Below are positions 1 to 64,000 of a stretch of 64,000 bases of DNA, in pieces (position 1 is the first letter of the stretch; the number at the start of each line of letters is the position of its first letter). The position numbers and the translations under genes were made by a program. The stretch spans positions 1 through 64,000 of the forward strand of contig JBFIML010000015.1 in NCBI GenBank assembly GCA_041611735.1, read 5' to 3'. Below the pieces are notes generated by a model. It saw nothing but the letters and a program-made list of their open reading frames with translations, had not been told where the DNA came from and searched no databases. This DNA comes from Myxococcota bacterium (lineage in GTDB: Bacteria; Myxococcota_A; UBA9160; PR03).

Positions 1-57
1 CGCCGGGGCGACGGAGGTGGGGGGCCGAAGGCTTCCGTCGCCGGAGGGATCGAGGGC

Positions 58-729
58 TCAGGCGCCGGCGGGGCGGCGCGCCCGCCCGCCGCGGGCCAGG
101 CCCGCCAGGCCGAGCCCGACCAGGAGCGCCGTGCCGGGCTCCGGGATCGTCGAGAGCGGCGCGCGGCCCGGCGTGGGCTCCGCCAGCACCACGAAGTCGC
201 GGGCGTTGTCGTCCGTGTCCACGTCCGCGAAGCGCCGGGCCAGGCTGGCGCCGGCGGGCGCGTCCGGCGCGGGGCTCCCCTCGCCGGCGAACACCTCGCC
301 GGCCGCGAAGTCGCCGTAGCCCAGTGCGTCCAGCACGCTGCTGTCGCTGCGCAACACCAGCGAGTCGGGGCCGTTCTGGAGATCGAAGTTCAGGATCAGG
401 TCGGCCTCGGGCACCGCGGTCGTCCCGTCGCCCGCGTCGTCGGCCACCACGAACAGGCCGTCGCCCGGAAGCGTACCGGTCAGGGGCAGGGTCGGGCCGG
501 GGCGCCCGTCGGAGCCGTTCACCCCCTCGAGCACCAGGCCGTCCAGGGCGGTGCCCGCTGGGCCGTACAGCTCCACGAAGACGACACCGTTGTCGGAGCC
601 GACCGCGTCGTAGAGCACCTCGGAAATCACGGGGAAGGCGCAGGCGGCGGCCGGCGCCGTGCTCGGCGCCAGCAGCGCCACCAGGGCGAACCGGACGAGT
701 GCGACCGGCTCTCGTCGCATCCAGAGCAT
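58..729 (-). CDS. Lamin-tail-domain protein with C-terminal PEP-CTERM sorting signal
   Basis: Signal peptide; LTD-like 'VISEVLYD...FVELY'; C-terminal IPEP + TM + Arg-rich tail. Start is 729 or 720. Confidence 0.8.
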   Translation of the reverse strand: MLWMRREPVALVRFALVALLAPSTAPAAACAFPVISEVLYDAVGSDNGVVFVELYGPAGTALDGLVLEGVNGSDGRPGPTLPLTGTLPGDGLFVVADDAGDGTTAVPEADLILNFDLQNGPDSLVLRSDSSVLDALGYGDFAAGEVFAGEGSPAPDAPAGASLARRFADVDTDDNARDFVVLAEPTPGRAPLSTIPEPGTALLVGLGLAGLARGGRARRPAGA

Positions 730-743
730 GAGCGAATTCCTCC

Positions 744-2267
744 CTAGCGGGGCGAGGGACACTCGGACCCGGCCAGCTCGCGCCCGAACCAGCCGTCGGT
801 CCAGCCGTCCAGCCCCGCCGCCAGCTCCCGGGCGCGCAGCTCCAGCTGCAGCGCTTCCGGTGAGTCGGGCGCGCTCTCGCGCCGCTCCGCCAGGACGCGC
901 CGGCGCTGGAAGTAGAGCTGGTTGATCTCGTCCAGCACGTCGCTGCGCAGCTCGATCAGACGCCGCGCCTCCTGGGACACGTCGATCTGCTCCGGGTGAT
1001 AGAGGAGCGTGCCGAGATCCCAGCTGAAGGTCAGCGTCAGCTCGGTTTCGTGCGCGCGATCGTCGTCTCGATCGAACAGGCGCCGCAGGTCACCGGAGAT
1101 GAAGGCCTCGTCCCGCTCGAACCGGAAGCTGCGCTCGTCGCTGCGGGTGGCCCGCAACGAGACCACCGGGAGCAGGCCGCGACGCGTGACGCCCCGGCGC
1201 AGGCGCCGGACGTGGCCCGGGTCGAGGTCGAGCCCGGCGAGCGCCGCGCGCTGCACGGCGCGGATCGGTGGATCGCACGGGGCGGGATGGGCGACCCGAG
1301 GCGATCGAGCGTCGCTCGGCGCCGCGCCTTCCCACAGGCCCGCGTCGCCGGCCACCCAGACCCGCGTGCCGTCGCTGGCCAGGGCGCGAGCGGCCTCGTC
1401 GCCCACCGGCGGCGCCACGCGCCGCCAGGGACCGCTGACGCGCTCCGCGTCGAGCACGCCGCGATCCGTGAGCAGCCACAGGCGCCCCGCCCCGCGGGCC
1501 AGGCGACGCACCCGCGCCCCCGGCGGCAGCGCGGGCCGCAGCAGGGTCCAGGCGGAGGCGGGCGCCTCGCGCACGACCAGGGCGCGCTCCGCCGCCACCA
1601 CCACCGCCATCCCCCAGTCGAGGGCCAGATCCGCCAGGGGGCGCGCCGCGACCGGGAGCGCCTCGAGGACGCCCGAGGCGCCCGGTCGGTCGAGGCGCGC
1701 ATGCACGAGATCTTCGTCGCCGAGGCTCCACAGGCGCGTCTCCGCCGGGCCCACCTGCAGCGCCACGGAGCGGGCGGGGAGACTCGCGAAGCGACCGTCG
1801 GGCCGCAGCCAGCGCTCCCCGTCGGCGGACCAGAAGACGCCGGCCCCGGTGGCCACGGCCAGGCCCGCGGCGCCCGGCAGCACGCGCCGCACGTCGCGCG
1901 CCGGCTCGCCGGGCGCGGGGCTGCGGTCGGCCACGGTGCCCTCGCCGGCCACGCGGAAGAGGCCTTGCGCCGTGGCCACCCAGAGCGCCCCGTCGGCAGC
2001 AAAGGCCAGATCCTGGACGGGGCCGCGCAGGCGCCGTCGCCGCCAGGCGCCTCCGGGCTCGCGGAACGCGATGCCGGTCGCGCCCCCCACGGCCAGGCGC
2101 CCGCGCGAAGCGTCGACGGCGACGGCATGCACCGCCTTCCCCTCGACGGGCGCCTCCACGAGGTGCCAGGTCCAGGGCTCCGGTCCCTCGGCGAGGGCGA
2201 CGCCCGCTGCGAGAAGCAGGAGGAACGCAGCGAGAGCGTCGACTCGGACCCGGGCTCGGCGCGACAC
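744..2267 (-). CDS. Secreted hypothetical protein: beta-propeller-like repeats plus helical/beta-hairpin C-terminal domain
   Basis: Signal peptide; repeated 'DGALWVAT..GL' blades; C-terminal 'LTFSWDLG...DVLDEINQLYFQRRR'. GTG start inferred. Confidence 0.6.
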   Translation of the reverse strand: MSRRARVRVDALAAFLLLLAAGVALAEGPEPWTWHLVEAPVEGKAVHAVAVDASRGRLAVGGATGIAFREPGGAWRRRRLRGPVQDLAFAADGALWVATAQGLFRVAGEGTVADRSPAPGEPARDVRRVLPGAAGLAVATGAGVFWSADGERWLRPDGRFASLPARSVALQVGPAETRLWSLGDEDLVHARLDRPGASGVLEALPVAARPLADLALDWGMAVVVAAERALVVREAPASAWTLLRPALPPGARVRRLARGAGRLWLLTDRGVLDAERVSGPWRRVAPPVGDEAARALASDGTRVWVAGDAGLWEGAAPSDARSPRVAHPAPCDPPIRAVQRAALAGLDLDPGHVRRLRRGVTRRGLLPVVSLRATRSDERSFRFERDEAFISGDLRRLFDRDDDRAHETELTLTFSWDLGTLLYHPEQIDVSQEARRLIELRSDVLDEINQLYFQRRRVLAERRESAPDSPEALQLELRARELAAGLDGWTDGWFGRELAGSECPSPR

Positions 2268-2419
2268 GGGGGGCGTCAGGAGCAAGGGGCGTGCCGGAGC
2301 GCCGGGGGGCTCCCGGGCGGCCTCCGCTCCCGCCAGCCCGTCCGGGGGCCGGGCCGTGAACCGGCCGGCGCGCCGGACGGGCGAACCGGCGGGCACGCAG
2401 CGCCACTCCCGACGGCTGC

Positions 2420-2448
2420 TTGACGGGCCCCGGGCGCTCCCCAAGAAT
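2420..2448 (+). promoter_or_regulatory. Putative sigma70 promoter giving a leaderless transcript
   Basis: TTGACG-N17-AAGAAT, ATG 7 nt downstream at 2456, no SD. Confidence 0.45.
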
Positions 2449-2455
2449 CGCCCGC

Positions 2456-3019
2456 ATGGGTCGCGCCCACCTCGCGCTGGCGCTTCTGGTCGGGTTCGCT
2501 GGCGGCGGCGTGCCCGCCCAGGCCGACGAGCCGGGCGAGCCGGTGATCTACAAGTGGGTGGACGAGAACGGGATCGCCCACTACACGACCGACCCGGACC
2601 GCATCCCGGGCTCCCTGCGCGGGCGGCTGCGCGAGCTGGAGCGGAAGCGCGAACCCCAGGCGCTGCCCGGTGAGGCTCCGAGCGGCGAGACCTGGGCGCT
2701 GCGCGATCTGGCACCCGAAGCGCCGCCCCCGCCGAGCCCGGTGGAAGCAGGCCCCCCGGAGGCCGGACCCCAGGAGCTGGCCCTTCCGGAGGACCCCGGT
2801 CTGGCGGCGCGCATCCAAGCCCTGGAGCAGGAGATCGCCCGGGACGAGGAGCGGCTCCAGGCGCTGATCAGCGATCCGGAGCGGGCCGGCGACGCCCTGG
2901 CCGACGATCCCGAGTTCCGGGAGGTGGCACGGCGCCTGCCGCGCCGGCAGGCCGACCTGCGCGCGCTGCGCGAGCAGCAGGCACGCCAGCCCGGGTCCGC
3001 CTCGCCGCCGCGACCATGA
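2456..3019 (+). CDS. DUF4124 domain secreted protein
   Basis: Signal peptide, 'IYKWVDENGIAHYTTDP', Pro-rich linker, coiled coil. Confidence 0.8.
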   Translation: MGRAHLALALLVGFAGGGVPAQADEPGEPVIYKWVDENGIAHYTTDPDRIPGSLRGRLRELERKREPQALPGEAPSGETWALRDLAPEAPPPPSPVEAGPPEAGPQELALPEDPGLAARIQALEQEIARDEERLQALISDPERAGDALADDPEFREVARRLPRRQADLRALREQQARQPGSASPPRP

Positions 3020-3978
3020 GCCGCACCGATGGGGATCCGGTCGACGTCGTCGCGTTGGCCGGCGGCGTGGGCGCGGCGCGCTTCCTGCGCGGATTGCTGC
3101 GCGTGGTGGCGCCGGAGCGCGTGGCGGTGGTGGTGAACACGGGCGACGACCGCGCCTTCTACGGCGTGCACGTCTCGCCGGACCTCGACATCGTCACCTA
3201 CACCCTGGCCGGCCGCGTGGATCCCCAGAAGGGCTATGGCCTGGCGGGCGACAGCTTCGCCGTCCTCGATGCGCTCGCCGCCCTGGGGCATGCCACCTGG
3301 TTCCGGCTCGGGGACCGGGATCTGGCCACGTGCCTGCACCGGACCTTGCGTCTGCGCGAGGGCGTCGGCCTCGCCGCGGTGACCGACGAGATCCGGCGGG
3401 CCTTCCGGGTACCGGCGCGCCTGCTGCCCATGTCCGAGGACCCCTGTCCGACCCGGGTCGAGCTGGACGGCGGGCGCCACGTGCACTTCGAGGAGTACCT
3501 GGCCCGGGACGGCGCGCCCGACGAGGTGCGCGGGGTCGACCTCTCCGCCGCGCGACGCGCCCGCCCCGCGCCGGGCGTGTGCGAGGCGATCGAGGCCGCT
3601 CGCAGCATCGTGATCTGCCCGAGCAATCCGGTCGTCTCCATCGGACCGATCCTGGCGGTGCCGGGCGTGCGCGACGCCCTGGCGCGCGCCCGGGCGCCCA
3701 AGGTGGCGATCTCCCCCATCGTGGGGGGCGCCCCGCTCAAGGGGCCGGCGGATCGGCTGCTGCGCGGGATCGGCGCCGAGGTCTCGGCGCGCGGAGTCGC
3801 GCAGCTCTATCGGGGCGTCGCCGAGGGCTTCGTGCTCGACGTGCGCGACGTCGCGCAGGCGGACGACGTGCGCGCACTCGGCCTGGCCGCCGAGGCGGTC
3901 GACACGATCATGCGCGATGCGGACGCGGCGGCCCGCCTGGCCGAGGCCACCCTCGAGCTGGCGCGCCAGCTCGGATGA
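3016..3978 (+). CDS. cofD: 2-phospho-L-lactate/PEP transferase (F420 biosynthesis, CofD/FbiA)
   Basis: 'LAGGVGAARF', 'VNTGDD', 'SPDLD', 'WFRLGDRD', 'PSNPVVSIGPIL', 'KGPAD'. Confidence 0.95.
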   Translation: MSRTDGDPVDVVALAGGVGAARFLRGLLRVVAPERVAVVVNTGDDRAFYGVHVSPDLDIVTYTLAGRVDPQKGYGLAGDSFAVLDALAALGHATWFRLGDRDLATCLHRTLRLREGVGLAAVTDEIRRAFRVPARLLPMSEDPCPTRVELDGGRHVHFEEYLARDGAPDEVRGVDLSAARRARPAPGVCEAIEAARSIVICPSNPVVSIGPILAVPGVRDALARARAPKVAISPIVGGAPLKGPADRLLRGIGAEVSARGVAQLYRGVAEGFVLDVRDVAQADDVRALGLAAEAVDTIMRDADAAARLAEATLELARQLG

Positions 3979-4622
3979 TCCCGGCCCTGGTGCCCGTCCG
4001 GCGGCTGGCGGCGGCCAAGTCGCGGCTGGCCCAGGCGCTGGGACGACCCGCCGCGGAGCGCCTCGCCACCGCCATGCTGGAGGACGTGGTGGCGGCGCTG
4101 CGGGCGGTCCCTCGCCTCGGGCCGGTGGCCGTGGTGACGCCGGACCCGGCCGTGGCGGAGACGGCGCGCCGGTCGGGCGCCTCGCCCCTGCTCGGGCCCG
4201 ACCCCGGACTCAACGCCTGTCTCGAGCGCGGCGCCAGGGAGATCGCATGGCGAGCCGCCGCCCTGCTCGTGGTGCTCGGCGACGTGGCCGGCGTGCGGGC
4301 CGCCGACGTGGAGGCCCTGCTCGACGCGCTCGCCGGCCTCGGCGGCCGGGGCGTCGTGCTGGCACCGTCCAGCGACGGAGGCACGGCCGCCCTGCTGCGC
4401 GCTCCGCCCGACGCCATCGGGCCCCACTTCGGCGCGCAGAGCGCCCGCGCGCACCGGCAGGCGGCCCGGGCCGCCCAAGTCCCGTGCCGGGAGCTCCCCC
4501 TGCCCTCCCTCGCCATCGACCTGGATTCGGAGCAGGACCTGCACGCCTTCCTGGCCGGACCCGGGGATGGGCCGCGCACCCGCGCCCTGCTGCGGGAGCT
4601 CGGCTTCGGGACGTCCCGGTGA
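3975..4622 (+). CDS. cofC: 2-phospho-L-lactate/PEP guanylyltransferase (CofC/FbiD)
   Basis: 'VPVRRLAAAKSRL', 'GLN', 'DGGT', 'DLDSEQDL'; ATGA-coupled to cofD. Confidence 0.9.
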   Translation: MIPALVPVRRLAAAKSRLAQALGRPAAERLATAMLEDVVAALRAVPRLGPVAVVTPDPAVAETARRSGASPLLGPDPGLNACLERGAREIAWRAAALLVVLGDVAGVRAADVEALLDALAGLGGRGVVLAPSSDGGTAALLRAPPDAIGPHFGAQSARAHRQAARAAQVPCRELPLPSLAIDLDSEQDLHAFLAGPGDGPRTRALLRELGFGTSR

Positions 4623-5380
4623 GCGAGCGGCCGGCGCCGCTGCGCCTGGTGCCGCTGCCCGGCATGCCGCGCGTCGTGGCGGGCGACGATCTGGCGGCGC
4701 TGCTCGAGGCGGCGGCGGACCGTGCCGGGGTGCGCCTCGCCGGCGGGGTGCTCGTCGTGTGCCAGAAGGTGGTGTCGAAGGCCGAGGCGCGCGTGGTGCG
4801 CCTGGCGGAGGTCGAGCCCAGCGCCGAGGCCCGTCGCCTGGCGGTGGAATCGGGCAAGGACCCGCGCCACGTGGAGGTGATACTGCGGGAGACGGTGCGG
4901 ATCGTGCGACGCGGCCACGGAGTGCTGATCTGCGAGACGCGCCAGGGCTTCGTGTGCGCCAACGCAGGGGTGGACCTCTCCAACGCGCCCGGCGCGGACG
5001 TGGCGGTGCTGCTGCCCGAGGATGCGGACGCCTCGGCGCGGCGGCTGCGCGAAGCCCTGGAGCAGCGCGGCGGGGGCCGCCGCCTCGCCGTGGTGATCTC
5101 CGACAGCTTCGGCCGCCCGTGGCGGGAGGGCCAGCTCGACCTGGCCGTGGGCTGCGCCGGCCTCGCCCCGCTAGCCGACTGGCGCGGGCGCACGGACCTG
5201 GAGGGGCGTCCGCTCCAGGTGACCGTCCTGGCCCGCGCGGATCAGCTGGCGGCCGCCGCGGGGCTGCTGATGGCGAAGGACGCCGGCGTGCCGGCGGTCT
5301 GGGTGGAGGGAATTGCGCCGGAAGGCGACGGGAGCGTGCGCGCGACCCTGCGCGACCCCGCCCTGGACCTGTTCCGCTAG
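4619..5380 (+). CDS. cofE: Coenzyme F420-0:L-glutamate ligase (CofE; no FbiB nitroreductase domain)
   Basis: 'QKVVSKAE', 'ANAGVDLSN', 'SDSFGRPWREG', terminal 'DLFR'. Confidence 0.93.
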   Translation: MSERPAPLRLVPLPGMPRVVAGDDLAALLEAAADRAGVRLAGGVLVVCQKVVSKAEARVVRLAEVEPSAEARRLAVESGKDPRHVEVILRETVRIVRRGHGVLICETRQGFVCANAGVDLSNAPGADVAVLLPEDADASARRLREALEQRGGGRRLAVVISDSFGRPWREGQLDLAVGCAGLAPLADWRGRTDLEGRPLQVTVLARADQLAAAAGLLMAKDAGVPAVWVEGIAPEGDGSVRATLRDPALDLFR

Positions 5381-6003
5381 GAGCGCGACCCGCGACTGGC
5401 GTGGGAAGCAGCGTCGCGGACGAGGGCGTCGAGCGCGCTCCACAGCGCCGCCACGCCCTCGCCGGTCTGGGCCGACGTGGCCAGCATCGCAACGCCCCGG
5501 GGCTCGAGGTCACGCGCGAGCGCGCGCAGCCGCTCTGCCCGCGCCATGCGCTTCAGCTTGTCGACCTTGGTGACGGCCACGAGGGCCGGGATCTCGCGCT
5601 CCGCCAGCCAGGCGAGCAGATCGAACTCGTCGTCCGAGAGATCGCGGCGGACGTCCTGGAGCAGCACGGCGGCACGCAGGGGCTTGCGTCCGGCCAGGTA
5701 GCCCTCCACCAGCCGCCGCCACTGGGCGCGCTCGGCCCGCGAGACGCGCGCCCAGCCGTAGCCCGGGAAGTCCACCAGCAGCAGCGCGCCGCTACGGCGC
5801 TCGACCCGGAAGAAGTGGAGCAGGCGTGTCTTGCCCGGCGTGGCGCTGGTGCGCGCCAGCCGACGCCGCCCCGTGAGCCGATTGAGCAGGCTCGACTTGC
5901 CCACGTTCGAACGGCCCAGCAGCGCCACCTCGGGCAGCCCCGCGGCCGGGAACCCCTCCGGCCCCGCCGCGCTCGCCACGAGCTCGGCGGCCCGGACCGT
6001 CAC
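5377..6003 (-). CDS. engB: Ribosome biogenesis GTPase YihA/YsxC
   Basis: 'GRSNVGKSS', 'TPGKT', 'DFPGYG', 'TKVDK'. Confidence 0.95.
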   Translation of the reverse strand: MTVRAAELVASAAGPEGFPAAGLPEVALLGRSNVGKSSLLNRLTGRRRLARTSATPGKTRLLHFFRVERRSGALLLVDFPGYGWARVSRAERAQWRRLVEGYLAGRKPLRAAVLLQDVRRDLSDDEFDLLAWLAEREIPALVAVTKVDKLKRMARAERLRALARDLEPRGVAMLATSAQTGEGVAALWSALDALVRDAASHASRGSRS

Positions 6004-7154
6004 CGCGCCGCGGGCAGGGTGCGCCCCATCCGCTCCAGGGCCTCCTCCAGGTGGTCGTCCGGCGCCGAGAGGGAGAAGCGCAGCCAGCCCTCGCCGGCCT
6101 CGCCGAAGTCCACGCCCGGGGTCACTGCCACGTGGGCCCGCTCGAGCAGGTCCGCGGCGAGCCGGCGCGAGTCGCGCCCGAAGCCCCGGGCGTCGGCGAA
6201 GACGTAGAAGGCGCCGCGCGGCGGCCCGGGCACGCCGAAGCCCAGCTTGCGCAGCCCTTCCACCAGGCGCCGGGCGCGGCGGGTGTAGGCGGCCCGCATG
6301 GCCGCGAGCGTCGCCGCGCCGTGGGCCAGGGCCGCCACCCCGGCCCGCTGCACGAAGTGGTTGGCCGAGATGAAGAGGTTCTGCTGCATGACCTGGAGCG
6401 GGCGCAGCGCCCGGCTCGGGGCGATGACGTAGCCGAGCCGGAAGCCGGTCATGGCGTAGCGTTTCGAGAAGCCGTCCAGCACGAAGGCGTCCTCGGAGAC
6501 CGCCAGCGCCGACGGCGCCGCCTGGGCCTCGTAGACGAGCCCGTCATAGATCTCGTCGGCGACGAGCGGCACCCCGAGCTCGGCCAGTGCACGCAGCGTG
6601 TCCGCCTCCTGGACGGCACCCGTCGGGTTGGCGGGCGAGCTCACCACCAGGGCGCAGGTGCGGGGGGTCAGGGCCGCACGCACGGCGGCCACGTCGATGC
6701 GCCAGCCGTGCTCCGGCTGCGTGGGTACGAAGACGGGCGTTCCGCCGCAGAAGCGCACGAAGTTCGGGTAGCAGGGGTAGTGGGGGGTCGGGATCAGCAC
6801 CTCGCCGCCCGGCTCCACCAGCAGCCCGAACACGAGCAGCATGGCGGGCGAGGTGCCCATGGTGACCAGCACCCGGGCCGGGGCCACCGCGGTCCCCGCG
6901 CGGGCGCCCTTGTCCGCGGCGATGGCCTCGCGCAGCTCCGGGAGCCCCCGGCTGTCCGTGTAGTGGGTCAGACCTCCGCGCAGGGCCTGCGCACAGGCCT
7001 CGACCGCTTCGGGAGGCGCCGGGAAGTCGGGCTCCCCGATCTCCAGGTGGAGGACCCGCGCCCCCTCGCGTTCGAGCTGGAAGGCGCGCTCCATCACCTC
7101 CATGGCGAGGAAGGGTTGGATGCGTCCGACGCGCTCCGCGAAGCCCCGCGGCAT
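6000..7154 (-). CDS. PLP-dependent class I/II aminotransferase
   Basis: 'IGEPDF', 'SPANPTG', 'DEIY', 'GFSKRYAMTGFRLG'. Confidence 0.9.
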   Translation of the reverse strand: MPRGFAERVGRIQPFLAMEVMERAFQLEREGARVLHLEIGEPDFPAPPEAVEACAQALRGGLTHYTDSRGLPELREAIAADKGARAGTAVAPARVLVTMGTSPAMLLVFGLLVEPGGEVLIPTPHYPCYPNFVRFCGGTPVFVPTQPEHGWRIDVAAVRAALTPRTCALVVSSPANPTGAVQEADTLRALAELGVPLVADEIYDGLVYEAQAAPSALAVSEDAFVLDGFSKRYAMTGFRLGYVIAPSRALRPLQVMQQNLFISANHFVQRAGVAALAHGAATLAAMRAAYTRRARRLVEGLRKLGFGVPGPPRGAFYVFADARGFGRDSRRLAADLLERAHVAVTPGVDFGEAGEGWLRFSLSAPDDHLEEALERMGRTLPAAR

Positions 7155-7241
7155 GCGGGCGGCGGTAGCCGCCGGGGCTGTGCATGTCAACGCCGGCAGG
7201 CGTCAAGTGGTGGATTCGACTCCGTTTCCGCCGGCTTCGCC

Positions 7242-7270
7242 TTGGAATGCGACGGGCGGGCTGCTAGCTT
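7242..7270 (+). promoter_or_regulatory. Putative promoter of ccm operon
   Basis: TTGGAA-N17-TAGCTT with extended -10 TG. Confidence 0.4.
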
Positions 7271-7301
7271 CCGGCCCTAGACGTTCCGGAGCACCCCCCG
7301 C

Positions 7302-7745
7302 ATGTCCAAGGGTGTCCAAATCGCCATCGGCGCGGCGTTCGTCGCGCTCCTGCTCGGCTGGTACGCGACCACCAACCTCGAGCGGCTGGGGAGCTTCACC
7401 TACTTCCAGACGCTGGAGGAGTTCCGGGCCGAAGGGCGTCCCGGGGAGCGGGTCCGCGTGCACGGCTACGTGGCGGACGGGTCGATCCAGCGCGACTTGG
7501 TGGGGCGCCAGGTCCGCTTCGCGGTCCAGAACGATCCGCCCCACGCCGGGCAGGGCGCGGAGCCGGTGCTGCCCGTCGTCTACTCGAGCCTGGAGACGCC
7601 GGACCTGTTCCAGGACGGCGCCGAGGTGGTGGTGGAGGGTCGCCTGGAGAGCGCTGGCGCCAGCGCCCTGTTCCGGGCCGACAACGTGCTCGCCAAGTGT
7701 CCCTCGAAGTTCGAGGCGAAGCGCATGGAGGCGGCCTCCTTCTAG
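7302..7745 (+). CDS. ccmE: Heme chaperone CcmE, Cys-type
   Basis: N-terminal TM, 'PDLFQDGAEVVVEG', 'LAKCPSKF'. Confidence 0.9.
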   Translation: MSKGVQIAIGAAFVALLLGWYATTNLERLGSFTYFQTLEEFRAEGRPGERVRVHGYVADGSIQRDLVGRQVRFAVQNDPPHAGQGAEPVLPVVYSSLETPDLFQDGAEVVVEGRLESAGASALFRADNVLAKCPSKFEAKRMEAASF

Positions 7746-9716
7746 GTGTCGGATCTCGGCCACTACGCCCTGCGCCTGGCCCTGCTCGTGGCGGTCATCG
7801 GCATCGCCGCCGGTGTGGCCGGGGGCTGGCGCCAGCGGATCGAATGGAGCGCCGTGGCGCGGCGCGCCGTGGTGCTGGTCTTCGTCCTGGTCACGCTGGC
7901 GACCGTCGCACTGTGGGTCGCGCTGGCCAGCAACGATTTCCAGCTGCGCTACGTGGCCCAGCACAGCGCTCGCGGCATGGAGCTTCCCTACCGGCTGGCG
8001 GCGCTGTGGGGAGGCCAGGCCGGGTCGCTCCTGCTGTGGCTGTGGATCTCGTGCCTGTTCGCCGTGGCGGCGGCGGCGTTCCACCGCCGCTCGCCGCTGC
8101 GCTCGCTGCCCTGGGTCTGGGCGCTCCTGCTCGCGAACGCCGGCTTCTTCCTGGTGCTGCTCAACTTCGTGACGAGCCCCTTCGAGAAGCTTCCGCCCGC
8201 CGAGGTCCTGTCCGACGGCAGCGGCCTGAACCCCCTGCTCCAGCATCCGCTCATGACCATCCATCCGGTGCTGCTGTACGCCGGCTTCACCGGCTTCTCG
8301 GTCCCCTTCGCCTTTGCCTTCGGCGCGCTCCTGAGCGGCGACCACGGCACGGCCTGGCTGCGGGCGACGCGTCGCTGGACGCTCATCCCCTGGTTCTTCC
8401 TGAGCGTGGGCATCCTGCTGGGCGGGCGGTGGGCCTACGAGGTGCTCGGCTGGGGGGGCTACTGGGCCTGGGACCCGGTGGAAAACGCCTCCTTCATGCC
8501 GTGGCTGCCGGCCACCGCGTATCTGCATTCGGTCATGATCCAGGAAAAGCGGGACATGATGAAGCTCTGGAACCTGGTACTGATCGGGCTCACCTACTCG
8601 CTGTGCCTGTTCGGCACCTTCCTGACCCGCAGCGGCGTGATCTCCTCGGTCCACTCCTTCACGGCGGCCGGGTGGTTCGGCTTCATCTTCCTCGGCTGGG
8701 TGGTGGCCGCCGCCGGGGCCTATTTCGCGGTGCTCTGGATGCGTCGCGACTCCCTGCGCAGCCCGAACCGGCTCGAATCGGTCCTCTCCCGCGAAGCGAG
8801 CTTCGTGCTCAACAACTGGGCCTTCATGGGGATCCTGGTCGTCGTCTTCTGGGGCACGCTCTTCCCGGTGGTGTCCGAGGCCGTGCGCGGGGTCAAGATC
8901 TCCGTGGGCCCTCGCTTCTTCAACGCCATGACCGGTCCCCTGGCGGTCCTGCTGCTGTTCCTGACCGGCGTGGGACCGCTGATCGCCTGGCGCCGCGCGT
9001 CCCCGGCCAGTCTGCGTCGGCAATTCCGCCTGCCGCTGGCCGCCGGCGCGGGGACGGCCGCGGGGCTGCTGCTGGCGTTCGGGAGCGGCATCAAGCTCTA
9101 TCCGCTGGTCTTCTTCTCGCTGGGAGCCTTCGTCGTGGGCACCATCTCCCAGGAGTACGGACGCGCGGTGCGCGCTCGCATGCGAGGCAGCGGGGAGTCG
9201 GCGCTGCGCGCCCTCGCCACCCTGCTGCGCAAGAACCAGCGCCGCTACGGCGGCTACGTGGTGCACCTCGGCGTGGTCTTCATCCTGATCGGGATCGCCG
9301 GCGCGGCCTTCAACGAGGAACGGCTCGAGAACCTGAAGCCCGGCGAGCGGCTGGCCATGAACGGCTACACCCTGGAGTACCTGACGGCGCGACCGCTCCC
9401 CCAGCAACACTACGGCGGCGCCGTGGCCCGTCTGGCCCTCTTCGAAGGGAACCGCCCGCTGGGGGTGCTGACGCCCGAGAAGCGCATGTACTGGCTGGAG
9501 CAGCAGCCCGCATCCATTCCCGCGATCCGGTCGACCCTGCGCGAAGACCTCTACGTGATCCTGACGGCCCTCGAGTCCGACGGCTCCGCCACGCTCAAGA
9601 TCCACCGCAACCCGCTGGTGAACTGGATCTGGATCGGCGGCTACACCTTCGTGCTCGGGGCTCTGCTGGTCCTCTGGCCACACCCCCAACGGCGCCCCGG
9701 CCGCGACGCTCGATGA
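7746..9716 (+). CDS. ccmF: Cytochrome c heme lyase CcmF
   Basis: 'GLNPLLQHP', WWD motif 'WGGYWAWDPVENAS', 'RSG..SVHSF'. Confidence 0.95.
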   Translation: MSDLGHYALRLALLVAVIGIAAGVAGGWRQRIEWSAVARRAVVLVFVLVTLATVALWVALASNDFQLRYVAQHSARGMELPYRLAALWGGQAGSLLLWLWISCLFAVAAAAFHRRSPLRSLPWVWALLLANAGFFLVLLNFVTSPFEKLPPAEVLSDGSGLNPLLQHPLMTIHPVLLYAGFTGFSVPFAFAFGALLSGDHGTAWLRATRRWTLIPWFFLSVGILLGGRWAYEVLGWGGYWAWDPVENASFMPWLPATAYLHSVMIQEKRDMMKLWNLVLIGLTYSLCLFGTFLTRSGVISSVHSFTAAGWFGFIFLGWVVAAAGAYFAVLWMRRDSLRSPNRLESVLSREASFVLNNWAFMGILVVVFWGTLFPVVSEAVRGVKISVGPRFFNAMTGPLAVLLLFLTGVGPLIAWRRASPASLRRQFRLPLAAGAGTAAGLLLAFGSGIKLYPLVFFSLGAFVVGTISQEYGRAVRARMRGSGESALRALATLLRKNQRRYGGYVVHLGVVFILIGIAGAAFNEERLENLKPGERLAMNGYTLEYLTARPLPQQHYGGAVARLALFEGNRPLGVLTPEKRMYWLEQQPASIPAIRSTLREDLYVILTALESDGSATLKIHRNPLVNWIWIGGYTFVLGALLVLWPHPQRRPGRDAR

Positions 9717-11542
9717 AAAGCGCCCGCCTGGCGTGGCTCGTGCTCGCGTTGGCGGGCCCCGCCGCGGCCCAGGCCCCGTCCGCCCCGACGGGCGACGTGC
9801 CCCCCGGCCCCGCCACCTTGCGCGGGCGGGTGGTCGTGTCCGAGAGCGGAGCGCCCGCGCCCCAGGCGGAGGTGGTGCTCTACGCCCTTCCGGGCCGCGG
9901 TGCGCCCGGGGTGCGCCGCACCGAGAGCGACACCGAGGGGCGCTTCGCCTTCTCCGGCATCTCCGCCGATCCGAGCACCGCCTACCTGGTGGGGGCGCGC
10001 TGGCAGGGGGTTCCCTTCCCCGGAGACCGCGTGTCCTTCGCCGCCGGCGAGACCGAGCGCCAGGTGGAGATCCGGGTCAGCCCCCTCACCCAGGACGCCA
10101 CGAGCCTCGCGGTGGTGGAGACGGAGCTGCGCTTCGAGTGGGTGGGCGATCGGCTGGCCGTGAGCGAGGTCCACCGGCTGCGCAACGGCGGCACCCGCAC
10201 CATCTACGTGCCCGAAGCCGCCCGGGGTCCGGGGCGTGCCGCCTTCCGCGCCGAGCTTCCCGAGGGCGCCGAGGACTTCCGCATGCCCCTGGGCATCGAG
10301 CCGGAGGGCCTGGTGCGGCGGGGCCGGGAGCTGGCCTTCCACGGACCGCTCTACCCGGGCGAGCAGGAGCTCGGCTTCTCGTACCGGCTCCCGGCATCCG
10401 GAGCCCGGCTCGCGGTGGAGAAGCGGCTGCCCTCCGGCGCCGGGCGCCTGGTCGTTCGGGTGCCGGAGGCGGGCCCCCAGGTGGAGTCCGCCGCTCTCGT
10501 CGCCGACGACCCGACCGTTCTCCAGGGCCGCCGCTACCGCCAGCTCTCGCGCAGCGGGCTCGCCCCGGGCAGCCGCGTGCAGCTGAGCTTCGAGCTACCG
10601 CCCGTGCGCATCGACCGGGATGCGGTTTCGCTCGCCGAGACGCGCGTCTTCCTGGAGTACGACGACGCCGTCCTGCTCGTGAACGAAGAGCACCTGCTGC
10701 GGGTGGCGGGAGATGCGCACGTGGCGGCCCCCCCGGACGGCCACCTGCTGCGTCTGCCGCTTCCGCCCGAGGCCGAGGACCTGCGTTTCGACACGGGGTC
10801 CTTCGACTTCGGCCTGCTGCCGAGCGACGACGGCGGCGTGGAGCTGCGGGGCCCGCTCCCGCCCGGCGACTCCCAGGTCCAGATCGTCTACCGGATTCCC
10901 CTGTCCGCAGCCACCGTCCGCTTCGAGCGGCGCTTCACGCGGCCCCTCCCGCTGCTCTCGGTCTACGTGGTGGACACGGGGCTGCTGGCCCGCTCGGAGC
11001 GTCTGCACCGCCGGAGGCCCGTGCGCAGCGGGGAGCGCACCTTCCTGCATCTGGAGGCCTTCCAGATCGAGCCCGACGAGCCCGTGACGCTGAGCCTGGC
11101 GCCGCTCCCTCCGCGCCCCCGGCTGCCCCGCGCCGCGGTGCTGGCGCTGGTGGGGCTCGCCGCGGCCCTGGCCATCGGGGTACTGACCGCGCCGCTGCGG
11201 CGGGGCGCTGCGGGCGAGCTGGATCTGGACGCCGAGGAGGACGTCGCCCGGGACGAACGGGAGGCGGTCTACGCCGCGATCCGCGACCTGGAGCACGATC
11301 ACGAGACCGGGAAGCTCTCGGAGGCGGACTACGCCAGCCTGCGCCGGGAGCTACGGGCCCGGGCGGCGGCGCTCCTGCGCGACGAACGGCAGGACGCAGT
11401 GGCCCCGGTCCCGGAGCGGACGCCGGCGCGCTGCCCGTCCTGCGGAAGCGAGCCCCGGCCCGAAGACCGTTTCTGCGCCCGCTGTGGCGAACGCCTGGCG
11501 GTGGCACCGGCTCGCGAGCAGCGGCACGGGGCCTCCGGTTGA
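9713..11542 (+). CDS. Exported multidomain protein: carboxypeptidase-regulatory-like domain, duplicated beta domain, TM, CcmI-like helix, C-terminal zinc ribbon
   Basis: Signal peptide; internal repeat; 'IRDLEHDHETGKLSEADY'; 'CPSCG...FCARCG'; translationally coupled within ccm operon. Confidence 0.7.
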   Translation: MKSARLAWLVLALAGPAAAQAPSAPTGDVPPGPATLRGRVVVSESGAPAPQAEVVLYALPGRGAPGVRRTESDTEGRFAFSGISADPSTAYLVGARWQGVPFPGDRVSFAAGETERQVEIRVSPLTQDATSLAVVETELRFEWVGDRLAVSEVHRLRNGGTRTIYVPEAARGPGRAAFRAELPEGAEDFRMPLGIEPEGLVRRGRELAFHGPLYPGEQELGFSYRLPASGARLAVEKRLPSGAGRLVVRVPEAGPQVESAALVADDPTVLQGRRYRQLSRSGLAPGSRVQLSFELPPVRIDRDAVSLAETRVFLEYDDAVLLVNEEHLLRVAGDAHVAAPPDGHLLRLPLPPEAEDLRFDTGSFDFGLLPSDDGGVELRGPLPPGDSQVQIVYRIPLSAATVRFERRFTRPLPLLSVYVVDTGLLARSERLHRRRPVRSGERTFLHLEAFQIEPDEPVTLSLAPLPPRPRLPRAAVLALVGLAAALAIGVLTAPLRRGAAGELDLDAEEDVARDEREAVYAAIRDLEHDHETGKLSEADYASLRRELRARAAALLRDERQDAVAPVPERTPARCPSCGSEPRPEDRFCARCGERLAVAPAREQRHGASG

Positions 11543-12249
11543 ACGCTCCCGTCATCGAGGCGCGGGGCCTCGAGAAGCGCTTCGGCCCCGTGGTGGCCCT
11601 CGCCGGCGTGGACCTGGATCTGCCGCGCGGGTGCGTGCTCGCGGTGGTGGGGCCGAACGGGGCGGGCAAGACCACCCTGCTGCGCCTGCTCGCGGGCCTC
11701 GCCCGCCCGACCCGCGGGTGGGTGCGCCTGGAGGGCGTGGCCCGCGGGCGTCGCGAGGCGCGGCGACGCATCGGCTTCATCGGGCACGCCACCTTCCTGT
11801 ACCCGGCCTTGACCGCCCGCGAGAACCTGCTCTTCGCGGCTCGACTCTACGGGGTCTCCGACCCGGCGGGCCGCGCGGAGGCGCTGCTCGCCCGCCAGGG
11901 CCTCGCGCAGGTGGCGGACCAGCCCGCCGGCTCCTTCTCGCGGGGCATGGCCCAGCGTCTGGCCATCGCGCGCGGGCTGGTCCACGACCCCCAGGTGGTG
12001 CTCCTCGACGAGCCCTTCACCGGCCTCGACCGGCCGGCGGCGGACCGTCTGGACGCCCAGCTCCGCAACCTGCGCACCGAGGGGCGCACCTGTGTCCTCG
12101 CCACCCACGACCTGGCCCGGGCGGCGGCCGTGGCGGACCGCGCCCTCGTGCTCTCCCGAGGCCGGGTCGCCCACGCCGCGGAGGGCGCGCCGCTGGTGGG
12201 CGAGACCCTGGAGCGCGCCTACCTGGCGGCCGTGGACGGCTCGGCATGA
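11539..12249 (+). CDS. ccmA: Heme export ABC ATPase CcmA
   Basis: 'GPNGAGKT', 'FSRGM', 'LLDEP'; TTG start; operon context. Confidence 0.88.
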   Translation: MNAPVIEARGLEKRFGPVVALAGVDLDLPRGCVLAVVGPNGAGKTTLLRLLAGLARPTRGWVRLEGVARGRREARRRIGFIGHATFLYPALTARENLLFAARLYGVSDPAGRAEALLARQGLAQVADQPAGSFSRGMAQRLAIARGLVHDPQVVLLDEPFTGLDRPAADRLDAQLRNLRTEGRTCVLATHDLARAAAVADRALVLSRGRVAHAAEGAPLVGETLERAYLAAVDGSA

Positions 12250-12911
12250 GCGTCTTCCTGGCCATCCTCTGGAAGGATCTGGTCACGGAATGGCGCAGCC
12301 GCGACCGCGTAATCGCCATGGGGCTGTTCGCCCTGCTGGTGGTCGTCGTGTTCCACTTCGCGCTCCCGGAGGCCGGCGCCGACCGCCTCCGCCCCGCGCT
12401 GCCGGGTCTGCTCTGGGTGGCCTACGTGTTCGCAGCCATGCTCGGCTTGAACCGCGCCTTCGCGGTGGAGCTCGAAAACGATGCGCTCGCGGGCCTCGCG
12501 CTGGTGCCGGCGGATCGCGGCTGGATCTTCCTGGGCAAGGCCGCGGCGAACTGGATCCTGCTGGGCGTGGTCCAGGCGGCCACCGCGGTGGCCTTCGCCC
12601 TCGCCTTCGACGTGCGGCTGGCCGCCGTGGCCGTGCCCCTGAGCGGGGTGGTGGCCCTCGGCTCCCTGGGTCTGTGCTCGATCGGGACGCTCTTCGCGGC
12701 CATTTCGGTGCGCACCCAGTACCGGGAGGTGATGCTGCCGCTGCTGCTGCTGCCGCTGCTGGTGCCCGTCCTGCTCGGCGCCGTGGACGCCACCGCCCAG
12801 CTTCTGGACGAGGGACGCGTCTCCTTCGCCCCCCTCCAGCTGCTGCTCGTGACCAACGCGGTGTTTCTGATAGTCTCGTTCGTCGGCTTCGAATACGTGC
12901 TCGACGAGTGA
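12246..12911 (+). CDS. ccmB: Heme exporter permease CcmB
   Basis: 'WKDL..EWR', 'FLGK', 'REVMLPLLLLPL'. Confidence 0.9.
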   Translation: MSVFLAILWKDLVTEWRSRDRVIAMGLFALLVVVVFHFALPEAGADRLRPALPGLLWVAYVFAAMLGLNRAFAVELENDALAGLALVPADRGWIFLGKAAANWILLGVVQAATAVAFALAFDVRLAAVAVPLSGVVALGSLGLCSIGTLFAAISVRTQYREVMLPLLLLPLLVPVLLGAVDATAQLLDEGRVSFAPLQLLLVTNAVFLIVSFVGFEYVLDE

Positions 12912-13627
12912 TGGCCATGAATGCAGCTCCCTCCGGTGGCCTGGCGGACCGTCTTCGCGTGCCGAGCGGCCTGCTGCTCGGCGTGCTGGCCCTGCTCTGG
13001 CTCGGGAGCGTGGTGCGCGCGCCCGAGGACCAGATGCAGGGCGTGATCCAGAAGATCCTCTACGTACACGTGCCGGTGGTGTTCGCCGCCTACCTGGGCT
13101 TCTTCCTGACGGCCCTGGGCGGGGCCCTGTTCCTCTGGCGCGACGACGAGCGCTACGACCGGCTGGCGCGCTCGGCGGCGGAGGTGGGGGTGCTGTTCTG
13201 CACCCTGGTGCTCGTCACCGGCCCGATCTGGGCCCGGGGGACCTGGGGACGCTGGTGGTCCTGGGACCTGCGCCTCACGCTGACCCTGCTGCTCTGGTTC
13301 GTGTACCTGGCCTACCTGCTGCTGCGGGGCTTCACGGAGAGCAGCCATCGGGCGGCCCGCTTCGCCGCGGTCTACGGGATCGTGGGGGTGTTGACGATTC
13401 CCCTCAACTACTTCGCCATCGACCTGGCGGCGGGCCGGACCCTCCATCCCGAGAATCTGGGGCGAGGCAGCCTGGGGGCGGGGATGGGCTGGCCCTTCGC
13501 CCTGGGCCTGGCCACCGCCGCAGCCGCCCTGCTGCACCTGGTGGCGCGGCGGGTGGAGTTGGAGGGGTTGCGGGAGGAATTGATCCGCCGGCGCGCGGGA
13601 GCCCGGGAGGGCGCGTGGACTACCTGA
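12911..13627 (+). CDS. ccmC: Heme exporter CcmC
   Basis: 'YVHVP', WWD motif 'WGRWWSWDLRLT', 'LHP'. Confidence 0.92.
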   Translation: MAMNAAPSGGLADRLRVPSGLLLGVLALLWLGSVVRAPEDQMQGVIQKILYVHVPVVFAAYLGFFLTALGGALFLWRDDERYDRLARSAAEVGVLFCTLVLVTGPIWARGTWGRWWSWDLRLTLTLLLWFVYLAYLLLRGFTESSHRAARFAAVYGIVGVLTIPLNYFAIDLAAGRTLHPENLGRGSLGAGMGWPFALGLATAAAALLHLVARRVELEGLREELIRRRAGAREGAWTT

Positions 13628-13746
13628 TCGCGGCCTATGCCCTCGGCGTCGGGGCCCCGCTGCTCTACGGCCTCCACCTGGCCCGGCAGCGCCGGGCCGT
13701 CCACCGGGCCCTCCGGCCCCCGGGGACCAGCCGAAATCCCGGTTGA
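13615..13746 (+). CDS. ccmD: Small membrane protein, CcmD-like
   Basis: 43 aa, 'YLIAAY' + TM + basic tail, overlapping ccmC end. Confidence 0.65.
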   Translation: MDYLIAAYALGVGAPLLYGLHLARQRRAVHRALRPPGTSRNPG

Positions 13747-13771
13747 CATCCGCGCGACGTGCAAGTATAAG
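13743..13771 (+). promoter_or_regulatory. Near-consensus sigma70 promoter
   Basis: TTGACA-N17-TATAAG. Confidence 0.7.
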
Positions 13772-13861
13772 CAAAGGGTCTGTAAGCCGCGGCGTTTGTT
13801 GCCATTTTTCTGATCGAGGCAGCGGTCTTGACCCCTCCCCCCCACGGGATCGGTGCATATT

Positions 13862-14162
13862 CCGCCGGCGAGCCCGGCTTGCTGCGCCAGGCTTTGCGCA
13901 GCCGGGGCCGCTCGAGGCGGGCATGGGAAGCGCGCTTCCCACATGAGGGCCCGTGAGCCCTCCCGGCCGACACCAAGGGGAATGCGGCCCCGCCGCAGGG
14001 AGTCGGCAGGAACCGACCGGAAGCGCCCGCCCGGACTCCGGTGGCGCTCCCGCATCCGCCGAGAGGCATGCGTCTTGCTAGGTCGCTCCAACGGGCCCGG
14101 GAGCACCTGGAACTCCAGGGCGGGTGACGCCATGGAGACGAGACGGGGCCCGGGAGGCGGTC
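13862..14162 (+). ncRNA. Candidate structured RNA / long 5' leader (unassigned)
   Basis: At least 8 consecutive stem-loops, including an 18-bp perfect palindrome and a GAGA tetraloop; no credible ORF; downstream of a strong promoter. Confidence 0.45.
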
Positions 14163-14181
14163 CAAACCGAGGATGGCCAGC

Positions 14182-14670
14182 ATGAAGCGGGGCGTCGGAT
14201 ACTGCGAGAACACCGACTGCGAGGACTACGCCAAGGGCGTCTTCCTGCTCAACCACGGCGACACCTTCTACTGCCCGCGTTGTCGCCAGCTAGGCAAGGT
14301 GGAGAAGGAGCGCGGGTTCTATACCGGCAACTCCGATGTCTTCAAGGAAGTCCGCTGCGAGTACAACTTCGACCCCATCAACGGCGTCTACCGCGAGATT
14401 GCCATCGTGCGTGACGAGAGCTTGTGGGGCCGCAACAACGTCTACACGCTGCAGTCCCCCCTGATCAAGACGGAGAAGCGCGCGCTCAAGGTCGCCGAGG
14501 CGATCCTGGCCAACTTGAATCGCTACCGCGGACTGCTGAATGGCGACGAGATCCCGCGTACCACCGAGATCATCCTGTCCTTCGACGAGCCCCTCGACGA
14601 GTTCACGCGCAAGCTGGGACAGCTCAGCAAGGAGTGGGAGGCGAGCGGCTTACGCGAGACGCGCCGCTAG
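14182..14670 (+). CDS. Hypothetical protein with Cys4 zinc-ribbon-like N-terminus
   Basis: CxxxxC-x17-CxxC; GAGG SD; clean AAC/TTC/TAC/AAG-rich codon usage. Confidence 0.85.
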   Translation: MKRGVGYCENTDCEDYAKGVFLLNHGDTFYCPRCRQLGKVEKERGFYTGNSDVFKEVRCEYNFDPINGVYREIAIVRDESLWGRNNVYTLQSPLIKTEKRALKVAEAILANLNRYRGLLNGDEIPRTTEIILSFDEPLDEFTRKLGQLSKEWEASGLRETRR

Positions 14671-15686
14671 GAGTCCGGGGCGGGCCAGTACGCGCCGGGC
14701 GCCGGCGTCGGAGCGCGGTAGAGCCCGGTTCGCACGCGCACTCCCAGGGCCTGGCCCACCGCGCGCATGGTCTCCGGGCAGAAGGCGTAGGTGCGCAGTC
14801 GCGCGATCCGCCCGTCCTGCTCCTCGAAGCGGAACACAACCTCCAGGGCCTCGCGCCCCCGGCGGGTGACGAACCACAGCAGGATCGGCTCGCCTTCGAA
14901 CTCGCCGCGCTCGACGCGCAGCGAGTCGGGTTGGAATTCCAGGGGCCACTCGTCGTGGCCGTGGACCACGCGGTAGAGGATGTTGCGGTCGGTGCGCTCG
15001 AAGCTCTGGCGGCCGCACTGGAGCGCTTCGCCCACGTTCTCCACCGAGCCAGCGTCGAGCATCAGCGCGGTCAGGCCCTTCAGGTCCTTGGCGTTGTACC
15101 GCTCGATGAAGCGGTCCAGGAGGTCCCGAGACGGCACCGGCCGGCGCGAAGCCGCCGCGCCCTCGGGCTCGCGCAGGCGGCCCCGGCCACGGTGCAGCGC
15201 GGCCTTCACGGCGCCCGGGGTGGTGGCGAGCAGCTCGGCGATCTCCTCGAGGCTCAGGTCGAAGAGCTCCTTCAGCAGCACCGCGGCGCGCTCCTGGGGG
15301 GAGAGGCGCTGCAGGAGCCGGGATCCCGCATCGCGTACGTCGCCCGCCACCGCGGGATCGGTGCCGCTTGCCGGGACCGACTCGGGCTGCACCCGGGGGG
15401 TGCGGGCCTGCGTATCCCGGCGGCGCAGCTCGTCGATCCAGACGTTCGTCGCCGTGCGCAGCAGATAGGCACGTGGGTTGCGGATCTCGTGGTTGAAGAG
15501 GCCCAGGTGCCCGAAGGCCCGCAGCAACGTGTCCTGGACCAGGTCCTCGGCGTCCCAGACGTTTCCGGCCAGGCGGCGGCAGTAGCCGTAGAGGGCCGGC
15601 CGCAGCGGCACGAGCATGTCGACGTAGCGGTGCCAGGCCCTCCGCAGGTCGTCGCGCAGTGCGTCCGGAGTCTCCAGCTCGGCCAT
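14667..15686 (-). CDS. ECF sigma factor with SnoaL-like C-terminal extension
   Basis: 'DAEDLVQDTLLRA', 'ATNVWIDELRR', 'EIAELL...VKAALHRGR', then 'LLDRFIERYNAKD'. Confidence 0.88.
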   Translation of the reverse strand: MAELETPDALRDDLRRAWHRYVDMLVPLRPALYGYCRRLAGNVWDAEDLVQDTLLRAFGHLGLFNHEIRNPRAYLLRTATNVWIDELRRRDTQARTPRVQPESVPASGTDPAVAGDVRDAGSRLLQRLSPQERAAVLLKELFDLSLEEIAELLATTPGAVKAALHRGRGRLREPEGAAASRRPVPSRDLLDRFIERYNAKDLKGLTALMLDAGSVENVGEALQCGRQSFERTDRNILYRVVHGHDEWPLEFQPDSLRVERGEFEGEPILLWFVTRRGREALEVVFRFEEQDGRIARLRTYAFCPETMRAVGQALGVRVRTGLYRAPTPAPGAYWPAPDS

Positions 15687-15783
15687 GCCCCGACCTCCCG
15701 CGGCCGATCCCACCGCTCACCCCGTCATGACGGGTGAGCCCGGGTCCAGGATACGGGGGAATGCCCCGGCAGCGCCGAGCTCG

Positions 15784-16218
15784 TCAGCGGGGGTCCAGAC
15801 GCCACAGCCAATGGCTCTGGGACGGGGGATCTTCGGGCGTCCCACCGAGCACCCGGATCCGCTCGGCGGGATCCGTGATGCGGACCGCCCTTCCCTCGTA
15901 GACCTTGCCAGCGATCCGGACCCGCACCCGGGAGTCCTCGGCCACCATCGCCGGCCACCGCTTCCTCGGGGCCAGAATCGACCCCACGTACAGCCGACCC
16001 TCACGCTGCATGCAGTTCGCCCGCACGGAATGGGGATGCTCCGGCCTGACCTCGATGGCGCAGGCGCTCGACTCCCCGATGAAGCGCCAGTCCTCCACCG
16101 CTTCCGTGACGAGTTCGCCCTGGAGCGCTCCGCCCGGGAAGACCCCGCACGGACCCGACCCCAGCGTGGCCCACGCGAGGCCGACACAGAGCGCGGTGGC
16201 GAAGCTGCTGCGTTTCAT
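15784..16218 (-). CDS. Exported hypothetical protein, split-barrel (DUF2255/PNPOx-like) fold suspected
   Basis: Signal peptide; 'PGGALQG', 'W...DSRVRVRIAGKVYEGRA'. Confidence 0.6.
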   Translation of the reverse strand: MKRSSFATALCVGLAWATLGSGPCGVFPGGALQGELVTEAVEDWRFIGESSACAIEVRPEHPHSVRANCMQREGRLYVGSILAPRKRWPAMVAEDSRVRVRIAGKVYEGRAVRITDPAERIRVLGGTPEDPPSQSHWLWRLDPR

Positions 16219-16351
16219 GGTTGATTCCAGGGTATGCTGGTGCGCAGTCGCATGTCCAGGTCGCCGCCCGACACGGCGCTGGAGCGTGGCCGGCCGGCCG
16301 CGTCCCCCGCGGAGCGCCCGGTCCGGGTCCACCGGATGGGGGTTTGGCAGC

Positions 16352-17053
16352 GTGCACCCGCTTGACCCCCCGTTGTGCGAGCTGGCCCAGGACCTCTGGG
16401 TCGCGGAGCGCCCCCAGCGCTTCTACGGGCTCGAGGTCGGGACCCGCATGACCGTGATCCGCCTCGCCGACGGGAGCCTCCTGCTGCACTCTCCGGTCGC
16501 GCTGACCCCCCCGCTGCGTCGAGAACTCGATGCGATCGGCCGCGTCCGCTTCGCCGTGGCCCCGAATCGGCTCCATCACCTTCACGCCGGCGCGGTGGCC
16601 GAGGCGTATCCGGAGGCCCGGCTGTGGGTGGCGCCCGGGCTCGAGCGCAAGCGGCCGGACCTCGTGTTCGTCGCAGTGCTCGGCGACGAGGCGCCTGCCG
16701 AATGGAAGGACGAGGTGGATCAGGTCTTCGTCCGCGGACGTCCCTACGAGAACGAAGTCGTCTTCCTGCACCGCCCGAGCCGGACCCTGATCCTGTGCGA
16801 TCTGGCCTTCCATTTCGGGCCGCGCGCGGCCGCACCCACGCGTCTGCTCATGAGACTGCTGCGGAGCTACGGCCGCTTCGGCCCCACCCGGCTGGACCCG
16901 TTGCTGATCCGGGACCGCCGTGCGGCGCGCCAGAGCCTCGAACGCATACTCGGCTGGGACTTCGACCGCGTCGTGGTCGCCCACGGCGACGTGCTGGAGA
17001 GCGGCGGCCGCGAAGCCCTGCGCCGGGGCTACTCCTGGCTGCTCGCCGGGTGA
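16352..17053 (+). CDS. DUF4336 domain protein (metallo-beta-lactamase-like)
   Basis: 'RMTVIRLADGSLLLHSP', 'APNRLHH', 'EVVFLH', 'WDFDRVVVAHG'. Confidence 0.85.
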   Translation: MHPLDPPLCELAQDLWVAERPQRFYGLEVGTRMTVIRLADGSLLLHSPVALTPPLRRELDAIGRVRFAVAPNRLHHLHAGAVAEAYPEARLWVAPGLERKRPDLVFVAVLGDEAPAEWKDEVDQVFVRGRPYENEVVFLHRPSRTLILCDLAFHFGPRAAAPTRLLMRLLRSYGRFGPTRLDPLLIRDRRAARQSLERILGWDFDRVVVAHGDVLESGGREALRRGYSWLLAG

Positions 17054-17108
17054 GGGAGGCGGGCGGGGAGCCCTCGCGGTCCTGGGGGGACCCGGGTGCT
17101 GCGGCAGG

Positions 17109-17675
17109 CTAGGCCTCGTCGTCCCACCAGCGCATGCGGAGATCGATCCACATCCCGGCCAGGATCGCCCGCATCCCCTGGTGCTCCCGGTGCAGCGCCG
17201 GTTCTGCCGGGCCCGCGAGGGCCTGGGCCAGAGGGCGTCGGTACCAGGGGAACAGCGTGCGCGGCAGAGCGTCGGGCGGGAACCAGCGGACGCGGGGCGT
17301 CTCCCGGCTGGGGCGGAGCCGTCCTCCCTGCACCCGGCAGACGTACACGCGCGCCACGTGCGGGCGAAAGCCGGTCCGCACGTAATCCCCCACCCGACGC
17401 TCGATTCCGACCTCCAAGCCGGTCTCCTCCCGAACCTCGCGGCGCAGCGCCTCGAACTCGTCCTCCCCCGCGCGCAGGTTCCCGCCGGGCAGCTCCCAGC
17501 CCCGCAGGTCGCTGCGCACCGTGAGGAGCACGCCATCGGGCGAACGGATCACCGCCTGCACCACCACCAGTTCGCCGCGTTCGCGGGTGCGCGGCGCCAG
17601 CAGCCCCCACCAGGCCAGGTAGCCGTAGATCCGCGGCAGGCGCGCCAGCTGCCGCAGCCTTCCCCCGCCGCTCAC
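17109..17675 (-). CDS. NUDIX hydrolase
   Basis: Complete Nudix box [27 protein letters not shown] overlap with hisG stop. Confidence 0.85.
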
Positions 17676-18562
17676 TCCACGATCTTGTTGAGCGGATACT
17701 CGACGATGCCCTGGGCACCGCCCTCGGAGAGCTGCGGGATCAGCTCGCGCACGATCCGCTCCTCGACGATCGTGTTCACGGCCACCCAGCGTTCGTCGGC
17801 GAGCTGGGAGATGGTGGGCGTGGCCAGGGCCGGCAGCAGCGCGAGAATCTTGTCGAGTCGCTGCCGCGGCACGTTCATCATCAGGCCGACCCGATCGCTG
17901 GCGGCAATGGCGCCGCGCAGGAGCAGCACGATGCGTTCCATCTTGCGCCGCTTCCAGGCGTCCTGATGGGCGGCGCGGTTCGCGACCAGGCGAGGCGTGC
18001 TCTCCAGCACGGTATCCAGGACGCGAAGGTCGTTGGCGCGCAGGCTCGCGCCCGTTTCCGAGACGTCCACGATGGCGTCCGCGAGCAGCGGAGGCTTCAC
18101 CTCCGTTGCGCCCCAGGAGAACTCCACGTCGGCCCGCACGCCGTGCTCGCGCAGGTAGCGCTGGGTGAGTCCCACCGCCTCGGTGGCGATGCGCCGGCCC
18201 TCCAGGTCCCGCACGCTGCGAAACGGCGAGCTCTCCTTCACCGCGAGCACCCAGCGCACGGGCCGGTAGTTGGGCCAGGGCGCACGCAGGTCCGCCAGCT
18301 CCTTGACCTTGGCCCGGTTCTCGATCACCCAATCCACCCCGGTGATGCCGGCGTCCATGACGCCCTGCTCCACGTAGCGGGCCATTTCCTGGGCGCGGAT
18401 CAGGATGCACTCGATCTCCGGATCGTCGATGGACGGGTAGTAGGAGCGCGTGGAGGCGCGGATCTGGTAGCCGGCCAGGGCGAACAGCTTGAGGGTGGTG
18501 TCCTGCAAGCTGCCCTTCGGAAGACCGAGCTTGAGACGCGGCGCGCGCCCCTTCTCCTTCAC
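17672..18562 (-). CDS. hisG: ATP phosphoribosyltransferase, long form
   Basis: 'LPKGSL', 'RAQEM', 'FSWGATE', 'ETGASLRAN', C-terminal regulatory domain. Confidence 0.95.
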
Positions 18563-18945
18563 CGGCCGTAGACCTCGCGCGGGTCGAACACCTGCTCCCC
18601 CACGTCCTGCCAGCGGCTCTCCTCGAGACGCCGGAAGAAGCAGCTCCGCTTGCCCATGTGGCACGCCGCGCCACCGCGTTGCTCGACCGCCAGCAGCACC
18701 ACGTCGCCATCGCAATCGACGAGGATCCGTTTCACGATCTGGACGTTCCCGCTCTGCTCGCCCTTGTGCCACAGAGCCTGCCGCGAGCGGCTCCAGTAGA
18801 CCGCCTCGCCGGTCTCGAGGGTGCGCCGGAAGGCTTCGCGATTCATGTGGGCCACCATCAGGATCTCCCCACTGGCTTCGTCCTGGGCGATGGCGGTGAC
18901 GAGTCCACCGGCTTTCTCGAATGCGAGCACCTGGCTGGGATCCAT
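18559..18945 (-). CDS. hisI: Phosphoribosyl-AMP cyclohydrolase (monofunctional)
   Basis: 'YWSRSR', 'KGEQSG', 'DCDGD', '[10 protein letters not shown]'. Confidence 0.95.
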
Positions 18946-18957
18946 GGCGCGCCGAGG

Positions 18958-21549
18958 CTACCGGGGGGTGAGAGCCGCCGCCAGCCGCTCGCGCAGCGCG
19001 GGCAGCGAGTCGAAGGCGGCGCCGTGGACGTAGACCACGTCGCGCGCGTCGGGGATGCGCTCGCGGTCCAGGATGCCACGCCGCACCAGCCATTCGAGCG
19101 CGTTGCCGAAGGTGGCGAGGCTCGCCGCCTCGGGCCGCTTCACCTCACCGAGCAGGGTCGCCCGTTCGAAGCACTCGGCCGCCTGCTTCTGGAGGCGACG
19201 GCGGGTCACCGCAGCCGGTGCGGTGAGGGCGGCGGAGAAGGAGGCGTAGTAGGCCTCGAGGACCGGCCGGGTCTGCTCGGCGAGGAAGCGCAGGTACGGC
19301 CACCCCTTCTCGGTGGCGACCAGCACGCCTTCCTGCGGCTCCACCACGCCGAGCTGCTCGAAGTAGTCCACGAAGGCGTCGAACTGGGCCGCCAGCACGA
19401 CGGCCCGAGGCGTGAAGAACTCGTCGTGGAAGAGATCCGTCCAGTGGGCGAGCTCCTGCCGCAACTCCTCCCGGGAGGCTCGCTGGAGCAGCCGGCGCGC
19501 CAGGAAGCTCGGCGTGGCCAGGAAGTGCAGGATGGTGTTGCGGTACAGGTCGAGCGCCCGCCGTTTGCCCTCCTCGAAGAAGAGGATCTCTCCGCGCGGA
19601 TCTGCGGCGGACTCGATCAGGTCGCTGCGCAGCAGGAAGGCGATCGACTCGCGGAACTCTCCCTCGTCCCGGGCCAGGGCCGGAGTCAGCTTGACGTCCT
19701 GCAGGCGCAGCAGGTCCACCACCTCCTGGATGCGTCGCACCAGATCGTGACGCAGCAGGCCGCGCCGTGGCTCCCCGAGCAGCGCGCAGGCCACCACCGA
19801 CGTGGAGTTGGCCACCGTGGCCCAGTTGATGCGCTCGACCAGGCGGTTGCCCAGTTCCTCGACGACCCGGCGCCGCTCCGCGTGGGCCTCCGGGGCGGCC
19901 AACGCCGCGCGTCGCTCCCCGATCGCGTCGGCCAGCGAGAGCGGCTCGCCGAAGCTCACGTAGGCACTGCCCCAGGCCCGGCTCAGCACCTTGCGGGCCC
20001 GCACCAGGCCGATGACGCTCTCGTCCTGCTTCCTGCCGCCTTCGAGCTCGTGGAGCATGGCCCCCTCCTCCACCAGCCGTTCGTAGGTGATGGCGATCGG
20101 CACCAAGAAGAGGTCGTGGTGGCTGCCCTCCAGGAAGGCCTCCACGTTCCAGGTCAGCATCCCGAGGCGCGGGGTCAGCGTGCGTCCGGTGCGCGAGCGG
20201 CCGCCCTCGATGAAGAACTCCTGCGTGAACCCCTCGCGCACCAGGTAGCTCACGTAGGAGCGGAACACCTCCTTGTAGAGCGGGTCGTCGAAGGAGCGGC
20301 GCAGATAGAAGGCCCCGAGGCGCCGGAACAGCGCTCCGAAGGGCCCGAAGGCCATGTTCTCGCGGGCCGCGATGTGCGGCGGCACCAGATGGTGGGCGTA
20401 GAAGAGCCAGGAGAGGATCAGGAAGTCGAAATAGGAGCGGTGGCTCGGCACCAGCACGATGGGGTTGCGTTTGGCGTATTCCGCCACCTTCTCGATGCCG
20501 ATCGACTCGATGGACACGAACATGCGCCGGAAGATCCGCGTGACGATGCCGTTCATGATCGCCAGCAGGGTGGAGTTCATGTGGGCGGCGACTTCGCGAA
20601 ACGCCCGGACTGCGTCGCTGCGGGCGGAGGCCGGGGAAATGCCACGCTCCCGGGCCCGTGCCGCGATGGCCCGCTGCACGGCGGCGTCGTCGAGCACGGT
20701 CTCCTGCACGAGATGGCGGGGCCGCAGGGTGGGCCCCTCGACGACCTTCTCCTCGCGGTACAGGAAGACGAGGATCACGCGCCGCACCTTGCGCGCGAGA
20801 ACGGTCTCGCCCTCGGTGCGCCGTTCGGCCACGAAGCCACGCAGGTCGATCGGGTCGCCGACCTTGACGAAGAGCCCGCGGTAGGTGGCCAGGAACCCCG
20901 TCACCTTGGCGAAGTCCGAGGGCCGGGTCGGCGCCCCGTAGGCCAGGTTCAGGAAGCGGCGCTGGCTGCGCGGGCCCTTGCGCCAGAAGAGGGCCAGCGG
21001 CACCAGGAAGACGGGGCGTCCCGCGGCGGCGGTGTGCACGGTCTGCTCGAGGAGGTCCAGGTCGGCTCGCTCGGTCTCCATCACCCGACGCCGGCCGCGC
21101 AGCCACGAGCGCAGCCGCGCGGTGCGCAGGAACAGGAACAGCGACTCGCCGGCCGACGCCAGCCCCCGGACCGTCTCGGCCCCGGGGGCCGCCGGGGCCC
21201 GACCGCTGCGGCCCAGGCGCAGACGCAGCGCCTCCCACAAGGGGCGGTAGTAGTAGAAGCGGATGCCGTTGGCGAATCCGGAGAGCCGCAGGGCGTGGCG
21301 CAGGAAGAGCGCGTTGAACAGGAAGTAGTCCAGGCGGCTCGCGTAGCGCATGACGTAGACCACCGAACCGCGCTGCTCGAGCTCGCGGAGGCGCGTGACC
21401 GTGACCGGGTCGAGGGTCAGGTGGCGGAAATAGCGGCGCGCGAACCAGCGGAAGAAGACGTTGAAGCGCGGCGTCATCGCCGACAGCGGGTCGGCGAGGG
21501 CGGCGGCGGCCACGCGAATGGGTGCCGGACGCTCGGAACTCTCCGGCAT
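18958..21549 (-). CDS. plsB: Glycerol-3-phosphate acyltransferase PlsB
   Basis: 'PSHRSYFD', 'GAFYLRR', '[10 protein letters not shown]'. Confidence 0.88.
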
Positions 21550-21614
21550 GTCGATCCATTCCTTATCACGGGCCCCGGACTGCGGCAACGAACGCCCCGA
21601 GGGCGGACGCCTGC

Positions 21615-22466
21615 TCAGCCCAGGATCTCGTCCATGCGGGCGGCGATCTCTTCGGGAGTCCAGAGGCCGTCGTCGTCGCGCTTGGTCACGCCCTCGGTGC
21701 GCAGCATGCGCATTTCGGCAATGCGGCCGCCCCCCGCGAAGAAGATGCGCCCCGTCACGTCCCGGGCCAGGTCGCTGGCCAGGAAGACCACCAGGGGCGC
21801 GACCAGGCGCGGGTGCATGCTCTGCTTCGAACCCTCTGCCCCGAAGAAGGGCAGCTCCGCGGTCATGCGCGTGTGGGCCACCGGGGCCAGGGCGTTGACC
21901 CGGACCTGGTACTTCTGGCCCTCCAGGGCCAGGCAGCGCGTGAAGCCCGCGATGCCGGCCTTGGCGGCTCCATAGTTGGACTGGCCGAAGTTGCCCTCCA
22001 GCCCGGAGGTGGAGGAGGTGTTCACGATCGATCCGCCGGCCCCGCGCTCCCGCAGGTGGTTGAAGACCGGCCGCGTGACGCAGTAGGTGCCCTTCAGGTG
22101 AACCGCGATCACCGTGTCCCAGAGCCCCTCGTCCATCTTGGCCAGGGTCTTGTCGCGCAGGATTCCGGCGTTGTTCACCAGCACGTCCACCTGGCCGAAG
22201 GCGTCCAGGGCGGTCTGGAGGATGCGCTGGCCCCCCTCGACGCTCGACACCGTGTCGTAGCTGGCCACGGCCTCCCCGCCCGCGGCGTCGATCTCTTCGA
22301 CCACCGCGTCGGCCATGGAGTGGCCCGCGCCGGTGCCGTCGCGGGCGCCGCCCAGGTCGTTCACCACCACCCGCGCGCCCGCCGCGGCCAGGGCCAGGGC
22401 GTGCTCGCGCCCCAGGCCGCCGCCGGCGCCGGTCACGATCGCCACCTTGCCGTCGAGCAGTGCCAC
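21615..22466 (-). CDS. SDR oxidoreductase (3-hydroxyacyl-CoA dehydrogenase/MFE-2-like)
   Basis: 'TGAGGGLG', 'VVVNDLG', 'NNAGILRD', 'YGAAK'; GAGGAGG SD. Confidence 0.9.
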   Translation of the reverse strand: MALLDGKVAIVTGAGGGLGREHALALAAAGARVVVNDLGGARDGTGAGHSMADAVVEEIDAAGGEAVASYDTVSSVEGGQRILQTALDAFGQVDVLVNNAGILRDKTLAKMDEGLWDTVIAVHLKGTYCVTRPVFNHLRERGAGGSIVNTSSTSGLEGNFGQSNYGAAKAGIAGFTRCLALEGQKYQVRVNALAPVAHTRMTAELPFFGAEGSKQSMHPRLVAPLVVFLASDLARDVTGRIFFAGGGRIAEMRMLRTEGVTKRDDDGLWTPEEIAARMDEILG

Positions 22467-22483
22467 CCGGGCACCTCCTCCCC

Positions 22484-23320
22484 TCAAGCGTAGAGCAACG
22501 TGCGCAGGGCGGCGAAGGGACGGAAGCCGAGCTTGGCGTACAGGCGGTTCGCCGCCCGATTGCCGTCGACGACCGAGAGCTGCACGTGATCCGCACCCCG
22601 GGCGAAGGCCGTCGCACACAGCTGCGAGACGCCGGCCGCCGCAAGGCCCCGCCCGCGCCAGCGCGGCCAGGTATAGACCCCCTGCAGCAGCCAACCCTCC
22701 GGCAGCTGCACGTCCGCGTAGCCGACGAAAGCGGCCTTCCCCTCCGCGTCGCCCACCAGGGCGCGCGAGATCCGCGCCTGCACCCAGGACCGGAAGCCCC
22801 GGGGATCGCCTTCGAAGGGATCCGGACGGCCCTCCTCGCGCAGGCTGGCGCGGGCGGCCTCCACCAGGGCGTCCAGGTCGCCCGACCGCGCCGGGCGCAG
22901 CGCGAGCTTCCCGGACGGGGCCTGCGGAACCAGCTCCGCCGACCCCACCCGGTGGGCGGTCTCGGGCCGGTCCACCAGCGCCCGGCGACCGCGCGCAGCG
23001 AGTTGTTCCCACAGCGGCGCCACCAGCTCCACGGGGCTGCGGATCAGGCCGGTGGGCAGCAGGGCGAGACGCTCCACCAGGGCGGCGAGGGCGTCGGGTC
23101 CAACCCCGGCCTCGATGGCGACGGACGGTCGGGCCGCGGCCACCCCCACCAGCCGTCCGGCCCGGCTGGCCGCCAGCACCTCCGCGCGCGGCTCGCCGCG
23201 CCGGGGCAGCCCGCCCACCTGGTGCACCAGGTCGATCAGGAACAGATTGCGGGCCGCATCGCGCCGCAGCCGTCGGAGGGCGGTCTCCCGGGCACGGCGG
23301 CGCAGGGGTGCCACCGTCAC
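22484..23320 (-). CDS. GNAT family acetyltransferase
   Basis: 'VYTWPRWRGRGLA', 'N.AA.RLYAKLGF'; start approximate. Confidence 0.82.
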   Translation of the reverse strand: MTVAPLRRRARETALRRLRRDAARNLFLIDLVHQVGGLPRRGEPRAEVLAASRAGRLVGVAAARPSVAIEAGVGPDALAALVERLALLPTGLIRSPVELVAPLWEQLAARGRRALVDRPETAHRVGSAELVPQAPSGKLALRPARSGDLDALVEAARASLREEGRPDPFEGDPRGFRSWVQARISRALVGDAEGKAAFVGYADVQLPEGWLLQGVYTWPRWRGRGLAAAGVSQLCATAFARGADHVQLSVVDGNRAANRLYAKLGFRPFAALRTLLYA

Positions 23321-23382
23321 CGGCCCGACCGATGCGAGACTACCCCGGGATCCGCCCGCCCTGTGGTCCTGGTGTGCGCCAC

Positions 23383-23598
23383 TCATTCCAGGACGACCAG
23401 GACGGCCCCCTCTTCGATGCTCGCCCCCTCCTGGGCGCGGATCTCGGCCACGCGCCCGGCGCATGGCGCCTCCACGGGAATCTCCATCTTCATGGACTCG
23501 AGAATCAGGAGCACGTCGCCCTCGGCGACATCGTCCCCGACTGCCTTCTCGATCTTCCAGACGTTGCCGGTGATCTGCGCTTCCACCTGGGTGGCCAT
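23383..23598 (-). CDS. Stand-alone biotin/lipoyl carrier protein
   Basis: 71 aa, 'LESMKME' biotinylation motif. Confidence 0.9.
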   Translation of the reverse strand: MATQVEAQITGNVWKIEKAVGDDVAEGDVLLILESMKMEIPVEAPCAGRVAEIRAQEGASIEEGAVLVVLE

Positions 23599-23739
23599 GG
23601 GCCGTCAGTCCCCTTCCAGCTCGCGCGAGGCGCGAGGGTAGCAGGCGCGGCTGCCAGCTTCCGAGCCTCCGGAACACGGCCGGGCCGCATGGCCAGTCCC
23701 GGGTGTGTTCCGTATCTTGCGGATTCGCGGAGGAGTTCG

Positions 23740-25242
23740 ATGCTCGAGACCCTGACCCGGGGCTTCCAGGCCGCCAGCGAGAAGCTGCGCGGCGTGCGCG
23801 AGCTCACCGAGGACCGCATCGAGGAGGCGCTGCGCGACGTCCGCAGCTCGCTCCTCGAGGCCGACGTGGACTTCACCGTGGTGAAGGACTTCCTCGGCCG
23901 GGTGAAGCAGCGGGCCCTCGGCGAGAAGCTGGAAACCCGGGTGCGCGACGCCCAGGGCCGCCGCCTGCGGGTCACCCCGGGCCAGCACTTCGTGGCGGCT
24001 TGCGAGCAGGAGCTGACGGCCCTGATGGGGCCGGTGGACCCCGCCCTGGCCCCGGACGCGCGGGGGGCGGTCTCGGTGATGCTCGTGGGCCTGCAGGGCG
24101 TCGGCAAGACCACCGTCGCCGGCAAGCTTGCCCTCCACCTGCAGCGCCAGGGGCGGCGGCCGCTGCTGGTGGCCGCCGACATCCAGCGCCCGGCGGCCAT
24201 CCTCCAGCTCCAGCGCCTGGGCGCGTCCATCGGCGTGCCGGTGCACGCGGGCGCCGAGGGCGAGGGGGCCCCCGCCATCTGCGCCGCGGCGCGCGAGCGC
24301 GCCGCCCGGGAAGGCCTCGACGCCGTGGTCTACGACACGGCTGGACGCCTTGCGATCGACGAAGCGCTCATGCAGGAGCTGACCGAGGTGAACGCACGGG
24401 TTGCCCCGGCCAACACCCTGCTGGTGTGCGACGCGCTGATGGGGCGCGACGCGGTGAACGTGGCCCGCGGCTTCGCGGAGCGGCTGCGCCTGGACGGACT
24501 CGTGCTCACCAAGATCGACGGCGACGCGCGCGGCGGCGCGGCGCTGGCCGTGAAGGCCGTGACCGGGGTCCCGATCAAGTTCCTGGGCACCGGCGAAGCC
24601 CTGGAACGGCTCGAGCCGTTCCGGCCCGAGGGGCTGGCCTCCCGGATCCTCGGCATGGGCGACGTGGTCGGCCTGGTGCGCGACTTCGAGGCCGTGGTCG
24701 ACGAGAAGCAGGCCGAGCAGGATGCCGAGCGGCTGCTGCGGGGCCGCTTCGGCATGGACGACCTCCTGAAGCAGCTCCGCACCATCCAGCGCATGGGACC
24801 GCTGCGCGAGGTCTTCGCACGCCTGCCCGGCATGGGCGGCCTGGCGGACCAGGTGGAGGAGCGCGAGCTGGTCAAGGTCGAGGCCATGATCCAATCCATG
24901 ACGGCCGGCGAGCGGGCGCGCCCCGAGCTGATCGACAAGAGCCGCGCCGGGCGCATCGCCAGCGGCAGCGGGCGGCGGCCGCGCGAAGTGCACGGCCTGG
25001 TGAAGCGCTTCGTCACCATGCGCGGCCTGCTGGGGCGCCTGGGCGGCCGGGGTGGCCTGCTCGGGCGGGTGCCGGGGCTCGGCCGGATGGCCGGGGCGGG
25101 GGGGATCGACCCCGAGGCCCTGCTGGCCGGGGGCAGCGGTGGCGGGCCGGGGGGGCGCGTGGCGGATGCCCGCCGTCGCTCGCGAGCGAAGCGCAAGCGG
25201 AAGCAGGCACGCAAGGATCGGAAGAAGGGGCGGCGTCGCTAG
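23740..25242 (+). CDS. ffh: Signal recognition particle protein Ffh
   Basis: 'GLQGVGKTT', 'DTAGR', 'TKIDGDARGG', 'RILGMGD', M domain; GGAGGAG SD. Confidence 0.95.
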   Translation: MLETLTRGFQAASEKLRGVRELTEDRIEEALRDVRSSLLEADVDFTVVKDFLGRVKQRALGEKLETRVRDAQGRRLRVTPGQHFVAACEQELTALMGPVDPALAPDARGAVSVMLVGLQGVGKTTVAGKLALHLQRQGRRPLLVAADIQRPAAILQLQRLGASIGVPVHAGAEGEGAPAICAAARERAAREGLDAVVYDTAGRLAIDEALMQELTEVNARVAPANTLLVCDALMGRDAVNVARGFAERLRLDGLVLTKIDGDARGGAALAVKAVTGVPIKFLGTGEALERLEPFRPEGLASRILGMGDVVGLVRDFEAVVDEKQAEQDAERLLRGRFGMDDLLKQLRTIQRMGPLREVFARLPGMGGLADQVEERELVKVEAMIQSMTAGERARPELIDKSRAGRIASGSGRRPREVHGLVKRFVTMRGLLGRLGGRGGLLGRVPGLGRMAGAGGIDPEALLAGGSGGGPGGRVADARRRSRAKRKRKQARKDRKKGRRR

Positions 25243-25309
25243 CCGGAGGGCGGCGGCCGCTCCGTCGCGGCTTCAGGTTCAGGCCTCTGGCTGCCGATTC
25301 AGGGGGCTC

Positions 25310-27568
25310 ATGCGGACGCGGGTCGCCATCGGGATCGGACTCCTGCTCGGGGTGTTCCTCGACGCCACCGCCACGGCGGACGCGCGCTTCCCGCGGCCGG
25401 ACGCCCTCCACCCGCGCGTGCACTTCTGGACCCGCGTCTTCGCCGAGGTCGGCACGGACGGCGGCCTGATCCACGACTCCGTCCACCTCGACGTCGTGTA
25501 CGAGGTGCTGCGCCTGCCGGAGGGTCTCTCGCCGCGCTCCCGCGAGGAGCGCGTGGAGAGTGCCAAGAAGCGCTACCAGGAAATCCTGCGCCATCTGGCC
25601 AGCGGCCGGCGCTCGAATCTGAGCCACGAGGAGCTTCGCGTCCTGGCCCTGTGGCCCGACGGGGTCTCCGAGGAGACGCTGCGCCAGGCGTCCGGCCGCG
25701 TGCGCTTCCAGCTCGGGCAGGCGGACAAGTTCCGGCACGGCCTGGTGCGGGCGAGCGCCTGGGAGCCACACATCCGCCGGGTCTTCGCCGCCGAGGGCAT
25801 CCCGCAGGAGCTCGCGGCCCTGCCCCACGTGGAGTCCTCCTACAACCCGCGCGCCGTCTCCAAGGCGGGGGCCGCAGGCATGTGGCAGTTCACGCGCCCC
25901 ACCGGGCGGATCTACCTGCGCATCGACTCGGCGGTGGACGAGCGCTTCGACCCCTGGCTGAGTTCCGAGGCCGCCGCCGCCCTGCTGCGCGACAACTACG
26001 AGCGGACCGGGACCTGGCCCCTGGCCATCACCGCCTACAACCACGGCACGGCGGGGATGCGGCGAGCGATCCAACAGGTGGGAACCCGCAACATCGAGAC
26101 CATCATCGAGCGCTACCAGAGCCGGAGCTTCGGCTTCGCCTCGCGCAACTTCTACGCCGAGTTCCTGGCGGCCTTGGACGTCTCCCGGGCGGCCGAGCGG
26201 TACTTCGGTCCCCTGGAGCGCGCGGCCCCGGTGGACCACGAGGTGGTGGTGCTGGACGCCTACTACGGCGCCCGCGCCCTGAGCCGGGCTTTCGGGGTGG
26301 ACGTGGGTCTGTTGCAGGAGCTCAATCCGGCCTTGCAGAAACCGGTGTGGAGCGGCCAGAAGCACGTTCCGCGCGGCTACACGCTGCGGCTGCCCCGGGT
26401 GACGGACCGCCCGCCGGCCACCACCCTGTTGGCTTCGTTACCGAATCAACAGCGTTTCGGCGAACAGAAGCCGGACCGGCACTACCGGGTACGGCGGGGC
26501 GATACCCTCTCGATCATCGCGCACCGCTTTGGCGTGAGCGAGCAGGAGCTGGCGCAGACGAACGGCCTCCGCAACCGCCACCGCATCCGCGTGGGACAGC
26601 GGCTGCGCGTGCCGGGGCGGCCGGGCACGCCCGAGGCGCGCCGCGTGCCTCCCGCCCGCCGGGAGCCGGCGCCGATCGTCACGGCGGGCACCTATCGGGT
26701 GCAGGCGGGCGACGCGCTCTCGACCATCGCGAGCCGCCTCGGGGTCTCGGAGGGCGAGCTGGCGGCGGCCAACGACATCACGCGGCCGGACCGCATCCGC
26801 GCCGGTCAGGAGCTGCGGGTGCCGGAGGCGGCTGCGAAGCGCGCGCCGGGCGTCACCGCCGAGAAGGCTCCCGAGGCCGAGCCCCGCACCGAGATCCCGG
26901 GCGAGCAGGCGGCTGCGGCCGAGCCGGCCGCGGAGGAGGCGGCGCCCGGCCGGCGGGTTGCTCCGGGTCCCGCCGCAGCGACCCCCGGCCCCGAGACCCC
27001 GAGCGAGCCCGCCGCCCCCCCGGGGGCCACGCCGGACGCCGGGGCCGCCGACGGCAGCGTGCCCGGAGACGGCGCTGCGGAGGCCCCCGTGGCCGAGCCT
27101 CCCGGCGCGCCGGAGCCCTCCCCGGGCGCCGCGCCCTTCGACCCCTCCCGCTATGCCGTGCGCGAGGACCGGATCCTGGTGCAGCCCGAGGAAACCCTCG
27201 GACACCTGGCGGACTGGCTCGGCGTCCCCACGGCCCGGCTGCGGCGGCTGAACGGCCTCGGCCCGCGCACCCCGCTCGCCCTCGGCCGGCGCCTGAAGCT
27301 CGACTTCTCACGCACCTCCCAGGCCGACTTCGAGAAGCAGCGCACCGCCCACCATCGGGCCATCCGCGAGGAGTTCTTCCGCCGCCACCGGGTGGCCCGC
27401 ACCGAGGATCACGTGCTGCGCCGGGGCGAGACCCTGTGGGAGCTCTCGCGCCAGCGCTACGGCCTGCCGCTCTGGCTGCTCGCGGACTACAACCCGGACC
27501 TGGTCGCGAAGGACCTGCGGCCCGGCCTGCGCTTGCGGATCCCCCAGGTCGAGCCGCGCTCCACCTAG
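25310..27568 (+). CDS. MltD-like lytic transglycosylase with multiple LysM domains
   Basis: 'VESSYN', 'AAGMWQF', 'AYNHG'; LysM 'YRVRRGDTLS' repeats; Pro/Ala linker. Confidence 0.9.
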   Translation: MRTRVAIGIGLLLGVFLDATATADARFPRPDALHPRVHFWTRVFAEVGTDGGLIHDSVHLDVVYEVLRLPEGLSPRSREERVESAKKRYQEILRHLASGRRSNLSHEELRVLALWPDGVSEETLRQASGRVRFQLGQADKFRHGLVRASAWEPHIRRVFAAEGIPQELAALPHVESSYNPRAVSKAGAAGMWQFTRPTGRIYLRIDSAVDERFDPWLSSEAAAALLRDNYERTGTWPLAITAYNHGTAGMRRAIQQVGTRNIETIIERYQSRSFGFASRNFYAEFLAALDVSRAAERYFGPLERAAPVDHEVVVLDAYYGARALSRAFGVDVGLLQELNPALQKPVWSGQKHVPRGYTLRLPRVTDRPPATTLLASLPNQQRFGEQKPDRHYRVRRGDTLSIIAHRFGVSEQELAQTNGLRNRHRIRVGQRLRVPGRPGTPEARRVPPARREPAPIVTAGTYRVQAGDALSTIASRLGVSEGELAAANDITRPDRIRAGQELRVPEAAAKRAPGVTAEKAPEAEPRTEIPGEQAAAAEPAAEEAAPGRRVAPGPAAATPGPETPSEPAAPPGATPDAGAADGSVPGDGAAEAPVAEPPGAPEPSPGAAPFDPSRYAVREDRILVQPEETLGHLADWLGVPTARLRRLNGLGPRTPLALGRRLKLDFSRTSQADFEKQRTAHHRAIREEFFRRHRVARTEDHVLRRGETLWELSRQRYGLPLWLLADYNPDLVAKDLRPGLRLRIPQVEPRST

Positions 27569-28263
27569 AGGCCGGGCGGCCCGCCCGCCGCCTGGAAGAG
27601 GGTCTCGTCGGGGACGCGAAGCGCCGTGAGCGGACCCCCGAACACGGCGCCCGTGTCGATGCCGACGCTGAAGGGCGGATTCCAGCGCACCTGGAAGTCG
27701 GGGCTCGGAGTGTGGCCGTAGACGATGGTCACCCCCAGCCGGTGCGGCAGGTCGATGCTGGCCCGGTTCCAGAGCAGATCCTCGGGTCGCGAACGGCGCA
27801 GGACGTAGTCGAGGTCCGTGTGGTCGAGCAGCGAGCGATCGAGGCCCGCGTGCACGAACAGGTAGTCGCCCTCCACGTGGTGGAGCTGGAGGTTGCGGTA
27901 GAACGTCTCGTGCTCCGGGGGCAGCTTGAAGTCCTCGGGCCGGCCCGCCCCGGAGTCGAAGTAGCCGTAGGAGAGCAGCGTCTGGGAGCCTCCGTTCAGC
28001 AGGAAGGCGTCTCCCCCGAAGTAGGCCGGGCCCCGCCAGCCCAGGAAGTGCAGGAACATCGACTCGTGATTGCCCATCAGGAAGACGCAGGACCGCTCGC
28101 GGGACAGGGCGATCAGGCGGTCCACCGCCCCCCGTGGGTCCGGACCCCGGTCCACGTAGTCGCCCAGGAAGACGAGCCGGTCCTGCGGCCCGATCGGCAG
28201 CTCCTCGAGCAGCTCCTCGAGCTTCCCGGTCTCGCCGTGGATGTCCCCGATGGCGTACAGCAC
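27565..28263 (-). CDS. PPP-family Ser/Thr protein phosphatase (metallophosphoesterase)
   Basis: 'GDIHG', 'GDYVDRG', 'GNHE', 'HAG', 'GHTP', 'IDTG'. Confidence 0.9.
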   Translation of the reverse strand: MLYAIGDIHGETGKLEELLEELPIGPQDRLVFLGDYVDRGPDPRGAVDRLIALSRERSCVFLMGNHESMFLHFLGWRGPAYFGGDAFLLNGGSQTLLSYGYFDSGAGRPEDFKLPPEHETFYRNLQLHHVEGDYLFVHAGLDRSLLDHTDLDYVLRRSRPEDLLWNRASIDLPHRLGVTIVYGHTPSPDFQVRWNPPFSVGIDTGAVFGGPLTALRVPDETLFQAAGGPPGL

Positions 28264-28313
28264 GGAAGGGCTCTCCGCGGTTCGTTTCGGCCAACGCCCC
28301 GCAGGGCTTGAAG

Positions 28314-29375
28314 TCAGGCCCCGGCGACGGATCGCACCGCCGGCTGCCGGGCGGCGAGCTGGCCGCAGGCCGCCTCGATGTCGTCGCCCCGGGGCCGTCG
28401 CAGCGTGACCGTGAGACCGCCCGCCGCGACCTCGGCCAGGAAGCGCTCGCAGACCTCCGGCGACGGCGCACGCTGCGTGGCGTCCGGATGCGGGTTCATG
28501 GGGATCACGTTCAGCTTGGCCGGGATCCCGCGCAGCAGCGCCACCAGCCGACGCGCGTCCTCGGGAGCGTCGTTCACCTCCGCCATGAGCGTGTACTCGA
28601 AGAAGACGGGGCGACGCGGCGTGATCGCATCGAGCTCGCGCAGGGCGCCGAGCAGCACGGCCAGCGGGAAGCGCCGGTTGAGCGGCACGAGCCGGTCGCG
28701 CACCGCATCCGTGCTGGCGTGCAGGGAGACGGCCAGGTTGACCGGCACGCTCTCCAGGAGGGGTCTCAGCTTCGGCACCACGCCGGCGGTGGAGACGGTC
28801 ACGCGACGCGGCGCCAGGGCGAAGCCGTGGGGATGCAGCAGCACCCGGATCGCTTCCACCACGGCACGCAGGTTCAGGAGCGGCTCCCCCATGCCCATGA
28901 ACACCACGTTGGTGAGGCGCTGACCCTCGGGCAGGACATCGCGCATGCGGCACACCTGGTCCAGGATCTCGGCGGTAGTGAGGTTGCGCCGGAACCCCAT
29001 GGCGCCGGTGGCGCAGAAGGAGCAGGCCAGCGGACAACCCACCTGGGTCGAGAGACAAAGCGTGGTCCGTGGGCCCTCCGGGATCCACACCGCCTCCACG
29101 ACGGCGCCGTCTTCCGCCACCAGGCGCCCCTTGCGCGTCCCGTCCCCAGACTCCGCGACGTCCACGAGCTCCAGGGCACGGGTGCGCCACTCCCGCGCGA
29201 TGCGACCGCGCAGCTCGAGGCCGAGATCCGTCATGCCGTGGGGATCGTCCACGCCGCGCGCATAGAGCCACCCGGCGACCTGGTCGGCGCGGTAGGGCGG
29301 CAGGCCCGCGGCCCGGAAGCGGCCGCGCAGGGCCTCCACGGAGTAGTCCTTCAGATGCGGTCGGGGATCGGACAT
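28314..29375 (-). CDS. rlmN: 23S rRNA/tRNA m2A radical SAM methyltransferase
   Basis: 'CPLACSFC', 'MGMGEP', 'AACGQL'. Confidence 0.95.
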   Translation of the reverse strand: MSDPRPHLKDYSVEALRGRFRAAGLPPYRADQVAGWLYARGVDDPHGMTDLGLELRGRIAREWRTRALELVDVAESGDGTRKGRLVAEDGAVVEAVWIPEGPRTTLCLSTQVGCPLACSFCATGAMGFRRNLTTAEILDQVCRMRDVLPEGQRLTNVVFMGMGEPLLNLRAVVEAIRVLLHPHGFALAPRRVTVSTAGVVPKLRPLLESVPVNLAVSLHASTDAVRDRLVPLNRRFPLAVLLGALRELDAITPRRPVFFEYTLMAEVNDAPEDARRLVALLRGIPAKLNVIPMNPHPDATQRAPSPEVCERFLAEVAAGGLTVTLRRPRGDDIEAACGQLAARQPAVRSVAGA

Positions 29376-29397
29376 GGCGGCGCAGCGCCCGGGAGCG

Positions 29398-29426
29398 ACG
29401 CTACGGGTCGCGGCGCGGAGTGTCAA
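29398..29426 (-). promoter_or_regulatory. Putative sigma70 promoter for rlmN, inside trmB 3' end
   Basis: TTGACA-N17-TAGCGT on minus strand. Confidence 0.55.
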
Positions 29427-30090
29427 CACAGCCCACGTCGGAGCGGCCGTCGGCACGCCGGCGGTAGGCCCAGAAGCGCAGGCGGCGCCCCTCGCGCCGC
29501 CATTCGAGCTCGTAGGCCGTGGGTGTGCGCCCGGGCACCTCGGTGAGGTAGGGCTCCGGGGCATGCAGGTTCTCCAGGCGCAGCTCCGCCGCCAGGGCCG
29601 CGTCGATGACCTCCGCGTAGCCCGCATGGTCCGTCGCCACGTGCACGACCCCGCCCGGACGCAGCCGCTCGGCCAGGCAGCCCACCCGGGACCCGGTCAC
29701 CAGGCGTCGCTTGTGGTGGCGCTTCTTCGGCCACGGATCGGGGAAGTTGATCCAGAACGCCTCCACCGACGCCCGAAGCAGCAGCTCCTCCAGCACCAAC
29801 TCCCCGGGCGCGTGCAGGAGGCGCAGGTTGCGAAGCGGGGTGCGCGCCAGCCGACGCGCCATCTTGAGCACCCGCTTGCGCGAGAGCTCGACCCCCACGT
29901 AGGCAACCTCGGGGTGCTTGCGCGCCAGCTCCATCATGAACTCGCCGCGACCGAAGCCGAACTCCACGACGAGGTGCAACGGAGCCTGGAGGTCGGGAGC
30001 GAAGATCCGCTCCCACCCCTCGCGCCGGACCTGCTCGACGCCGACGCGCCAGTCCGGGCCGGGAACGTCGAACTTCAGCCGGCGCGCCAC
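29401..30090 (-). CDS. trmB: tRNA (guanine-N7) methyltransferase
   Basis: 'EFGFGRG', 'FPDPWPKKRHHKRR', 'ATD'. Confidence 0.92.
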   Translation of the reverse strand: MARRLKFDVPGPDWRVGVEQVRREGWERIFAPDLQAPLHLVVEFGFGRGEFMMELARKHPEVAYVGVELSRKRVLKMARRLARTPLRNLRLLHAPGELVLEELLLRASVEAFWINFPDPWPKKRHHKRRLVTGSRVGCLAERLRPGGVVHVATDHAGYAEVIDAALAAELRLENLHAPEPYLTEVPGRTPTAYELEWRREGRRLRFWAYRRRADGRSDVGCVDTPRRDP

Positions 30091-31736
30091 CGGCTCTCCC
30101 CGCCGGCGATCCAGGCCAGACCCATGCCCACCAGGCTCCGCAGCCCCGGCAGCGGCGCCCGCCTCGGATAGACGTCCACGATCACGCGCTCCGCATCCGG
30201 AATGCCCGCGCGCCGGCGCGCGTCCCGCAGCGCCTCCAGCGGACCGCCGAGCTCGTCCACCAGGTGCAGGGCGTGCGCCCGCCGGCCGCTCCAGACGCGC
30301 CCCTGCGCCACCTCCTCCACCGCGGGACGCGACAGGCCCCGGCCCTCGGCCACGCGCTCCACGAATACGTCGTAGACCGCTCGCAGCTCGTGGCGCAGGC
30401 TCGCGCGCTCTTCGCTGGTGAAGGGACGCGAAGCGGACAGCAGCCCGGCGCGCCGGCCACGCTCGACGAAGTCGATGCCGACGCCGAGCCGTTCGTAGAG
30501 GCCAGCCACGCTGAACTTCCCCCCCACCACCCCGATCGACCCGGTGAGGGTCGCCGCCTCCGCCACCAGCGCGTGGCCCGCCACGGCGGCGTAGTAGCCG
30601 CCCGAGGCCGCCACGTCGCCCAGGGAGACCACCAACGGCTTGTCCCGGGCCACCACGTGCAGGGCGCGCCAGAGCAGGTCCGAAGCCACGGCGTCCCCGC
30701 CCGGGCTCGCGATCCGCACCACCAGGGCGTGGACCGCCGGATCGAGCCGCAAGCGCTCCAGCAGCTCGCGAGTGGCCGGCACGGAGACCCCGGCGGGAAG
30801 GTGCGCAGACCCGTCGTGGATGCGACCGCGCAGGACCACGTAGGCGACGCGCGGCCGGTCGCGCCGAAGCGGGTGCCAGCCCGCGTCCGTGGCGCGCAGC
30901 CGGTGGTAGAGGGGCGCCTCCGCCTGGGCCACCCCGGTGGCGTCGGAGCGGCGCGGGCGACGCCCGGTCGCGGGGGCGAGCGTGGCGAGCGACTCGTCGA
31001 GCTGGTCCGGATAGAGGCAGGCGTCCACCAGCCCCTGCTCCCGGGCGTCCCGGGCGCCGTAGGGTCCGCGGTCGATGCGCTCGCGGACTCCCTGCGGGTC
31101 GAGGCCCCGGCCGGTGGCGATGGCTTCGACCAGCTCGTGGTACAGGTCGTCCAGCAGCCCCTCGAGCTGCTCGCGCTGCTCCCGCGACATCTCCGAGCGG
31201 GTGAACATCTCGCCGGCGGTCTTGTGGGTTCCGACCTGCAGCAGCTCCGGCTCGATCGCGAGCTGGCGCAGGGCCTCCCCGAGATAGAGGCCCTCGGCGC
31301 GCAGCCCCACCACCTGCAGGGTGCCGGTCTCGGGCAGCCAGATGCGGTCGGCGGCGCTGGCGATCCAGTAGTCGGCGAGCCCCAGGCGCTCGCCGTAGGC
31401 GGCCACGGGCTTGCCCGCGGCGCGCACGGCAGCCACGGCGCGTCGCAGCCCGGCGACCCGGGCCAGGCCGCGGGGCGCCCCACCCAGGCGCAGCAGCACG
31501 CCCGCGATGCGCGGATCCCCGGCGGCCGCCGCCAGGGTCTGGAGCACGTCGAACAGGCCCAGGGACGCCTCGCGCTGAAACGGAAGCGCGGGCGGACGCA
31601 GCTCGTCGAGCGGCGGGCCGAGGCGGAGCGAGAGCCAGCAGGGAGCGCTCGGAAGCATGGCCCGGGCCACACCCAGGCGTCCCACGCGGGCCAGGTTGCC
31701 GCCCACGCGGCGCAGCAAGCGGACGGCGGCCGCCAT
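30075..31736 (-). CDS. sppA: Signal peptide peptidase SppA (long form)
   Basis: 'HKTAGE', 'SPGG', 'AASGGY', 'TGSIGV', 'QGRVWSG'. Confidence 0.88.
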   Translation of the reverse strand: MAAAVRLLRRVGGNLARVGRLGVARAMLPSAPCWLSLRLGPPLDELRPPALPFQREASLGLFDVLQTLAAAAGDPRIAGVLLRLGGAPRGLARVAGLRRAVAAVRAAGKPVAAYGERLGLADYWIASAADRIWLPETGTLQVVGLRAEGLYLGEALRQLAIEPELLQVGTHKTAGEMFTRSEMSREQREQLEGLLDDLYHELVEAIATGRGLDPQGVRERIDRGPYGARDAREQGLVDACLYPDQLDESLATLAPATGRRPRRSDATGVAQAEAPLYHRLRATDAGWHPLRRDRPRVAYVVLRGRIHDGSAHLPAGVSVPATRELLERLRLDPAVHALVVRIASPGGDAVASDLLWRALHVVARDKPLVVSLGDVAASGGYYAAVAGHALVAEAATLTGSIGVVGGKFSVAGLYERLGVGIDFVERGRRAGLLSASRPFTSEERASLRHELRAVYDVFVERVAEGRGLSRPAVEEVAQGRVWSGRRAHALHLVDELGGPLEALRDARRRAGIPDAERVIVDVYPRRAPLPGLRSLVGMGLAWIAGGESRWRAG

Positions 31737-32569
31737 CAGCGCCGGGACGGAGCCGACTCGGGGGCGAGCAGTCGGATGCGGCGCTGGATGATCTCGAGGC
31801 GTCCGCCGTCGTCCGTGCGCAGGCCGGCCGGCAGGCGTCGCGCCGCCAGGTTGCGCCGGGCAGAGTCGATGCGGTCCTGGGTGGTGGGGTGGCTCGACAG
31901 GAAGGTCGGGACCCGGGAGCCGCCCTCCGCCTTCAGGGTCTCGAAGAAGCTCACCATCCCGTGCGGGTCGTAGCCGGCCTGGGGCAGCGTGGCGAGGGCG
32001 AAGGTGTCGGCCTCCTGCTCCGCCTCGCGTCCGAACTTGTTGAGCACCAGCATGGCCGTGAGCCCACCGCCCAGGTTCGCCACCTCCGCCGCGGCTCCCC
32101 CGGCCAGGACGCCCGCTCCGAGCACGAGCAGTTGCTGGCCGATCCCCGCCGTGCGCTGCTTGTTGTAGTTGTCCGCCACGTGGCGATGGACCACGTGACC
32201 GACCTCGTGACCGATCACCCCGGCCAGCTCGCTCACGTTGCGCGCCTTCAGGATCGTGCCCGTGTTCACGTAGATGTGGCCGGCGGGGCCGGCGAAGGCG
32301 TTGATCTCGCCGTCGTCCACCACGGAGAAGTCGTATTCGAAGGGCTGCGGACCCGCCGCCCGCAGGATCTCGAACCCGATCGAGCGTACGTAGCCGACGA
32401 CCACCCGGTCGTGGAGCAGGGGCAGCTGGGCGCGTGCCTCGCGCTCGAACTCCTGGCCGAGGCGCTTCTCCTGGCTCACCGTGAGGGGGGCGCAGGCCGC
32501 AGCCGTCGCCGCCAGGACCACCAGCAGGCCGCGCCGCGAGCGCCCTCCCCTACAGCAGCTCCGCGGCAT
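31736..32569 (-). CDS. M48 family metalloprotease (lipoprotein)
   Basis: Lipobox-like 'AAAC', 'NAFA', 'HEVGH', 'EQEAD', 'SSHP'. Confidence 0.88.
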   Translation of the reverse strand: MPRSCCRGGRSRRGLLVVLAATAAACAPLTVSQEKRLGQEFEREARAQLPLLHDRVVVGYVRSIGFEILRAAGPQPFEYDFSVVDDGEINAFAGPAGHIYVNTGTILKARNVSELAGVIGHEVGHVVHRHVADNYNKQRTAGIGQQLLVLGAGVLAGGAAAEVANLGGGLTAMLVLNKFGREAEQEADTFALATLPQAGYDPHGMVSFFETLKAEGGSRVPTFLSSHPTTQDRIDSARRNLAARRLPAGLRTDDGGRLEIIQRRIRLLAPESAPSRR

Positions 32570-33737
32570 CGACGCCTCCCGTCTTGCGCAGCGTCTCGGT
32601 GACGTGCCGGATGATCGACAGCACCGAGAGGTCGAAGGACTCGTTGTCCACGATGGGGACGTGGTGGAGATCGGCCAGCTCGAGCAGATGATCCTGGATC
32701 TGGAGGACCGCGTCGAGATTCTCCAGATAGCGGTGGGGCGGACGCCGCTCGCCGCGCGCGCGCTGCTCGAAACGACCACGGAAGGCGTCCGCGTCCAGGG
32801 TGGCCACCAGCAGGAAGATCACGTGGGCGGTGTCTCGGTAGGCCTCGAGGTCGATGATCCCGGGTACGATCGACACGCCGTCCAGGATGAGGCTCGCGTT
32901 CTCGGCCACGGACCGGTCCATGAGGGCGCGCACGCCCACGGACACCACCGAGGCCTGGGCGAGGAAACCCTCGACCACCGGTTCCTGCCCCGGCGCCGCC
33001 GCGCCGAGCACGGAGTGGGCCTCGTAGGAGGAGGCGTGGATGGCCGGCATCAGCTCCCGCGAGAGCATGATGCGCATGATCTGGCGGATGGCGTCGGTGG
33101 AGATGACCCGATGGATGCCGAGCCGGTGCGCGACCTCCAGGGCGAGGCTCGTCTTGCCCGACCCGGTCGTGCCCCCGAGCAGCAGGATCACCGGACGCTC
33201 GGGACGCTGGTAGCGGCGCCAGACCAGGTAGCGTTCGCCGGTCTGGGGCCCCAGGCGGCGGCTCAGGATCTCGTAGGCCAGGCGGCGCAGGTCGTGGCGG
33301 TCGATCTGGTCGATGCCGCGGCGCAGCAGGTCCTGCTCGATCTCCCGAGCCACGTCGAAGGCGTCGTTCGGGTCGATGGCGGCCGCGAGCAGCGACTGGG
33401 AGAGGAAGCCCTTGGAGAAGGGGCTGCCGCGGCCCTGGCCCGTCACGAGGATCCCGGCGGGCAGCCGGGGCAGGGCGGGCTCGCCCGGACGGGCGCCGAG
33501 CAGCTCCCGGACCGCCCGGGCGAGCTCCTCGCGCCGCACCAAGCCCTGGGCGCGGAAGCGGTCTCGCACCGCGTTGGCGGTCTCGTAGGCCTCCTCGAAG
33601 GAGAGGCCCCGCGCCATCAGCGAGTGGACCAGGATGCCCCGCATGAACGGGCGCCGGCTTCCCCCATCCTCGACCAGGAGTCGGCCTCGGCGCTCCTCCC
33701 GGGGCGGACGGGAACCCCGGCCGGGCTGGACGGCCAT
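32550..33737 (-). CDS. 2-phosphoglycerate kinase-like protein with two ATP-cone domains
   Basis: 'PFMRGIL' and 'PFSKGFL' cone starts, 'GGTTGSGKT', 'STDAIRQIMR', 'IHASSY'. Confidence 0.8.
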   Translation of the reverse strand: MAVQPGRGSRPPREERRGRLLVEDGGSRRPFMRGILVHSLMARGLSFEEAYETANAVRDRFRAQGLVRREELARAVRELLGARPGEPALPRLPAGILVTGQGRGSPFSKGFLSQSLLAAAIDPNDAFDVAREIEQDLLRRGIDQIDRHDLRRLAYEILSRRLGPQTGERYLVWRRYQRPERPVILLLGGTTGSGKTSLALEVAHRLGIHRVISTDAIRQIMRIMLSRELMPAIHASSYEAHSVLGAAAPGQEPVVEGFLAQASVVSVGVRALMDRSVAENASLILDGVSIVPGIIDLEAYRDTAHVIFLLVATLDADAFRGRFEQRARGERRPPHRYLENLDAVLQIQDHLLELADLHHVPIVDNESFDLSVLSIIRHVTETLRKTGGVDAAELL

Positions 33738-33828
33738 CCCCGCAGGCTACCGAACGGCCCGGGACGCCGGAAGCGGGGCAGGAGCGGCCCCCAGGGCTCC
33801 AATCGCCACAAGATCCCGTGAAATCCGG

Positions 33829-33858
33829 TTGACTTCTCCCGCAGGGCCGTTCTAGCGT
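33829..33858 (+). promoter_or_regulatory. Putative promoter of MerR-ParA operon
   Basis: TTGACT-N18-TAGCGT. Confidence 0.45.
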
Positions 33859-33890
33859 TCCGCTGCGGACTCGGTTGGGGGGGGAGAGGC

Positions 33891-34370
33891 CTGTCCGCCT
33901 GTTCCGAAGCGCTCTGGTTTCGGAGCGGCGAGATCACCCGCATCCTGGGGATCTCGCCGCGGCAGCTCCAGTACTGGGCGCAGACCGAGCTCGTCCGGCC
34001 CACGGTCCGCACGTCCGGGGGCCATCATCGCTACTCGTTCCGGGATCTGGTGGCCCTGCGGACCGTGAAACGGCTGATCGATGCCGGGGTCTCGGTCCAG
34101 CGGATCCGACGAAGCATCTGCAAGCTGCAGCAGGTCCTGCCTTCCGTGCAGCGACCCCTGTCGGAGCTGGTCCTGGTGGCCAGCGGCGACGCGGTGTTGG
34201 TGCTGAAGCATGGCGCGGCCTTCGAGGCCGTGTCCGGGCAGGCGTGGGTCCTCGAGGTCGCGGCCTTCCAGCGCGAGGTCGAGGACCGCGTGCGAGCCCT
34301 TCGCGCCGGTCGGGACGGCGCCGTCGAGTACGGCGCGCGGCCGGCATCGGCAAGAGAAGGACCGTGTTGA
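33891..34370 (+). CDS. MerR-family HTH regulator (non-canonical start)
   Basis: In-frame 'EITRILGISPRQLQYW...GHHRYSFRDLVALRTVKRLIDAG'; no ATG/GTG/TTG after the in-frame stop at 33819; CTG follows GGGGAG. Confidence 0.8.
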   Translation: MSACSEALWFRSGEITRILGISPRQLQYWAQTELVRPTVRTSGGHHRYSFRDLVALRTVKRLIDAGVSVQRIRRSICKLQQVLPSVQRPLSELVLVASGDAVLVLKHGAAFEAVSGQAWVLEVAAFQREVEDRVRALRAGRDGAVEYGARPASAREGPC

Positions 34371-34479
34371 GCACGTGTCGTTGCGGGTGGCGGAGCAGGG
34401 ATGGCGACCGTGCCCTGGCGTGCGCGGGCGGCCGGGCGACCGAGGCGTCGCCTCGGTCCGGCCGGGCGGAGGAATCGCG

Positions 34480-35319
34480 ATGCGCGTGATCACCATCGTC
34501 AATCAGAAGGGCGGCTGTGGAAAGACCACCACGGCGGTGAATCTCGGCGGCTGCCTGGCTTCGGACGGGGCCCGCGTGCTCGTGGTGGACGTGGACCCCC
34601 AGGCCCACGCCACCCTGGCGCTTGGCGTCGATCCGGAGCAGCTCGAGGAGAACCTGTACGACGTGCTGGCGGATGCAGACGGAGCAGCGCGCTTCGCGGC
34701 CGTGATCGTGCCGGTCACCGAACGGCTGCACGTGGTGCCGTCCGGGATCGTCCTCGCCGCCCTCGAGCAGAAGCTCGCGGCGGAGCGGGCCGAGACGCGC
34801 ACCGACCGGCTGGCGGCGGCGCTCCGCACCGTGGAGGGACGCTACGACTTCGTGCTGATCGACTGCCCACCCAACGTCGGGTTGCTCACGTTCAACGCCC
34901 TGCGCGCCGCCGGGGAGGTGATCGTTCCGCTCGAGACGAGCTTCTTCGCAGTGCACGGGGTCCACAAGCTGCTGGAGACGATCACGCTGCTCTCGGAGCG
35001 CATCGGTCATGATCCCAGCGTACGCATCCTGCCGACCCTCTACGACGGGCGCACGCGTTTCGCACGCGACACGCTGGCCGAGATCCGACGCACCTTCGGC
35101 GATCTCTGCTTCGACACGGTGATCCGGGGCAACGTCAAGCTGCGGGAGGCCGCGCGGCGCGGGCGGCCGATCGTGAGCTTCGCGGCCTCCGCCAACGGCG
35201 CGGTGGACTACGCCGCCCTGGCCGTCGAGCTGGCGGCGCTGCCGGCGAGCGTCGAGGCAACCGCAGCGCCTGGACCGCCGGGGACGCAGCCCCGGCCGTC
35301 GGGCCTGCTCGCGCGCTAG
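34480..35319 (+). CDS. ParA/Soj family ATPase
   Basis: 'NQKGGCGKTT', 'DVDPQ', 'DCPP', 'NVKLREA'; GGAGG SD. Confidence 0.9.
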   Translation: MRVITIVNQKGGCGKTTTAVNLGGCLASDGARVLVVDVDPQAHATLALGVDPEQLEENLYDVLADADGAARFAAVIVPVTERLHVVPSGIVLAALEQKLAAERAETRTDRLAAALRTVEGRYDFVLIDCPPNVGLLTFNALRAAGEVIVPLETSFFAVHGVHKLLETITLLSERIGHDPSVRILPTLYDGRTRFARDTLAEIRRTFGDLCFDTVIRGNVKLREAARRGRPIVSFAASANGAVDYAALAVELAALPASVEATAAPGPPGTQPRPSGLLAR

Positions 35320-35333
35320 GGCGAGCCGAGGAG

Positions 35334-36092
35334 GTGCCGCGCCAGCTCGGCGACGTGCTGCACTACTTCCTGCCGGAGCTCGCTCCCGCACCGGCCGCAC
35401 CCGAGGTGGCCTACGCCCACCGGACGCTGACGGTGCCGGTCGGGGAGCTGGACGTGCTGCGCGCGGCCCTGGTCTGGAACCTGGCCGTGGAGCTCGCCCG
35501 GCAGGGGGGCCGCGTGGCGCTGGTGGCGCCGCGCGCGGAGACCTCCGAGTCGCTGTGGCCGGGGACCGGACGCGGACCCCTCGGTCTCGAGCTGCACCCG
35601 GCGGAGGGGAACCTGCCCGGGGTGGCGAAGGCGGCGCGGGAGGTCGCCGCCGCCGCGCCGGGCACGGAAGAGTCCTTCGCCGTGGTGGCCCTGCCACCCG
35701 CATGGCTGCGCCGGCTCGGCGACGACTCCGAATGGCTCGACTGGCTGCTCGTGCTGGCGCGGCCCGAGGACCGCGAGCTGCTGGAGGCCTACGCCGCCAT
35801 GAAGCGGGTGGCCCACGCGCAGCCAGCCGCGCGGCTCGGCTTCACGGTCTACGGCGCCCGCAGCATCGCCGAGGCCGAGCGTACGTTCTCACGCGTGGCG
35901 ACCACCGTGGACGAGAACCTCGGACGCCGACTGCTGAGCTACGGGCTGCTGGTCGACGACCTCCACCTGTGCCGCTCGATCGTGACGCGCCGACCCGTGG
36001 CCCTGACCCACCCCCGCTCCCCCGCCGCGCGCGCGCTGGCGGACGTGGCACGTCTGGTGCGGGGCGATGCGGCGGAGACTGGCGATGTCTGA
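35334..36092 (+). CDS. Degenerate MinD/FlhG-like protein lacking Walker A
   Basis: 'NLAVELARQGGRVALV'; C-terminal 'DD....SIVTRRPV...PRSPAARALADVA'; GAGGAG SD. Confidence 0.6.
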   Translation: MPRQLGDVLHYFLPELAPAPAAPEVAYAHRTLTVPVGELDVLRAALVWNLAVELARQGGRVALVAPRAETSESLWPGTGRGPLGLELHPAEGNLPGVAKAAREVAAAAPGTEESFAVVALPPAWLRRLGDDSEWLDWLLVLARPEDRELLEAYAAMKRVAHAQPAARLGFTVYGARSIAEAERTFSRVATTVDENLGRRLLSYGLLVDDLHLCRSIVTRRPVALTHPRSPAARALADVARLVRGDAAETGDV

Positions 36093-36645
36093 GCGCGTCC
36101 CGCAGCCGCCGGCGCGGGTGGGTCTGCGCGAGCGGCTGCGAGCGGGGCTCGCGGAGCTCGGACCTCCCCTGCGCCTCATCGCCGAGGCCCTGTGCGGAGA
36201 GGAGGAGGAGCTCATCGACTGGGTGGCGGCCGAGCCCGACGGGCGAGCGGTGGTGGGATTGCTCGAGCCGGGGGAAGCCGGCGCGACGCTGCTCACCGAC
36301 GGCCTCACCCAGCGCGCCTGGGTCGCCGCCCGGCTCGGCGACTGGCTCAAGCTGGCGCCGGGCCTGGGGCTGCGCCCGGAGCTGCGGCCGCGACTGCTCC
36401 TGGTGGCGGCGGACTTCGGGCGACGGCTCCGGGTGGCCGCCCGGGAGGCGGACGCGGGCGGCATCTGGCTGGTGCGCTTCCGCGACGGGGCGCAGGGTGG
36501 CGTCGGGCTCGAGCGCCTGGCGGCCTCCGATCCCCCGGCGGCCGCCGCCCCGCCCGGGGACGCCCCGGGGTCGGCCGGGTTCCGCACCGGCCTGACCGAC
36601 GCGGATCTGGGCCTCGCCGCGACGGAGAGCCTCGGCTTCTCCTGA
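36085..36645 (+). CDS. Hypothetical protein, possibly degenerate PD-(D/E)XK/NucS-like fold
   Basis: 'IDWVAAEPDGRAVV', 'RPRLLLVAADF'; overlaps upstream gene. Confidence 0.5.
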   Translation: MSERVPQPPARVGLRERLRAGLAELGPPLRLIAEALCGEEEELIDWVAAEPDGRAVVGLLEPGEAGATLLTDGLTQRAWVAARLGDWLKLAPGLGLRPELRPRLLLVAADFGRRLRVAAREADAGGIWLVRFRDGAQGGVGLERLAASDPPAAAAPPGDAPGSAGFRTGLTDADLGLAATESLGFS

Positions 36646-36838
36646 GCGTCATCGCCGAGTGGGAATACCCTCAGAGCGATGACAATCTTCGTCATCTGGT
36701 GACATTTCTTGACACCTGGGGGTCCGATGTGGCCACTCCTTCCATCGGGGAGTCCCTCCACAGCGCGGCAGGGACATGGGGAGGCTGGATCCGCTCCCGG
36801 GGTGGGCCATGCCCTGGGCGCTGCGGAAGGGGAGGCAG

Positions 36839-37426
36839 ATGGCGCGACCCACGCCGGCGGTCCCGGATGGCGCCGACACGACCCCCGTCACCGACGAACG
36901 GCTGGTCGAGTCGGTTCTGGAGGGCGACGGAGGGGCTTTCGATCGATTGTACGAGCGCTACTTCCCGCGCGTGTTCCACTTCGTGGCCCGCCGCATGCGC
37001 AACCAGGCGGACACCGAGGAAACCGTGCAGGAGGTCTTCGTCAACCTGTTCGCCTCGATGCACTCGTTCCGGGGCGATGCGCCGTTCGGCGCCTGGGTCT
37101 TCGGCCTGACGCGCCGCACCCTGGCGGGCCGCTTCAAGAAGCGAACCATCCCCACGGTACCGCTGGACGAGGATGGCGAGGATCGCGTCCTGCGTCCGCT
37201 CTCCCCCGTCGACCCGAGCCCGCTCGAGTTCGTCGAGTATCAGGAGCGGCTCGACCGGCTGGAGCGGGCCGTGGCCGACGACCTCTCGGACGAGCAACGC
37301 CAGCTGTTCCAGCTCCACCATCTCGAGCACCGGCCGATCCAGGAGATCGCACGGCTGCTCGAGAAGACCGAGGACGCGGTCAAGTCCCACTTGTATCGCG
37401 CCCGGAAGCTGCTGCTCTCGCGCTAG
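36839..37426 (+). CDS. ECF RNA polymerase sigma factor
   Basis: 'AFDRLYERY', 'DTEETVQEVF', 'QEIARLL...VKSHLYRAR'; GGAGG SD. Confidence 0.9.
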   Translation: MARPTPAVPDGADTTPVTDERLVESVLEGDGGAFDRLYERYFPRVFHFVARRMRNQADTEETVQEVFVNLFASMHSFRGDAPFGAWVFGLTRRTLAGRFKKRTIPTVPLDEDGEDRVLRPLSPVDPSPLEFVEYQERLDRLERAVADDLSDEQRQLFQLHHLEHRPIQEIARLLEKTEDAVKSHLYRARKLLLSR

Positions 37427-37438
37427 ACTCGCCGCCGC

Positions 37439-38248
37439 ATGGGCTCCGACGCCCGTCACGCCCCCGCCTGCCACGAGCCCCTGGGCCTGCGGGTCCGGGA
37501 GGCCCATTCCCGGGAGACGGCGGTGCGGCGGCTCCGCTTCGAGTTCACGAGCCGGGGGGATCGGGTGCCAGGGCGTCTGCTGCTGCCCGCCCAGGGCTCG
37601 GGCCCGGCGCCGCTCGTGCTGCTCGAGCACGGCGCGGGAGGCCACAAGGACTCGCCCTATGTGGACGCCGCCGCGCTTCCCTGGGTGCGCCGTGGAGCCG
37701 CCGTGGTCACGATCGACCTGCCCCTGCACGGGGAACGGGCGAGCCCCAAGCTGACGGGGTGGCTGCTCGAGTCCGCCGCCCTGGGACGCAGTCCCGGCCC
37801 GTTCGACGCGATCCTGTGGCGCGAGTTCGCACGCCAGGCGGTCGCGGACCTGAGCCGTGCCCTGGACGCGCTCGAGGGCATCGCCGGCCTGGACTCCACG
37901 CGCGTCGCGTACGCGGGCTTCAGCCTGGGTGCCCTGGTGGGGGCCTGCTTCTGTGCCCTGGATGCACGCCCGCGGGCCGTAGCGCTCGCCCTGGCGGGCG
38001 CCGGGCTGGGTCCGGACGACCTCGACGCGGCCCGGCACGTGGCCGCGCTCGCTCCGCGTCCGCTCCTGCTGGTGAACGCCCGGCACGACGCGCGCATCCC
38101 CCCGGAGGCCGCCGAGCGGCTCTTCGCCGCGGCCCGCGAGCCCAAGCGGCAGCTCTGGTTCGACGCCACCCACACGGAGCTGCCGGGCCGGGCCCTCAAG
38201 GCCATGTGGACCTTCCTGGCCCCTCAGCTGGGGCTCGCCGGAGGATGA
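37439..38248 (+). CDS. Alpha/beta hydrolase
   Basis: 'HGAGG', 'DLPLHGER', nucleophile elbow 'GFSLG', Asp/His candidates. Confidence 0.8.
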   Translation: MGSDARHAPACHEPLGLRVREAHSRETAVRRLRFEFTSRGDRVPGRLLLPAQGSGPAPLVLLEHGAGGHKDSPYVDAAALPWVRRGAAVVTIDLPLHGERASPKLTGWLLESAALGRSPGPFDAILWREFARQAVADLSRALDALEGIAGLDSTRVAYAGFSLGALVGACFCALDARPRAVALALAGAGLGPDDLDAARHVAALAPRPLLLVNARHDARIPPEAAERLFAAAREPKRQLWFDATHTELPGRALKAMWTFLAPQLGLAGG

Positions 38249-39069
38249 CGCAGGGCCAGCAGGGTCCCGCCCACCACCAGCACGGGCATGGCGAGCAGGT
38301 TCAGTCCGGGCACCAGACACACCAGCAGGGCGGCCGCTCCGAAGCCGACCATGGCGGGCACGTGACCGAGCACCCAGCGCCGCTTGTCCCTGAAGCGCAG
38401 CAGACGACGTCGGTCCAGCAGCGGGCTCGCGTAGTCGAGGGGGAGGAACAGCATGGTGAGCAGCAGCACGGCCGGGGGAACCAGCAGGGCAGCCCCAGGA
38501 ACCAGGATCCCGGCGAGAACCAGCCCCCCCTGGGCAGACAGGAAGAAGACGAGCCGGCGCAGCTCCTCGAGGACACTGCGCCCGGCGTCGCGCAAGGCCC
38601 CCGCCAGGCTCCCCGCCTCCGCTTCCGCCACCGTCCCGGTCACCAGCGCCTCCACCCGCCGGGACAGGAGCTCGTGGAACGGCGCCGCGGCCAGGCTCGC
38701 CAGGGCGAAGGCCAGGACCAGCGCGAGGGCTGCGAGCAGCCCCACCGCCAGCCAGCCCAGCAGCGCCAGCAGGGCCCGGGCGGGGGCGACCCACAGCCAC
38801 TCGAACCAGCGGTCGGCGACCAGCACGGGCATCCAGCCGGTGGCGAGCCCATACAGCGCGTCCGTCTGGCCGAGCACCGCGGCCACCGCCCCCACGCAGG
38901 CCAGGACCGAGAGGGCCAGCGGAACCGCCGCCACCCCCCACAGGGAACGCTCGCGCATCAGGAGCCGGAGCCCCTCCAGGGGGAGCAGGAAAGCCTCGAG
39001 GGCGGCGACCGCCCCGGCGCGCGCCGCCACCGGCGGCCGCTGGTGGGAACCCGTATATTGGCGCTTCAT
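38224..39069 (-). CDS. EI24/CysZ domain membrane protein
   Basis: 'AAPFHELLSRRVE', 'VPGLNLLAMP..VVGGT'. Confidence 0.8.
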   Translation of the reverse strand: MKRQYTGSHQRPPVAARAGAVAALEAFLLPLEGLRLLMRERSLWGVAAVPLALSVLACVGAVAAVLGQTDALYGLATGWMPVLVADRWFEWLWVAPARALLALLGWLAVGLLAALALVLAFALASLAAAPFHELLSRRVEALVTGTVAEAEAGSLAGALRDAGRSVLEELRRLVFFLSAQGGLVLAGILVPGAALLVPPAVLLLTMLFLPLDYASPLLDRRRLLRFRDKRRWVLGHVPAMVGFGAAALLVCLVPGLNLLAMPVLVVGGTLLALRHPPASPS

Positions 39070-39152
39070 CGCAGCCCACCACGCTCTTCCGGGCGCGGCG
39101 GGCGACGGTGCCGGCCGTGCGCCCCGGCCAACTTCCCGAGGAGTCTGCCACG

Positions 39153-40202
39153 ATGCCCCGATCCGTTCGCTTCGTCCCGGCGGCGCTCGCCGTCGCCCTG
39201 GTGTTCGCCTGTGCGCCCCGGCCCGACGCGCCGCGCGCCGCAGCCGACTCGCCGGTCGCCGCGGAGATCCGCGGCCAACCCGTCACGGTGGCGGAGCTCG
39301 ACGAGTGGATCAAGGAGCAGCTCTTCCGCCAGGCGACCCGGGAGGGCGACCCGGCCAAGCTCTACGAGCTGCGCAAGCGGGGGATCGAAGAGCTGATCCA
39401 TCGGCGCCTGCTCGAGGAGGAGGCGAAGCGGCGTGGAGCCGACGCGGAAGCGGTCCTGAACGAAGAGGTGGGGCGCCGCAGCACGCCGACGCCGCAGGAG
39501 GTGGAGGAGTTCTACGAGCGGCACAAGCAGCAGTTCGCCGAGGCGTCACCGGAGGACGCCCGGGCGCGCATCCAGGAGTCCCTGCAGCGACAGAAGCAGC
39601 GCTCCGCCGTGGACACCTACCTCGGCGAGCTGCGCGAGCAGGCCCAGGTGGCGGTCCATTTGGAGCCGCCGCGCAACCCGGTGGCGGCCACCGGACCCGC
39701 CCGGGGCCCCGAGAACGCCCCCGTCACCATCGTCGAGTTCAGCGACTATCAATGCCCCTTCTGCGAGCGCGCCGAGCCGGTCGTGGCGCAGATCCTGGAG
39801 CGCTATCCGGAGCAGGTACGCTTCGTGTACCGCCACTTTCCGCTCGACTCGATCCACCCGCGCGCGCGTCCGGCAGCGGAGGCGGCGGCGTGCGCCGACG
39901 CGCAGGGGCGCTTCTGGGACTATCACGAGAAGGTCTTCAAGAACGCCAAGTCGCTCACGGACGAAGACCTGCTCCGCTACGCGGGTGACCTCAAGCTCGA
40001 CACGGATGCCTTCCGAACTTGCGTCGAGGAGCGGCGCTTCCGCGACGCCGTGGAGTCCGACATTCAGGCGGGACGGACGGCCGGCGTGTCGGGCACGCCC
40101 ACGTTCTTCGTGAACGGGATCGCGCTCTCCGGAGCACGCCCGCTCGAAGATTTCGTCGAGATCATCGAGGCGGAGCTGGAGCGCGAACCCGCCGGCTCCT
40201 AG
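39153..40202 (+). CDS. DsbA-family thioredoxin lipoprotein with SurA-like N-domain
   Basis: Lipobox 'VFAC', 'FSDYQCPFC', 'HFPL', 'GTPTFFVNG'. Confidence 0.88.
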
Positions 40203-41533
40203 GCAAAGGCCTTCATGCGGGCCAGGATGCGGTCGCGCCGCTCCCGCATGGCGGCCTCCGTCTTGGCCTCCAGATTCAAGCGCACCACGGGCTCCGTGTT
40301 CGACGGGCGCACGTTGAACCACCAGTCGTCGTAGCGCACCAGCAGCCCATCCAGGTGCGAGATCTCCGCGGCGTCGGCATGCTCCGCCTCGAGGGCGGCC
40401 AGCAGGCCCGGCACGTCCGCCACGCGGCGGTTGATCTCGCCGCTGGCGGCGTAGCGCCGCAGCGGAGACACCAGCTCCGAGAGCGGGCGCTGCTCGCGCG
40501 AGAGCACGTCGAGCAGGGCCACGAACGCCGCGACGCCGTCGTCGGCCACCAGCGTCGGGGAGAAACGGAAGTAGAAGTGCCCCGAGAGCTCGCCGGCGAA
40601 GACGGCGCCGCTCTCCCGCATGCGTGCCTTCACGAAGGAGTGCCCGACCCGGCACATCTCCGGGACGCCGCCGGCCGCCTCGATGTCCTCGGCGGTGGCG
40701 CGGCTCGAGCGCAGGTCGTAGAGCACCCGACCGCCCGGGTGGCGGCGCAGGACCGCCGCCGCCAGCAGGGCGGTGATGAGATCCGACGAGACGGGCGCCC
40801 CCGTCTCGTCCACGAACACCGCCCGGTCGGCGTCACCGTCGAAGGCGACCCCCAAGCGGGCGCCGCGGCGCCGGACCGCCGCCACGAGGTCGCGCAGATT
40901 CTCCGGCTTGAGCGGATCCGCCTCGTGGTTGGGGAAGGTCCCGTCCGGCTCGAAGTAGAGCCGTTCGACCTCCAGGGGCAGTCTTTCCAGGACGGGGTCG
41001 AGGGCCAGCGCCGCCATGCCGTTGCCGCAGTCGATGGCCACCCGCACCGCCGGGCAACCGCCGCCCACGGAAAGCACATGCTCCCGGTAGGCCTCGCGCA
41101 CGTCGGCCGGGCGCAGGGATCCGCGGCGGGAGGCCGCCCGCACGGGCTCCCGCGACAAGCGCTCGATGTCCCGCAGCCCACTCGCCTCGCCCACCGGGAT
41201 CGCGTGCTCGCGGCAGATCTTGAGACCGTTGTAGCGCGGCGGATTGTGGGAGGCGGTCACCATGACGCCTCCGCCGAGGCCCAGGTGCTCCACGGCCAGG
41301 TAGAGCATGGGTGTGGTGGCGAGGCCGAGGTCCACCACGTCCGCTCCCGCAGCCGTCACGCCCCGGACCAGGGCCTCGGCCAGCTCTGGAGAGCTCACGC
41401 GCGCGTCCCGGCCCACCGCCAGCGAGGACGCTCCGAGGAAGCGAACGCAGGCGGCTCCGATGCGCTCCACGTCGGCAGCGCGAAGCTCGTCGGGCACGAC
41501 GCCACGCACATCGTAGGCCTTGAAGATGGCCAC
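40199..41533 (-). CDS. Phosphomannomutase/phosphoglucomutase
   Basis: 'FKAYDVRG', 'TASHNP', 'DGDADR', 'GELSGH', 'RPSNTEP'. Confidence 0.93.
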
Positions 41534-41677
41534 GGGCGCATTCTAACCGAGCCCCCGTCCGGCGCGAACGGAGCGGGCGTTGACCCGCGGCGGCCGGCGC
41601 GGCACCCTCTTCAGTGGGTCGCAAGCGGCAGGAGTCACGACCGGAGTGACCCCCGGAGCCGCACCAGGAGCCATACC

Positions 41678-41875
41678 ATGTTCGGACTCGGCGCCACGGA
41701 GCTTCTGATCGTGCTCGCCATCGTGGTGCTTCTCTTCGGGGCGCGCCGACTGCCCGAGATCGGCGCAGGTCTCGGCAAGGCGATCAAGAACTTCAAGTCG
41801 GGCCTGTCGGGCAAGGACGAGATCGACGTCACTCCGAAGAAGGAGGAGCTGACGGAGGGGAAGCCGCCGTCGTAG
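41678..41875 (+). CDS. tatA: Twin-arginine translocase TatA/E
   Basis: '[29 protein letters not shown]'; AGGAG SD. Confidence 0.93.
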
Positions 41876-43127
41876 CGCCCGCTGCGGCTCGCGCCGCGCC
41901 GGGCGCTTCGGCTGCACCGGCGGGCGGCGCCGGGGGGGTTGCCCCGGTTTCGAAGGGCGTCTCGGGGGCCGCAGTCCGATCGACCGCCGGGCTGCGATCG
42001 AGATCCGGACTGGGATCGGGTCCCGGGCTGCGATCGGCCGGCAGGGGCATCGTCGTGACGGCGATGCGCGCCGCCTCGTCGGGAAGGCTCTCGAAGACGG
42101 CGTCGAAGGGAAGCGTCTCTCCCGGTGCGATGGCTTGCCGGGCCAGAGCCTGGGCCGTGCGCGCCTGTCCCGCCCGGAGCCGGGCGGGCTCCTCCAGGCG
42201 GAGGCGTGCTTCGGGAAGGAGGCGACCTGCGGGAGCCTCCTGGCCGGAGAGGGGCTCGCCGTCCTCGCCCCGCAGCCCCACCACGATCACGTCACCGGGA
42301 GCCCGGCTTCCGGGTCCCGGGTTGCGCAGGACACCGGACACCACGTAGAGGAGCGCGCCGGAAGCGTTCTCCACGCGGCGGCCCTGGAGCGTCTCGAGCT
42401 CGAGGCCCGCCACGCTCCCAGCGGGGCCACGGCCAGTCGCTGGCGTGGCCGCCACGCGCAGGCCCCCGTGGACGGCGACCGCCAGCAGCAGGGCGGTGGC
42501 CACCCACCCCAGCATCGCCCCGAGCCCTGCGTCGGGAGGCGGCGAGCCCGGCCGGGCGGTCCGGGGACGCCCGGGCGGCGCCTGCCGCACCGTCTCGGCC
42601 GCCGTCAGCGCTTCCCACGCCTCGAGGGGGGCCGGGGCCTCCACCGACGCCGGGTCCGGGGTCGCGGCGGCGCCCGCCGCGGAAGCCTCGGACTCCTCGC
42701 CCAGGAAGTCCCAGCTCTCCGGATCCCCGACGTCTTCGAGGGAGAGCGCGTCGGGATCGTCGTCTTCGTCGGCGGATGGGATCGCCGGGGCAGGCGCTGC
42801 CTCGGGAGCGTCGTCCGCCCCCGGGAAGTCCATGTTGAACTCCCAGTCGCTCTCCCCATCCTCCGCCGGCGGCGGAACGGGCTCCGGCCCGGCGGGCGCG
42901 CCGGAGGGCTCCGGGGAGCGGGGCTGAGCAGGGGGCTGGGGAGTGGACGGGGATGCCGGCGGCGCCGCCTCCACGGGTCTCGGGGGCAGCTCGGGGGCCT
43001 TCGGGGCCGAGGACCGCAGGAGGAAGGCGTGCTTGCAGCGGGAGCAGCGCACCTGCACGCCGCCCTTCGGGATGCGGGCGTCGTCGAGATGGAAGCGGGT
43101 GTGACAGCGCTCGCACGCGACGATCAA
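41829..43127 (-). CDS. MJ0042-type zinc-ribbon membrane protein with DUF3426-like domain
   Basis: 'CERCHTRF...[10 protein letters not shown]', acidic/Pro linker, TM, 'VVSGVLRN...PGETLPF'. Confidence 0.8.
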
Positions 43128-43300
43128 GCCGGCTCTCCCCCGCACGGGATCCAGACAGACCCGGCACGCCCTGTGCTAGGGTCGCAAGGCCTTTCCTGCC
43201 CCGTCGATCGTTTCGGACGCGCCGTCGGGGCTCTTAAGTCGCCCCCGCGGGAGCATCCTCCATCCCCAGGCCGGAGGGCCACGCCGCCGGGAGGGCCACC

Positions 43301-44281
43301 GTGGCCGCCGAACCCCCGCTCTCGCTGCTCGATCGTCGCCTGGTGATCGTGACCGGCAAGGGCGGCACCGGAAAGACCACGGTGGCCGCCACCCTCGCCT
43401 TGGCCGGCGCGGCCGCCGGCCGCCGCGTACTGGTCGCCGAGGTCGGCGCCGACGAACACGTTCCCGCACTGCTCGCGCCGGGCTCCCCGCCCGTGGGCTA
43501 CGCGGGACGCAGTCTGCGCGCCGGCCTGGACGCCATGCGCATCGACCCCTACCAGGCCCTGGCGGAGTACCTCTCGCTCCAGCTCCCGGTGGGCGGCATC
43601 GTGCGGCGCCTGCTGCGCAACCAGGCCTTCCGCCAGCTCATGGATGCCTCCCCGGGCTGGCGCGAGCTGATCACGCTCGGAAAGATCTGGCATCTGGAGC
43701 AGATGCGGGATGCCGCTGGGCCGCCGCGCTTCGACCTGATCGTGGTCGATGCGCCGGCTACGGGGCACGGGCTCACCTTCCTCGACGTGCCGAGGGTGGT
43801 GGTGAGTGCGGTGCGTGCCGGCCCCCTGCGGCGCCACTCCGGCTGGGTGGAGGCGCTGGTGCGCGATCGGGACCGGACGCTGCTGCTGCCGGTGACCCTC
43901 GCCGAGGAGCTCCCCGTGCGGGAGACGGCGGAGCTCGTCGAGCGCGTGCGCAAGGACATCGGCGTGTGCGTGGACCGCGTCGTGGTCAACGCCGTCATGC
44001 CGGCGCCCTTCCCGCCCGAGGTCCCCGATCTGGACGAGCGCCTGGCACGGCTTCCCGAAGACCTGGAGCTGCCGGGCTTGCCGGGGCCGCGGGTGCTGGC
44101 CGCCTGCGCCGGTCATCTGCGCGCCCGCCACGCGCTGAACGCCCGCTGGCTCCGGGAGGTGGAGGAGCGCAGCGGGCTCCCGGCGGTGGCTCTCCCCAAT
44201 CTGCTCCAGGGCGTGGGCGGGCCCGCGGACCTTGAGCTTCTGGTTGGGGCACTGCTGTCCCCGCCCGGGAACACCGCGTGA
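43301..44281 (+). CDS. ArsA/Get3-family ATPase (first of pair)
   Basis: 'GKGGTGKTT', 'PGWREL', 'DAPATGH', 'EELPVRET'. Confidence 0.88.
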   Translation: MAAEPPLSLLDRRLVIVTGKGGTGKTTVAATLALAGAAAGRRVLVAEVGADEHVPALLAPGSPPVGYAGRSLRAGLDAMRIDPYQALAEYLSLQLPVGGIVRRLLRNQAFRQLMDASPGWRELITLGKIWHLEQMRDAAGPPRFDLIVVDAPATGHGLTFLDVPRVVVSAVRAGPLRRHSGWVEALVRDRDRTLLLPVTLAEELPVRETAELVERVRKDIGVCVDRVVVNAVMPAPFPPEVPDLDERLARLPEDLELPGLPGPRVLAACAGHLRARHALNARWLREVEERSGLPAVALPNLLQGVGGPADLELLVGALLSPPGNTA

Positions 44282-45492
44282 GCCCGGCTTCCCTGGCCGA
44301 CCTGATCGGATCGCGACGCATCGTGGTGTGGGTCGGAACCGGCGGGGTGGGCAAGACCACCCTGGCGGCGGCCTTCGCCCTGGAGGCCGCGCGCCGCGGC
44401 CGGCGCGTGGCGGTCCTCACCATCGATCCTGCCCGGCGTCTCGCCGACGCGCTGGGCGTCGCCGAACTGGGCAATCTGCCCACCGAGATTCCCCGGGAGC
44501 GGCTGGCCGCCCTCGGGGTTCCGGACGAAGGCCACCTGTCTGCCCTCATGCTGGACAGCAAGCGCACCTTCGACGACCTGGTGACGCGATTGGCGGAGAG
44601 CCCCGAGGTTCGCGACCGCATCCTGAACAACCGCATCTACCAGCACGTCTCCGATGCCCTGGCCGGAAGCGCCGAGTACTCCGCCATGGAGAAGGTCTTC
44701 GAGCTGAGCGACCACCCGGAGTTCGAGCTCATCGTGGTGGACACGCCTCCCTCCCAGCACGCCCTGGACTTCCTGGATGCGCCGCGCCGGCTGCTCGAGT
44801 TCCTCGACAGCCGGCTGGTCCGGTTGCTGGTGCATCCGGCCTTTGCGGCCGGGCGCGTCGGCTTTCGCGTGTTCCAGCGTGGCGCCGTCGGCCTGCTCAA
44901 GCTGATCGAGCGGATCACCGGCTTCGGCTTCCTGGAGGATGTCTCCGAGTTCCTGCTCGCCTTCGAGGGCATGTCCGAGGGATTCCAGCAGCGCGCCCGC
45001 CTGGTGCAGGAGCGGCTGCTGGGGTCCGACGCGGCGTTCGTGCTGGGCGCAGCCCCGGGGGCGCAATCGGTCCGGCATGCGTCGGCGCTGCTGGCGCATC
45101 TCGATGCCGCCCGCGTGCCGCTGGCGGGGGTGATCCTCAATCGGGTGCGGCTGTGGCCGGGCAAGGGCCCGCCCCCGGACCGGCTGCCCGACGGCGCCGA
45201 AGCGGACGTCGCGCAACACGCCCTGGCCGAGACGCTGGGCCGCCAGGAGGGAGCCGACTTCCCGGCGCAGGCGGCGGCCCGCGCGGCAATCGACGCCGCC
45301 GACGGCTACGCTGCCCTGGTCCGCGCCGACGCCGTGGCCACCCAGGACCTGACCGGCCGGATGCGCGACCGGGGAGGATTCGTGGGGCGCGTGCCGGAGC
45401 TGCGCCAGGACGTCCACGATCTGGAGGGCCTGGTCGAGGTGGCCGAGTGGATGTTCCGGGACGGCGAGGAGGCCGCGACGGGTGGCGGCTAG
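44278..45492 (+). CDS. ArsA/Get3-family ATPase (second of pair)
   Basis: 'GTGGVGKTT', 'TIDPARRLA', 'EYSAMEK', 'DTPPS'. Confidence 0.88.
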   Translation: MSPASLADLIGSRRIVVWVGTGGVGKTTLAAAFALEAARRGRRVAVLTIDPARRLADALGVAELGNLPTEIPRERLAALGVPDEGHLSALMLDSKRTFDDLVTRLAESPEVRDRILNNRIYQHVSDALAGSAEYSAMEKVFELSDHPEFELIVVDTPPSQHALDFLDAPRRLLEFLDSRLVRLLVHPAFAAGRVGFRVFQRGAVGLLKLIERITGFGFLEDVSEFLLAFEGMSEGFQQRARLVQERLLGSDAAFVLGAAPGAQSVRHASALLAHLDAARVPLAGVILNRVRLWPGKGPPPDRLPDGAEADVAQHALAETLGRQEGADFPAQAAARAAIDAADGYAALVRADAVATQDLTGRMRDRGGFVGRVPELRQDVHDLEGLVEVAEWMFRDGEEAATGGG

Positions 45493-45958
45493 CCAGGACG
45501 CACCCCACGAGCAGGCGACCCGCCCCGGCGTTGCCGAGGCGCTCGCCGATGCGCAGCGTCATGCTCGGGCGGCGCTGTCCGAGCTGCTGCGCTCCCTGGC
45601 TGCGCTGGTGGAGGCCGCGGAGCGGGCGGCCGCGGCGGGCGCCGACGGGGGGGAGGTGCGTCCGCCCGGGCGGCTTCGCGAGCTGCTGACCGCAGCCGCG
45701 GAGACGCTGGACGGGGACGGCGATCGCGCCGGTGCCAGCCTGCTCGAGGCCGTGGCCCGGGCCCTCGACGCGGAGATTGCCCGCTGGGAGGCGCGCGCCC
45801 GCGACGACGCGGACGCCCGCGCGGTGCTACGCGCCTTCCTGGGCCTGCGCGAGCTGCTGTGGGAGCTCGGTGTGCGACCGGCCCGGGCGGGCGGAGACTC
45901 CGCGCGTGGCGCGGCCCGACGTGGGCCGCGCGTCCAGCGCGTACCCGTCGAGGGCTGA
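45482..45958 (+). CDS. Helical hypothetical protein
   Basis: Coupled ORF, amphipathic helices, C-terminal 'RVQRVPVE'; GTG start. Confidence 0.6.
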   Translation: MAASQDAPHEQATRPGVAEALADAQRHARAALSELLRSLAALVEAAERAAAAGADGGEVRPPGRLRELLTAAAETLDGDGDRAGASLLEAVARALDAEIARWEARARDDADARAVLRAFLGLRELLWELGVRPARAGGDSARGAARRGPRVQRVPVEG

Positions 45959-45983
45959 CCCGACCGGGCTCCTGTGGTAACTT
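45955..45983 (+). promoter_or_regulatory. Putative promoter of phaR-like gene
   Basis: CTGACC-N17-TAACTT with extended -10 TG. Confidence 0.45.
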
Positions 45984-46033
45984 CCGGCTCCGCACGCGGA
46001 AGGTCGCGCTCGCGGCTCGAGACGGTGCCCCCC

Positions 46034-46606
46034 ATGGCGGTCCTGATCAAACGCTACGCCAACCGCAAGCTCTACAACACGCAGACCAGCCGCTACATCA
46101 CCCTCAAGGGCATCGGCGAACTGATCGAGGCCGGAGACGAGGTGCAGGTCGTCGACAACGAGACCGGCGAGGACATCACGTCGGTCACGTTGTCGCAGAT
46201 CCTGGTGGACACGGAGCGCTCGAACCGGTCCGTGCCCGGGCGGCTGCTCTCGGAGCTCCTGGGACGCGGCGGCGACGTGCTGTACAGCGCGCTCAAGCGC
46301 GGCGTGGGCGACGCCTCCGAGGGCATCGAGGAGCTCCAGCGCAACGTCCGGCGCATGCTCGGCGGGCGCGAGGCGGGCGGCCGGCGCGGCGACTGGATCG
46401 CCTTCGCCACCCCCGACCTGGATCGTCTGCTCCAGGGCGCCGTGGAGCGTGTTTTCCGCCTGCTCGACCTGCCGCGGCGCTCCGACGTGGTGGCTCTGAA
46501 CCGAAACTTGGAACGGGTGACCGCGGCCATCGAGGCCCTGGGAGCGAAGGCGGAGGAGCCGGTGGAGGAGCCCCTCGAGCCGGCCTCGAAGAGCGCCACG
46601 CCCTGA
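46034..46606 (+). CDS. PhaR-type PHA regulator DNA-binding domain fused to phasin-like C-terminus
   Basis: 'IKRYANRKLYNT..SRYITL', 'TGEDITS.TL.QI'; 'LDLPRRSDV'. Confidence 0.85.
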   Translation: MAVLIKRYANRKLYNTQTSRYITLKGIGELIEAGDEVQVVDNETGEDITSVTLSQILVDTERSNRSVPGRLLSELLGRGGDVLYSALKRGVGDASEGIEELQRNVRRMLGGREAGGRRGDWIAFATPDLDRLLQGAVERVFRLLDLPRRSDVVALNRNLERVTAAIEALGAKAEEPVEEPLEPASKSATP

Positions 46607-46619
46607 GCGACACAGGCCG

Positions 46620-47627
46620 CTAGCCCCACACCGAGGCGCGGGCCTCGAGCCCCGCGTCCACCATGGCTTGGATGCGCTGGCGCAGCTCCTCGGTCATCCG
46701 CCACACCAGCAGGTCGTCGTCGGCCGCCCGGGGCGGCAGCTCCGCCGTCGCCACCGCCTCACCGAAGCGGATCGACCACTTGGACGGCAGCGGGACCGCG
46801 CCGAGGGGCCCCAGGGCCGGGAAGGTGGGGGTCACCGGCAGGAAGGGCAGCCCGACGGCACGAGCCGCCGCCTCGATCCGGAACAGGACCGGGTGCACCT
46901 CCTCCGCTCCCACCACGGCCACCGGGACCACGGGCACCCGCATCTCGAGCGCCGTGCGGATCACGCCTCCGCGCCCGAAGCGCTGCACCCGGTAGCGCTC
47001 CCGAAAGACCTTGGTGGCACCCTTGGCTCCTTCCGGAAACGCCACCACGGAGCGGCCGGAACGCAGCAGGCGCTGGGCGTTCTCGCGGCAGGCCCGGACC
47101 CCTCCGAGGCGCGCGAGGGTCGGTTGCACGAAGGGAAGCGTCACGAGCCAGTCCGCCACCATGAAGCGCGGTCGTTCGGCACTCGCGCTTCGCCTCGCCA
47201 CGGTGTGGGCGATCATCATGCCGTCCCAGGGCAGCAATCCCGAACGGTTGGCCACGAACAGCCGCGGCCCGTCTCCCTCCAGCGCGTCGAGGCCGCTCAC
47301 TTCCACGCGCCACCAGCGCTCGAAAAGGAAGTCGAGGAGCGGACGGGCCCGCCGCAGCGACGCTTCGTCCAGTCCGAAGTCGTCCACTTCGCCCGATCGC
47401 TCGCTCATGCTTAGCACCTGGACCCAGCGGCGGGCGCGATCGTACAACTCGGCCCAATCGGGCGGGCGCGGCGCCAGCACCGGCGTCGGGCGACGCGCCT
47501 CGATCTCGCTGCGCAGGTCGTCGAGGGCCTCGCGCAGCACCCGCTCGGCGGAGGCCGAGGGGGCAGCGCCCTGGGCAGGCGTGGCGCCGGACGCAGCGGG
47601 CTCGGTCGGGGGCGGCTCGGGCACCAC
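46620..47627 (-). CDS. Lysophospholipid acyltransferase family protein
   Basis: 'DDFGLD', 'VANRSGLLPWD', 'FPEG', 'FGRGG'. Confidence 0.85.
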   Translation of the reverse strand: MVPEPPPTEPAASGATPAQGAAPSASAERVLREALDDLRSEIEARRPTPVLAPRPPDWAELYDRARRWVQVLSMSERSGEVDDFGLDEASLRRARPLLDFLFERWWRVEVSGLDALEGDGPRLFVANRSGLLPWDGMMIAHTVARRSASAERPRFMVADWLVTLPFVQPTLARLGGVRACRENAQRLLRSGRSVVAFPEGAKGATKVFRERYRVQRFGRGGVIRTALEMRVPVVPVAVVGAEEVHPVLFRIEAAARAVGLPFLPVTPTFPALGPLGAVPLPSKWSIRFGEAVATAELPPRAADDDLLVWRMTEELRQRIQAMVDAGLEARASVWG

Positions 47628-47633
47628 GGGTCC

Positions 47634-48596
47634 TCAGCGATAGCGCCGCATGCGGCGCGACGAGACGAAGGAGATCCAGGCCTCGCGGGTGGTGTAGTGC
47701 GGCTCTCCGAAGGCATGCCACCCCCGTTCGCCCTCGGCCACCCAGAGGTAGCGCAGGTAGTCGTAGAAACCCGCGGGCGGGTCTCCGGTCTGCGCGCGAG
47801 CCGGAAAGTCGCGCAGCCGGTAGAGCAGCGGGGCAGGCAGCCGCAGCATGCGCTTGCCCGCCAGACGCAGGATCGTGGAGAGCGGCAACACCCCGGGCGC
47901 CACCACGTTGTACACACCCGGTCGCTCCTGGAGCACGGCGGCCTCGAAGGCGTTCAAGCAGTCTTCTTCGTGGATGAACTGGAGCAACGGATCGTGGCCG
48001 ATCAGGGTGGGCACCACGGGCCGCGCGAAGAAGGCCACCACGGCGTTCCAGTAGCTCGGCCCCATGATCCAAGCGTGGCGCAGCACCGTGGTCTTCGTGT
48101 CCGGGTGCCGCACACGCCAGCGCTCGAGCAGGCTCTCCATCTGGATGCGGTTGCGCACGCAGTGGGCCTGGGGATGACCACGCAACGGGTGCGACTCGCT
48201 CAGGAAGTTCGGATTGTCGGGCCAGGGGCCATAGAGCATCGTGCTCGAAGCCACCACGAGACGCCGGACCTTGGCCGCGGCACAGGCGTTGAGCACGTGA
48301 AGGCTCCCGATCGTCTCGAGCTCGTGGTCGTACTCCACGTCGGGCGTGGGGTCGCGCCGGAAGGCGGCGTGCACCACCGCATCGACGCGCTCCCGCTCGA
48401 GCAGCTCCGCCAGGCGCGTGCTGGCGGAGGGATCGGTCAGGTCCACGCGGTGGAAGCGGACGCGGCCTTCCAGTCGGTAGGGCTTGCGCACGTCGAGACC
48501 CACCACCCGCGGCCGTGAGGCGTGAGCCGCCAGACGCTCGGCCAGGCGCTGACCCAGGAAGGTCCGCACCCCGGTGATCGCGATGGTCTCCGGCAC
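47634..48596 (-). CDS. NAD-dependent epimerase/dehydratase
   Basis: 'ITGVRTFLG', 'VVHAAF', 'SSTMLYG', 'GHDPLLQFIHEED'. Confidence 0.85.
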   Translation of the reverse strand: MPETIAITGVRTFLGQRLAERLAAHASRPRVVGLDVRKPYRLEGRVRFHRVDLTDPSASTRLAELLERERVDAVVHAAFRRDPTPDVEYDHELETIGSLHVLNACAAAKVRRLVVASSTMLYGPWPDNPNFLSESHPLRGHPQAHCVRNRIQMESLLERWRVRHPDTKTTVLRHAWIMGPSYWNAVVAFFARPVVPTLIGHDPLLQFIHEEDCLNAFEAAVLQERPGVYNVVAPGVLPLSTILRLAGKRMLRLPAPLLYRLRDFPARAQTGDPPAGFYDYLRYLWVAEGERGWHAFGEPHYTTREAWISFVSSRRMRRYR

Positions 48597-48674
48597 GCTC
48601 CCGAGCCCCTCCCTGGGTCGCCACGCCCGTCGGTCCCCAGCGACGGGCACCGCCCTCAGATACCATGCGGCGCC

Positions 48675-49733
48675 ATGGGCGTCACGCGCACGCTCGGGCT
48701 GGTGGAGGACCCCCGCTACGGCCAACACCGGGGCCCCCCGGGCCACCCGGAGCGGCCGGAGCGCCTGGCCGCCGTGGCTCACGCCCTCGCGACGCGCCGC
48801 GAGCCGATGGCGCGCATCGCCGCGCGACCTGCCAGCGATGCGGAGATCCTGACGGTCCACCCGGTCGAACACCTGCAGCGCCTGGAGGAGGCGGTGCGCC
48901 GCGCGCCCGTGCACCTCGACCCGGACACCTACGTCGGGAGCGCGAGCTTCCACGTGGCGCGCCTCGCAGCCGGCGGCGCCGTGGACGCGGCCGACGCGGT
49001 GGCCCGAGGACGGGTGCCCGTCGCCCTGGCGGCGGTGCGTCCGCCCGGTCACCACGCCGAGGCAGTGCGCGCCATGGGCTTCTGCCTGCTCAACAACGTG
49101 GCCATCGCGGCGCGCGCGCTGCAGCGCAGCCACGCTGTCGAGCGCATCCTCGTGGTGGACTGGGACGTCCACCACGGCAACGGAACCCAGCACGTCTTCG
49201 AGGAGGATCGCGACGTGCTCTACTTCTCCGCGCACCAGTATCCCTTCTATCCGGGTACGGGAGCGGCGAAGGAGGCCGGGCGCGGGCGCGGCCTCGGGGC
49301 CACGGTGAACGTGCCCTTGCCCGCAGGCTGCGGCGACCCGGAGTGGGTGGGGGTCCTGCGCCGCGTGCTCGTGCCCATAGCGCAACGCTTCCGCCCGCAG
49401 GTCGTGCTCGTCTCGTGCGGGTTCGACGCGCACGCCGAAGACCCGCTCGGCGCCATGCAGGTGAGCAACGCGGGCTTCCGCGAGATGGCGCACGTCGTGC
49501 GCGCGCTGGCGGACGAGCTGTGCGAAGGACGTCTCGCGCTGGTGCTCGAAGGAGGCTACGCGCCGGGCGGGCTGGCCGGGGGAACGAGTGCGGTGCTGGA
49601 TGCGCTGCTCGATCCCGAGCCGCCCGGGCTCGGGCCTGCACCGGACGCGCCGCCGGGCAGCGGCCTGGCCGCGGCCCTGGACCGGGTCGTGGAGGTCCAC
49701 GGCCAGCGCCATCCCGACCTGGGCGCCGCCTGA
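48675..49733 (+). CDS. Histone deacetylase family protein
   Basis: 'HPERPER', 'RPPGHHA', 'GFC', 'DWDVHHGNGT', 'LEGGY'. Confidence 0.93.
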   Translation: MGVTRTLGLVEDPRYGQHRGPPGHPERPERLAAVAHALATRREPMARIAARPASDAEILTVHPVEHLQRLEEAVRRAPVHLDPDTYVGSASFHVARLAAGGAVDAADAVARGRVPVALAAVRPPGHHAEAVRAMGFCLLNNVAIAARALQRSHAVERILVVDWDVHHGNGTQHVFEEDRDVLYFSAHQYPFYPGTGAAKEAGRGRGLGATVNVPLPAGCGDPEWVGVLRRVLVPIAQRFRPQVVLVSCGFDAHAEDPLGAMQVSNAGFREMAHVVRALADELCEGRLALVLEGGYAPGGLAGGTSAVLDALLDPEPPGLGPAPDAPPGSGLAAALDRVVEVHGQRHPDLGAA

Positions 49734-49880
49734 GCCGATCCTGCGCCGGGCTCGATCCTGGTGGCTCTCCTCCCCTGGCAGCTCAATATCTTGTGGCTCG
49801 CGGGGGGCTCGGCCTCGTCTCGCGGAAAAAATGTCCAGGGGCCCAACTTTTCGTTTGATTTTCTCGGCGCAGGTCGGTAA

Positions 49881-49920
49881 ATCGGGGATCCAGTGGGATG
49901 AAGTGGGATCAAGTGGTATC
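49881..49920 (+). promoter_or_regulatory. MraZ-binding tandem repeats
   Basis: Four 10-bp units: atcggggatc / cagtgggatg / aagtgggatc / aagtggtatc, directly upstream of mraZ. Confidence 0.75.
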
Positions 49921-49959
49921 AGGAACCCACATCAGCCCACGGATTCGGGGCGCTGGCCA

Positions 49960-50400
49960 ATGTTTCGAGGCCGATTCGTCCACACGATCGACTCGAAGGG
50001 CCGGGTAAGCATCCCCGCGGGGTTCAGGGTGGAGCTTCAGCGACGCAGCGACCGGGCACCGATCCTGACGAACTGGCTCGAGTGCCTGGCCCTCTACCCG
50101 TTCGAGGACTGGGTCGAGATCGAGGGGAGGCTCGGCCGGGGGGCGCCCCTGCAGCCCGAGGTGCAGGCCTTCCAGCGCTTCCTGGTCTCCGGGGCGGTGG
50201 AGTGCCCGATCGATGCCCAGGGGCGCATCCTGATCCCGCCCCACCTGCGCGAGCACGCCAAGCTCGAGCGGGAATCGACGATCGCGGGGGTGGGCCCGCA
50301 CATCGAGATCTGGGACAAGGCACGATTCGACGCGGATCTCGCGCGGACCCGGGCGCGGTTCGGCGAGATCTCCGCGCAGGTCGCGAAGCTGGGCTTGTAG
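49960..50400 (+). CDS. mraZ: Transcriptional repressor MraZ
   Basis: 'MFRG', two DxxxR motifs (DSKGR, DAQGR), 'EIW'. Confidence 0.95.
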   Translation: MFRGRFVHTIDSKGRVSIPAGFRVELQRRSDRAPILTNWLECLALYPFEDWVEIEGRLGRGAPLQPEVQAFQRFLVSGAVECPIDAQGRILIPPHLREHAKLERESTIAGVGPHIEIWDKARFDADLARTRARFGEISAQVAKLGL

Positions 50401-50420
50401 AGGCGTTTCCGTGGGGGGGA

Positions 50421-50548
50421 TGGAGGCGTGAGCGCCTCCGAATGAGAGGTTGGGGTGTCCCCGGAGCATCGCGGAGCAGCAGGCGGGGAGTGAAGGGGGG
50501 CACGAACCGCCGCTGCTCGAGCGGTGCTCCGGGGCAGCCCCGCATCTC
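50421..50548 (+). ncRNA. Candidate cis-regulatory RNA structure between mraZ and rsmH
   Basis: 7-bp hairpin followed by a ~105-nt rod with a 14-bp core helix. Confidence 0.45.
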
Positions 50549-50592
50549 CCGGCGTCGGCCCCAGACGGGCCGGCGCCGGGGGAACGGCGCCC

Positions 50593-51552
50593 GTGGCGGA
50601 GCCCTTCCGCCACCAGCCGGCGCTGCTCGCCGAGGCTCTCGAGCAGCTCGCCCTGCGTCGCGGCGCGCGAGTCGTGGACGGGACGGTGGGTGGCGGCGGA
50701 CATGCGGAGGCGATCCTCGAACGCACCTCTCCGGACGGGTGGCTGCTCGGCCTCGACGTGGACGGAGAGGCGCTCGAAGCGGCGGCACGTCGACTGGAAC
50801 GCTTCGGCAACCGCGTGCGGCTGGTGCGTGCCTCCTTCCGGGAGCTGGGGAGCCTCCAGCGGGAGCTCGCGCTGGCTGCGGTGGACGGCGTGCTCCTCGA
50901 CCTCGGTGTGTCCTCCCGTCAGCTGGACGCACCGGAGCGCGGCTTCCGCTTCTCCGGGGACACGGCGTCCGTGACGCCCCTCGACATGCGCATGGACGAT
51001 CGGCTCCCGCGCACCGCCGCCGACCTGCTGCGGACCGCCGCTCCTGCGGAGCTCGAGCGCTGGCTGCGGGAGTATGGGGAGCTGCCGCGCGCCGCCCGGA
51101 TGGCCCGCGCCCTGGTGGAGGCGCGCCGACGCGCCCCCCTGCGGACCGCGGCCGATCTGCTGCGCGTCGTGCAGGAGGCCGGCGTGGGCCGCGGCCGGCG
51201 CCATCATCCCGCCACGCTGGTCTTCCAGGCGCTGCGGATCGCCGTGAACGACGAGCTCGGCGCGCTGGACGCCGGCCTGGAGGCGGGCGTGAAGCTGCTG
51301 GCTCCGGGTGGGCGGCTGGCGGTGATCGCCTACCACTCCCTGGAGGATCGCCGGGTCAAGGAGTTCTTCCGCCGCGAGGCGCGCGGTTGCGTCTGCCCGC
51401 CGCGGCAGCCGGTCTGCACCTGCGGCCGGAGCCCGCGCCTGCGCGTACTCACCCGGCGGCCGATCACTCCGGACGCCGCGGAGCAACGCCAGAACCCGCG
51501 TTCCCGCTCGGCCCGCCTGCGCGCGGCGGAACGCCTCCCGGAGGCCGCTTGA
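50593..51552 (+). CDS. rsmH: 16S rRNA m4C1402 methyltransferase
   Basis: 'DGTVGGGGH', 'DLGVSS.QLD', 'FQALRIAVN', 'HSLEDR', 'NPRSRSARLR'. Confidence 0.95.
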   Translation: MAEPFRHQPALLAEALEQLALRRGARVVDGTVGGGGHAEAILERTSPDGWLLGLDVDGEALEAAARRLERFGNRVRLVRASFRELGSLQRELALAAVDGVLLDLGVSSRQLDAPERGFRFSGDTASVTPLDMRMDDRLPRTAADLLRTAAPAELERWLREYGELPRAARMARALVEARRRAPLRTAADLLRVVQEAGVGRGRRHHPATLVFQALRIAVNDELGALDAGLEAGVKLLAPGGRLAVIAYHSLEDRRVKEFFRREARGCVCPPRQPVCTCGRSPRLRVLTRRPITPDAAEQRQNPRSRSARLRAAERLPEAA

Positions 51553-51854
51553 GCCGTCGCGGCCGGGAGCGCACCCGACGCCTGCGCGCCGCCTGGCCCG
51601 GCGCCCTGGCCGGCGTCGTGGCCGCCGCCCTGGCCCTGGCAGCCCTGCGCATGGACGCGATCCACCTGCGCTACCGGCTGGGCGAGGCGCAGCGCGAGGA
51701 GCGGGCCCTGGCAGAGCGGGCCCGCGAGCTCACGGCCGAGGTGCGGGAGCTCCGGGACCCGCTCGCCCTGCGCCGCCGCGCCTCGGCGCTGGGCTTCGTC
51801 GCACCGGCCCGGATCATCGAGCTGCCGCCCCGCCTGTCCGGGGAGCAGCCGTGA
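51549..51854 (+). CDS. ftsL: Cell division protein FtsL
   Basis: Position in cluster, TM plus coiled coil, 'LGFVAP'. Confidence 0.75.
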   Translation: MSRRGRERTRRLRAAWPGALAGVVAAALALAALRMDAIHLRYRLGEAQREERALAERARELTAEVRELRDPLALRRRASALGFVAPARIIELPPRLSGEQP

Positions 51855-53977
51855 GGTCACCGGACCTGCGCCGCTCGCAGCTCCGCCTGCGCGTGATCCA
51901 GGTTCTGGGCCTGCTCGCCTTCCTGGCCCTGGCGGCCCGGGCCGCCCATCTCTCGCTGCTCGAGCCGCGCGCCGGGCAGCGCGCGGCCGCCCAGACGAGA
52001 ACCGAGCTGGCGCTGGCCGCCGAGCGGGGGCTCATCGTCGACCGGCACGGGGCGGAGCTCGCTCTCACCCTCGATGCGCCGTCGGTCTACGTGGTGCCCG
52101 CGGCCGTGCAGGACCCGGGAGCCACCGCGGCGGCCCTGGCGCCCGTGCTCGAGCTCCCGACCCGCTCCCTGCGCGAGCGCATCGCCGAGCCGCGCCCGTT
52201 CGCGTTCCTGGCGCGTTGGGTGGAGCCGGCCCGGGCCGAGCGGGTGCGCGCCGTGGGTCGGCCCGGGATCGGCGTGCTCCACGAACCGCGTCGCGTGTAT
52301 CCGCACCGGACCCTGGCAGGCTCGGTGCTCGGCTTCGCCAACATCGATGGCGAGGGGGTCCGCGGGGTGGAACGGCTCGAGGACGCCTGGCTGCGCGGCC
52401 GTCCGCGCAGCGTGCCGGTGGAGCGCGACGCCCACGGCCGCCTGCTGATGGGCCCCGGGCTGGATCCCCGGGAAGCAGCCGGCGGCGACGTGGCCCTCAC
52501 CCTCGATGCGACCTTCCAGGCCGAGGCGGAAGCCGCCCTGGCCGACGCGGTGGCGGCCACCGGCGCGCGCGGCGGCTTCGTGGTGAGCCTCGACCCGGCC
52601 CGGGGCGACGTGCTGGCCCTGGCGGAGCGGCCGGCCTTCGACCCGAACCGCTTCCGGAACATGCCCTATGCGCAGACCGGCTCGCGGGTCTTCCTCGACG
52701 CGCTCGAGCCGGGCTCCTCGCTCAAGCCCTTCGTGGTGGCCGGTGCCCTCGAGGCCGGGGTGATCGCGCCGCGGGACGTCTTCGACCTGGAGGGTGGCCG
52801 CATGCGGGTGCCGGGCAAGGCGATCCGCGACGAGCACCCCCACCCGGCGCTGGATGTGGCGTCGATCCTGCGAGTCTCGAGCAACGTGGGAGTCGTGAAG
52901 ATCGCACAGCGTCTCGGGCCCCAACGCCACTTCGAGGCATTGCGGCGCTTCGGTTTCGGGCACGAGACGGGCAGCGGATTCCCGGAGGAGTCCCCGGGCC
53001 TGCTGCGTCCGTGGCGGGACTGGAAGCCCCTGGATCACGCCACGATTGCCTTCGGTCAGGGGGTGAACGTGACCCCCATCCAGCTGGCTGCGGCAACCGC
53101 CACGCTGGCGAATGGAGGCTTGCGGGTCCGACCGCGCGTGGTGGCGGCGCGCCGCCGGCCGGGAGGCAGCTGGGAACCCGTCCCGGTGAAACCGGGACGC
53201 CGCGTGATCTCCGCCCGCACGGCGGCCCAGGTGCTGGCCATGCTCGAGGGGGTGGTGGGCCCGGACGGCACGGGCGGGCGCGCGGCGCTGGCCGGAGTGC
53301 GCGTGGCCGGCAAGACGGGCACCGCCCAGAAGCTCGACCGCGAGACGGGTACCTACGCGCCGAACCGCTACCTTGCCTGGTTTGCGGGAGTGGCGCCGTC
53401 TGACGCCCCCCGCATCGTCATGGTCGTGGGGCTCGACGAACCGAAGGGGACCTCGCACACGGGCGGCTCCGTGGCCGCCCCGCTGTTCGCCCGGGTGGCG
53501 GCCGGGCACCTGACCCGGCTGGGACTTCCCACGAAGCCGCACGCGCAAGCGATCCGTACGGCCGGGCCGGCTCCCGCCGCCGCGCCGCCGCGTGCCGTGG
53601 CCGCAGCGCCGCGGCCCCCGGAAGCGGCGCCGGAGAGGGTTGCCCCCGCCCGGGCGGCACCGGCGCAGGCCCCTCGCCCCCCGTCCGTGCGGGCCCCGCA
53701 TCCCGCCCGCCCCGCGGCCCGTCCGGCTCCCCCCGCGGTCTCCGCGGGGGGTCCCGTGCCGCGGGTGCTGGCCGAGCAGGGCGGGCGCATCCTGCTGCCC
53801 GACTTCCGGGGCATGACGGTCACCGAAGTGAGACGCCTCACCGCAGGCTCCCGGCTGGTGGTGGAGATCCAGGGGCGCGGCGAAGCCGTCGCCCAGGAGC
53901 CGGAGCCCGGTGCGATCCTGGCGGGCTCCCGGCCCCGGGTGCGGGTGCACTTCGCGCCCGCCGGGAGCGAGAGCTGA
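51851..53977 (+). CDS. ftsI: Class B PBP FtsI with C-terminal PASTA domain
   Basis: 'RGLIVDR', SxxK 'EPGSSLK', 'SSN', 'KTGT', 'LPDFRG...QEPEPG'. Confidence 0.92.
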   Translation: MRSPDLRRSQLRLRVIQVLGLLAFLALAARAAHLSLLEPRAGQRAAAQTRTELALAAERGLIVDRHGAELALTLDAPSVYVVPAAVQDPGATAAALAPVLELPTRSLRERIAEPRPFAFLARWVEPARAERVRAVGRPGIGVLHEPRRVYPHRTLAGSVLGFANIDGEGVRGVERLEDAWLRGRPRSVPVERDAHGRLLMGPGLDPREAAGGDVALTLDATFQAEAEAALADAVAATGARGGFVVSLDPARGDVLALAERPAFDPNRFRNMPYAQTGSRVFLDALEPGSSLKPFVVAGALEAGVIAPRDVFDLEGGRMRVPGKAIRDEHPHPALDVASILRVSSNVGVVKIAQRLGPQRHFEALRRFGFGHETGSGFPEESPGLLRPWRDWKPLDHATIAFGQGVNVTPIQLAAATATLANGGLRVRPRVVAARRRPGGSWEPVPVKPGRRVISARTAAQVLAMLEGVVGPDGTGGRAALAGVRVAGKTGTAQKLDRETGTYAPNRYLAWFAGVAPSDAPRIVMVVGLDEPKGTSHTGGSVAAPLFARVAAGHLTRLGLPTKPHAQAIRTAGPAPAAAPPRAVAAAPRPPEAAPERVAPARAAPAQAPRPPSVRAPHPARPAARPAPPAVSAGGPVPRVLAEQGGRILLPDFRGMTVTEVRRLTAGSRLVVEIQGRGEAVAQEPEPGAILAGSRPRVRVHFAPAGSES

Positions 53978-55524
53978 TGCGGCTCGCCGGACTGCTGGCG
54001 GCGCTGCCGCCCGAGCAGGCGCCGCTGCACGTGGTGAATCCCGACGCAGTGGACCACACGCCGGTCCGCGGCATCGCCATCGACTCGCGGCGCGTGGCGC
54101 CGGGCGACCTGTTCGTGGCCCTGCGCGGCTCGCTCGCCGACGGCCACGACCACCTCGGGCAATCGCTCGAGCTCGGCGCCTCGGCGCTGGTGGTGGAGCA
54201 GCTGCCCCCGGGTCTCGATCTGCACGGCCGCCCGGCGGTGCTGGTGGCGGACTCGCGGCGTGCGCTGGCGCCCCTGGCGGCGCGTTTCTTCGGCGAGCCG
54301 GCCGCAGAGCTCCAGCTGGTGGGCGTAACGGGCACCAACGGCAAGACGAGCACCACGTATCTGATCGAGTCGATCCTCGCAGCGGCAGGACGCCGGGTCG
54401 GCCTGATCGGCACCGTGGAGGTCCGCTTCGGGGAGGAGCGCCAGCGCGCCCTGAACACCACCCCCGAGAGCCTGGAGCTCCAGCGCACCCTGCGCCGCAT
54501 GCGCAACCGGGGTGCCGACAGCGTGGTGATGGAGGTCTCCTCGCACGGCGTGGAGCTCGGCCGCATCGCGGGCTGCCGCTTCGACGTGGCGGCCTTCACC
54601 AACGTGACCCAGGACCACCTGGACTTCCACACCACCATGGAGGCCTACCGGAACGCGAAGCTGCGGCTGTTTCGCGACTATCTGCGTGCGGGCGCGGGCG
54701 CGGTTGTGAACGTGGACGACCCGGCCGCGGAGCTCTTCGGGACCGCGGCCCGCCAGGCGGGCGCCCGCGTGGTGCGGGTCTCGCGCCGCGCGGATGCGGC
54801 GGCCGAGGTGGCAGTGGACGAGGCGCAGGCGAGCCTGGACGGAACGCGGGCTCGGCTGCGGGTTCCCGAGGGCCGGCTGGAGGTCGAGCTGCCCCTGGTG
54901 GGCGACTTCAACCTGGAGAACCTGGTGGTCGCCGTGGCGTCGGCGCTCTGCCTGGGGGTCGGGCACGAGGCCATCGTCCGCGGCGTGGCGGCCTGCCCGC
55001 AGGTGCCCGGGCGCGTCGAGCGCGTCGGAGGGGAGATCCCGGACTCCCCCACCGTGCTCGTGGACTATGCCCACACGCCCGACGCGGTGGAGAAGCTCTT
55101 GCGGGCGGTGCGGCCACTGACCCGGGGTCGGCTCGTCACGGTGTTCGGCTGCGGAGGCGACCGGGACCGGGGCAAGCGGCGTCTCATGGCCGAGGCCGTG
55201 GCGCGCTGGAGCGACCGGGTGATCGCCACCAGCGACAACCCGCGAACGGAGGATCCCCTCGCGATCCTGGCGGACGTGGAGGCGGGGCTTGGCAAGCTGC
55301 GCCGGATGGAGCCTGCGGACCTGGCCGCCACGCCCGGCTCCTATGCGGTCCTGGTCGACCGGCGGCGCGCCATCGCCTGCGCCGTGGCCCTCGCCACCGG
55401 GGAGGACACGGTCGTGATCGCAGGCAAGGGGCACGAGGACTACCAGATCGTGGGACGGGAGCGCCTGCCCTTCGACGACCGCGCCGAGGCCCGGCAGGCG
55501 CTCGCCAGCCGGGCGCGGCCGTGA
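53977..55524 (+). CDS. murE: UDP-MurNAc-tripeptide synthetase (mDAP-type)
   Basis: 'TGTNGKT', 'DHLDFH', 'DYAHTP', 'DNPR', 'GKGHE'. Confidence 0.95.
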   Translation: MRLAGLLAALPPEQAPLHVVNPDAVDHTPVRGIAIDSRRVAPGDLFVALRGSLADGHDHLGQSLELGASALVVEQLPPGLDLHGRPAVLVADSRRALAPLAARFFGEPAAELQLVGVTGTNGKTSTTYLIESILAAAGRRVGLIGTVEVRFGEERQRALNTTPESLELQRTLRRMRNRGADSVVMEVSSHGVELGRIAGCRFDVAAFTNVTQDHLDFHTTMEAYRNAKLRLFRDYLRAGAGAVVNVDDPAAELFGTAARQAGARVVRVSRRADAAAEVAVDEAQASLDGTRARLRVPEGRLEVELPLVGDFNLENLVVAVASALCLGVGHEAIVRGVAACPQVPGRVERVGGEIPDSPTVLVDYAHTPDAVEKLLRAVRPLTRGRLVTVFGCGGDRDRGKRRLMAEAVARWSDRVIATSDNPRTEDPLAILADVEAGLGKLRRMEPADLAATPGSYAVLVDRRRAIACAVALATGEDTVVIAGKGHEDYQIVGRERLPFDDRAEARQALASRARP

Positions 55525-56918
55525 GCGCGCTGTTGCGGCTGGCGGACGTGGTGGCATGGACCGACGGAACGCTGCGGGCGGGCGACCCGCAGACGAAGCT
55601 GGCGGGCGTCTCCATCGACAGCCGAACCCTCCTGCCGGGACAGCTCTTCGTGGCCATCCGGGGCGCGCGGCTGGATGGCCACCGCTATCTGGCCGGGGCG
55701 CGCGAGCGCTCCGCCGCGGCCTTCCTGGTGCAGCGCGGGTGCTGGGAAGGCTTCGCGCCGGGCGCCCTCGGCCTCGTGGAGGTGGCCAACACGACGCGCG
55801 GGCTGGGCGATCTGGCAGCAGGCCATCGAGCGGGCTTCGACGGACCGGTGGTCGCGATCACCGGCAGCAACGGAAAGACCACCACCAAGGAGATGTGCGC
55901 GACGATCCTCGGCCTGCGTGCCCCGTGCCTCAAGAACGAGGGCAACCTGAACAACCAGTGGGGGCTTCCCTTGAGCCTGCTGCGGCGCGAGGACCGCCAC
56001 CGCTCGGTGGTGGTGGAGCTCGGAACCAACCAGCCGGGCGACATCGCCCAGCTCGCCGCCATCGCGCGGCCCGGCGTCGGGGTCTTCCTGAACGTGGGGA
56101 CCGCCCACATGGAGCTGCTCGGGTCCCAGGAGGGGATCGCCCGGGAGAAGGGGGCGCTGCTCGAGGCGCTCGAGCCGGGCGGTGTGGCGGTGCTGAACGC
56201 CGAGGACCCTCGCGTGCTCGGCCAGGCGTCACGGACGCGCGCCCGGGTGGTGACCTTCGGACGCACCCCCGAGGCTCACGTGCGGGCCGAGCGCGTGGCG
56301 CGCGTGGGCGACCGCGGCTTCGCGTTCGAGCTGTGCGCTCCGCAGGGTGGCGTCGCCGTGGAGGTGGGCGGTCTCGGCGAGACGACGGTCGCGAATGCCC
56401 TGGCGGCGGCGGCGGCGGCGCTGGCCGCCGGAACCTCCCTGTCGGACGTGGCCGCGGGCCTGGCCCAGTACCGCCCGGTGGGCGGTCGCATGGAACGGCT
56501 GGCCCTGCCCCGCAACGTGATCCTGATCAACGACACCTACAATGCGAACCCGCAGTCCGTGGCCGTGGCCCTGCGCAGCCTGGTGTCGCTGAAGGGCGCC
56601 AGCCGGGGCGTGGCGGTGCTCGGCGACATGGCGGAGCTCGGCGTGCAGGCCGCCGCCGCCCATCGGGAGACGGGTCGTCTCGCGGCGGAGCTGGGCGTGG
56701 AGCTGCTCTTCGTGCTGGGCGAGCACGCGGGCGAGATTGCCGCCGGAGCGCTCGAAGCCGGCATGGACACCGAGCGCATCCACGTGGGCAAGGACCACAA
56801 GGAGACCGCAGCCCGGGTGCGCGAGGTGCTGCGGGGCAACGACTGGGTGCTGGTGAAGGGATCGCGCGTCATGCGCATGGAGCGCATCGTGCAGGCCCTG
56901 ACGGCGGCGGAGGGGTAG
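55521..56918 (+). CDS. murF: UDP-MurNAc-tripeptide:D-Ala-D-Ala ligase
   Basis: 'TGSNGKTTTKE', 'NDTYNANP', 'GDMAELG', 'KGSR'. Confidence 0.95.
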   Translation: MSALLRLADVVAWTDGTLRAGDPQTKLAGVSIDSRTLLPGQLFVAIRGARLDGHRYLAGARERSAAAFLVQRGCWEGFAPGALGLVEVANTTRGLGDLAAGHRAGFDGPVVAITGSNGKTTTKEMCATILGLRAPCLKNEGNLNNQWGLPLSLLRREDRHRSVVVELGTNQPGDIAQLAAIARPGVGVFLNVGTAHMELLGSQEGIAREKGALLEALEPGGVAVLNAEDPRVLGQASRTRARVVTFGRTPEAHVRAERVARVGDRGFAFELCAPQGGVAVEVGGLGETTVANALAAAAAALAAGTSLSDVAAGLAQYRPVGGRMERLALPRNVILINDTYNANPQSVAVALRSLVSLKGASRGVAVLGDMAELGVQAAAAHRETGRLAAELGVELLFVLGEHAGEIAAGALEAGMDTERIHVGKDHKETAARVREVLRGNDWVLVKGSRVMRMERIVQALTAAEG

Positions 56919-56919
56919 C

Positions 56920-57996
<1,077 letters not shown>

Positions 57997-57997
57997 A

Positions 57998-59338
57998 ATG
58001 GCGGAGTACGACGGCACCCGGGTGCTCGTGCTCGGTCTGGGACGCAGCGGACGCAGCGCCGCAGCCTTCCTGGCCGGACGCGGTGCGCGGGTGGTGGCCG
58101 CCGACGAACGGCCCGCGCAGGCCCTGCAGGACCTCGCCACCCTGGCGGACCGGGTTGCGCTGCGGCTGGGATGCCCGTTCCCGGAACTGGCGGATTTCGA
58201 TCTGGTGGTGCCGAGCCCGGGCGTGCCGCGCGACCGCTGGGCGCAGGCCGCCGACCGGGCGCTCGGCGACGTGGAGCTGGCCTGGCGGGAGCTGGCGGTG
58301 CCGGTGGCCGCCGTGACGGGGACCAACGGCAAGAGCACCGCCACCCAGCTGCTGGCCGAGATGCTGCGGGCGGCGGGGCTGCGCGCCGAGGCCGCTGGCA
58401 ACATCGGGCGCCCCGCCCTCGAGCTCGTGGGGCGTCCCCTCGACGTGGCCGTGCTCGAGGTGTCCTCGTTCCAGCTGGAGGCCACCCGGGCGTTCCGGCC
58501 CCGGGTCGCGGTCGTGCTCAACGTGACCCCCGATCACCTGGACCGGCACCAGAGCTTCGCGGCCTACGTGGACGCCAAGGCGCGACTGCTGGCACCCCTC
58601 GAGCCCGCGGACACCGCGGTCCTGAACGCCGAGGATCCGGTGGTGCGCGGCCTCGCCGAACGCACCCGGGCCCGGTGCTGGTGGTTCCGGGCGGGCGGCC
58701 CCGTGGAGCGGGGTGCCGGCTGGGACTGCGGGGTCGCGTTGCTGCGGGACGAGCGGGAGTCTTCGCGCCTGCGCCTGGACGGCTTCGACCCGGACGCCGG
58801 TGTCCCGCTGGAGAGCGTGCTGGCGGGGCTCGCCGCCTGCCAGGCGCTCGGGGCGGATGCCGCCAAGGCCGCACAGGCGCTGCTCGGCTTCCGCGCCCTG
58901 CCCCACCGGCGCGAGCCGGTGGCAGAGCAGCGCGGGGTGCTGTGGGTCAACGACTCGAAGGCCACCAATCCGGCGGCGGCCCGGCACGCCCTGCAAGCCG
59001 CCCGCCGGCCGGTGGTGTGGCTCGCGGGAGGGCGGGACAAGGGCCTCGACTTCGGGCCCCTGGGCGAGGCGGCCGCCGGCCGGGTGCGCGCGGCGCTGGT
59101 GTTCGGAGAAGCGGCGGAGCGGATCGCGACGGTCCTGGCCGGACGCGTCGAGACCCACCGCGTGCCGGACCTGGCCAGCGCCGTGACCCGGGCGGACGCG
59201 CTGGCGCGCCCCGGCGACGTGGTGCTCCTGTCGCCCGCCTGCGCGAGCTTCGACCAGTTCCGCGACTTCGAACACCGCGGCGAGACGTTTCGCGCCGCCG
59301 TGCTGGCGCTTGCGCCGGCCGGGGAGCGGCTTCGGTGA
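57998..59338 (+). CDS. murD: UDP-MurNAc-L-Ala:D-Glu ligase
   Basis: 'GLGRSG', 'TGTNGKST', 'EVSSFQL', 'NDSKATN', 'SPACASFD'. Confidence 0.95.
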   Translation: MAEYDGTRVLVLGLGRSGRSAAAFLAGRGARVVAADERPAQALQDLATLADRVALRLGCPFPELADFDLVVPSPGVPRDRWAQAADRALGDVELAWRELAVPVAAVTGTNGKSTATQLLAEMLRAAGLRAEAAGNIGRPALELVGRPLDVAVLEVSSFQLEATRAFRPRVAVVLNVTPDHLDRHQSFAAYVDAKARLLAPLEPADTAVLNAEDPVVRGLAERTRARCWWFRAGGPVERGAGWDCGVALLRDERESSRLRLDGFDPDAGVPLESVLAGLAACQALGADAAKAAQALLGFRALPHRREPVAEQRGVLWVNDSKATNPAAARHALQAARRPVVWLAGGRDKGLDFGPLGEAAAGRVRAALVFGEAAERIATVLAGRVETHRVPDLASAVTRADALARPGDVVLLSPACASFDQFRDFEHRGETFRAAVLALAPAGERLR

Positions 59339-60474
59339 AGGCCCAGCCCCTGGCCAACTCCGCTCCCGACGGAGGGCTGCTCCTGGCGGCGTCGGTGCTG
59401 GCGGCGGTCGGCCTGGTGATGGTGTACAGCGCCACCGCTCCGCTCCACCTGGGTCGCGTGCTGCCCCCCCACTTCCTGCGGCACCTGGGCGCCACGGGTC
59501 TCGGCATCGCGGTGGCTACCCTGGCCCTGCGCGTCCCGCTCCCGGTCTGGCGCCGCGCCGCCCTGCCCCTGTGGGTGACCGCGGTCGCCCTGCTCGCCGC
59601 CACCCTGGTGGTCGGCGTGCGCGTGAACAACGCCCGTCGCTGGTTCGATCTGGGCGGCTTCGTCTTCCAGCCGGGCGAGCTGGCCAAGCTCGCCACGCTG
59701 GTGGCCATGGCGGCGCTCCTGGCCCAGGCCCCGCGCCGCTCGCCGCGGGCACTGGCGCCCGTGCTCGGGCTGGCGGTGCTTCCGGCGGGGCTGCTGGTGC
59801 TCCAGCCGGACACGGGCAACGCGGTGCTGCTGCTGGTGCTGGCGGCCGCGCTGCTGTTCGTGGCGGGGACGCCTCTCCGGGTGCTGGTGGCGCCGGGAGC
59901 CATCGCCGCGGCGGTCCTGATGGCCGCCGTGGCCCTGCGTCCCTACGCCCTGGCGCGAGTGCGCGCCTTCCTGGATCCCTGGGGCACGTCCCAGGCCGAG
60001 GGCTTCCAGATCGTCCAGTCCTTCGTGGCCTTCGGACGCGGCGGCGCGCTGGGCGTCGGACTCGGCGATGGACGCCAGAAGCTCCACTACCTGCCCGAGG
60101 CCCACACGGACTTCGTCCTCTCGGTGGTGGCGGAGGAGCTGGGCCTGGTGGGGGTCGCCCTGGTACTGGGGGCCTTCGCCGCCCTGTGGCTGGCGGGCTG
60201 CCGCATCGCGGGCCGGGCGCGCGACCGCTTCGCCCTGCTGGCGGTGTTCGGCATGACGAGCCTGCTGGTGGTTCCCGCGGCCTTGAACGCCGCCGTGGTG
60301 ATGGGTCTCGTGCCGCCCAAGGGCTTGACGCTGCCGTTCCTCTCCTACGGCCGCAGCTCGCTGCTGGTCTGCTTCCTGGCCCTGGGGCTGCTGCTGCGCG
60401 CCGGACGCCGGGAGGCGGCTCCCACTCCCCGGGCGGTGGCCAGCGCGAAGCGGCGCCGGAGCTGGCGCCGGTGA
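59335..60474 (+). CDS. ftsW: SEDS glycosyltransferase FtsW
   Basis: 'FQPGELAK', 'QPD', 'LPEAHTDF', 'LPFLSYG'. Confidence 0.93.
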   Translation: MKAQPLANSAPDGGLLLAASVLAAVGLVMVYSATAPLHLGRVLPPHFLRHLGATGLGIAVATLALRVPLPVWRRAALPLWVTAVALLAATLVVGVRVNNARRWFDLGGFVFQPGELAKLATLVAMAALLAQAPRRSPRALAPVLGLAVLPAGLLVLQPDTGNAVLLLVLAAALLFVAGTPLRVLVAPGAIAAAVLMAAVALRPYALARVRAFLDPWGTSQAEGFQIVQSFVAFGRGGALGVGLGDGRQKLHYLPEAHTDFVLSVVAEELGLVGVALVLGAFAALWLAGCRIAGRARDRFALLAVFGMTSLLVVPAALNAAVVMGLVPPKGLTLPFLSYGRSSLLVCFLALGLLLRAGRREAAPTPRAVASAKRRRSWRR

Positions 60475-61568
60475 GCGGGCACCGTTGGGCGATCGCCGGC
60501 GGCGGCACGGGCGGCCACGTGACGCCCGCCCTGGCCCTGGGCGAAACCTTCGCGCGCAGCGGCGACGCAGTGCTGTTCCTGGGCGGGGAACGCGGGCTCG
60601 AGAAGAAGCTGGTGCCCGCCGCCGGCTTCGAGCTGGTGACGCTTCCCGCCCGGCCGCTGGCCGGGCGCCCACGGCTGGCCGCCGCACTCGCGCTCCCGGC
60701 CCTCGCCTGGGCGACCTTCGGCGCCTGGCGCGCCCTGCGCCGCTTCCGGGCCGATCTGGTGCTCTCCGTAGGCGGCTATGCGGGTGTCCCGGCCGCCGTG
60801 GCCGCGGTGCTGCGCCGCACGCCCCTCGTCCTGGTGGAGCCGAACGCGGTGCCGGGCCGGGCCAACCGGGCGCTGGGCCGCTTCGCCCGGCGCGTCTTCG
60901 TCGGCTTCGACGCGGCAGCCGAGCACTTCGTGCGCCGGATCGGGCCGGAGCGGGTGCGCGGGTTCGGGGTTCCCCTGCGCCGCGCGCTGCTGGAGAGCGT
61001 GGCCGCGGCGCCCGAGCGCCGCGATCCCGCCCCGCCCTTCCGGCTGCTGGTGTTCGGCGGCAGCCAGGGGGCGCACCAGCTGAACGAGGCCATGCTGGAC
61101 GCGCTGCCCCGACTCGATGCCAGCCGCTTCGCCGTCTTCCACCAGACCGGCCCCGCCGATCGCGAGCGGGTCGCGGCCGCCTACGCCCGGGCCGGCTTCG
61201 AGGCCCGCGTGGTGGACTTCGAGCCCGACCTCCCGGCCCGCTACCGCTGGGCCGACCTCGCCCTGTGCCGAGCCGGCGCCATGACCGTGGCCGAGATCAC
61301 GGCGGCCGGGCTGCCGGCCTTGTTGGTTCCCTATCCGTGGGCGGCGGACCGCCATCAGCACGCCAACGCGGCCGAGCTCGAGCGGGCCGGGGCGGCTCGC
61401 GTGCTGGACCCGGACGGGCTGCACGGCGCAAGCCTGGCAGCCGCCCTGGAGGAGCTCACGCGCGAGCCGGGGCGGCTGCACGCCATGGGCAGCGCGGCCG
61501 CCAAGCGCGGCCGGCGTGACGCCGCGGAGCAGATCGTGGAGGAGTGCCGCCGCCTGGTGGACGGCTAG
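60471..61568 (+). CDS. murG: Lipid II GlcNAc transferase
   Basis: 'GGGTGGH', 'GGSQGA', 'RAGA.TVAE', 'HQHANA'. Confidence 0.95.
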   Translation: MSGHRWAIAGGGTGGHVTPALALGETFARSGDAVLFLGGERGLEKKLVPAAGFELVTLPARPLAGRPRLAAALALPALAWATFGAWRALRRFRADLVLSVGGYAGVPAAVAAVLRRTPLVLVEPNAVPGRANRALGRFARRVFVGFDAAAEHFVRRIGPERVRGFGVPLRRALLESVAAAPERRDPAPPFRLLVFGGSQGAHQLNEAMLDALPRLDASRFAVFHQTGPADRERVAAAYARAGFEARVVDFEPDLPARYRWADLALCRAGAMTVAEITAAGLPALLVPYPWAADRHQHANAAELERAGAARVLDPDGLHGASLAAALEELTREPGRLHAMGSAAAKRGRRDAAEQIVEECRRLVDG

Positions 61569-61579
61569 CGGGGAGTCGA

Positions 61580-62968
61580 GTGCGTCGCAGGATCCAGCGC
61601 ATCCACTTCGTGGGCATCGGCGGCATCGGGATGTCGGGTCTCGCCGAGCTGCTGCACAACCAGGGCTACCGGGTGACCGGCTCGGACCTGCGCGAGGGAC
61701 CGAGCGTGGCGCGCCTGCGCGGTCTGGGCGTGGCGGTGGCCATCGGGCACGACGCCGCCCACGTGGGCGGAGCGGACGTGGTGGTCTACTCCTCCGCCGT
61801 CTCCGCCCGCAACCCCGAGCTGCTGGAGGCCGAGCAGGGCAAGATCCCGGTCATCCCGCGCGCCGAGATGCTGGCGGAGGTGATGCGCCTGAAGGACGGC
61901 ATCGCCGTGGCCGGCAGCCACGGCAAGACCACCACCACCTCCATGATCGCCCACGTGCTCGACGCGGCGGGCCTGGACCCCACCGCGGTGATCGGCGGAC
62001 GCGTGCTGGCCGCCGAGAGCGACCGCACCGGAGCGCGCCTCGGGCGCGGAGAGCTGCTGGTGGCGGAGGCGGACGAGAGCGACGGGTCCTTCCTGCGCCT
62101 CGCGCCGGTGATCGCGGTGGTCACCAACGTGGACCCGGAGCACCTGAACCACTACGGATCGGTGGAGCGGCTCGAGGAGGCGTTCGTCTCCTTCGCCAAC
62201 CGCGTACCGTTCTGGGGCCTCTCGGTGTTGTGCCTGGACCATCCGCGCGTCCAGGCCCTGCTACCCCGCATGACCCGCCGCACCACCACCTACGGCCTCT
62301 CGCCCCAGGCGGACCTGGCGGCCAGCGAGGTGGTGCCGGACGCCTGGGGCATGCGCTTCGAGGTGCGTCGTCGGGGGGAGTCCCTGGGAGGGCTCCGGCT
62401 GCCGGTGCCCGGACGGCACAACGTGCAGAACGCCCTGGCCACCCTGGCGGTGGCCCTCGAGCTCGAAGTGCCCTTTGCGGTGGCGGGGCCGGCGCTGGCC
62501 GGCTTCCCGGGTCTCGAGCGCCGCTTCGAGACCCGGGGCGAGAGCCGCGGCGTGCGCGTGGTGGACGACTACGGCCATCACCCGGCGGAGATCCGCGCGA
62601 CCCTGGCCGCGGCACGCCAGAACCATGCGGGCCGGCTGGTGGTCGTCTTCCAGCCCCACCGCTACACGCGCACCCGGGACCTGTTCGAGGACTTCGCCAC
62701 CGCCTTCCACGAGGCGGACCGGCTCGTCGTCACCGAGATCTACGCCGCCGGCGAGGCGAAGATCCCGGGCTGCGAGGGCGAGGCCCTGGCCGAGGCGATC
62801 CGGGCCCGGGGTCACCGCAACGTGAGCTTCCTGCCCGATCTCGAAGAGATCCCGGAGCGCCTGGCTCCCGACCTCGCCCCCGGCGATCTGGTGCTCACGC
62901 TCGGCGCCGGCAGCATCTCGATCCTCGGTGCGCGCCTGCTGGCGCAGCTCGCCCGGGAGGAGCCGTGA
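61580..62968 (+). CDS. murC: UDP-MurNAc:L-Ala ligase
   Basis: 'GIGGIGMSG', 'GSHGKTTT', 'EADESD', 'DDYGHHP', 'FQPHRY'. Confidence 0.96.
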   Translation: MRRRIQRIHFVGIGGIGMSGLAELLHNQGYRVTGSDLREGPSVARLRGLGVAVAIGHDAAHVGGADVVVYSSAVSARNPELLEAEQGKIPVIPRAEMLAEVMRLKDGIAVAGSHGKTTTTSMIAHVLDAAGLDPTAVIGGRVLAAESDRTGARLGRGELLVAEADESDGSFLRLAPVIAVVTNVDPEHLNHYGSVERLEEAFVSFANRVPFWGLSVLCLDHPRVQALLPRMTRRTTTYGLSPQADLAASEVVPDAWGMRFEVRRRGESLGGLRLPVPGRHNVQNALATLAVALELEVPFAVAGPALAGFPGLERRFETRGESRGVRVVDDYGHHPAEIRATLAAARQNHAGRLVVVFQPHRYTRTRDLFEDFATAFHEADRLVVTEIYAAGEAKIPGCEGEALAEAIRARGHRNVSFLPDLEEIPERLAPDLAPGDLVLTLGAGSISILGARLLAQLAREEP

Positions 62969-63879
62969 TCCCGCCGCTTGCGCAGCGCCGGCTCGAGGAG
63001 GCTCTCGGCGACGACGTCCGCTTCGGCGTCCCCCTGCGGCGCTACACCTCGCTGCGGGTGGGTGGCCCGGCGGACGCCCTGGCGACGCCGGCCAGCCGCG
63101 AGGCGCTGCTGCGGCTGCTGGCCGTGTGCGCCGCCACGCGCCTGCCGGTGCGCGTGCTGGGCGCAGGCTTCAACACCCTGGTGCTGGACGAGGGCGTGGA
63201 GGGCGTGGTGATCCGCCTGGCTCGCCTGCGCCGGCTCGAGGAGCGGCCGGCAGCGGTGCGCGCCGAGGCCGGGGTGTCCCACGCGCAGATCGTGCGCTTC
63301 TGCCTGGAGCGGGGCCTGGGCGGGCTCGAGTTCGGAGCCGGCATCCCGGGTACGGTGGGCGGCTGGGTCGCCATGAACGCGGGGGTCCCGGAGCGCGACA
63401 CCCAGGCCGCTCTGCTCGAGGTGGAGGTGGCGACCCCGACCGGCGCCCGGCGCCGGCACTTCCGGCGCTCCGAGCTGGCCTTCCGCTACCGGGCCCTGCG
63501 CGGGCTCGCGCCCGGCTCGGTGATCCTCTCGGCGCTGTTCGCCGTGCATCCGGCGGCCCGGGAGCAGATCCAGGCGCAGATCGACCGCACGCTGGCGCGC
63601 CGGCGCGACACCCAGCCCTTGGACGTGCCGTCCTGCGGCTCCGTCTTCAAGAATCCCCGGGGCGACCACGCCGGCCGGCTCATCGAGCTGGCAGGCCTGA
63701 AGGGCGAGCGCGAGGGCGGCGCCCAGATCTCCTGCGTGCACGCGAACTTCATCGTGAACCGGGGCGGAGCCACGGCCCGGGATGTCCTCACCCTGATCCG
63801 GCGAGCCCGACGCGCCGTGCTCCAGCGCACCGCCATCCGGCTCGAGACGGAGGTGCGGGTGATGGGGCGCAGGCGATGA
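62965..63879 (+). CDS. murB: UDP-N-acetylenolpyruvoylglucosamine reductase
   Basis: 'GGPAD', 'GIPGTVGG..AMNAG', 'GSVFKNP', 'HANF'. Confidence 0.95.
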   Translation: MIPPLAQRRLEEALGDDVRFGVPLRRYTSLRVGGPADALATPASREALLRLLAVCAATRLPVRVLGAGFNTLVLDEGVEGVVIRLARLRRLEERPAAVRAEAGVSHAQIVRFCLERGLGGLEFGAGIPGTVGGWVAMNAGVPERDTQAALLEVEVATPTGARRRHFRRSELAFRYRALRGLAPGSVILSALFAVHPAAREQIQAQIDRTLARRRDTQPLDVPSCGSVFKNPRGDHAGRLIELAGLKGEREGGAQISCVHANFIVNRGGATARDVLTLIRRARRAVLQRTAIRLETEVRVMGRRR

Positions 63880-64000
63880 GCTTCGTGCCGGCGAGCCGCG
63901 GGCGAGGCACGCCGGAGGCGCGGGGCCGCGACTCCCTGCCCGCCTCGCACCCCTGGCTGGCCCGGCGATCCCGGCGCCGCCGGGGAACGCGGGCGCCGCG
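63876..64000 (+). CDS. Partial CDS, probably FtsQ N-terminus
   Basis: ATGA overlap with murB; Arg-rich disordered start; truncated by window end. Confidence 0.4.
   Translation, partial: MSFVPASRGRGTPEARGRDSLPASHPWLARRSRRRRGTRAP

What the first reader, a model, noticed from the sequence alone, without database searches (positions are those of the whole stretch)
13743..14181. Strong promoter followed by a ~300-nt densely structured RNA of unknown class
Seen: the longest intergenic gap in an otherwise gene-packed window, starting with TTGACA-N17-TATAAG. Near back-to-back helices follow: CCGCC/GGCGG 13862-13920 enclosing CGAGC/GCTCG and GCTGCGC/GCGCAGC; perfect palindrome TGGGAAGCGCGCTTCCCA 13924-13941; GAGGGC/GCCCTC 13945-13962; GCCGAC/GTCGGC 13966-14007 enclosing TGCGG/CCGCA; AGCGCC/GGCGCT 14022-14048; CGCAT-GCC-GAGA-GGC-ATGCG 14051-14072 (GNRA loop); GCTCC/GGAGC 14085-14104; CCTGG/CCAGG 14106-14119. 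GACCG(14015)/CGGTC(14158) could close a multibranch domain just before the SD. I recognise no RNase P, tmRNA, SRP, 6S or B12 signature. Inference: a novel ncRNA or regulatory leader, possibly forming an RNP or autoregulatory system with the downstream Zn protein. Caveat: high GC inflates chance pairing.
Basis: partly seen in the sequence, partly recalled or inferred. Interest (0 to 1): 0.75.

Follow-up and report, generated by a model that had tools for sequence, protein, structure and literature searches.

The report
Two-promoter control region, not structured RNA
The long gap before a small, very conserved zinc-ribbon gene is mainly a DNA control region with two promoters and evenly phased protein-binding motifs, and most of the RNA hairpins read in it are what GC-rich sequence gives by chance.

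Summary
The sequence features are real, but the reading as a dense ~300-nt RNA is mostly not supported. All 13 listed helices and TTGACA-N17-TATAAG sit where stated. The region folds no better than shuffles (z -0.70 and -0.77). In the nearest relative, 22 of 32 changed helix pairs are broken. No Rfam family matches.

What is conserved across 84 homologous loci of an uncultured Myxococcota order:
- sequence blocks M1-M3 at -209 to -77 of P2.

M1, M2 and M3 show no covariation. M3-to-P2 spacing falls in classes about 10-11 nt apart, which is DNA helical phasing. M2 and M3 recur before two other sigma-54-like promoters in the same genome.

One reader helix (14085-14104) does covary. Its CT-rich 5' arm lies at -5 to -1 of P2, so it can form only in RNA started upstream.

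Best reading: a tandem sigma-70/sigma-54 control region with enhancer-like sites.

This scan met the same region on another genome (e1-3524552). I confirm its two promoters but not its multi-helix RNA.

The parts
13743..13771 (+). P1: sigma-70-type promoter, -35 TTGACA (13743-48), 17-nt spacer, -10 TATAAG (13766-71). The -35 overlaps the stop codon of the upstream ccmD-like ORF. Predicted start near 13778.
   Evidence: Sequence. At least 10 of 12 hexamer positions kept in 60 of 84 loci against 2 of 252 shuffles, lying 380-752 nt before the ATG. Alignment track. Not called by the consensus scan because there is no T at -10 position 6. The start site is inferred.
13783..13812 (+). Conserved TAAGC...TTGTTGCC-TTTTT block just after P1. 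It looks like a terminator but is weak.
   Evidence: Terminator-like hit 13789-13812. A T run of 4 or more lies at a constant offset (median 33 nt after the -10) in 30 of 60 loci with P1. The hairpins before it are weak: mean -5.9 kcal/mol, mean z -0.4, 29 loci.
13824..13860 (+). M0: conserved C-rich tract followed by a G run and a GTGCGC-like motif.
   Evidence: Conservation track and printed alignments. Not tested further.
13881..13902 (+).
   Evidence: Alignment A1 of 47 loci. No covariation: M1+M2 65.4% of cells paired against 64.3% in shuffles, 65 of 500 as high.
13924..13941 (.). Likely a protein-binding DNA site.
   Evidence: The central pair 81-102 is unpaired in 33 of 47 loci (A to T, uncompensated). 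The motif has 7 distinct sites in the own genome against 1 for the backwards control. Two of them lie beside M3-like motifs and sigma-54-like promoters.
13995..14013 (+). M3: direct repeat GCAR-N7-GCAR (GCAGGGAGTCGGCAGGAAC), -95 to -77 of P2, phased with P2.
   Evidence: Columns about 90% conserved. Hairpin not conserved: mean stem 2.8 against 2.4 null, 5 bp or more in 5 of 71 loci. Distance to the GG of P2 in 70 loci: 55-60 (47), 66-70 (18), 78-80 (3), 90 (1), 112 (1); none at 61-65, 71-77 or 81-89.
14064..14079 (+). P2: sigma-54 promoter aGGCAtG-cgtc-TTGCt (GG 14065-66, GC 14077-78). Predicted start near 14090.
   Evidence: 10 of 12 consensus positions in the window. At least 10 of 12 in 81 of 84 loci against 18 of 420 dinucleotide shuffles, 55-277 nt (median 107) before the ATG. 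rpoN and 14-15 strong enhancer-binding proteins are in the genome. Consensus as in PMC2831329. The start site is inferred.
14085..14104 (+). H5: hairpin GCTCC / GGAGC around the conserved loop GGGCCCGG. The 5' arm is CT-rich and lies at -5 to -1 of P2.
   Evidence: Covariance model R1 hits 30 of 84 loci. Fitted alignment: 71.6% paired against 57.7%, covariation 0.363 against 0.183, 0 of 500 shuffles as high. Unfitted MAFFT alignment of the 20 hand-picked seeds: 74.9% against 63.4%, 0.398 against 0.227, 0 of 500. Many G-U cells point to + strand RNA.
14145..14172 (+). Conserved ribosome-binding block GGGGCCCGGGAGGCGGTCC...GAGGA. GGGCCCGGGAG repeats 14093-14103.
   Evidence: Conservation track. 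The predicted P2 leader 14090-14190 folds at z -2.49, 3 of 200 shuffles as good.
14173..14670 (+). 165-aa zinc-ribbon protein gene (alternative start ATG 14182), the regulated gene.
   Evidence: ORF and GC3 periodicity. Found in 61 of 61 genomes of the order, own genome included; full-length matches 74-98% identical, mostly 90% or more. No Pfam family above cut-off.

Best explanation
The gap is the cis-regulatory region of the zinc-ribbon gene. It works mainly at the DNA level.

A sigma-54 promoter (P2, 14064-14079) sits about 93 nt before the ATG. It would start the main regulated mRNA near 14090, giving a leader of about 83 nt.

Upstream of P2 lie three conserved blocks: M3 (-95 to -77), M2 (-166 to -149) and M1 (-209 to -188). 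These are binding sites for an enhancer-binding activator and/or a DNA-bending protein. They are kept on fixed faces of the helix relative to P2.

About 320 nt further upstream, a conserved sigma-70-type promoter (P1, 13743-13771) overlaps the end of the ccm operon. P1, or read-through from ccm, would give a second, long transcript across the whole region.

In that long transcript only, the CT-rich stretch just before the P2 start can pair with the purine-rich stretch just after it (hairpin H5, 14085-14104).

Shown: conservation of P1, P2 and M1-M3; lack of covariation and of excess folding energy; phased spacing; recurrence of M2 and M3 at other loci; covariation of H5.

Inferred: both start sites, which proteins bind, and what H5 does. 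My guess for H5 is that it marks or silences read-through transcripts, as described for CT-rich insulators inside sigma-54 promoters.

For: P2:
- The best match to TGGCACG-N4-TTGCW reaches at least 10 of 12 in 81 of 84 distinct homologous upstream regions, against 18 of 420 dinucleotide shuffles.
- The genome has one rpoN and 14-15 strong Sigma54_activat genes.
- The consensus and TGGCATG variants are documented in E. coli (PMC2831329, passages).

DNA-level constraint:
- M3-to-P2 distance falls in classes 55-60 (47 loci), 66-70 (18), 78-80 (3), 90 (1) and 112 (1). None of 70 loci falls between the classes.
- The class changes at least 13 times on a quick tree of the coding sequence.
- M2-to-M3 distance: 61-63 (2 loci), 71-74 (16), 80-83 (3), with 7 of the 28 at 112-209.
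- Enhancers usually lie 80-150 bp upstream and loop by bending (PMC4987338, passages).

Recurrence in the same genome:
- M2 has 7 distinct sites against 1 for the control.
- M3 (GCAR-N7-GCAGGAAC) has only 2 sites, both just after an identical M2.
- The M3-plus-sigma-54 pattern has only 2 hits: the window and the C10 locus.

No RNA-structure signal upstream of P2:
- MFE z -0.70 and -0.77.
- Spacers between the motifs: mean z -0.05 to -0.32 in 32-48 loci.
- M1+M2 show no covariation.
- The M3 hairpin is not conserved.
- RNAalifold finds essentially nothing between M3 and P2 in 48 loci.
- 22 of 32 changed pairs are broken in the nearest relative.

P1: conserved in 60 of 84 loci against 2 of 252 shuffles.

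H5.

Precedents: glnAp1 (sigma-70) and glnAp2 (sigma-54) with NtrC sites (PMC3870243, passages); CT-rich segments just upstream of the sigma-54 start that act only in read-through RNA (bioRxiv 10.1101/086108, abstract and passages).
Against: - No start site, sigma-54 dependence or protein binding was measured. No RNA data cover the gap.
- The window's P2 matches only 10 of 12 positions (A for T, T for C).
- No enhancer-binding protein gene lies on the window's contig.
- A pure enhancer model does not explain why P1 is conserved 380-752 nt upstream.
- H5 covaries and needs an upstream-initiated RNA, so some RNA-level function exists.
- Column-shuffle tests give z -2.2 to -3.1 for the two closest sets. 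For the part upstream of P2, pair z -2.6/-3.3 (+/-) and clade A -3.0/-1.2, but the more divergent clade B only -0.9/-0.75. This leaves room for some conserved structure. The test does not keep dinucleotides, and the signal is not strand-specific.
- The spacing classes are partly shared by descent, and the tree used is from a 486-nt, very conserved gene.
- Seven of the 28 M2-to-M3 distances (112-209 nt) lie outside the three classes, and M2-to-P2 distances spread from 38 to 278 nt.
- The H5 seeds were hand-picked for a sequence anchor, and only 30 of 84 loci match the model.
- The CT-rich arm pairs no better with the real ribosome-binding block than control windows do: -7.3 against -8.1 kcal/mol, median percentile 0.63.
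- An earlier agent of this scan read the homologous region as a multi-helix RNA.
Confidence: 0.6

Rival explanations
1. The region is transcribed from P1 as a functional conserved RNA. This would be a long regulatory leader of about 395 nt, or a separate RNA of about 310-330 nt ending at H5. Its conserved blocks M0-M3 would be RNA motifs, for example binding sites for the zinc-ribbon protein or another RNA-binding protein. The sigma-54 promoter would merely be embedded near its 3' end. This is the reading of earlier finding e1-3524552.
For: - P1 is conserved and points into the region.
- Conserved blocks fill the whole stretch from P1 to the gene.
- H5 covaries, has many G-U pairs, and can only exist in an upstream-initiated + strand RNA.
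- Column-shuffle z is -2.6 to -3.0 on the + strand upstream of P2 in the two closest sets.
- In the window and in its nearest relative the M1 place holds different perfect hairpins of 7 and 9 bp.
- Metatranscriptome contigs of relatives run 143-255 nt upstream of the ATG, though P2-to-ATG distances in relatives reach 277 nt.
Against: - No covariation for M1, M2 or M3.
- No excess folding energy in the window, in 35 loci or in the inter-motif spacers.
- The minus strand scores the same.
- Spacing quantised at about 10-11 nt, which an RNA fold does not predict.
- M2 and M3 recur at a locus (C7) with no upstream promoter in sight.
- No Rfam match.
Confidence: 0.25
2. The gap is the 3' end of the ccm operon (3' UTR and terminator region) plus one proximal promoter. 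P1 and the other blocks would be conserved only because the ccm-to-gene synteny is old.
For: - A CcmC-like gene lies upstream on the same strand in 78 of 84 loci.
- The -35 of P1 overlaps the ccmD-like stop codon.
- A terminator-like hairpin with a T run follows at 13789-13812, with a T run at a constant offset in 30 of 60 loci.
Against: - The hairpins before the T run are weak and no better than shuffles.
- TTGACA and TATAAG are kept while the spacer and the upstream coding end vary.
- The upstream DNA has diverged beyond BLAST detection in all but one relative, while the motifs and their spacings persist. That shows selection, not inertia.
Confidence: 0.07
3. Apart from a promoter, the hairpins and palindromes are chance features of GC-rich DNA with no function.
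For: MFE no better than shuffles. Most reader helices break in the nearest relative.
Against: Block conservation across an order whose upstream DNA is otherwise unalignable. Phased spacing. Recurrence of M2 and M3 elsewhere in the genome. H5 covariation.
Confidence: 0.05

Closest known systems
Tandem sigma-70 / sigma-54 promoters with enhancer sites, as at E. coli glnA (glnAp1, glnAp2, NtrC sites) and glnH
   Same: A distal sigma-70-type promoter and a proximal sigma-54 promoter serve one gene, with conserved sites for a regulator upstream of the sigma-54 promoter. In glnA the activator both represses p1 and activates p2, and p1 gives a low constitutive level (PMC3870243, passages).
   Different: Here P1 lies about 320 nt upstream of P2, far more than I recall for glnA (distance recalled, not from a call). 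The motifs (GGGAAG-N4-CTTCCC; GCAR-N7-GCAR) are not the NtrC site as I recall it. The activator is unknown and none is encoded nearby. Nothing here is experimentally mapped.
CT-rich 'insulator' (anti-Shine-Dalgarno) segments encoded inside sigma-54 promoters (Levy et al., bioRxiv 10.1101/086108; glnKp)
   Same: A pyrimidine-rich stretch lies just upstream of the sigma-54 start (in glnKp centred at -4). The promoter itself cannot transcribe it. It acts only in read-through RNA by pairing with a purine-rich stretch downstream (abstract and passages). Here -11 to -1 is 63% pyrimidine against 48% in controls, with a CT run of 5 or more in 39 of 84 loci. The stretch forms the 5' arm of the covarying hairpin H5.
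   Different: The partner of the CT-rich arm is a purine-rich stretch at +11 to +15 (GGAGC, 14100-14104), not the gene's ribosome-binding site about 60 nt further on. Pairing with the real ribosome-binding block is no better than for control windows. Silencing of translation is untested.
Autoregulatory structured leaders of ribosomal-protein and other RNA-binding-protein genes (Rfam cis-regulatory families)
   Same: A long conserved non-coding stretch before a small, highly conserved, apparently highly transcribed gene with a zinc ribbon weakly like eS31/S27a.
   Different: No Rfam hit. No covariation except one hairpin. No excess stability. The protein is not a ribosomal protein by any test here: the Pfam S27a match is below cut-off, 16.8 against 22.3 bits.

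Membership tests
Sigma-54 (RpoN) enhancer-dependent promoter | -24 GG and -12 GC elements in the arrangement TGGCACG-N4-TTGCW | tested here: met
   Window aGGCAtGcgtcTTGCt, 10 of 12, with GG and GC at the exact spacing. At least 10 of 12 in 81 of 84 loci against 18 of 420 shuffles. Consensus checked in PMC2831329.
Sigma-54 (RpoN) enhancer-dependent promoter | The organism encodes sigma-54 and enhancer-binding ATPases | tested here: met
   One Sigma54_DBD gene. 20 Sigma54_activat matches, 14-15 of them strong; none on the window's contig.
Sigma-54 (RpoN) enhancer-dependent promoter | Upstream enhancer sites, usually 80-150 bp upstream, bound by the activator | tested here: inconclusive
   Conserved M3 (-95 to -77) and M2 (-166 to -149), with spacing in steps of about 10-11 nt and recurrence at other sigma-54-like promoters. 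Binding itself cannot be tested with these tools.
Sigma-54 (RpoN) enhancer-dependent promoter | Transcription start about 12 nt after the GC, dependent on rpoN | not testable with these tools
   RNA runs laid were contigs of relatives and did not cover the gap.
Sigma-70-type promoter (P1) | -35 TTGACA and -10 TATAAT-like hexamers 16-18 nt apart | tested here: inconclusive
   -35 matches 6 of 6, -10 matches 5 of 6 but lacks the final T, so the consensus scan does not call it. Conserved in 60 of 84 loci against 2 of 252 shuffles. Start site not testable.
Known RNA family (Rfam 15) | Covariance-model score at or above the family's gathering score | tested here: not met
   0 hits in the window. 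Lenient scan of 13600-14300: one hit, 12.6 bits against a gathering score of 100, E 3.1.
Structured cis-regulatory leader or ncRNA (generic) | Conserved secondary structure supported by covariation | tested here: not met
   M1+M2: 65.4% against 64.3% paired, covariation 0.131 against 0.124, 105 of 500 shuffles as high. M3 hairpin: 2.8 against 2.4 bp. M3-to-P2 region: no consensus fold. The nearest relative breaks 22 of 32 changed pairs. Exception: H5, one 5-10 bp hairpin.
Structured cis-regulatory leader or ncRNA (generic) | Folding energy below that of composition-matched shuffles | tested here: not met
   z -0.70 and -0.77. 35 loci: mean -0.74 on both strands. Only the short predicted P2 leader 14090-14190 reaches z -2.49.
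Intrinsic terminator (13789-13812) | Stable GC-rich hairpin directly followed by a U run | tested here: inconclusive
   Pattern hit with 5 pairs. The T run is conserved at a fixed offset in 30 of 60 loci. The hairpins average -5.9 kcal/mol, z -0.4.

The most novel reading that the evidence does not exclude
P1 makes a conserved + strand RNA of roughly 310-400 nt that runs over the sigma-54 promoter. This RNA, not only the DNA, would carry function. Hairpin H5 and the repeated GGGCCCGGGAG and GGAGGCG blocks would decide whether upstream-started transcripts are translated. The zinc-ribbon protein or another factor would bind the conserved blocks. In addition, the shared M2 and M3 motifs would define a small sigma-54 regulon. 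That regulon would tie this ultra-conserved zinc-ribbon protein to the Pup-proteasome operon of the same genome.
Probability: 0.2. Interest if true: 0.6.

Novelty: new member of a known kind. Interest (0 to 1): 0.3.

Why it matters
As a candidate new RNA class it mostly falls away, which saves follow-up effort. It also corrects an earlier reading of the same region in this scan.

What remains is useful on a smaller scale. It is a cleanly conserved, phased sigma-54 control region in an uncultured Myxococcota order, in front of a 165-aa protein of unknown function. That protein is 90% or more identical across most of the order and is well represented in the four soil or outdoor metatranscriptomes laid.

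The shared upstream motifs give a testable handle on its regulator. They also suggest a link to the Pup-proteasome operon.

The one validated hairpin may be a natural example, outside E. coli, of a promoter-embedded element that tells read-through transcripts apart from promoter-own transcripts.

Tried and rejected
- RNA evidence. 24 coded runs hold only small shares of the stretch. Four metatranscriptomes laid at 80% likeness cover the coding part, but nothing lay on 13732-14109. Relatives' upstream DNA is too diverged to lay, so this says nothing either way.
- Two 20-nt pieces of contig loose ends were searched in my 117 loci, to place transcripts that run 143-255 nt upstream. No match. Dropped.
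- Hairpin at M3 with a conserved CAGGA loop. It looked compensatory between the window and its nearest relative, but is not conserved. A CsrA-type GGA-loop idea was dropped with it; I did not search for csrA.
- Small ORF in the gap (13828-13956, 42 aa, TTG start after GAGG). Rejected: there is no codon periodicity, and the C-run length varies between loci, which shifts the frame.
- Terminator right after P1. The hairpins are no better than shuffles.
- The CT-rich arm as a direct anti-SD against the real ribosome-binding block. Not better than control windows.
- Protein function. No Pfam family above cut-off. PDB sequence search gave only a weak eS31 zinc-ribbon match, E 4e-4. The AlphaFold model has mean pLDDT 65.8. 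Foldseek against PDB found nothing at E <= 0.001.
- A crude ORF-based gene map missed many genes and was replaced by the periodicity scan.
- Not used: metagenome-contig scan, the search of protein representatives, complex prediction, protein atlas.
Full report
**The observation.**
The gap between a ccmC/ccmD-like operon (ending at 13746) and a 165-aa zinc-ribbon ORF (14173-14670) is truly non-coding. Codon-position GC periodicity is strong in both flanking genes and absent from about 13750 to 14140. 13681-14205 is the longest low-periodicity stretch of the window. As a set they are not more than chance. The + strand of 13775-14185 folds at -206 kcal/mol against -201.4 +/- 6.5 for dinucleotide shuffles (z -0.70, 25 of 100 as good). 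The core 13855-14125 gives z -0.77 (42 of 200). The minus strand scores z -1.70. Rfam 15 gives nothing at gathering scores in the whole window, and only a chance hit (E 3.1) in a lenient scan. The DNA is single-copy in its genome.

**Relatives.**
The protein is found in 61 of 61 genomes of the same order, own genome included. Full-length matches are 74-98% identical, mostly 90% or more. Record titles name uncultured Myxococcota MAGs, and 212 genome stretches encode a relative. The upstream DNA is alignable by BLAST only in one genome (74% over 415 nt), apart from about 30 nt next to the ATG in three others. From 115 loci that hold the gene start I took 86 distinct upstream regions. 84 of these are at least 500 nt long.

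Printing the upstream regions showed TGGCACG-N4-TTGC in nearly all of them. The best match reaches at least 10 of 12 positions in 81 of 84 loci, against 18 of 420 dinucleotide shuffles. It lies 55-277 nt (median 107) before the ATG. In the window it is aGGCAtGcgtcTTGCt at 14064-14079. The genome has rpoN and 14-15 strong enhancer-binding proteins, none on this contig. The consensus, including TGGCATG variants, matches that listed for E. coli (PMC2831329, passages). The predicted start is near 14090, which leaves a leader of about 83 nt. That short leader folds somewhat better than shuffles (z -2.49).

An E-INS-i alignment of the 84 regions shows conserved blocks at the following places:
- P1 (both hexamers);
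- 13783-13812;
- M0 (13824-13860);
- M1 (13881-13902);
- M2 (13924-13941);
- M3 (13995-14013);
- P2;
- 14093-14103;
- the ribosome-binding block.

P1 keeps at least 10 of 12 hexamer positions in 60 of 84 loci, against 2 of 252 shuffles. It lies 380-752 nt before the ATG, and its spacer is not conserved. A CcmC-like gene lies upstream on the same strand in 78 of 84 loci.

**Is the stretch between P1 and P2 a structured RNA?**
The tests say mostly no.
- The 400 nt before the ATG in 35 loci give mean z -0.74 (+) and -0.76 (-).
- The spacers between motifs in 32-48 loci give mean z from -0.05 to -0.32 on the + strand.
- On an unfitted MAFFT alignment of 47 loci, the M1 and M2 palindromes pair in 65.4% of cells against 64.3% in shuffles (65 of 500 as high). 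Covariation is 0.131 against 0.124 (105 of 500). The central M2 pair is unpaired in 33 of 47 loci.
- The hairpin at M3 has a mean stem of 2.8 bp against 2.4 for the null, and reaches 5 bp or more in 5 of 71 loci.
- RNAalifold finds essentially no consensus between M3 and P2 in 48 loci.
Of the other 32, 4 changed compensatorily, 6 changed on one side and still pair, and 22 broke. The segment 13855-13925 aligns poorly, and both sequences hold different strong hairpins there, which I count in favour of the rival.
- Column-shuffle tests give z -2.2/-2.9 (+/- strand; pair), -3.1/-1.7 (clade A) and -2.1/-2.3 (clade B) for whole leaders. For the part upstream of P2 they give -2.6/-3.3, -3.0/-1.2 and -0.9/-0.75. 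The signal is weak and not strand-specific, and the control does not keep dinucleotides.

**Evidence that the blocks act as DNA.**
The distance from the second GCA of M3 to the GG of P2 in 70 loci falls in discrete classes. These are 55-60 (47 loci; the window is at 59), 66-70 (18), 78-80 (3), 90 (1) and 112 (1). None lies at 61-65, 71-77 or 81-89. M2-to-M3 distances in 28 loci fall at 61-63 (2), 71-74 (16) and 80-83 (3), with 7 further out at 112-209. Steps of about 10-11 nt are one turn of B-DNA. The class changes at least 13 times on a quick tree of the coding sequence. That tree comes from a short, very conserved gene, so the figure is rough.

M2 (GGGWAG-N4-YTTCYC) has 7 distinct sites in the genome, against 1 for the backwards control. 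M3 (GCAR-N7-GCAGGAAC) has only two sites: the window, and contig C7 directly after an identical M2. At C7 the M2-to-M3 gap is 32 nt shorter, and a sigma-54-like motif follows about 59 nt later. The combined pattern of M3 plus a sigma-54 promoter has two hits in the genome: the window and contig C10. Enhancers usually lie 80-150 bp upstream and act by looping (PMC4987338, passages). Here M3 and M2 lie at -95 to -77 and -166 to -149.

**The one helix that holds.**
A covariance model built from 20 seeds finds it in 30 of 84 loci. I picked those seeds for a CCCGG anchor, which is a selection caveat. On the fitted alignment, 71.6% of cells pair against 57.7%, and covariation is 0.363 against 0.183 (0 of 500 shuffles as high; best slid control 0.253). 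On the unfitted seed alignment the figures are 74.9% against 63.4% and 0.398 against 0.227 (0 of 500). G-U pairs are frequent, which fits + strand RNA. In the window the 5' arm lies at -5 to -1 of P2 (up to -10 to -2 in the model). It is therefore absent from RNA started at P2 and present only in RNA from P1 or from ccm read-through.

This matches the place and logic of the CT-rich insulators described inside sigma-54 promoters. In glnKp the insulator is centred at -4 and acts only in read-through RNA (bioRxiv 10.1101/086108, abstract and passages). Here -11 to -1 is 63% pyrimidine against 48% in controls. However, its pairing with the real ribosome-binding block is no better than that of control windows. 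The function of H5 therefore stays inferred.

**Verdict.**
The best reading is a tandem sigma-70/sigma-54 control region with phased upstream sites, comparable to glnAp1/glnAp2 (PMC3870243, passages). It also carries one RNA hairpin specific to upstream-started transcripts. An earlier report of this scan on another genome (e1-3524552) described the same region as a conserved multi-helix RNA with two promoters. I reached the two promoters independently and confirm them, along with the lack of an Rfam match. I could not confirm multi-helix conservation. RNA data did not help: the metatranscriptome contigs laid covered only the coding part.

Noticed in passing
window 14173-14670: The 165-aa zinc-ribbon protein is extraordinarily conserved: found in 61 of 61 genomes of the order, mostly 90-98% identical, with 433 relatives in the protein collection. 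It has no Pfam family above cut-off, only a weak eS31/S27a zinc-ribbon likeness and no fold match. Its GC (0.57-0.65) is lower than that of its neighbours (0.70-0.78).
   Followed up: partly
window 14164-14600: In four soil or outdoor metatranscriptomes, contigs of relatives (80-99% alike) pile up on the coding part at summed depths in the hundreds. The flanking ccmC and ECF sigma genes show 0-7. The runs were found with this gene, so this is only a hint of high expression.
   Followed up: no
own genome, L124 (G000:C10:44300-47300): A second long gap (about 660 nt) after a LolA-like gene carries the same kinds of element. These are M2 (700-715), an M3-like repeat (731-748), TTGACA-N16-TAGACT (952-979), another M3-like repeat (1148-1165), a sigma-54 promoter cGGCACGtggaTTGCa (1224-1239), and a CT-rich stretch before the predicted start. 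The gap precedes an AAA ATPase with proteasomal-ATPase OB domains. Downstream follow two Pup-ligase-family genes and two proteasome subunit genes. This suggests a possible shared sigma-54 regulon of the zinc-ribbon gene and a Pup-proteasome operon.
   Followed up: partly
own genome, L119 (G000:C7:10945-12160), positions 601-760: An identical M2 16-mer is followed after 22 nt by GCAGGGCGCGTGCAGGAAC (M3). About 59 nt later comes aCGCACGcttcTTGCa, which has CG where sigma-54 needs GG. The ATG of a lipoprotein-like ORF with no Pfam family follows.
   Followed up: partly
window 14173-14190: ATGGCCAGCATGAAGCG is almost invariant at the nucleotide level, third codon positions included. GAGGA sits 8-12 nt before the second ATG (14182). 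The true start may therefore be 14182, with the first codons doubling as ribosome-binding sequence.
   Followed up: no
window 14093-14103 and 14146-14156: GGGCCCGGGAG occurs twice: at the predicted 5' end of the P2 mRNA and just before the ribosome-binding site. Both copies are conserved. Because GGGCCC is self-complementary, the predicted fold of the P2 leader pairs the two copies. Both copies are invariant, so covariation cannot test this.
   Followed up: no
window 13881-13902: M1 in relatives (TGCGAC-N5-TTGCG) has the layout of a sigma-54 promoter but with GC-GA in place of GG-CA. I have no explanation for this.
   Followed up: no
window 14667-15713 (- strand): A convergent gene encodes an ECF-type sigma factor (Sigma70_r2, r4_2) with a C-terminal extension that weakly resembles SnoaL_2. 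Its stop codon overlaps that of the zinc-ribbon gene.
   Followed up: no
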